From positions 1 to 29,365 of the IMG/VR virus record IMGVR_UViG_3300005805_000331: 29,365 nt of DNA; one strand, 5' to 3'. How positions within the stretch are numbered: the stretch's first letter is position 1; the number at the start of each line of letters is the position of its first letter. The position numbers and the translations under genes are program-made. The DNA comes from a virus. Taxonomy: Duplodnaviria > Caudoviricetes. The notes beneath the pieces are model-generated. The model saw only the letters and a program-made list of their open reading frames with translations, was not told the origin of the DNA and searched no databases. Shown here piece by piece: positions 1 to 29,365 of this stretch.

Positions 1-83
1 CTTGCAAGGTCTATAAGGTCAGCTCTGTCCTCTAGCTCATCATCTGATAAGTCTAGGATGGCATCTATTAGTATATCTCTCAT
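1..83 (-). CDS. Partial hypothetical protein (runs off the window edge)
   Basis: Read manually: ATG at 83, MRDILIDAILDLSDDELEDRADLIDLA..., open to base 1; starts just after the stop of 88..306. Confidence 0.6.
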   Translation of the reverse strand, partial: MRDILIDAILDLSDDELEDRADLIDLA

Positions 84-87
84 GTTA

Positions 88-306
88 TTAGTTTTCAAGA
101 AAATCAATTGATTCTGGATTACCTGTAAGCTTTTTGTATATCACCTGTGCTTTAGCAGCATTAATAGCAGTTTTATAACCTGATAGGGCTAATGCTGCCA
201 CTTTTAAATCTTTGTTCTTTTGGAACATGTTGTTTAATTGATCACCCATGTCTCTAGTTACATTGATAACATCTGTAACACCTACTGTCTTAATTGTCTT
301 TGCCAT
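88..306 (-). CDS. Hypothetical phage protein (72 aa)
   Basis: ORF track; overlaps the end of the upstream gene, suggesting translational coupling. Confidence 0.75.
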   Translation of the reverse strand: MAKTIKTVGVTDVINVTRDMGDQLNNMFQKNKDLKVAALALSGYKTAINAAKAQVIYKKLTGNPESIDFLEN

Positions 307-715
307 AGTTTTTAATTTGTCTGGTTAATAATAATTGTTTACGTTTAATTTCTATCATTTCTTGTGGTATGTCAGCACGACTGACTATTTTAATGTTTGG
401 ATCACTGAATATTTGTTTATACACATAATTATCAGCTAATGTATCACGTTGTTTCTTTGAGATTAACCTGCTACGTTCTTTTTCCTTAGGAGTTTTGAAA
501 TATCCATTTGCTCTACGTTTTCTACAACTTGTTATATTATGTTCTCTAACAGCTTCAGGATGTTTAAGTTTCCATCTTTTATTTCTTTCAGTGGCACGTA
601 CAGAACACCTATAAATAAGCACTTTATCACCCTTTGCTAGAGTTTTATATTCACTTTTCCATCTGATACCACCACAATGAGGACATATCTTATCAGGAAT
701 ATCTATTGTAGGCAT
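290..715 (-). CDS. Basic hypothetical protein with CxxC motif, possibly nucleic-acid binding
   Basis: Start reassigned to MPTID at 715, right after the stop at 718; CPHC motif, K/R-rich middle, C-terminal IPQEMIEIKRKQLLL. Confidence 0.7.
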   Translation of the reverse strand: MPTIDIPDKICPHCGGIRWKSEYKTLAKGDKVLIYRCSVRATERNKRWKLKHPEAVREHNITSCRKRRANGYFKTPKEKERSRLISKKQRDTLADNYVYKQIFSDPNIKIVSRADIPQEMIEIKRKQLLLTRQIKNYGKDN

Positions 716-717
716 AA

Positions 718-1185
718 CTAAAATATTTGAAATCCTCCACATTCCCTGAGAAATGCAACCCATTCTTTAATCCTTGTAAGAGATGTAGAATGTGCAGGTC
801 TCACCATTTTACCTGTATCTGTAATAACAGAAGATTTGATTATAGATCCTTCAGGATAGATGTTATTTAAATCTTCTATTTCTTGTTCAGAAACAAACTC
901 TCCATCCATATTCACCCACATACCAAGACATAGATAGATTTCATCATCATCAATATTGATTATATCATCTGATTCTGTAATCATTCTCATTATAGCTGTA
1001 GCAAGTTTATTACAATCTTCTTGTGTCTCTAATCCATATCCATCATTAAATCCCCATCCTTCTGTAGATAGTCCAAGATCGTATTTATCTATTGCTAAAG
1101 CAGATATACCATGAATAGGTCTCCAACTCCATAAATTGGCTCTAAAATATGTAGGTTCATTCCTACCATATATATCCATTCCCAT
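718..1185 (-). CDS. Conserved-looking phage hypothetical protein
   Basis: MGMDIYG...YFRANLWSWRP...FLRECGGF pattern resembles a recurrent uncharacterised phage family (recognition only). Confidence 0.8.
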   Translation of the reverse strand: MGMDIYGRNEPTYFRANLWSWRPIHGISALAIDKYDLGLSTEGWGFNDGYGLETQEDCNKLATAIMRMITESDDIINIDDDEIYLCLGMWVNMDGEFVSEQEIEDLNNIYPEGSIIKSSVITDTGKMVRPAHSTSLTRIKEWVAFLRECGGFQIF

Positions 1186-1210
1186 AAATAATTGATTTTA
1201 AATTGTTTAG

Positions 1211-1246
1211 AAAATAAAAAAGCCCCCAGCAACCACGCTGAGGGCT
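1211..1246 (-). terminator. Intrinsic terminator
   Basis: Minus strand AGCCCTCAGC-gtggtt-GCTGGGGGCT followed by TTTTTATTTT. Confidence 0.75.
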
Positions 1247-1268
1247 GTCATTCACCATGAAACCTAGA

Positions 1269-1439
1269 CTAACCAAAATGCACTATAGATTTACCATGTG
1301 CCATAGAAACCCTGAATTCTTTACACCATTGTTCAAATGTCAAGGAATGCTTGACAGTTGTTGTTCTAACACCTGGTTTAAATTCATACACCTTTCTATT
1401 AGGCACTGTAAATCCAAATAATTCTTTAATCTTTTCCAT
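1269..1439 (-). CDS. Small hypothetical protein (56 aa, not in ORF track)
   Basis: MEKIKELFGFTVPNRKVYEFKPGVRTTTVKHSLTFEQWCKEFRVSMAHGKSIVHFG*; fills the gap between a gene and a terminator. Confidence 0.7.
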   Translation of the reverse strand: MEKIKELFGFTVPNRKVYEFKPGVRTTTVKHSLTFEQWCKEFRVSMAHGKSIVHFG

Positions 1440-1466
1440 TATAATTAATTTCGTTAATAATATTGT

Positions 1467-1988
1467 TTATCTGTCTTCTTCTGTATATCCTGCACCATCA
1501 TAGTCAGGCTCATCATCCTCATTCCAATCATCTAATAAGTCCCAATCTTCAAAACCATCATCCCATTCATCATCCACATCATCAGCATATGATATAGTCA
1601 CCTTATCCATAAATAGAATAGGCTCACCATCATCATCCACCTCTACAAAGATCCATCCCATATGCTTATCAAGGATGTGATTGATGTGTCTCACCTCTAT
1701 GTCCATCAGCTCATCTATATGATCTCCCTCATCCATCCACCCTATTTGTTTAGGCGTGGCTAATATCTCCTCTTCAGGAATATTTGGATCACCCTGATCT
1801 ATAATCCATGGAGCAACAGGATAGCCATTATCCTTTATGTATGCTTCTACATCTTGTGGAACCTTGTCCACCTTGTGCACTTGCCATCCAATAGGATGAA
1901 CAAATGTAAGAAATAGCATATCTTTTGTTATAACATTGGTTTCATAACTACGAAACACAAGTTGGCATTCTCTTATCATAATGTGCAA
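1467..1988 (-). CDS. Hypothetical protein with very acidic C-terminus
   Basis: ORF track; D/E/W-rich tail. Confidence 0.8.
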   Translation of the reverse strand: MHIMIRECQLVFRSYETNVITKDMLFLTFVHPIGWQVHKVDKVPQDVEAYIKDNGYPVAPWIIDQGDPNIPEEEILATPKQIGWMDEGDHIDELMDIEVRHINHILDKHMGWIFVEVDDDGEPILFMDKVTISYADDVDDEWDDGFEDWDLLDDWNEDDEPDYDGAGYTEEDR

Positions 1989-1990
1989 AT

Positions 1991-2356
1991 TTAAGGGTTT
2001 AGTTCCACATCACCAACAGTCTCAGGCTCTGATGTTACATTTATAGTGGCAGGAAATCTCTCTATTTCCTCACCTGTCTTGACATCTATGATGGAATACC
2101 TTCTCCTTTTGAGCCTATGTTTAACCATTGGAAGCTCTTTCTCTGTGTAGAATATAGCATCTCTCATTATTTTTGTTGTTCTAATCTCATAATCAGATGA
2201 ATTAGGCCTAAGAACACACAAATACTTAGTTGTAGTTGTGGTGTCATATATCATCTCTTCAGGCAATAGGTCTCTGCCTAGTTTATTCTTTAATTTCTCT
2301 GTCCTTGTTACATTCTTTGTTCTGAATGTACGTTTTGTTATAATAGCGTAAGCCAT
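1991..2356 (-). CDS. Hypothetical protein
   Basis: ORF track; leader TAAACCAACAAATT-ATG. Confidence 0.8.
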   Translation of the reverse strand: MAYAIITKRTFRTKNVTRTEKLKNKLGRDLLPEEMIYDTTTTTKYLCVLRPNSSDYEIRTTKIMRDAIFYTEKELPMVKHRLKRRRYSIIDVKTGEEIERFPATINVTSEPETVGDVELNP

Positions 2357-2383
2357 AATTTGTTGGTTTAGAATGGTTTAGGT

Positions 2384-2416
2384 AAATAAAAACCCCTAGT
2401 GTAGACACACCAGGGG
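2384..2416 (-). terminator. Intrinsic terminator
   Basis: CCCCTGGTGT-gtct-ACACTAGGGG then TTTTTATTT on the minus strand. Confidence 0.75.
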
Positions 2417-2453
2417 AAAATTTATAATATGCACATCCACAAGTGTTTGTGGA

Positions 2454-2702
2454 TTAGTTATTGTTCATATCGAACAATTTCATTTTATGATCAATATCAT
2501 CAATACCATTGATCATATCCATAGCTTTCTCTGTGCTATCACCAAGCCTGAGCTTGAGAGTCATCATCATACATAACATTCCCATATTGGATTGATTTTC
2601 CTCTGATGGAACAAGTTTATACTCTCTAATTGCTTCTTGTAAATCATTTAACAATTTTTCTTCTGGAATAGTGGCAGCTGCAATAATAAATAGTTCTTTC
2701 AT
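2454..2702 (-). CDS. Hypothetical protein
   Basis: ORF track. Confidence 0.75.
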   Translation of the reverse strand: MKELFIIAAATIPEEKLLNDLQEAIREYKLVPSEENQSNMGMLCMMMTLKLRLGDSTEKAMDMINGIDDIDHKMKLFDMNNN

Positions 2703-2725
2703 TCTATTAGTTTTTAAATGGTTTT

Positions 2726-2959
2726 TTATCTATTTTTATAATTTTTACTGTAAAAGTTCTCATCAAAGCATTCAGAGAATAGAAATCCTTGTAATGGCAG
2801 AGCAAGAATACAGAATATGATGACATATACAGGATGCTGAGCTACAGCTTTAAATGACCCTCCAAATATCCATACAATGGACGGAAGAACTGAATAAAAC
2901 AATACAAGCGTAGCTACAAATAGTAATGCAGCCACGATAAATCTGATTAACTTTTCCAT
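2726..2959 (-). CDS. Small membrane protein (2 TM segments)
   Basis: Two hydrophobic stretches; leader AAAAACCTAAAACC-ATG. Confidence 0.75.
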   Translation of the reverse strand: MEKLIRFIVAALLFVATLVLFYSVLPSIVWIFGGSFKAVAQHPVYVIIFCILALPLQGFLFSECFDENFYSKNYKNR

Positions 2960-3026
2960 GGTTTTAGGTTTTTAAATGTTTGATAAAATGTAGTTTCACG
3001 GCTATTATCACCGTGAAACCACTGGT

Positions 3027-3209
3027 TTAATAAATAAAGTCTTTGAAATAGTCATCAGACCTCTCATATAGATCATTAATCCATTCCTCTTCATAGGTTT
3101 CAGCTTTCTGAAGAGCATTGGAAAGAGCTAATGTAAGATCTGTTGGTGAGGCTACAAGGCTAAGAGATTCTTGTATCTCTAGCATCAATGATTCGAATGT
3201 CTGGCTCAT
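3027..3209 (-). CDS. Hypothetical protein (60 aa)
   Basis: Start reassigned to MSQTFE at 3209, behind the CCAATTAAAACC leader and the hairpin at 3249-3270. Confidence 0.7.
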   Translation of the reverse strand: MSQTFESLMLEIQESLSLVASPTDLTLALSNALQKAETYEEEWINDLYERSDDYFKDFIY

Positions 3210-3242
3210 ATATTTGGTTTTAATTGGTGACATAATAATAAA

Positions 3243-3270
3243 GAAAAAAAGAGCCCAATTAAGGGCTCTT
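3243..3270 (-). terminator. Intrinsic terminator
   Basis: AAGAGCCC-ttaatt-GGGCTCTT followed by a T-run. Confidence 0.8.
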
Positions 3271-3276
3271 ATATGT

Positions 3277-3744
3277 TTACTGTTCATCATCCCACACATA
3301 TTCCACTGTCTCAATCCTTCTTTGCTTTCTCACTAAGCCTGTTTCCTCATCCAACGCATATACATCATTGATGTCATCCACCTCTATATACCACTCAGAA
3401 CCTTGTAGTTCTTTGGCAAAGGTGTTTAACATATATTCTACATCCACCCAATCTGAGTAATAAGCTCTACGAAGAGATTTACCTCCTTCTATTTCCATTC
3501 CAGCAAGCCAAATAAGTGGTTTGTGTTGCTTATCATCCTTCTCAGCTAGAACAAGATCTAATGTAGTGAATAGTCTAGGATAGGAACATTTGTCATTAGT
3601 GTATCTAATAGCAAACATTGTTGCCATTGTTGGAATGTGAGCAAACTTATATGGCTCACCATTAAAAGAAACTTGACGATCTCCAAAATAGAGAACATTG
3701 TCAATAATACTAACTCCATAAGGAAGAACAAACTCTTTAGTCAT
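3277..3744 (-). CDS. Hypothetical protein (155 aa)
   Basis: Start reassigned to MTKEFV at 3744, behind the AAACCAATTAAAACC leader. Confidence 0.75.
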   Translation of the reverse strand: MTKEFVLPYGVSIIDNVLYFGDRQVSFNGEPYKFAHIPTMATMFAIRYTNDKCSYPRLFTTLDLVLAEKDDKQHKPLIWLAGMEIEGGKSLRRAYYSDWVDVEYMLNTFAKELQGSEWYIEVDDINDVYALDEETGLVRKQRRIETVEYVWDDEQ

Positions 3745-3790
3745 AAAATAGGTTTTAATTGGTTTATAATTGGTTTGGTGAATAAATAAT

Positions 3791-4072
3791 TTAAGGAAGC
3801 AATTCATATTCTGTAATGTAATGCGTTCCACTGTTATAATAAGACCAAATGTCACGCTCATAATATACATAGTCTTCATAGGAACAATCAATATCATCAG
3901 CATTCTGCTTATAATATTCCTCTTTAGACATACATTTGAACTCATTATTCTGAACACGTTCGTTCATTTGTTTCTCTGCACCCTCTAATGAAGCATGCAT
4001 TGAAACAACATGAGTTTGATTTTCTTCATATGAAAGACCATTGTTATAATAGACAGCATATATCTTTTGCAT
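3791..4072 (-). CDS. Hypothetical protein (93 aa)
   Basis: Start reassigned to MQKIYAV at 4072, directly behind AAACCAATTAAAACC. Confidence 0.75.
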   Translation of the reverse strand: MQKIYAVYYNNGLSYEENQTHVVSMHASLEGAEKQMNERVQNNEFKCMSKEEYYKQNADDIDCSYEDYVYYERDIWSYYNSGTHYITEYELLP

Positions 4073-4100
4073 GGTTTTAATTGGTTTAGATGTGTGAATG

Positions 4101-4130
4101 AATAAAAGAAAAGGGCTATTCCAAGCCCTT
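4101..4130 (-). terminator. Intrinsic terminator containing the stop codon of 4116..4376
   Basis: AAGGGCT-tggaat-AGCCCTT followed by TTCTTTTATT. Confidence 0.75.
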
Positions 4131-4376
4131 AAAACTCTCATCTAATGGTTCAGGCTCCTCATGAATAGCATCATATTCAGTGAGCAATCTTCCCCATTGA
4201 TAAATAAGATCTGTCATCTCATCATTTAATTCCTCCCATCTGGTTTTATCCTTTCCAGGAGGAATCTCATTCCAAGACCCATTAAATCTCTTTAATTTAG
4301 TGATAACTTGTATCACCTCAGCACATTCTTCTGCCAAGGCTAGTGCTGAATCGCCTTCATCTTTGAACTTTCCCAT
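4116..4376 (-). CDS. MazG-like nucleotide pyrophosphohydrolase
   Basis: LAEECAEVIQ...EELNDEMTDL: EExxE and ExxD helices typical of all-alpha NTP-PPases. Confidence 0.7.
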   Translation of the reverse strand: MGKFKDEGDSALALAEECAEVIQVITKLKRFNGSWNEIPPGKDKTRWEELNDEMTDLIYQWGRLLTEYDAIHEEPEPLDESFKGLE

Positions 4377-4435
4377 ATATTATTTATTAATGAATAAAAA
4401 GAAAGAGCCCAACATATATCAGGCTCTACATGATG

Positions 4436-4711
4436 TTATAGATCAATTTCCTCATAATTGACAGTTTTACCTGCCAATTTAATTATTTGCTCTAATTCTT
4501 CCCAAAGATCGTCTGGTTCACTATGTGTTCCATTTGAGCCAACAAGCTCAAATAAAAACTCTTTACAATCATCATCTCCTATTCCATACACCTCAATACT
4601 CCATTCTCCACCACCAACAGCATGTGTTGTGGTGTCTAAAACTCCATTTGGATTAAGCTGGAAAAATTGTTTCATAACTCTAACTTCGTAATTGGTTGGT
4701 AACACTTGCAT
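4436..4711 (-). CDS. Hypothetical protein
   Basis: ORF track; followed by hairpin 4404-4427 and a T-run. Confidence 0.75.
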   Translation of the reverse strand: MQVLPTNYEVRVMKQFFQLNPNGVLDTTTHAVGGGEWSIEVYGIGDDDCKEFLFELVGSNGTHSEPDDLWEELEQIIKLAGKTVNYEEIDL

Positions 4712-4740
4712 AATTTGGTTTTTTTTTGTGAATGAATAAT

Positions 4741-4930
4741 TTCCCTCTGCACTCAGATGTAATAAATACCGAACTTTCTTACCTGCAAGTTGACTCTTTC
4801 TTGCTATCAGTGGTATCGTGGATTATTTACTACATCTGTCAGCCCTTGGGAAGCTGAAATGGTGCATTAAAAGAATGTGTTTTCAATTCCATTAGCTTAT
4901 ATACACATTCAATGCCTTGCTATGTAAGGC
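4741..4930 (-). ncRNA. Candidate structured RNA (multi-stem junction with possible pseudoknot)
   Basis: Nested complementary segments: 4748-4752/4862-4866, 4754-4768/4824-4838 (14/15), 4785-4789/4800-4804, 4839-4843/4853-4857; loop 4848-4852 complementary to 4741-4745; no ORF in the track. Confidence 0.5.
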
Positions 4931-4934
4931 AATA

Positions 4935-5124
4935 AAAGAGCCCTGTTACAGGCTCTCTAAATACCTAACTTCTTGTCTACCATCTTCATAAGCAATAAGA
5001 ACAGCAATTTTATCCTTATGCTCAATAGATGGATAGATGGAAATAATCTTAAATGTAATAGATGAATGAATTGTCATGTCTATTGGTTTAAATGAATAAA
5101 AGAAAGAGCCCTGTTACAGGCTCT
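4935..5124. repeat. Identical 22-nt direct repeat AAAGAGCCCTGTTACAGGCTCT (4935-4956 and 5103-5124), each a terminator-like hairpin
   Basis: Exact match by eye; related hairpins at 4404-4427 and 7218-7241. Confidence 0.9.
4946..5077 (-). CDS. Small hypothetical protein (43 aa, not in ORF track)
   Basis: MTIHSSITFKIISIYPSIEHKDKIAVLIAYEDGRQEVRYLESL*; TAAACCAATAGAC leader; stop lies inside the 22-nt repeat. Confidence 0.6.
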   Translation of the reverse strand: MTIHSSITFKIISIYPSIEHKDKIAVLIAYEDGRQEVRYLESL

Positions 5125-5410
5125 TATAATGTATCCTCATATAGGAATAAAACATTTGCTCTTGAATAACATTCCAGATGTTACCCAAATAGATACCAAA
5201 TCTATCCACAACAGGAATAGATGATACACTGTTACACATCTGTCTGTAATTCTTCATTGTAACTGAATCAATGTAAGAATCACCTACATATATGTTTATC
5301 CTCAACTCCTCAGAGAAATCATCTAATATTGCTGTAAGACAAGGATCTTCTGTTGTAACAGGAATAATACATCCTTCTGTATAAACTCCTGTAGATAAAA
5401 ATGTACTCAT
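5114..5410 (-). CDS. Hypothetical protein (98 aa)
   Basis: Start reassigned to MSTFLS at 5410, behind AAAACCATATAACC; stop lies inside the 22-nt repeat. Confidence 0.7.
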   Translation of the reverse strand: MSTFLSTGVYTEGCIIPVTTEDPCLTAILDDFSEELRINIYVGDSYIDSVTMKNYRQMCNSVSSIPVVDRFGIYLGNIWNVIQEQMFYSYMRIHYKSL

Positions 5411-5637
5411 GGTTATATGGTTTTGGTGAATTAATGCTATATGTATTGCTATAGATTTAGCAATTTGCAATATGATAAATATACATTGATAGGATGGTAG
5501 TGGTGACACAACACCCTACATTCTCACTGGTTTCACCCACCCTGAAGTGTTATTTAACACCCACCCATATATATAATCTATTCATTTTCAATTAATTAAA
5601 GGAAGAAGCCCCCATTTGAGGACTTCTTCCAATTAAT

Positions 5638-6042
5638 TTAGAACGGTGTGCTTGCAAGAGCCTTAAGGGCATCTGCTGTTAAGCCTGCACTTGTTGCTTG
5701 GTTGCGGATTTCTTGAGCAATCTCTATGTCAAGAAGACCTGCATCAGCGTGTGCTTGCTTAATCTCATCACGAGTTTTGAATGCACTTAACGCTGTGAGC
5801 CTGTCTGCTGTAACAGGAACACCTTTCTCATCCACAACAGGCTTGCCTGTCAAATCAAGTTGTCCAATCTGTTTGATTGTAGCAATGCAATAGAAAGGAA
5901 ACTTAACATCAGCATTGGTTTTCCATTCTAATGATTCCATTTGACGCTTGTGGAAATGGATTCTGTCGCCTAATGCTGTGTAACCACTAAAATTACCATT
6001 TGCAGTGAAACTGCCATTGTTGATGACATAATTTTTGTTCAT
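5638..6042 (-). CDS. Hypothetical protein
   Basis: ORF track; followed by hairpin GGAAGAAG/CTTCTTCC at 5601-5630. Confidence 0.8.
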   Translation of the reverse strand: MNKNYVINNGSFTANGNFSGYTALGDRIHFHKRQMESLEWKTNADVKFPFYCIATIKQIGQLDLTGKPVVDEKGVPVTADRLTALSAFKTRDEIKQAHADAGLLDIEIAQEIRNQATSAGLTADALKALASTPF

Positions 6043-6140
6043 CGTTTTTCGATTTAAATGTTAAGAAATAATAATACACTATACAGGAAAAAAGGTTTTA
6101 GGATGGATGGTGGGCAAAAAGGGGAATGCACTTATTCCCC

Positions 6141-6368
6141 TTATAGCACCATCTCTTCGAGTTGGCTGTCAGTGAGTTTGTAATAGTCTTTAATCTTCAG
6201 GTCCATTATTGTCCCATAATTTGAGTTGTTCAGGTGAAGTTTTTCAATCCTTTTCCAGCCCTTATCATTTGGTTCACAATAGATTGTCTCAATCCAATTA
6301 GGTCCAACATTTGTGACTAATTTCATTCTGCCATTGTGTAGAATTTTGTCTCCTATTTTCATAATCAA
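6141..6368 (-). CDS. Hypothetical protein
   Basis: ORF track; stop overlaps terminator AAGGGGAAT/ATTCCCCTT at 6119-6142. Confidence 0.7.
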   Translation of the reverse strand: MIMKIGDKILHNGRMKLVTNVGPNWIETIYCEPNDKGWKRIEKLHLNNSNYGTIMDLKIKDYYKLTDSQLEEMVL

Positions 6369-6401
6369 TTGATTTAATGTGTGTTATATAAAAAGGGGAA
6401 A

Positions 6402-6608
6402 TTATTCTTTTCCCCTTGGATGAAGGTATTTAACATAGTGTTCATAGAACTGCTTGTAAGTGAAGTCTCTGTCAGGAACTATATCATTGCAGTCTTTGAA
6501 TATTTCAAGAAGTGCATCAATTGCAGAGAAATCTTCTTCTTGATATCCTAAACAGTCTTTCTTGTAGCCAAACCAATCTAATGCTGTAAATGCTTGATGA
6601 TTAGTCAT
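6402..6608 (-). CDS. Hypothetical protein
   Basis: ORF track; stop lies in the loop of hairpin 6393-6417. Confidence 0.75.
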   Translation of the reverse strand: MTNHQAFTALDWFGYKKDCLGYQEEDFSAIDALLEIFKDCNDIVPDRDFTYKQFYEHYVKYLHPRGKE

Positions 6609-6714
6609 AATAAATTATTTAATGTGTGTTAGAAGGTTTTAGGATGAATAACACACAGCCTGTGTGTATACATATATATAAGGGAGGAGAATAAATTCTC
6701 CCCCCTATTAAAAA

Positions 6715-7185
6715 TCAAACCGCAAACTCTTCAGGATTGTAGTTCCATTCTAGAATAGTGTTGTGGAACTCACTGTCAGAGATTTCTTGAGCACCGTGGT
6801 TTTTCCATTGAGCAATGTTCATTTGGTCATTGATCACTGTGTAACCTGGCACAAGAATGGATCCACTGCTATAATAATCTCTGTTGCTATAGGATTCCTG
6901 ATACACTCCATTCTCTTTGTCTTCCTTGCTGAGATAGTACACTGTCTTGGTCTTTTGAGAGAGTCTCTCATAAGACACAGTGTCTCTAAGCTCATCAGCT
7001 TCCTTGATGCTGTACAATGTTGTCCCTTTCTTATAGAATTGAGACAGCATAACACTAGGAGAATAGCATCCAAGGATCATTTCAGCAGCAACTGATGGAT
7101 TAGGTGTTGCAAAGATCACTTCTGTAATAGCATCAGCATTTTTGAAGCCTGCTAATGTTAAGGCTTGTCTAATAATCTTTTCCAT
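6715..7185 (-). CDS. Hypothetical protein
   Basis: ORF track; followed by hairpin 6681-6706. Confidence 0.8.
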   Translation of the reverse strand: MEKIIRQALTLAGFKNADAITEVIFATPNPSVAAEMILGCYSPSVMLSQFYKKGTTLYSIKEADELRDTVSYERLSQKTKTVYYLSKEDKENGVYQESYSNRDYYSSGSILVPGYTVINDQMNIAQWKNHGAQEISDSEFHNTILEWNYNPEEFAV

Positions 7186-7212
7186 TTTTGGTTTAATTTA
7201 GGAAATGTTAAG

Positions 7213-7241
7213 AAAAAAGGGCCTGCTTGGTTACAGGCCCT
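7213..7241 (-). terminator. Intrinsic terminator
   Basis: AGGGCCTG-taaccaag-CAGGCCCT followed by TTTTT. Confidence 0.8.
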
Positions 7242-7251
7242 GTTAATGCAA

Positions 7252-7578
7252 TTAGAATGGCAGATTTGATGGTTCAACAAATTCAACACAATCAGCATAC
7301 TTTTCGTCAACACGCTTGTGAGCAATTTCGCACATTACAGTGCGAATTGCTTTAGTCAGTTGACGATTTAAGTGGTAGTTTGTTACAGAGAACTGAATTG
7401 TGGTGTAACGAGTGAACCAATCTTTGGAAACAGTCTCGTAGAATGTGAGGTGTTCAGACCAATTCTGCAATTTAAATTCTAACAATTGTTGTTGGCATTT
7501 AATGCGAATCTTGCCTGTGAACACTGTCACATTACTGAAATTGAACTGTTTGAATCCGTAAGGAATTTTCTGTTGCAT
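7252..7578 (-). CDS. Hypothetical protein
   Basis: ORF track; ends in ...NLPF. Confidence 0.8.
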   Translation of the reverse strand: MQQKIPYGFKQFNFSNVTVFTGKIRIKCQQQLLEFKLQNWSEHLTFYETVSKDWFTRYTTIQFSVTNYHLNRQLTKAIRTVMCEIAHKRVDEKYADCVEFVEPSNLPF

Positions 7579-7636
7579 AATATTTGATTTTATGGCTGTT
7601 AAAAGGTTTTAGGATGAATGATAAGAGATTACGCAA

Positions 7637-7804
7637 TTAAGCGTAACCTTTCTCTGTGATGAGTTCTTCAATCTTATCATCTGCATCCTTCTCTGTCTTG
7701 AAGTACCAAGTGCTGTTCTCTGGGTAATAATACCCATCAATCATAGCACTGATTGGTCCTGCCCAAATGCACCCAAATTTTACGCAAACATAATACTTGT
7801 TCAT
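7637..7804 (-). CDS. Small hypothetical protein (55 aa)
   Basis: Start reassigned to MNKYYV at 7804, downstream of the conserved motif at 7829-7846. Confidence 0.7.
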   Translation of the reverse strand: MNKYYVCVKFGCIWAGPISAMIDGYYYPENSTWYFKTEKDADDKIEELITEKGYA

Positions 7805-7867
7805 AAGGTTTAATTTAAGGCTGTTAGAGAGTTTTAGGATGAATGACAGACGCTCCATGTAAAGAAT

Positions 7868-8230
7868 GAAGGAAAGCACACATTATGCTATGTGCTCTCC
7901 TTCGATTGTGCTCACCTGTTTTGGGCAATCGATTGTTTTCATTAATAATTAATGAGAATGTTCTGTGCAGTAAACCTTGTTGGTGAGCTGTGGAACTTCT
8001 GCACCCATTCTCAATAATTAATCAAGGCTGTTTGTCAGGCAAAATTGCTCTTGTCAGCCTGCATTATGGGGGGCTAACCCCAACCACGCAATTCTGTGTG
8101 GGGGTTTTGGGTTGGATAGGCCCCCTCTCTCATCAACATAGCCCCTATCCCCCTAGAAAAAAATTTTTGGAAAATAAATTTGGATGATAATGTTAATTGT
8201 AATTACCTTTGGGGGACGGTGGGTGGGTTA
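7868..8230. other. Divergent strand-switch region with serial stem-loops, G/C runs and A-tracts
   Basis: Inverted repeats at 7868-7903, 7946-8020, 8025-8060 and 8068-8125; AAAAAAATTTTT at 8157-8168. Confidence 0.7.
8179..8211 (+). promoter_or_regulatory. Bacteroidota sigma-type promoter
   Basis: TTTG (8179-8182)-N21-TACCTTTG (8204-8211), matching the -33/-7 TTTG/TAnnTTTG consensus. Confidence 0.7.
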
Positions 8231-8256
8231 TAGGGAACAAATTAAAACACATACAT

Positions 8257-8496
8257 ATGATTATTCTTATTGGTGCTATTGTTATTCTGTTGGTTATTTC
8301 AGTTGTCTATGCTTTGTTACATTCCATAGAGCTGACATTTGGTTTAGAGATTAATACGTTAACATCTCCTTTCTATAAGCTTGGGTTATTCTTCCAGAGA
8401 TATACACTAGAGGATGGAACAGTGGAAGATGAGCTTACAATTGGTTTGTTCTTTGTTAACATTGTAATTGTAGCTTGGAAAGAAAATGAGGCATAA
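8257..8496 (+). CDS. Small membrane protein
   Basis: Start reassigned to MIILIG at 8257; hydrophobic N-terminal helix and C-terminal segment. Confidence 0.65.
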   Translation: MIILIGAIVILLVISVVYALLHSIELTFGLEINTLTSPFYKLGLFFQRYTLEDGTVEDELTIGLFFVNIVIVAWKENEA

Positions 8497-8532
8497 TATA
8501 GCATTCTCTATAACAAATAACCACATAGGGTG

Positions 8533-8562
8533 TTGTTAATGAGCTATTATTATCTATCTTTG
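8533..8562 (+). promoter_or_regulatory. Bacteroidota sigma-type promoter
   Basis: TTG (8533-8535)-N19-TATCTTTG (8555-8562), 15 nt before the ATG at 8577. Confidence 0.7.
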
Positions 8563-8576
8563 CATTAATTACATAC

Positions 8577-8933
8577 ATGGAGAATAGAAAGACGATAGTA
8601 CAGAAGCTTAAAAGACAGGAGGAAGACATCTTCCAATGTGCTCAGAGGTATTATTCTGTCCTGTCTGCTATTAATGATCTCTATCTAACGGAAAGGGAAA
8701 TACAGCTTGTAGCCTTTACAGCTGTTAAGGGGAACATCTCCTATAAGAACATCAGAGACGAGTTCTGTGAGAAGTATAAAAGTTCTGCCCCTACAATTAA
8801 CAATCTGATTTCCAAGCTTAAGAAGTTGGGAGTGTTTGTTAAGGATGGGACAAAGGTGAAGGTGAACCCACAAATAGGGCTCAATTTCGAAAACAATATT
8901 GTCTTACAAATAACAATAACGCCTAATGGATAA
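8577..8933 (+). CDS. Winged-helix DNA-binding protein (RepL/MarR-like)
   Basis: LTEREIQLV...SAPTINNLISKLKKLGVFVK wHTH pattern. Confidence 0.65.
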   Translation: MENRKTIVQKLKRQEEDIFQCAQRYYSVLSAINDLYLTEREIQLVAFTAVKGNISYKNIRDEFCEKYKSSAPTINNLISKLKKLGVFVKDGTKVKVNPQIGLNFENNIVLQITITPNG

Positions 8934-9342
8934 GCCTATAAGCATGTCCGTTAAGGACTATCTAATAAGGAAGCTGTCTGTCAGTCTTATGATGAGTGAG
9001 AAGACAATAGAGGCAATTGTCAACCACCAGTTTCGTTCAGCCAACATTGCTCTTCAGGATAATAACACAGTGGAAATCAGTGGCTTTGGGAAGTTTCATT
9101 TCAATTACAATAAGGCTGTAAGGAAGATGGAGAAGATGGTGAGCAAAGCCAATTTGTTCTATTCCCAGGTGAATAATATGGAGCTTACAGAACAGAAGAG
9201 AAATTCGTCAGCTAACAAGTTAGCCAACACATTAGCACAGATAGAAGCATTAAAACCAAAACTAAATGTTGAACATCAGCCAGATTTACGAGGGATGGAG
9301 GAACAAGTTGATTCCCCCAGCACACTTGAAGGAGCAAATTAA
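8926..9342 (+). CDS. HU/IHF-like DNA-binding protein
   Basis: IEAIV...ALQDNNTVEISGFGKF, the HU/IHF signature. Confidence 0.75.
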   Translation: MDKPISMSVKDYLIRKLSVSLMMSEKTIEAIVNHQFRSANIALQDNNTVEISGFGKFHFNYNKAVRKMEKMVSKANLFYSQVNNMELTEQKRNSSANKLANTLAQIEALKPKLNVEHQPDLRGMEEQVDSPSTLEGAN

Positions 9343-9577
9343 AACCATTGGTGAAGAGAGGACAGCAATATGTGAAGCATGTCCTCATCACTCAAAGAAT
9401 CATAAGACAAGAAGACCAGATGCTCATTGTACAAGGTGTGGATGTACACTATCAGCAAAGACAGCTTGTCTCTCTTGTAGCTGCCCAATAAACAAATGGG
9501 AAGCACACATGACAGACGAGCAATATGATGAAATAAGAAAAGAAATAATAAATGAAGGAGAAACAAGTCAAACTTAG
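9266..9577 (+). CDS. Cys-rich zinc-binding protein
   Basis: RTAICEACP...CTRCGC.L.AKT...CPINKW. Confidence 0.75.
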   Translation: MLNISQIYEGWRNKLIPPAHLKEQIKTIGEERTAICEACPHHSKNHKTRRPDAHCTRCGCTLSAKTACLSCSCPINKWEAHMTDEQYDEIRKEIINEGETSQT

Positions 9578-9809
9578 GAAGATACATTTGGACACACTCA
9601 TGAAATTGCTTGCTGAGCTATATGATAAGGGTGTGGATTATGTGGATATTATAGGAACAGTGGACAAGGTGCAAGATTCCATAGGAATCTCCTTCTGTAG
9701 TGAGTATATGAATGAGGACATGAAGGAAAATTTTGACAACATTTCTGCATCAAAAATTGAAGAAGCCTCTTCTTCTTTAGATGACCAAGATTTAAACCAA
9801 TTAATATGA
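9552..9809 (+). CDS. Hypothetical protein
   Basis: ORF track; overlapping, operon-like arrangement. Confidence 0.75.
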   Translation: MKEKQVKLRKIHLDTLMKLLAELYDKGVDYVDIIGTVDKVQDSIGISFCSEYMNEDMKENFDNISASKIEEASSSLDDQDLNQLI

Positions 9810-9988
9810 ACCCAGTAGTAGAAGCATGGATTGTTATTGAGAAGCTTGGGGCTCTTGTAGCCACACCAGGAATCTCTGAAGCTGTGAAAGAGTCAGCTAA
9901 TGAACAGATTAAGAAACTGTTAGATGATGTAGTGAGCCCTAGCCTTACAAAGCTCTCAGCATCCTCAGCAGGAATAATTACGAAATAG
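9806..9988 (+). CDS. Hypothetical protein
   Basis: ATGA overlap with the upstream gene. Confidence 0.7.
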   Translation: MNPVVEAWIVIEKLGALVATPGISEAVKESANEQIKKLLDDVVSPSLTKLSASSAGIITK

Positions 9989-9994
9989 AATGAA

Positions 9995-10282
9995 ATGAGC
10001 AGGAAACCAAATTATTATAATCAGGTGATTGCCATTCTACAAGAACTACATACTGTCTACCCACAATACAACTTAGGAAGACACATTGCTACAGCTCTTG
10101 ATGGATATGGTGATGCTTGGGGAATTACAGACAAGGAATTGTTATTTGCCTTTACAAAATACAAAGGAGAGCTTGAGCTAGATGTTCCCCATACAGATGA
10201 TCAGGAATTAGATCAGATTATAAAGGAAGGACTAGACCTAGAAAACATGTTTAAAGAGGAAGAAGATGGCGACAACTATTAA
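9995..10282 (+). CDS. Hypothetical protein
   Basis: ORF track. Confidence 0.75.
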   Translation: MSRKPNYYNQVIAILQELHTVYPQYNLGRHIATALDGYGDAWGITDKELLFAFTKYKGELELDVPHTDDQELDQIIKEGLDLENMFKEEEDGDNY

Positions 10283-10604
10283 GAAAACTACATACATTAA
10301 TACAGAACTTGAATGGGCTGAGCAACAACTGAAGAGCTGGAAGGCTTATGTTGATGCAAACCCATTACACGAACTAAAAGACAGGATTGAATGGAAACCT
10401 ACAGCTAAGGGTGGTATGTTACCAATGGTGATTGCATCTATTGAAGCACAGGGTAAGTTTGTCCAAGAAACCATGAAGAACTACCTTGCTCTGGTGGAAG
10501 TGGTGGATAAGCTTAGAAGTGCAGAAGAAGCTAAGGTGGAGGTGAGAGGTAAAGGAGAACTTAGCTCTATGGCTGAAGATTTCCTTAAGAGCAGAAAATC
10601 ATGA
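10266..10604 (+). CDS. Hypothetical protein, possible terminase small subunit
   Basis: Helical 112-aa protein coupled (ATGA) to terL; function inferred from position only. Confidence 0.5.
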   Translation: MATTIKKTTYINTELEWAEQQLKSWKAYVDANPLHELKDRIEWKPTAKGGMLPMVIASIEAQGKFVQETMKNYLALVEVVDKLRSAEEAKVEVRGKGELSSMAEDFLKSRKS

Positions 10605-12628
10605 ATATACAATCTATAGATTATAAGGATTGGTTTATCAACCAGCCCAGAATTCCAGATAAGGAAAGCCAAGAACACAAGGCTTTCTTTGAGTTCCATA
10701 AAGACTTATGTCTAAATGGAGCTATGATGAATGGTGTCTATATAAATCCATTCCTCTATTGGCACTTAAACATATGGCATACAGAGGTGGATGTTATAGA
10801 TGAGAGGGGTAGGATTAGCCAGAGCTATGCCAACCCCCTGCTCAGAGATAACGAATGGATTGTAACAAATGAAATAGATAGGGCTCAACAGGAGAAGAAA
10901 GGCTTGGTTATTCTAGGAATCAGACGTTTTGCCAAGTCTGTTATTGAGGCAAGCTATATAGCATGGGGAGCTACATTTGATGAGAACTCACAGAACATTA
11001 TTTCTGGACTGAATTCTCCAGATATAAAACTAATTACAGATAAGATTGATAAGGGACTCAACTTCCTACCAGAAGCTTGGAGGTGGCAGAGAATAGAGGA
11101 CAACTGGAAGAACCAAGTGACATTAGGAATTAAGACCAAATCAGGAGAGAGGATTCCATTCTCTCAAATTCTTATTCGTAACCTAGATGAGGGTAATAAT
11201 GAAGAGGCTATTGCAGGTACAAAACCACGTAAACTAATTATAGATGAGATTGGTAAAGGATCTTTTCTTAGGGGCTTCCAAGCTGCTGTGCCTGGTTTCA
11301 CCACACCATTTGGATGGGGTTGCTCTCCTATTCTTACAGGTACAGGTGGTGATATGAAGAGATTTATGGATGCAAAGAGCTTAATGTTCGATGTAGACAA
11401 CTTTAACTTTCTCACATACAATAATGAAAAAGACACCATGAGGGTGCATGGCTTATTCATCTCTAATAAGTATAGGATGGAAGCCAAAGAGCAATCTACA
11501 CTAGGAGCTTTCTTAAATGAGCCAGAGGGAAGTGATCTTAACAACATCCCAATGCTTGTTAGTAACGAAGAGAAAGCTAACGAAATAACAACCAACAACT
11601 TAGAACGCCTGAAGAAAGCAGGTGATAGGATAGCCTATCTGAAGGAAAAGATGTACTATCCAGTAGAAGTTGATGATATATTCCTTAACGAGGACACTAA
11701 TATATTTGATATTGAAGCTGCCAAGAGGCAGAAGACTAGGCTTCTTCAGAATGAGCGTACAGGCACTCCTGTTATTCTCTACATGGATGAAGATAAAATA
11801 GGACATCAGTTTACAGATAAACAACCCATCACCAACTTCCCTCTGAAGAACAGTGATCTTAAAGATGCTCCTGTTGTAATATATGAATTCCCTGTAGCGA
11901 CTCCCCCATATGGACTCTATGTGGCAGGGGTTGACCCCTATAGACAGGGACAATCAGCATATAGCTCCTCATTAGGAGCAGTTTATATTTATAAACGAAT
12001 GCATGATTTGACAGGTGAGAAATATCAGGATATGTTCGTAGCTTCGTATGTAGCTAGACCTGATAAGAAGGAAACATGGGAAGAACAAGCTCGTCTGCTC
12101 ATCAAGTATTACAATGCTAGAACGCTTTGTGAGAATGATGACATTTCTTTTATAGAATATATGAAGGCAAAAGGAGATGCTCACTACCTAGAAAAACAAC
12201 CTCAGTGGCTGCAGGAGATTGTTCCTAACACCACTGTAAAGAGAGAATATGGAATTCATAGGAGCTCTCAGAAAATAATTGACTACCTTCACAACTGCTT
12301 GAAGAAGTATTTGGAGGAAGTTATAATAGTGGAGAAGGATGATAATGGGAATGTCACCAAACAATTAACAGGTGTGAACAAGGTGTTTGATCCTGTTCTG
12401 TTGGAAGAGGTGATACAATATAACGATCAGGGTAACTTTGACCGTATTGTGGCAGCAGAACTAGCAATTGCCCAGGCTTATAAGATGGATCCTATTATAG
12501 GGAGAGTTGGGGGAAGTGGTGATGCTAGAGTGGTGGCAATGTTTGCAAAGAAACAACCTGGTTCAAAACTGTTTGATACAAGATCTTCAGGATTATTTGG
12601 AAATAAAAAACGTAAACTTTTTACATAA
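10601..12628 (+). CDS. terL: Terminase large subunit
   Basis: Walker A-like RRFAKS, Walker B LIIDEIG, motif III TGTGG, RNase H-like nuclease YVAGVDPY and GNFDR; precedes the portal gene. Confidence 0.92.
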   Translation: MNIQSIDYKDWFINQPRIPDKESQEHKAFFEFHKDLCLNGAMMNGVYINPFLYWHLNIWHTEVDVIDERGRISQSYANPLLRDNEWIVTNEIDRAQQEKKGLVILGIRRFAKSVIEASYIAWGATFDENSQNIISGLNSPDIKLITDKIDKGLNFLPEAWRWQRIEDNWKNQVTLGIKTKSGERIPFSQILIRNLDEGNNEEAIAGTKPRKLIIDEIGKGSFLRGFQAAVPGFTTPFGWGCSPILTGTGGDMKRFMDAKSLMFDVDNFNFLTYNNEKDTMRVHGLFISNKYRMEAKEQSTLGAFLNEPEGSDLNNIPMLVSNEEKANEITTNNLERLKKAGDRIAYLKEKMYYPVEVDDIFLNEDTNIFDIEAAKRQKTRLLQNERTGTPVILYMDEDKIGHQFTDKQPITNFPLKNSDLKDAPVVIYEFPVATPPYGLYVAGVDPYRQGQSAYSSSLGAVYIYKRMHDLTGEKYQDMFVASYVARPDKKETWEEQARLLIKYYNARTLCENDDISFIEYMKAKGDAHYLEKQPQWLQEIVPNTTVKREYGIHRSSQKIIDYLHNCLKKYLEEVIIVEKDDNGNVTKQLTGVNKVFDPVLLEEVIQYNDQGNFDRIVAAELAIAQAYKMDPIIGRVGGSGDARVVAMFAKKQPGSKLFDTRSSGLFGNKKRKLFT

Positions 12629-15225
12629 TGGCAATTATTAGATATACGAAGGATGCAACGATTAGATATGCCTATCTAAACATATTCCCTGATCAGTTTA
12701 AAACTGAGAAGGAGAAAAGGGATGAGAGTTGGATTAAGAACACAATGGACTACTTTGCAAATAAAGCTTATGCTGAATATGTAAAGAACCGTGACACCTT
12801 TGTCAAGAATTACGATCTTGTAAAGGGAATTCTTCGTATGGAGGATTTCTATCAAGAACCTGAGGTGAGAAGTTTTACAGATATGCTTACAGCTGACTTA
12901 CAGCTTCCTGCGTACGTGAAGCATTATTCCATTATAACAACACCAATTAATGAACTTGTAGGAGAGATAAGTAAGAGACCTGATGCATTTAGGATTAAGG
13001 CATTTGATGATGATTCCCAATCTGAGGAGCTAGAATACAAAACACAGATTCTTCAGGAATATGTAATGAATGAGGCAAGGCAAAAAATTCAACAGAAATT
13101 TGCAATGCAAGGAGTTTCTCCAGAGGAAATGGATGAAGAAGAAATTCAACAAATGACTCTTGAGGAAGTGAAGGATGATATTGATTCATATACATCTGTG
13201 GCTGAGAAATGGGCAAATCACATTCTTACATGTCAAAAAGCAGACTTTAATCTAAAAGAAAAATCAGAGGATGCTTTTAGAGACATGCTTATTTCTGCTC
13301 GTGAATACTATCACATATATGAAGACAACTCGAAGGTGGGATATAACATTGAAGTGGCTAACCCAAAAAATACATGGTTTCTCACCACTCCTGATAGAAA
13401 GTATATCTCTGATCCTACAGGTAGAGCTCAAGGGGCCTATGCTGCTGGTACAGTGCAAGTTATGGAGCTTTCAGAAATCATTGAAGCAGTTCCTGACCTC
13501 ACAAAAGAAGAAATAGATCATCTAAGAAGCTCTCTCCAAGACTATGGACTAATTAATGTCCGTGAATCAAATCTAGGTAATCCTAATGTCACTCCTGGTA
13601 TTGACTCTGTCACCTATGATACATATGATCCACTGGTCCTTCAAACTCGTATGATTATCGAAAGTGAAATGAAGGAGAACAATGATGGTCTTAAAGACTT
13701 TTTAGGACTCACATCCAATGTAAGTTCATTTGGCTACAAGTATGTAGTGGTGAGATGTTATTGGTTGAGTAAGAGGAAGATAGGTAAACTTATATATGTT
13801 GATGAGTTGGGTAATGAGCAATCTATTCTTGTAGATGAGAATTACAAGTCAGGCACTATTCCTACAGAGGTTTCTTTGGAATGGGGGTGGGTTAATCAAT
13901 GGTATCAGGGTACAAAGATTGGTCCAGACATCTATCATATTAAGCCATACAAACTTCTTAACTACTGCCCTATAATTGGAATCAATTATGAGATTAAGAA
14001 TACAGAAGCTAAAAGCTTAGTTGATCTTATGAAACCTTTCCAGGTGTTATACAATGTTTGTATGAACCAGCTTTACAAACTTCTTGAGAAAGAGGTGGGT
14101 AAGGTGTATTTAACATCTATCAGACACGTACCAGTTCCTAAGGATGGTGATGCACAAGATGCTCTTGATATATGGGAAATGGAAGCTAGGAACAGAGGTG
14201 TGGTGTTTATAGATGACAGTCCTGAGAACTTAAAGAGTCCATCAAGCTTTAATCAGTTTAGAGACATTGACCTCACACGTACGCAGGAGATTCAATCTAG
14301 GTATCAACTAGCTATGCAATTAAAGAATGAGTGCTGGGAATTGATTGGTATGTCAAGACAAAGACTTGGATCTATATCAGCTAGTGAGTCTGCTACAGGA
14401 ACCAATGCTGCTATTACGCAAAGTTATTCTCAAACAGAACCTTTGTTTGTAGCACATGAATATGTTCTTGGTCAACTCTATCAAGCTATTATTGATGCAT
14501 CTCTTTATGTAGAAAGTAAAAAGCCACAGTCCACTCTATCATACATCACATCTGAAGGAGAATCTGCTTTTGTTCAAGTGAATGGTACAGATCTTAAATT
14601 CCGTGATCTTAAAGTGTTTGCCACTAACAGACCTGAAGATAAGAAGATGTTTGATGAAATTAGAGGATTGTCTCAAGCTGTTCTTCAGAATGGTGGAAGT
14701 CTACATGATGTTATTGAGCTTTATTCTACCAACTCAATGAGAGAAATGAAGAAGGTGTTCAAGACACTTAAGGATAGACAAGAGCAAATGCAAGATCAGC
14801 AAATGCAAATTCAGCAGAAACAATTGGAGCAACAGCAGCAACAAGCACAAGCTCAAATTCAATTGGCTCAACAACAACAAGCTGAGAAACTTTTACATGA
14901 TGATTACCAGAAGGAGCTTGACAGGATTAACAAAAAAGAGATTGCCATCATCCAAGCTACAGGATTTGGTAGAGTGGAAGCTGAAGATGTTAATGCTAAT
15001 GAGGTGCCTGATGTATTGGAAATGAGCAAGTTAGCTAATGAACAAACAAAAGCTGCTAAAGACTATCAAATGAAAATGGCTGATATACAATCAAAGAATA
15101 ATCTAGCTGCTCAAAAACTTCAAATAGAAAGAGAGAAATTACAAGTGGCTAGAGAAAACCAAGCAAATGATCTTGCTGTTGCTAAAGAGAATGCCAAAGG
15201 AAGAAACAAAAAACCATCTAAATAA
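12628..15225 (+). CDS. Portal protein (crAss-like)
   Basis: 865 aa directly after terL; HYSIITTPINELVGE, SLVDLMKPFQVLYN and IGMSRQRLG motifs; Q-rich coiled-coil C-terminus. Confidence 0.88.
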   Translation: MAIIRYTKDATIRYAYLNIFPDQFKTEKEKRDESWIKNTMDYFANKAYAEYVKNRDTFVKNYDLVKGILRMEDFYQEPEVRSFTDMLTADLQLPAYVKHYSIITTPINELVGEISKRPDAFRIKAFDDDSQSEELEYKTQILQEYVMNEARQKIQQKFAMQGVSPEEMDEEEIQQMTLEEVKDDIDSYTSVAEKWANHILTCQKADFNLKEKSEDAFRDMLISAREYYHIYEDNSKVGYNIEVANPKNTWFLTTPDRKYISDPTGRAQGAYAAGTVQVMELSEIIEAVPDLTKEEIDHLRSSLQDYGLINVRESNLGNPNVTPGIDSVTYDTYDPLVLQTRMIIESEMKENNDGLKDFLGLTSNVSSFGYKYVVVRCYWLSKRKIGKLIYVDELGNEQSILVDENYKSGTIPTEVSLEWGWVNQWYQGTKIGPDIYHIKPYKLLNYCPIIGINYEIKNTEAKSLVDLMKPFQVLYNVCMNQLYKLLEKEVGKVYLTSIRHVPVPKDGDAQDALDIWEMEARNRGVVFIDDSPENLKSPSSFNQFRDIDLTRTQEIQSRYQLAMQLKNECWELIGMSRQRLGSISASESATGTNAAITQSYSQTEPLFVAHEYVLGQLYQAIIDASLYVESKKPQSTLSYITSEGESAFVQVNGTDLKFRDLKVFATNRPEDKKMFDEIRGLSQAVLQNGGSLHDVIELYSTNSMREMKKVFKTLKDRQEQMQDQQMQIQQKQLEQQQQQAQAQIQLAQQQQAEKLLHDDYQKELDRINKKEIAIIQATGFGRVEAEDVNANEVPDVLEMSKLANEQTKAAKDYQMKMADIQSKNNLAAQKLQIEREKLQVARENQANDLAVAKENAKGRNKKPSK

Positions 15226-15755
15226 TGTTTGACAAACTCATAGACCTAATCATAAATTGGTTTAATTACCTCACACCTGCTGTAATTATTCCAAATTACG
15301 AAGAAGCTGTGCTTCTTAGGAATGGACATTTTAAAAAAGTGTTAGGTCCAGGGTTCCACGTGAAAATCCCTATATTTGATGAGGTGATTACACAACATGT
15401 TGTTGTGACAACATTAAGTTTGGCTGCCCAATCTCTATATACGAAGGATAAACAAAACATTGTTGTAAAAGGAGTGATCAAATATAGGATAGCAGATGTT
15501 AAAACATTTCTGCTAGAAGTGTTTGATGCTCAAGATGCTTTAGCTGATATGACCCAATCCATCATCAAGAACATAATCATCTCCTCATCCCTGGAACAAT
15601 GCATTGATCCTGAGATGGATAATGTTCTCACTAAGAAGGTGAGAGCAGAATCAAAAAAATGGGGAGTGGACATACAACAAGTGACACTTACAGATATAGC
15701 CCCAATTAGAAGCTACAGGATAATAAATGACTCAATTCTAAACAAACTTGATTAG
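15225..15755 (+). CDS. SPFH/band-7 (stomatin/prohibitin-like) domain protein
   Basis: YEEAVLLRNG...LGPGFHVKIP...TKDKQNIVVKGVIKYRI...WGVDIQQVTLTDI. Confidence 0.88.
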   Translation: MFDKLIDLIINWFNYLTPAVIIPNYEEAVLLRNGHFKKVLGPGFHVKIPIFDEVITQHVVVTTLSLAAQSLYTKDKQNIVVKGVIKYRIADVKTFLLEVFDAQDALADMTQSIIKNIIISSSLEQCIDPEMDNVLTKKVRAESKKWGVDIQQVTLTDIAPIRSYRIINDSILNKLD

Positions 15756-15813
15756 AGTAAAATATTTTAATGCTATATTATCTTGAAAAACAGAGCATAT
15801 AGGCACTATTCTC

Positions 15814-15844
15814 TTTGCTGATAACATATTGTTATATACTTTTA
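15814..15844 (+). promoter_or_regulatory. Probable promoter for the capsid operon
   Basis: TTTG (15814-15817)-N19-TACTTTTA, one mismatch to TAnnTTTG. Confidence 0.5.
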
Positions 15845-15872
15845 CATTGAAAACCAGATAAATAAACTACAT

Positions 15873-17141
15873 ATGGCCGAAAATTTGGAAAACCCACAGA
15901 TGGGTAACTTCAGCATTCAAGACACAATGGAAATGGGAATGGGTAGTACAGAACTTTTAAATGATCTGTTTGCTCCTGAAACATCCACTAGTTCACCTGA
16001 TGATATTCAGGAAATTAAAGATGAAACTCCAGCACCAGCCCCTGCTAAAAAGAACTCAAAAGCTCCAGCTGCAACAGAAGCAGAACCTGAACCTAAACCT
16101 AAACCAGAAGATGGTGTAAAGTCTATACAAGACTTCCTTCTTAGTGGTGATGATGAAGAAGAAGAGGAGGAAGAAGCTCCTGCCCCAAAAGCAAAGAAAC
16201 AAGAAGCAGCTCCTGTAGCTGAAGAAACAGATGATGAATCTGATGAACAGGAAGTTAGTCAATTTGCTGCTCTATCTAGAGATCTTCTAAAGCTTGGTGT
16301 ATTCTCAGCTGATGAAGAAGAAGAATTTAACATCTCCACTCCTGAAGAATTCCTTGAGAGATTTAACATGGAAAAGAAGAAGGGAGCTATTGAGGTGGTT
16401 CAAAACTTCATAGGACAGTTTGGTGAAGACTATCAAAATGCTTTTGAAGCAATATTTGTTAAGGGAGTTGATCCAAAAGAATATTTCGGCACATATAACC
16501 AAATTCAGAGTTTTGCTGAAATGGACTTGTCACAAGAGAATAATCAAGTGGCAGTGATTAAGCAAGCTCTATCAGACCAAGGATTTGATCCTGAGGATAT
16601 TGACACAGAGGTGGAGCGTCTGAAGAATTATGGTGATCTTGAAACTGTTGCAGCCAAACACCACAAGGTGTTGGTTAAGAAGGAAGCTGTAAAGCTTGCT
16701 CAAATGGAACAGCAAAAAGAAGCACAATTACAACAACAAGCAGCTATTAAACAGCAATATTACACCAACGTACAAACTGTCTTACAGGAAAAACTTAAGG
16801 CAAAAGAGTTCGATGGTATCCCTATTAATCCCAAGCTTGCTGGCGAACTACAAGATTTCCTTCTAGTTGATAAGTACAAAACACCATCTGGTGAGACACT
16901 CACTGATTTCGATCGTACCATCCTAGAACTAAAGCGTCCTGAAAATCATGAAATGAAAGTGAAGGTGGGACTTCTTCTCAAGATTCTTGAGAAAGATCCT
17001 ACGCTCTCTACAATTCAGAAGACAGGAATCACCAAGAAGTCAAACGAACTGTTTGGTGAGGTAGCTAGACAGGCTAGTAAGTCTGGGGTTAAATCTAGTT
17101 CTTCAAATAAATCCAGTAAGCCAAATTCATGGTTTCTCTAA
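15873..17141 (+). CDS. Acidic scaffold-like capsid assembly protein
   Basis: Low-complexity acidic/Pro N-terminus plus coiled coil, immediately upstream of the MCP as in crAss-like phages. Confidence 0.65.
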   Translation: MAENLENPQMGNFSIQDTMEMGMGSTELLNDLFAPETSTSSPDDIQEIKDETPAPAPAKKNSKAPAATEAEPEPKPKPEDGVKSIQDFLLSGDDEEEEEEEAPAPKAKKQEAAPVAEETDDESDEQEVSQFAALSRDLLKLGVFSADEEEEFNISTPEEFLERFNMEKKKGAIEVVQNFIGQFGEDYQNAFEAIFVKGVDPKEYFGTYNQIQSFAEMDLSQENNQVAVIKQALSDQGFDPEDIDTEVERLKNYGDLETVAAKHHKVLVKKEAVKLAQMEQQKEAQLQQQAAIKQQYYTNVQTVLQEKLKAKEFDGIPINPKLAGELQDFLLVDKYKTPSGETLTDFDRTILELKRPENHEMKVKVGLLLKILEKDPTLSTIQKTGITKKSNELFGEVARQASKSGVKSSSSNKSSKPNSWFL

Positions 17142-17173
17142 TTTTTTTATATTAACTTAAAAGATAACACAAA

Positions 17174-18739
17174 ATGGCAATTCAAACAATCCCAGGTTTA
17201 ACTGGATTTACGTATGCTCGTGTTGCTTCAATGGACAAGCGTGCTGTAGGTAAGCTTACAGATGCCAACCACCTTGAAAGCTTCCACAGCACAGAGCCTG
17301 CTGATTATGACAAAAAGATCATCAGCCTCTACACTCAAAGCTCATTGTATAGCAATGACTTCTTGGACATGATTAACAAGAGCACGCCTTACTACATCGA
17401 TAATAATAGCGATGCATGGAAGTGGCAAGTGCAAGTTCCTTACAAGTTTCCAAAAATCATTGACATCCCAACATCTACTGTAGACATCATCGAAGGTAGT
17501 GGTAAAGTGGGTATTGATGGACAAGAGTTCGCTCTTATTTTGGATACAAACGAGTTCTCTAAGAATGCAATTATTTCTGTAGGTTCTCGTCAGTATGGTC
17601 CTCGTTTCTACGTTATTAAGGATCCAGTTCCTTGGAACATGGGCTACCTTTATTATTTCACGCTCGTAAGTGATAACCCTACAGTGGATTTTGTATCTCC
17701 TACATTCCTTCAGTATGGTATTGAACTTGAGCTTGTTGATGCTGCAATTGGTGAATTCGATCAAGATCTTTTAGGTCTTCCTCGTTTGGGTGAGCAAATC
17801 ACTATGTTTGAATCTCTTGGTTCTGCATATGGTTATGAGCACAAAATCACTGAGTGGGCTGATGACAAAATGATGGTTGATGCTTCTGGCAAACCTCTAG
17901 ACATCTTGGTTTATGCTCCACAGCGTAGGAACCAACTTCCTCTAACAAGGAACGATGTTAAATGGGAACCATTCATCGAGTTCTGGATGCGTAAGTCTAT
18001 GCTTGAATTGAAAGTTAAGCGTATGATTTGGAGCAAGCCTGGAACAGTTAAAACAAATGGTTCTAAGCAAGAATTGAAGCGTACATCTGCTGGTGTTTAC
18101 CACAGAATGCGTAACAATGGTAACTTGGTTCAATATAACCGTGGTGAATTCACTGCAAACCTAATACGTTCTGTATTTGGTGATCTATTCTACAGAAGGG
18201 TGGATGTGAAAGACCGTAGGGTTAAAATGTATACTAATGAAGCTGGATTTGACGTATTCCAACAAGCTTTGAAGAATGACGCTTTGAACAGTGGTCTTAC
18301 ATTCATGGCTGATTCTGGAAATCGTTACATGCAAGGCGAAGGTCAGCACATCACTTATAACTTTGCATTCGATGCAATGGTTACACGTGAAACTGGTCGT
18401 GTTGAGTTGATTCACTTGAAAGAGTTGGATCTTCCACAATCTAACCTTGAATTCGGTCAGAACAAGAAATCTACTCCTGTATTCATGGTGTTTGATGTAT
18501 CTCCAATGAGCGATGGTTCAATGGTGAACAACATCCGTGAAGTGAGGATGAAGGGTGCTCCTTCAATGACTTGGGGATATATCGATGGAACTCGTCACCA
18601 CTTAGGCTTTGCTAAGTCTCAGGGTATGAGCTCTGCTAACAAATTCCCTGGTTATGAGATTTGGATGAAAGACCGTTGCGATGTGTTCATTGAGGATTTG
18701 TCTCGTACAGTTCTTATTGAGGAAATCCCACAATTCTAA
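17174..18739 (+). CDS. Major capsid protein
   Basis: 521 aa, strongly biased codons (CGT, TTC, AAC, ATC), position in the terL-portal-scaffold-MCP block. Confidence 0.85.
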   Translation: MAIQTIPGLTGFTYARVASMDKRAVGKLTDANHLESFHSTEPADYDKKIISLYTQSSLYSNDFLDMINKSTPYYIDNNSDAWKWQVQVPYKFPKIIDIPTSTVDIIEGSGKVGIDGQEFALILDTNEFSKNAIISVGSRQYGPRFYVIKDPVPWNMGYLYYFTLVSDNPTVDFVSPTFLQYGIELELVDAAIGEFDQDLLGLPRLGEQITMFESLGSAYGYEHKITEWADDKMMVDASGKPLDILVYAPQRRNQLPLTRNDVKWEPFIEFWMRKSMLELKVKRMIWSKPGTVKTNGSKQELKRTSAGVYHRMRNNGNLVQYNRGEFTANLIRSVFGDLFYRRVDVKDRRVKMYTNEAGFDVFQQALKNDALNSGLTFMADSGNRYMQGEGQHITYNFAFDAMVTRETGRVELIHLKELDLPQSNLEFGQNKKSTPVFMVFDVSPMSDGSMVNNIREVRMKGAPSMTWGYIDGTRHHLGFAKSQGMSSANKFPGYEIWMKDRCDVFIEDLSRTVLIEEIPQF

Positions 18740-18745
18740 TACCTC

Positions 18746-18878
18746 GTCAGAGAAATCTGACAAACAACCTACCGAGAAGAGCCCTCCTCCCCCTCCCACC
18801 TTTGGAGGGCTCTCCTCAAACTACAGAGTGATGAATTGGGAAATTCCCAATTGCATTTCCTTCGATGGAACCACTCTG
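18746..18878 (+). ncRNA. Structured intergenic element downstream of the MCP gene
   Basis: GTCAGA-gaaa-TCTGAC; 10-bp stem 18778-18787/18804-18813 with a C-rich loop; three-way junction closed by CAGAGTG/CACTCTG. Confidence 0.5.
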
Positions 18879-18907
18879 CAAAATAAACCAGATATAAAAA
18901 CTACATT

Positions 18908-19876
18908 ATGGGTAAAACAGGAAAAATCTCCACAATTAAGAAGGAGTATAATAGCTCTCAGTTGCAAACAATGCAAAGCGGTTTAGCTGCTAAAGGTCTA
19001 ACAAGAATCCCTGGAACAGGCGTATTTAAGTATCCTTACAAGGAACTTGATGGTCAATACAGAACAGGACTTGATCCAAATGCTGCTTACATTCGTAGAA
19101 TAAATGATCCTCTAGAAAGGGACATGGAGAAAGAAAGAGTGACAGCTCTTCGTGAAAGACTTCAGAATTCTCTTGGAGGAGTTGATTTAGGACCTAGATC
19201 TCAATTCTGGAACTATGGACTTTCAACATCTACAAGTGATACATTGCATGTGCAACCTGTAAAACTGATTGATGGAGACAATTATTTTGATTTGTCTGTT
19301 CCTCTACAAGAATTAGCCTTTGCATGGCTTAGAGTTCATCCAACAATTGCAAGCTCTTATCAAGCTTGGGAGCGTGGTGAATTTCCAGCTGACACACAAT
19401 TCTATGTAGCAGATGATGAGATTGAAAATGCTGTAATCTTCAAGAAGAAACAATTAATCAACAAGGCTATTGCTAAGTTTGATGCAATGACTCCTGAGAA
19501 GAAGCGTAAGGTAGCTCGTCTATTAGGACTTCCAGTAACAGAAGAAACTAAAGAAGAAGCAGTGTATAACCAAGTGGATAATGTTTTGAAACAAACAGAA
19601 TTCAAGAATGGTAAATATCAAGGCCTTTCTACAGTTGAGGTGTTCAACAGATTTGCTGATATGAAGGAAAACCTTCTCCACATCAAAGATCTAGTTAAAC
19701 AAGCAATTGGTCATTCAGTGTATAGGGTTAAACCTAATGGAAGAATTTACGAAGGTGAATTTGAAGTGGCTACAGATGAAGATGAATTGGTTAGATATTT
19801 GGCAGACGATGATAATCAAGATGCCCTGATTACCCTAGAACAAAGATTAAAAAGTAAAAAACTGGCAGCTGTATGA
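18908..19876 (+). CDS. Conserved crAss-like protein following the MCP
   Basis: 322-aa ORF; synteny; FYVADDE...K motif. Confidence 0.7.
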   Translation: MGKTGKISTIKKEYNSSQLQTMQSGLAAKGLTRIPGTGVFKYPYKELDGQYRTGLDPNAAYIRRINDPLERDMEKERVTALRERLQNSLGGVDLGPRSQFWNYGLSTSTSDTLHVQPVKLIDGDNYFDLSVPLQELAFAWLRVHPTIASSYQAWERGEFPADTQFYVADDEIENAVIFKKKQLINKAIAKFDAMTPEKKRKVARLLGLPVTEETKEEAVYNQVDNVLKQTEFKNGKYQGLSTVEVFNRFADMKENLLHIKDLVKQAIGHSVYRVKPNGRIYEGEFEVATDEDELVRYLADDDNQDALITLEQRLKSKKLAAV

Positions 19877-20604
19877 TACCTGTAGATAGTTTATTGTATA
19901 AAATAGACCAGAAACTAAATAAACTATCAACAAACGAACATCAGCAAATCCAGTTAGAAGATAAGATATTAGCTTTGAATGAAGCTCAGATAAAGCTGAT
20001 AAAACAAAAGGTTGATGGTTTAAGTACAGTTTCTGGAATGGGACTTGATTCCTTTAAGAAAAGGTATGAGGACCTACAGAGCTTGGTTGAAAGTTACAAT
20101 CACCAACCATTAACATTGAGTCTGCTTAACCCAGAATTAAATCAATGGAAAGCTAACATACATTTGTTAGAACCTAAATACATGTTCTACATTGATAGTT
20201 ATGTAATAGCTGACAAGGGTAGATGTAAAGATAGGAAGATATGGATTAATAGGGATCTTGCTAAGCGTGGTGATCTTCAGTTTATTCTGAATAATACACA
20301 TTACAAGCCATCCTTTGAATACCAAGAAACATTTAACTTCCTTTCATCTGATGAAATATCAATATTCACAGATGGTACATTCACTCCCAAAACTATAAAT
20401 ATAATGTACATGCGTTATCCCCAATATATCAATAAAGAGGGGTATATAATGCTAGATGGTCAGCCATCATATGATCAAGATTGTGAACTTGAGTTATACC
20501 TGGAAGATGAACTTCTAGATTTGACAGTTCAAAACCTTGCAATGTACACTGAAAACCAGTCTGCTGTCCAAAACTCGATATATAGGATACAGACAAATGA
20601 ATAA
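19873..20604 (+). CDS. Putative head-tail ring/adaptor protein
   Basis: ALNEAQ..LIK, YMRYP and CELELYLEDELLDLTV pattern; synteny. Confidence 0.6.
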   Translation: MIPVDSLLYKIDQKLNKLSTNEHQQIQLEDKILALNEAQIKLIKQKVDGLSTVSGMGLDSFKKRYEDLQSLVESYNHQPLTLSLLNPELNQWKANIHLLEPKYMFYIDSYVIADKGRCKDRKIWINRDLAKRGDLQFILNNTHYKPSFEYQETFNFLSSDEISIFTDGTFTPKTINIMYMRYPQYINKEGYIMLDGQPSYDQDCELELYLEDELLDLTVQNLAMYTENQSAVQNSIYRIQTNE

Positions 20605-20632
20605 GTTTTTTTATAATTTAAAATAAAACAAA

Positions 20633-21784
20633 ATGGCAGATTTTTCTTTAACTACGCTCTTCGTGGTTCCTGTTGGCACAACAATAGCCAGTAGCGGTTC
20701 TACGCAAGACTTGGTTGCTGGACAAGTTGGTTTCTTTGATAAAGATTATCAAGCTACCACCACTCCTAGCACCTCTCCTTATTTCTATGTTGCTCAAGGT
20801 AGGGTGAACACCTATCTACAAGGTTCTAAGCGTTCTGATAAAATTGCAGGATGTGGTGAAAGTGCAGCATGTAAATCTAATGTAACTGAATGGTACAAGG
20901 TGCAAGGTTGCCCTACACCAGCTGTTCAAATTACAGATGTATCTGAATGGAATGTAAAATGTGGTGATGTTGTAACTCTTACACTTCGTGCACATTCTTC
21001 TTACCTCGATACATTGTACTTCAATGGTTTCACTCGCTCAGTAACTGTACAAGCTCCTTGTTGTGACTGTGGTGGTGATCCATGTACTAACGTTGATACC
21101 AACGCTTTGATCAATCAATTCATTTATCAATTGACTCTTCAAGCTCCTGGTAACAACCCAGACAACATCACTTTCTCTGACTTCTACACTTTTGAGAATG
21201 TAGGTGGTACAATCCTCCGCATCTCTGGTAAGCCTCTTACTAAGTATGGTCAGCCTTGTGACGTTGCTGCATTCCCTTGGGAATATGACAGAATGTGGTT
21301 CCGTACATTTGTGTACAGTGGACCTGCAACAACTGCTGACTTCATTGTAGCAGATGCTTGTAACATCGTTGCTGTAGCAACTGTAGTTCAACGTGCTTCT
21401 TACCCTTCAGGTACTTCTGATGAGGTGAAACAACTTGAGAAGAACTTCTACAGCTACCAAGCTGGTTACTTGAAGCATCTTTATAGGATGGTTGGTTATA
21501 ACGAAAACTTTGAGTCTTGGGTAACAGATGGTACTACCTATGATACCTACTACATCAAGTTTAACGAGTATGACAAATCAGCTTATTCTTGGGGTGATTA
21601 TATTAAAGAAGACTCAACAGTGATCATTGCTGTTCCTAATGGAAGTGCAGCTGCTACATCTGTTGATGCTATTCTTGAAGATGCTCTAGGTGCAATTGAG
21701 TTTGATAACGCTTGCGTTACCACAACTACAACCACTTCTACATCTTCTTCTACCACCACAAGCACTACCACTCTTATTCCTTAA
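20633..21784 (+). CDS. Abundant structural protein (auxiliary capsid-like) with Thr/Ser-rich tail
   Basis: High-expression codon bias like the MCP; CCDC motif; C-terminal poly-Thr/Ser; followed by a terminator. Confidence 0.65.
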   Translation: MADFSLTTLFVVPVGTTIASSGSTQDLVAGQVGFFDKDYQATTTPSTSPYFYVAQGRVNTYLQGSKRSDKIAGCGESAACKSNVTEWYKVQGCPTPAVQITDVSEWNVKCGDVVTLTLRAHSSYLDTLYFNGFTRSVTVQAPCCDCGGDPCTNVDTNALINQFIYQLTLQAPGNNPDNITFSDFYTFENVGGTILRISGKPLTKYGQPCDVAAFPWEYDRMWFRTFVYSGPATTADFIVADACNIVAVATVVQRASYPSGTSDEVKQLEKNFYSYQAGYLKHLYRMVGYNENFESWVTDGTTYDTYYIKFNEYDKSAYSWGDYIKEDSTVIIAVPNGSAAATSVDAILEDALGAIEFDNACVTTTTTTSTSSSTTTSTTTLIP

Positions 21785-21820
21785 TAAGAAACAGTAGACG
21801 AAACAATATCAAATAACCTA

Positions 21821-21867
21821 AGCCAGAGGGTGAGAGGATCTTCTCAAATCCTCTGGCTTATTTTTTT
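21821..21867 (+). terminator. Intrinsic terminator
   Basis: AGCCAGAGG...CCTCTGGCT with inner TGAGA/TCTCA, followed by TATTTTTTT. Confidence 0.85.
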
Positions 21868-21873
21868 AAGAAC

Positions 21874-22428
21874 ATGGCAACAACATTAGATTTTTTGGTG
21901 ATTCCTACATACAATGTACAGACATTGGGTATTGCTGATAATTCAACATATGACACACCTCCTACATCTCCCACCATGCAAATCACTGTACCTGGGTTTG
22001 GGGTTGTTAGCCTTCCTTTTAATATAAATGATTTCAACATATACAATTCTACATCTTTAGGAATAACAGATGTTGGAGATGCTCTCCTTCCTCTTCCTGA
22101 TGGTGTATATTATTTCACATACTCAATTGCCCCTGCATATGAGAATTATGTAAATAAAACAATCATGCGTATTGATCAAATTCAAGAGAAGTTTGACAGT
22201 GCGTTTATGAAGCTTGATCTGATGGAGTGTGATATGGCTGTTAAGAAACAACAGAAAGTGAATTTAAATAGCATCTACTATCTCATACAGGGATCATTAG
22301 CTGCTGCAAACAACTGTGCTATAGATACAGCAAACAAACTGTACAACCAAGCAAATAGAATGCTTGATAATTTTATCAGAAACAATTGTAATTGTTACGG
22401 AAATAATTATTTAACCAACCCATACTAA
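21874..22428 (+). CDS. Putative structural protein
   Basis: LPDGVYYFTYSI motif; lies in the structural operon. Confidence 0.7.
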   Translation: MATTLDFLVIPTYNVQTLGIADNSTYDTPPTSPTMQITVPGFGVVSLPFNINDFNIYNSTSLGITDVGDALLPLPDGVYYFTYSIAPAYENYVNKTIMRIDQIQEKFDSAFMKLDLMECDMAVKKQQKVNLNSIYYLIQGSLAAANNCAIDTANKLYNQANRMLDNFIRNNCNCYGNNYLTNPY

Positions 22429-22429
22429 T

Positions 22430-22573
22430 ATGGCAAACTGTAGAGATTGTGGAATTAAAGTGGGCTGCGGATGTCAACTTATAAATGGACTTTGTGCAGC
22501 CTGTAACCAAAAGCTTAAACAAGCTACAAAAAGAATAAAAGATGTTATATCCAAGGCTTACAGATTGTATTGA
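22430..22573 (+). CDS. Small Cys-rich protein (47 aa, not in ORF track)
   Basis: MANCRDCGIKVGCGCQLINGLCAACNQKLKQATKRIKDVISKAYRLY*; ATG 1 nt after the upstream stop. Confidence 0.75.
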   Translation: MANCRDCGIKVGCGCQLINGLCAACNQKLKQATKRIKDVISKAYRLY

Positions 22574-22811
22574 ATGTACAACAATTCCTGTTCTAATAGC
22601 TGACATTGATTGTAAGCTAACAGAACTTGCTAATAATGAATACAACAACATTGTATTCTCCCTAAACTATCCTGCCCCTGGACCACTGATTGACGATCTT
22701 CTTAATTACAAAAGAATACTTAAATATAAATATTGTAATATAGATTATGCTTCATGTGGTGTTTCATTGAGTCAGATAGCTAGTAGAGTTAAAGTGTTAA
22801 TCAACAAATAA
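22542..22811 (+). CDS. Hypothetical Cys-containing protein
   Basis: ORF track. Confidence 0.75.
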   Translation: MLYPRLTDCIECTTIPVLIADIDCKLTELANNEYNNIVFSLNYPAPGPLIDDLLNYKRILKYKYCNIDYASCGVSLSQIASRVKVLINK

Positions 22812-22822
22812 ATAAATTAAAA

Positions 22823-23989
22823 ATGTCCACAAATTGCTCAAATTGCTATAATGGATGTGCCCAGATTGTATCAGACAAATGTGTCAAGTATACAGGGGAT
22901 CCTTCCGAAGCTTTAGGAATAGAAACAGGAGATACGCTTCTCTCTGTTGAAGAAACCTTAATAAACAATATAGTGTCTTTTCTTGATGGAACAGGGATAG
23001 ACATCACTATCAATCCCACTGCTTATTGTGAATTAGTTACACAATATCTTCCATCATGTAAACCAATATGTAGTCCACCCACAGCTGTAGAGCTTTTCGA
23101 AGCTCTTGTTAAAGCTGCTTGTGATTTACAAGGACAAGTGGATGCTGTTGTTGCAGATGTTGCTGAACTTAATTCTGATTATGACGTAGATTGTCTTGAT
23201 GGTGTTACAGATTCATCAGATACACATGATGTTGTTCAAGCAATCATTACAAAACTTTGTGAACTAGGTGTAGATCTAGCAGCTCTTGCTCTTGATGTAG
23301 ACACAAACTATGTTAAGATTTCAGATATCAATACATATATTGCTGCTTATTTAAGTAGCACTGCTGTTACAAATAAGTATTACACCAAAATGATTCCCTA
23401 CACTGTAGTGGAATATTATGGAAATCTTATAGGATATCCTACACCATCTGATGGATTTACATCAGGTGTTGGGTTTGGATATTGGGAAAAAATATATTTA
23501 TGTAATGGTCAAAATGGAACTCCTGATAAACGTGGTAGGGTTCCTGTAGGTGTTACAAGTGGTATGGGTGGAGGGGCGTTTGACGCTGCTGTAGATCCTG
23601 CAATTGCTGGTAATCCCACATATTCATTAAATACTAAAGCTGGAGCAAACACTGTAACCCTTACAGCTTCACAAATCCCTGGTCATACACATACAGCTAC
23701 AGCCACTGCTACAGACACTGGTCACACACATCTCATTGCAGGTGATGGAGATAGTGATAACCTACTTGATAACACACATGTAATGGCTAGTGCTCACGAT
23801 GCTGGTGGAAACAGTAGTTATGAATTAACTAACGCAGTGGCTGTAGATGCTACAGTGGGTAAGACAGGTCCAAACACATCGCTTGGTCTTAGTATAGGTG
23901 TCACTGTTGCTGCTAACACTGGTGGAGGTGGAGCTCATGCTAACAATCAACCAGCTCTTGCTTGTTATTACATTATGTACATTCCTTAA
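22823..23989 (+). CDS. Fibre protein with tail-collar domain and His-rich tip
   Basis: LCNGQNGTPDKRGRVPVG, GANTVTLTASQIPGHTH, HTH repeats and AHANNQPALACYYIM (T4 gp12/tail-collar-like). Confidence 0.8.
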   Translation: MSTNCSNCYNGCAQIVSDKCVKYTGDPSEALGIETGDTLLSVEETLINNIVSFLDGTGIDITINPTAYCELVTQYLPSCKPICSPPTAVELFEALVKAACDLQGQVDAVVADVAELNSDYDVDCLDGVTDSSDTHDVVQAIITKLCELGVDLAALALDVDTNYVKISDINTYIAAYLSSTAVTNKYYTKMIPYTVVEYYGNLIGYPTPSDGFTSGVGFGYWEKIYLCNGQNGTPDKRGRVPVGVTSGMGGGAFDAAVDPAIAGNPTYSLNTKAGANTVTLTASQIPGHTHTATATATDTGHTHLIAGDGDSDNLLDNTHVMASAHDAGGNSSYELTNAVAVDATVGKTGPNTSLGLSIGVTVAANTGGGGAHANNQPALACYYIMYIP

Positions 23990-23999
23990 ATTAATATAA

Positions 24000-25169
24000 A
24001 TGGGTTGTTCTCCAGGCTCTCCTTGTAATCCTTCTCCTCTTCCTATGATATATGCTGCCTACCCAGCTAATTGTGCAGACATACCTAACGGTTGTTGCCC
24101 CACTAGCAAGACAGTGTATGATGGACCTAACCTTCCAAATACAGGAATAGATAATAAGGATACAGTTAGTGTGGCTTTTGATAAGATAGACGATGCACTA
24201 GATCCAACAACAATAGTGCAAAACTTTATTAACATTATATCTATAAACCCAGCTCTTGCTGTTATATTTTGTGACTTAGTGGGAAATTGTCCCACCACTT
24301 CTACAACTTCTACAACAACAATCACTACAACAGCTTGTCCTCAATCTTATTTGTATAATTATTACACTATTGAAGATGTTAGAAACATCACTCCTGCAGG
24401 ATGGCATGTTCCATCAATTGCTGAATGGAACACATTAGTTTCTACACAACCAGGTGGTTATACATATGATTTAATAGATCCTTTAGGATGGATAGCAACT
24501 GATTATTGGGGTGATCCAAATACACTTACAAATAGTACAGGTTTAAGTCTAAGAAAAAATAATAATCGTCAGGAAAATGGTTTGTTTTTTTATGATTATT
24601 ATAGTTTATATTGGTCAACAACAGATCAATCTCCTGGACTAAAGCATACAGCTGGTGTATATAGTTGTTGTGGAGACTTCTATCCAAATGATGAACCAAG
24701 GGGTCCTAAAGCTGGTATTGCTATTAGATTAATAAAAGATGATAGCACTGACACAGGAACTATGGTGGGAAATGATGGAAGGGTTTATCCAACAGTGAAG
24801 ATTGGTACACAAGTTTGGATGGCACAAGATCTTCAGGAAACTAGATATAGAAACGGAGATGTTATTCCTGTAGTTACAAGTGATAATGCTTGGGCAGCAC
24901 TAACAACAGGAGCTAGATGTTTATTCCTTAACGAAGTGTGTTGTGATGATCCAAGTCCTTGTATTCAATATAGTATTTATAACATTGAATCAGAACCCTT
25001 TACATTTGAATATGATCAATGTTCAGATGGAACTACACAAATATACACTGGGACTGGAAGTGAAATTAATGAACTGCTCTGTGCTGCTTGGGATTCTATA
25101 AATATGTTAACAGGATCTGCCACCATAGTGTATAACAATCATTGTGGATGTGGTATTGATCTTGCATAA
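24000..25169 (+). CDS. Cys-rich virion protein with FISUMP (Fib_succ_major) domain
   Basis: LYNYY...PAGWHVPSIAEW, YWSTT, IRLIKD and DGRVYPTVKIGTQVWMA...RYRNGD motifs. Confidence 0.8.
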   Translation: MGCSPGSPCNPSPLPMIYAAYPANCADIPNGCCPTSKTVYDGPNLPNTGIDNKDTVSVAFDKIDDALDPTTIVQNFINIISINPALAVIFCDLVGNCPTTSTTSTTTITTTACPQSYLYNYYTIEDVRNITPAGWHVPSIAEWNTLVSTQPGGYTYDLIDPLGWIATDYWGDPNTLTNSTGLSLRKNNNRQENGLFFYDYYSLYWSTTDQSPGLKHTAGVYSCCGDFYPNDEPRGPKAGIAIRLIKDDSTDTGTMVGNDGRVYPTVKIGTQVWMAQDLQETRYRNGDVIPVVTSDNAWAALTTGARCLFLNEVCCDDPSPCIQYSIYNIESEPFTFEYDQCSDGTTQIYTGTGSEINELLCAAWDSINMLTGSATIVYNNHCGCGIDLA

Positions 25170-25177
25170 TATCAAAA

Positions 25178-25236
25178 ACCCTGTTTTGTTGGTTTTACAG
25201 GGTATCTCCCAGGCTCAGGTCTGGGAGTTTTTGTTT
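25178..25236 (+). terminator. Double hairpin: U/G-loop stem plus intrinsic terminator
   Basis: ACCCTGT-tttgttggtttt-ACAGGGT, then CTCCCAGG-ctcagg-TCTGGGAG-TTTTTGTTT. Confidence 0.75.
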
Positions 25237-25285
25237 AAACTATAATCAACTTAGTTATTATAGATAATCTAATTAATTAAATAAA

Positions 25286-25318
25286 TTTGGAGAATTTCAA
25301 AAATAGTTCGTATCTTTA
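25286..25318 (+). promoter_or_regulatory. Probable Bacteroidota-type promoter
   Basis: TTTG-N21-TATCTTTA; upstream AAATAAATTTGGA is identical to the context of the 8179 promoter. Confidence 0.6.
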
Positions 25319-25345
25319 CGCCAATTTTAACCAAATAAAACCAAT

Positions 25346-26599
25346 ATGGTAGGTAATCAGCACCTCTTAGACCAGCTTCAGCAGATGTTAAACTGGAAGA
25401 AAAGCAAAAAATTCTACGCAGATAAACTAGGAATTACAGAAGGAGAGGTTGATGAACTACTGAAAGAACTGAGAAAGAACAGTGATAATATAAGAGAAGA
25501 AGCTGAAGTGGCTAGTTACATTCAGGCTTTAGAAGATACAATTATTAAGTTTGAGGAAGATCTTGTTAAGGGTACAGGAGAGATTATTCTCAATTCTCCT
25601 GAGGAAATCAAATCATTAGAAGATCTTATTGAGAAGTGTAAGATTGACACATCTAAATGGGACATCTCTAAATATGTACAGAACTATTGGGGAAACTCTG
25701 AACAACCTCATTGGCAAGTTAAAGCTTGGCTTAGTAAGAAGACAAATGAGCAGTTGTTCCAAGACTCGTTCATAGACTTCCTAAATAGTTATTCCCCTAT
25801 ATCTGGAGATGTAATGTCTCCAAGGATACACCCATCAAAACCTAACGCAGCTCTTGTAATTAACAAACAAGATGCTCATTATAATAAGTTTGATGTAGAT
25901 GGGGACAATAGTCTTGAGGGAAGATTTGCTAGAATGGCTTATAGAATAGAAACCATCCTAAACCAAGCTAGCCTATCAAACAATCTAGATAGAATAGTGT
26001 ATATAGTTGGATCAGATGAATTCAATAGTGAGTTCACTGGAATGACAACCAAGGGTACTCCTCAACAGAACATCAGTGGTTATCATGACTCATTCCAAGC
26101 TATATGTGATCACGAGGTGATAATGATTACAATGCTTCTTAACTATTCTAAAAATGTAGATGTTATTTATGTAGCAGGTAATCATGATGAGTTTGTAGGA
26201 TGGCATATGATTAACTGGTTACAAACCTATTTTAGAAATACAGACAGACTAACATTTGATTGCTCTCCTAAATATAGAAAGTATGTTAGTTACGGTGTGA
26301 GTGCTATGATGTTCAATCATGGTGATGCAATGAAACCAGCAAAACTAGCATCTATATTCCCTATGGAATATAAAGATGAATGGTCAAATCATGAGGTGTA
26401 TTACATCTTTACAGGAGATAAACATCATGAAGTGAGTCTTGATTTTAACGGAATTAAATTTTACCAGATTCCAGCATTCTCAAATGCTAAGAGTGGATGG
26501 GATGAAAAGAATGGGTACACATGTGCACGAGGTGAGGTGACAGCATTCCTAATAGACCATTCAGATGGAATGACAAACATATTCAAACAATATTTATAA
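25346..26599 (+). CDS. Calcineurin-like metallophosphoesterase with N-terminal HTH-like region
   Basis: DAH, GSD, GNHD, NHGD and GDKHH metal-binding motifs; YADKLGITEGEVDELL. Confidence 0.85.
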   Translation: MVGNQHLLDQLQQMLNWKKSKKFYADKLGITEGEVDELLKELRKNSDNIREEAEVASYIQALEDTIIKFEEDLVKGTGEIILNSPEEIKSLEDLIEKCKIDTSKWDISKYVQNYWGNSEQPHWQVKAWLSKKTNEQLFQDSFIDFLNSYSPISGDVMSPRIHPSKPNAALVINKQDAHYNKFDVDGDNSLEGRFARMAYRIETILNQASLSNNLDRIVYIVGSDEFNSEFTGMTTKGTPQQNISGYHDSFQAICDHEVIMITMLLNYSKNVDVIYVAGNHDEFVGWHMINWLQTYFRNTDRLTFDCSPKYRKYVSYGVSAMMFNHGDAMKPAKLASIFPMEYKDEWSNHEVYYIFTGDKHHEVSLDFNGIKFYQIPAFSNAKSGWDEKNGYTCARGEVTAFLIDHSDGMTNIFKQYL

Positions 26600-27324
26600 T
26601 GTCAACATTAAGAAAATTAGTTTCAGATGTACGCTCAATGCATAAGCTGCTCTCTACAGACAGTCTTATCACTGATAGAGCTATTGCATCTGAGATTAAG
26701 AATAATTCCCTTTTGCTCATCAAAAGGGAAACTAACCTAAGAAAGCTTTGGGCTACAGACACTGTGTTCACCACTATTCCTTGCTTGGAACTAGTGGAAG
26801 TACCTATTTCAGAATGTTGTGATTTTGCAGATCCTTGTACTGTGGCAAGAACTAAATTCAAACTTCCACGTATAGCAGAAGGTAACTATCAATATATCAT
26901 TCAGGGTGTTTATTCAATAAATGCTATGAGTGGTAGAGGAACAAAGATTAAGGAAATCACCATCAATAGATATGTAAACTTAATCAAGCTTCCAATTGTA
27001 AAGAAACAAGAATACTATTGGATATCTAATGGATATTTGTATGTGAGTAATCCTCTTCTACAAGCTATTAGACTTGTTGCTTTATTTGAGGAAGATGTTC
27101 CTAATGAGATTATGTATCCAGAATGTGGATGTGGAATAGCTCCAACAAACGAAGAGTGGTGTATAAATCCATTAGACAAAGAATCATTCTGTCCTGGATA
27201 TTTGGAAAAACAAGTGCTTGAATTAACATCTCAAAAACTACTCCAAACATATTTTTCACTGAAAACAGATATCACAGCAGACGGTCTAGATGGTCAAGCA
27301 CCGAATATTAAACCAACAAGTTAA
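26599..27324 (+). CDS. Putative tail ring/structural protein
   Basis: YYWISNGYLYV...IRLVALFEE; synteny with the crAss-like tail block. Confidence 0.6.
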   Translation: MSTLRKLVSDVRSMHKLLSTDSLITDRAIASEIKNNSLLLIKRETNLRKLWATDTVFTTIPCLELVEVPISECCDFADPCTVARTKFKLPRIAEGNYQYIIQGVYSINAMSGRGTKIKEITINRYVNLIKLPIVKKQEYYWISNGYLYVSNPLLQAIRLVALFEEDVPNEIMYPECGCGIAPTNEEWCINPLDKESFCPGYLEKQVLELTSQKLLQTYFSLKTDITADGLDGQAPNIKPTS

Positions 27325-27800
27325 TGAGAGTTAAAGTTGACTGGAGAAGCTCAAGTAGAGATAACTACAATAATTTTTGCAAAAACAATCCTTCCGTAAA
27401 AATCTCCTTTGATGAATGGAAGAACATCATTTATTCTTTCAACGAGTCTTTTAAGAATTATATATTAGAAACTGGAGAGCGTGCAAAGCTCCCTTCTGGA
27501 TTTGGTGAGTTTTCTATTAACAAAAAGAAGAGAAGGAAAATAAAAGGAGTTGATGGAAAAGAGTTTATCAATCTTCCTGTAGACTGGAAAAAGACAAAAG
27601 AGAAAGGAAAAATTATATACAACTTCAACTACCACACGGAAGGATATTTCTTTGGTTGGACATGGTTTAAAGAAACAGCTAGACTAAAGAATTCAGATTT
27701 GTGGTATTTTAAACCATCACGCATCACCTCTAGGCTCCTATCTCATTATCTAAAAACTGATGAGAAATATCAACATATTTATCGTGAGTATAAAAAATAA
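27324..27800 (+). CDS. Second HU/IHF-like protein
   Basis: ILETGERAKLPSGFGEFSI...VDWKKTKE, typical of crAss-like IHF homologues. Confidence 0.7.
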   Translation: MRVKVDWRSSSRDNYNNFCKNNPSVKISFDEWKNIIYSFNESFKNYILETGERAKLPSGFGEFSINKKKRRKIKGVDGKEFINLPVDWKKTKEKGKIIYNFNYHTEGYFFGWTWFKETARLKNSDLWYFKPSRITSRLLSHYLKTDEKYQHIYREYKK

Positions 27801-27803
27801 AGA

Positions 27804-28778
27804 ATGTCATACTATTACAAATACAACTTTACTAGTCCTGAGATTGTCTACTCCACTGTTAAAGAGGAACTAAAATCCTATTTTGATACAGGGGCTGTAG
27901 ATGATCTTATGTTTCCTACATATCTGGACAAGTGTCTTAGAAAACTAGGAAGAGCAACATATGTCATATCTGAGGATATACTAAATGTATGTGATTTTGA
28001 AGCTAGGCTTCCAGATAACTTTGTTGCTATGAGGGAAGCTTGGATGATGACAGAGATTCCTCAATATCCCTATCAAACAGCTAACTCATTCTACTCACAG
28101 GCATCTGATCTCACCACTATTCAGGTGAGTCCTAAAACAACAGATCATGCCTGTACTAATTTAGATTGTGGAGATCCTAATTGCTGTGGTGAATGTTGCA
28201 TGCCTGAAATGATACAAACTGTTTATAAAACAAACAGTCAAACTACAAGGTCTTATGCAAGACAGTATTTGCTTAAACCAGGAAACATTTCTGCAAAAGC
28301 ACAATGTAATCTTCCATATACAGAATCTTGGGCATTTGTTAACACCCCTCCTCCATTGAATGAGTTTACACCAGGATCTGCAGGATATGATTCATTTGAC
28401 ATTAGAGACAATAAGTTTGTCACTAATTTCAGAAATGGTGTTGTAAATATTATATTTTATGTTGCTGAATACGATGGACTAGGAAATCAAATGATTCCTG
28501 ACAACTTTCGTATTAGAGAATATATAGAAGCATTCATCAAATACAAGGTGTTTGAAACATTATCAAATCAGATTAATGATGAGACATTCCAACAAGTGCA
28601 ACAAAAGTTAGCTTATTATAAACAACTGTCAGAAGAAGCATTCATCATGGCTGACATTGAAATCAAGAAGCAAGATCCTTGGGCTAAGCAAAGAAGGATT
28701 AAAAACGATCTTAACAGGTTTAATATGTATGAACTTCCTAACCGAGTGTCTAGATATGGTTGGAGGAGAAACGGATAA
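27804..28778 (+). CDS. Putative tail tubular protein
   Basis: ARLPDNF...TNFRNG...MIPDN...EAFIKYK; precedes the stabilization protein; Cys-rich insert. Confidence 0.6.
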   Translation: MSYYYKYNFTSPEIVYSTVKEELKSYFDTGAVDDLMFPTYLDKCLRKLGRATYVISEDILNVCDFEARLPDNFVAMREAWMMTEIPQYPYQTANSFYSQASDLTTIQVSPKTTDHACTNLDCGDPNCCGECCMPEMIQTVYKTNSQTTRSYARQYLLKPGNISAKAQCNLPYTESWAFVNTPPPLNEFTPGSAGYDSFDIRDNKFVTNFRNGVVNIIFYVAEYDGLGNQMIPDNFRIREYIEAFIKYKVFETLSNQINDETFQQVQQKLAYYKQLSEEAFIMADIEIKKQDPWAKQRRIKNDLNRFNMYELPNRVSRYGWRRNG

Positions 28779-28780
28779 TA

Positions 28781-29365
28781 ATGGCTGATCAACAACAATC
28801 AAATATAATACAAGAGGGTAATGTAGCTAGAACTGGCTTGAACATGGATCAATCTTTGAACCAGGTTCAGCAAGGACAGCTCACCTATGCTCTTAATGCT
28901 TCTGTAGAAAACTTTGACTCAAACTCTGTTAACTATCAGAATGAGCCAGGAAATGAGCTATGTCTAAACTTTCCAGAAGACTATCATATTATTGGAGAAC
29001 ATTCTATTATTGAACAAAACAAACATATATTCTTCCTCACAAATCCTAATACAGGAGATAGTGAGATTGGATATATGGATAATAATGATTGCATCTACCA
29101 CACATACGTGAGTGGAACATGTCTTAATTTTAATATAAACTATCCAATTCACAAAGCTGTACATAAAATATCAAATTGTGCAACTGAAATATATTGGACA
29201 GACGGACTCAATCCAAGAAGATATTTAAATCTTACAGATGCTACAAGTTGGCAAACTATTGAACCTGGAACAAATGTTTGTGATAATAAGACAATTCCAA
29301 TATTAGATTGTAATAAATTAAAAATACAACCAAATTTTAGTATTCCAGAACTCACTGTAACCAAT
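28781..29365 (+). CDS. Tail stabilization/nozzle protein (P22 gp10-like), partial
   Basis: Read manually: MADQQQSNIIQEGNVARTGLNMD...YALNA...NEPGN...IYWTDGLNPRRYLNL, open to the window end. Confidence 0.75.
   Translation, partial: MADQQQSNIIQEGNVARTGLNMDQSLNQVQQGQLTYALNASVENFDSNSVNYQNEPGNELCLNFPEDYHIIGEHSIIEQNKHIFFLTNPNTGDSEIGYMDNNDCIYHTYVSGTCLNFNINYPIHKAVHKISNCATEIYWTDGLNPRRYLNLTDATSWQTIEPGTNVCDNKTIPILDCNKLKIQPNFSIPELTVTN

What the first reader, a model, noticed from the sequence alone, without database searches (positions are those of the whole stretch)
4741..4930. Candidate novel pseudoknotted RNA (riboswitch- or ribozyme-like) in the early-gene array
Seen: on the minus (sense) strand, ~125 nt fold as P1 TGCAC/GTGCA closing a three-way junction. 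One arm is the hairpin TCAGC-ttcccaagg-GCTGA. The other is a long stem CAGATGTAGTAAATA/TATTTATTACATCTG, whose only mismatch is a G-U pair on this strand, capped by GCAAG/CTTGC. The loop TTCCC is complementary to GGGAA just 3' of P1, giving a possible pseudoknot about 30 nt before the ATG at 4711. Two more hairpins precede it (GAATGTGT/ACACATTC and TGCCTT/AAGGCA). Inference: a cis-regulatory RNA, self-cleaving RNA or sRNA; I do not recognise the family.
Basis: partly seen in the sequence, partly recalled or inferred. Interest (0 to 1): 0.75.

Follow-up and report, generated by a model that had tools for sequence, protein, structure and literature searches.

The report
Rewired twister ribozyme carrying swappable cargo
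This folded RNA in a lake-water crAss-like phage belongs to a large phage family built on the twister self-cutting RNA, but with one of its two knots rewired and a swappable hairpin insert; it likely cuts the phage's early message into protected pieces, though cutting is untested and lab mutants of the classic twister with similar changes are nearly dead.

Summary
The fold is real and maps onto a type-P1 twister ribozyme at 4872-4740 (minus strand). Parts: predicted U|A cut at 4869/4868, P1, P2, P4, pseudoknot T1, catalytic A and G, and a long P5 arm. Rfam misses it. I parsed 239 distinct homologues, mostly from viral contigs; carriers tested are mainly crAss-like phages. P1, P2, P4, P5 and T1 all covary. 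The family departs from the canonical twister: P2 has a fifth covarying pair, T2 seems reduced to one C-G pair, and the loop closes with U·G. In published rice-twister mutagenesis, comparable changes nearly abolish cleavage, so activity cannot be assumed. The P5 tip is hypervariable (168 clusters among 218 tips) and is swapped between cores. It also recurs in expanded and in catalytically closed frames, and elements occur in tandem. Downstream genes are unrelated, so a riboswitch is unlikely. The two upstream hairpins are an optional 60-nt insert. Best reading: a variant twister that cuts the early transcript and gives a structured 5' end to payload RNA and downstream mRNA. The scan noted this family before on other genomes. 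New variant of a known kind; cleavage untested.

The parts
4870..4872 (-). P1 5' strand (three U), pairs with 4742-4740
   Evidence: Three U-A pairs in the window. In 239 homologues the first four P1 positions pair in 184, 162, 163 and 145, each above all 500 shuffles; the fifth is not.
4867..4869 (-). L1 5' side: U4869|A4868 predicted scissile bond; A4868 would be the general acid, A4867 would form the sheared pair with G4747
   Evidence: Mapped to the twister anatomy in PMC5408937. N|AA is present in 55 of 57 compact elements found through the P5 stem alone. Cleavage is inferred, not shown.
4862..4866 (-). P2 5' strand, five pairs with 4748-4752 (canonical twister has four)
   Evidence: Fifth pair: C-G 189, U-A 42, U·G 3, unpaired 5 of 239; paired in 102 of 102 well-parsed metagenome elements.
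4861..4861 (-). C4861, predicted single remaining T2 pair with G4845
   Evidence: C-G in 239 of 239. It never varies, so the pairing is inferred from the twister map only.
4839..4857 (-). P4 (4857-4853 with 4843-4839) and 9-nt loop: U4852·G4844 predicted closing pair, U4851/A4846, CCC 4850-4848 (T1), A4847, G4845
   Evidence: All five P4 pairs change on both sides. Closing position: U·G 237, U-A 2 of 239 compact forms; C-G 9, U·G 2, U-A 1, C·A 1 in 13 expanded forms.
4754..4838 (-). P5: 15-bp basal stem (4838-4824 with 4768-4754) plus a variable tip (4823-4769) that includes the GCAAG/CTTGC hairpin
   Evidence: Pair probabilities 0.82-1.0. Basal pairs covary. The tip is replaced by 27- or 35-nt inserts in lake contigs. 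The window's tip is a singleton among 218 tips.
4740..4753 (-). 3' strand: A4753 linker, P2 3' 4752-4748, G4747 (predicted general base), A4746, GGG 4745-4743 (T1), P1 3' 4742-4740
   Evidence: GA follows P2 in 136 of 148 elements found by 5'-half patterns and in 105 of 114 in the metagenome set; the misses include mis-parsed ends. T1 changes on both sides in 12 and 17 of 239.
4873..4931 (-). Optional 60-nt module of two hairpins (4931-4913 and 4910-4873); the second sits in the P0 position
   Evidence: Both are in the predicted fold. Absent in contigs of runs X9 and X10; present with few changes in contigs of X4, X6 and X10.
4712..4739 (-). A-rich leader starting TTATTCATT, shared with the leaders of the ORFs at 5077, 4376 and 4072, where it follows a hairpin instead of the ribozyme
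   Evidence: listing of upstream regions; terminator-like hairpins 16 found versus 2.7 in shuffles over 3000-8200.
4436..4711 (-). Downstream 91-aa ORF of unknown function; would be carried on the 3' cleavage product
   Evidence: No PHROGs family; one Pfam match below cut-off, E 0.045. A contig in run X3 joins 4376 to 4729, skipping it.

Best explanation
The element is a twister-derived RNA with a covariation-supported twister frame and a rewired second pseudoknot, which likely cuts itself between U4869 and A4868 and would thereby free a structured RNA unit carrying the swappable P5 insert and the downstream gene. Shown by sequence comparison: P1, a five-pair P2, P4, P5, T1, conserved A and G at the catalytic positions, and exchange of P5 tips between cores. 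Inferred: the stack position that the canonical twister fills with the outer T2 pair is filled by a fifth P2 pair; the loop is one nucleotide shorter inside a U·G closing pair; one C-G pair remains of T2; the helix stack keeps six pairs and the active site still forms. Inferred by analogy: G4747 acts as base and A4868 as acid, leaving a 2',3'-cyclic phosphate and a 5'-OH; the 3' product starts with a tightly folded end 157 nt before the ATG; in tandem copies the cuts would release unit-length RNAs. What the inserts do is not known; they behave as portable payloads.
For: Covariation in alignment A1: 93.8% of cells paired versus 79.4% shuffled, 22 of 29 pairs change on both sides, slid controls 33-50% paired. 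T1 swaps C-G to A-U at two positions. Catalytic positions are conserved in sets whose search pattern did not fix them: N|AA 55 of 57, GA 136 of 148. Rfam's top match on one short homologue is twister-P1, aligned on both L1 strands (19.2 bits, E 0.049). Closed look-alikes turn L1 into a plain helix and most also lose the loop and T1, so the catalytic core behaves as a separable unit. Three tandem copies about 225-240 nt apart in L700. Hatchet ribozymes lie about 0.9-1.6 kb upstream on the same strand in 3 of 20 loci and 3 of 50 genomes (L002/G006 is counted in both). In CHiTA every tested twister with a P5 arm cleaved above 0.80, on a small sample. In the rice twister a U·G or U-A pair at the loop-closing position keeps relative activity 0.29 and 0.48.
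Against: No cleavage data exist. In rice Osa-1-4, A40C, which the authors suggest extends P2 by one pair, leaves relative activity 0.09. Swapping the outer T2 pair to C-G or U-A leaves 0.06 and 0.02 (columns read against the header). C-G at the loop-closing position, the commonest state in the expanded form, leaves 0.08. CHiTA found this pseudoknot two nucleotides long in all tested twisters and sensitive to imperfection; twisters with a P0 hairpin cleaved less, 0.40 versus 0.85. The single T2 pair never varies, so covariation cannot confirm it. Rfam gave no twister match on the window, in 5 whole records or in 6 further short homologues. About half of the P5-stem elements are not compact intact twisters: 56 of 106 failed a strict pattern, although some of these are expanded or mildly variant intact forms. 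The payload therefore does not always need this core.
Confidence: 0.62

Rival explanations
1. A twister-derived but non-cleaving (or very slow) scaffold. The fold is kept as a nuclease block, protein-binding site or frame that presents the variable stem, and RNA ends are made by host or phage nucleases.
For: The family's fixed changes are nearly lethal one at a time in the rice twister. Closed, non-catalytic frames carry the same tips as intact ones, for example L011/L582, L026/L574, L203/L707, L187/L571.
Against: The unpaired U|AA and GA, including the U before the cut, stay conserved in unbiased sets; that U makes almost no contacts in twister structures. A closed helix already supplies a scaffold without keeping T1 under compensatory change.
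Confidence: 0.24
2. A regulated twister. The fifth P2 pair is an off state; the active state forms a canonical two-pair T2 (C4862-G4844 and C4861-G4845), switched by a protein, a partner RNA binding the tip, or folding kinetics.
For: Position 4862 can pair with 4844 in 239 of 239 viral-set elements (C-G 194, U·G 43, U-A 2). Extending P2 is suggested to be inhibitory in the canonical fold.
Against: That pair shows almost no double change (1 versus 14 for the fifth P2 pair in A1) and is broken (C·A) in 3 of 102 metagenome elements. The same C-G arrangement is inactive in the rice twister (0.06).
Confidence: 0.09
3. A ligand-sensing riboswitch or other cis-regulator of the downstream gene.
For: It has conserved loop nucleotides and a pseudoknot and ends about 30 nt before an ATG; 33 of 77 elements have an ORF start within 60 nt.
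Against: Downstream ORFs are unrelated (35 clusters among 44); the neighbouring ORF is skipped in a relative; elements occur in tandem; the conserved nucleotides match twister catalytic positions.
Confidence: 0.03

Closest known systems
Type-P1 twister self-cleaving ribozyme (Rfam RF03160; Roth et al. 2014, not read, taken from review PMC5408937; rice Osa-1-4 in PMC5113685)
   Same: Order and pairing of P1, L1 (N|AA and GA), P2, P4, loop with U...AA, three-pair T1, optional P5 and P0; no P3, as in the rice ribozyme.
   Different: P2 has five covarying pairs. The conserved GC of T2 is replaced by a pyrimidine plus C, and only one T2 pair is supported. The near-invariant G-C loop-closing pair is U·G. 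P5 was present in every element parsed (my descriptors required it), about 45-143 nt between the 5th and 95th percentile. An expanded form inserts two further stems inside P4. It scores far below Rfam's cut-off.
T-variant twisters of Schistosoma mansoni (PMC8501958; abstract and introduction read)
   Same: Twister variants that process the 5' end of a downstream RNA; P1 varies with flanking sequence.
   Different: Those are eukaryotic retrotransposon elements described through their P1; I saw no mention of a rewired T2 or exchangeable inserts in the part I read.
Hatchet ribozyme (Rfam RF02678)
   Same: Occurs in the same phage regions and strand, also with a long variable loop; cuts near its own 5' end.
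   Different: Unrelated fold; the window element has no hatchet match.
Clusters of self-cleaving ribozymes near phage-related genes in bacteria (passages in PMC10085705 and PMC6765202)
   Same: Several ribozyme classes near each other and near phage genes; processing of polycistronic transcripts has been suggested.
   Different: Those papers call the reason unknown; here the ribozyme frame carries a visible, exchangeable payload in crAss-like phages.

Membership tests
Twister ribozyme, type P1 | P1 stem closing the ends (dispensable for activity) | tested here: met
   Three U-A pairs in the window; four positions covary in 239 homologues; 71.5% paired in A1.
Twister ribozyme, type P1 | Conserved A 3' of the cut and the next A; conserved G and A on the opposite L1 strand | tested here: met
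   N|AA 55 of 57; GA 136 of 148. Sequence-level only.
Twister ribozyme, type P1 | Three-pair pseudoknot T1 between the P4 loop and L1 | tested here: met
   C-G to A-U at two positions, 12 and 17 of 239; 100% paired in A1.
Twister ribozyme, type P1 | P2 of four Watson-Crick pairs | tested here: not met
   A fifth pair covaries: C-G 189, U-A 42 of 239; 102 of 102 paired.
Twister ribozyme, type P1 | Two-pair pseudoknot T2 made with a conserved GC | tested here: not met
   The positions read CC or UC. The outer pair barely covaries and is broken in 3 of 102; the inner C-G never varies.
Twister ribozyme, type P1 | P4 extended by an essentially invariant G-C pair and a U·A non-canonical pair | tested here: not met
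   P4 covaries and the U and A are present, but the closing pair is U·G in 237 of 239; no non-U first base with C at 4862 in the viral collection (0 hits).
Twister ribozyme, type P1 | Rfam RF03160 score at or above 67.2 bits | tested here: not met
   No match on the window. 19.2 bits on 1 of 7 short homologues scanned in small pieces; none in 5 whole records.
Twister ribozyme, type P1 | Site-specific self-cleavage giving a 2',3'-cyclic phosphate and 5'-OH | not testable with these tools
   Needs an in vitro assay or end-mapped RNA from infected cells.
Twister-sister ribozyme | No pseudoknot; cleavage on the opposite strand of the loop (PMC5408937) | tested here: not met
   T1 covaries; no Rfam match.
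Riboswitch | Consistent position upstream of genes of one function | tested here: not met
   35 clusters among 44 downstream ORFs.
RNA anti-CRISPR (solitary CRISPR repeat; recalled, for the loop of hairpin 4910-4873) | Matches a host CRISPR repeat present as an array | tested here: not met
   At most 3 scattered matches per genome in 301 genomes of one candidate host family; 4 viral hits, none showing the hairpin or the ribozyme in the flanks printed. Other host families not searched.

The most novel reading that the evidence does not exclude
Aquatic crAss-like phages run an RNA display system. A naturally rewired twister, active with a five-pair P2 and a one-pair T2 that canonical mutagenesis predicts should be dead, cuts one early transcript into protected units. 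Each unit presents one to three exchangeable RNA payloads, with hundreds of distinct types shuffled by recombination between conserved stem arms. The payloads act on the host as antisense or decoy RNAs.
Probability: 0.27. Interest if true: 0.85.

Novelty: new variant of a known kind. Interest (0 to 1): 0.6.

Why it matters
Twister ribozymes are well studied chemically, but their job in bacteria and phages is described as unknown in the reviews I read. This family offers two direct tests. First, it fixes in hundreds of natural sequences a combination of changes that nearly kills the rice twister one at a time, so a cleavage assay would show either a second way to build the active site or a ribozyme fold retained without catalysis. 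Second, the frame carries a swappable insert and sits in arrays of small phage genes and other RNAs, which makes the hypothesis that phage ribozymes release functional small RNAs testable. It also shows a gap in Rfam that one new model closes.

Tried and rejected
Rfam on the window at gathering and E-value level: nothing relevant. RF03160 on the own record and five others: none. Annotated phage collection: four chance-level 25-28 nt hits. No RNA holder listed among 20 runs, which says nothing about expression. My first impression that P1 was absent was wrong. Extension of T1 to four or five pairs was set aside because those bases covary with the upstream strand instead. Canonical two-pair T2 is not supported. 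tRNA-like cargo: T-loop motif in 1 of 168 tip representatives and 0 tRNA calls in 218 tips. Tips are only modestly structured (median z -0.73). CRISPR-repeat mimicry by the upstream hairpin loop: no arrays found. Cellular occurrence: 84 pattern hits in species genomes were mostly chance; 3 gave full elements and 1 a 5' half under my descriptor; of 5 such genomes tested, 3 hold a crAss-like capsid gene; model R1 matched 1 of 101 genomes in the family of G056, namely G056 itself. My terminator detector was too crude to use (2 of 77 versus 12 of 385 random places). The filter for tips outside ribozymes was leaky, so only inspected examples are cited, not its count of 56. The P0 probabilities used coordinates off by one and were ignored. 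Promoter scan was at chance level (19 versus 20.7).

Full report
Observation. The region folds better than 200 of 200 shuffles (z -3.19 for 190 nt; z -3.90 for the 137-nt core). The small GCAAG/CTTGC hairpin lies inside a variable tip rather than capping the long stem. Rfam 15 gives no relevant match on the window.

Context. The window is a 29-kb fragment of a virus record, 25% complete by the tool's estimate. Its terminase, portal and major capsid protein match PHROGs 6681, 6547 and 11589; that these mark crAss-like phages is my recall. The element lies among small ORFs, mostly without family, on the strand opposite the structural genes; 'early' is inferred from this layout and from passages of a Crassvirales review (PMC10136315). 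The best holders are lake-water metagenomes, one possibly the source. Three neighbouring ORFs share the leader motif that follows the element, but have a hairpin in its place.

Identification. The order of parts recalled the type-P1 twister, which I then tested against the features in PMC5408937 (parts 1-4 of 7 read). The map is: P1 4872-4870 with 4742-4740; U4869|A4868; A4867; P2 4866-4862 with 4752-4748; C4861; P4 4857-4853 with 4843-4839; loop 4852-4844; P5 4838-4754; G4747 and A4746; T1 4850-4848 with 4743-4745. One short homologue gives twister-P1 as Rfam's top match at 19.2 bits, against a cut-off of 67.2. Six further short homologues gave no twister match, nor did five whole records.

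Family. An exact 5'-half pattern hit about 280 stretches of the viral collection, 120 returned. A broader one hit about 900 metagenome stretches, 121 returned. Further patterns freed P2 (119 loci), both pseudoknots (112) or position 4862 (89 loci, 47 real). Parsing gave 239 distinct elements, 12 of them flagged as odd or mis-parsed but kept in the counts; a few come from genome contigs. Alignment A1 holds 64 sequences that I chose from 116 short or variant-bearing candidates, so it is enriched for variants. On it 93.8% of cells pair versus 79.4% shuffled, 22 of 29 pairs change on both sides, and slid controls pair 33-50%. These counts are per sequence, not per independent event. Several search patterns fixed the catalytic letters, so I counted them separately where they were not fixed: N|AA in 55 of 57 and GA in 136 of 148, and GA in 105 of 114 in the metagenome set. 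Model R1 matched 49 of 50 selected long viral records, one to three times each. Of the same 50, 39 hold a relative of the window's capsid protein (19 of 22 near-complete ones): 8 at 95-97% identity, 6 at 35-36%, the rest at 22-29%. The element therefore spans distant clades.

What is different. Position 4862 covaries with 4752 (C-G 189, U-A 42, U·G 3, unpaired 5 of 239; 102 of 102 paired in the metagenome set), which extends P2 to five pairs. Its canonical T2 partner 4844 stays G (1 double change versus 14 in A1) and mismatches in 3 of 102. Position 4844 instead fits a pair with 4852: U·G 237 and U-A 2 in compact forms, and C-G in 9 of 13 expanded forms. The simplest model is a five-pair P2, a one-pair T2 and a loop one base shorter. 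The remaining T2 pair is invariant, so it is inferred.

Why cleavage is not assured. In the rice twister scan (PMC5113685; main text read whole, supplement parts 2 and 7 of 12 plus passages) A40C leaves 0.09 and is suggested to extend P2. The doubles G13C/C31G and G13U/C31A leave 0.06 and 0.02, G23C/C32G 0.08, while G23U/C32G and G23U/C32A keep 0.29 and 0.48. No deletion was tested there, so the family's full combination is unmeasured. CHiTA (bioRxiv 10.1101/2024.07.11.603121; introduction, sections 31, 32, 37 and passages read) reports a two-nucleotide PK1 in all tested twisters, harm from imperfections in it, good cleavage with P5 on a small sample, and weaker cleavage with P0. I put cleavage at about 0.7.

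Payload. The 218 distinct P5 tips form 168 clusters; 26 of the 30 shared clusters sit on more than one core type. Lake contigs replace the window's tip with other inserts and skip or swap neighbouring ORFs. A scan for the P5 stem alone gave 106 distinct elements, 50 compact twisters by a strict pattern and 56 others. The others include an expanded form with two more variable stems inside P4 (13 of 20 with an intact 5' strand) and closed forms without the catalytic loop. Identical or near-identical tips appear in intact and closed frames (examples inspected). L700 holds three copies in tandem. Hatchet ribozymes lie upstream on the same strand in 3 of 20 loci and 3 of 50 records. Downstream ORFs are unrelated, 35 clusters among 44. 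I found no function for the tips: no tRNA likeness and only modest folding.

Mechanism. Most likely the RNA folds during transcription and cuts after U4869, using G4747 and A4868 as in twister (inferred). The 3' product would begin with the folded core, display the P5 insert and continue into the 91-aa ORF; tandem copies would release units. The conserved stem arms probably also serve as recombination points for swapping inserts (inferred). Rivals are a non-cleaving scaffold (0.24), a switchable twister (0.09) and a riboswitch (0.03).

Known or new. It works like a type-P1 twister but fails three defining features and the Rfam cut-off, so I file it as a variant, not a member. Ten literature searches listed no paper whose title or opening describes this form; I opened eight papers. 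Besides those above I saw passages of PMC10085705, PMC6765202 and PMC5737381, and the abstract and introduction of PMC8501958. Roth 2014 and Weinberg 2015 were not read, and the CHiTA and Weinberg 2017 supplements could not be opened, so some members may already sit in published alignments. The scan's own notes hold 84 findings with the words twister, ribozyme, crass and phage; several of the 8 shown describe what appears to be this family on other genomes. A word search for the fifth-pair point returned none. Those notes are unchecked and were seen after my reading was formed.

Verdict. Real, conserved, a new variant of a known ribozyme kind with an exchangeable payload; cleavage and payload function untested. 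Interest 0.6.

Noticed in passing
L583, L028, L541, L560, L584, L589, L600, L612, L613, L617, L620, L627, L649; start of one also downstream of L525:2039: Expanded form: two extra conserved stems with their own variable tips are inserted between the 5' strand of P4 and the loop, making a larger junction with three payload sites.
   Followed up: partly
L524:2740-2883 (-), L526:2192-2316 (+), L527:2571-2687 (+), L528:1555-1641 (-), L523:11187-11346 (+): Look-alikes near intact elements that keep the three-way frame and P5 stem but have a fully paired end and/or no catalytic loop.
   Followed up: partly
L523:8955-9089, 10039-10203, 17188-17584, 19664-19830: One crAss-like record holds a hatchet ribozyme, the twister variant followed by a strong hairpin and U run, a tmRNA and tRNAs within 11 kb.
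   Followed up: no
window 6090-6109, 6631-6650, 7601-7620, 7826-7845 (-): Four copies of a 20-nt motif ahead of the first small ORFs of the minus-strand array; a candidate phage promoter or processing signal.
   Followed up: no
window 3249-3270, 4111-4130, 4404-4427, 4931-4960, 5104-5125 and others to 7903: Repeated GC-rich hairpins with U-rich tails between small ORFs (16 terminator-like sites versus 2.7 expected). Contigs of relatives join at these spacers, suggesting cassette shuffling.
   Followed up: partly
window 4116-4376 (-): Small MazG-like nucleotide pyrophosphohydrolase (PHROG 4856, E 6e-7; Pfam below cut-off); one relative places the ribozyme directly upstream of it.
   Followed up: no
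L364 / G056:C14 and L360 / G055:C153: Contigs binned in a Sediminibacterium and a Chitinophagaceae genome carry crAss-like capsid genes (96% and 27% identical to the window's). A weak hint at a Chitinophagaceae host; mis-binning is equally possible.
   Followed up: partly
window 4884-4902 (-): The loop of the second upstream hairpin resembles the end of a CRISPR repeat as I recall them; no matching arrays were found in 301 genomes of one candidate host family.
   Followed up: yes
L036:2478 (+), L034:2622 (-), L048:2462 (-), positions counted on the named strand: A second conserved short structured sequence recurs about 1 kb downstream of the element in three loci; it surfaced as a dropped hit.
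   Followed up: no
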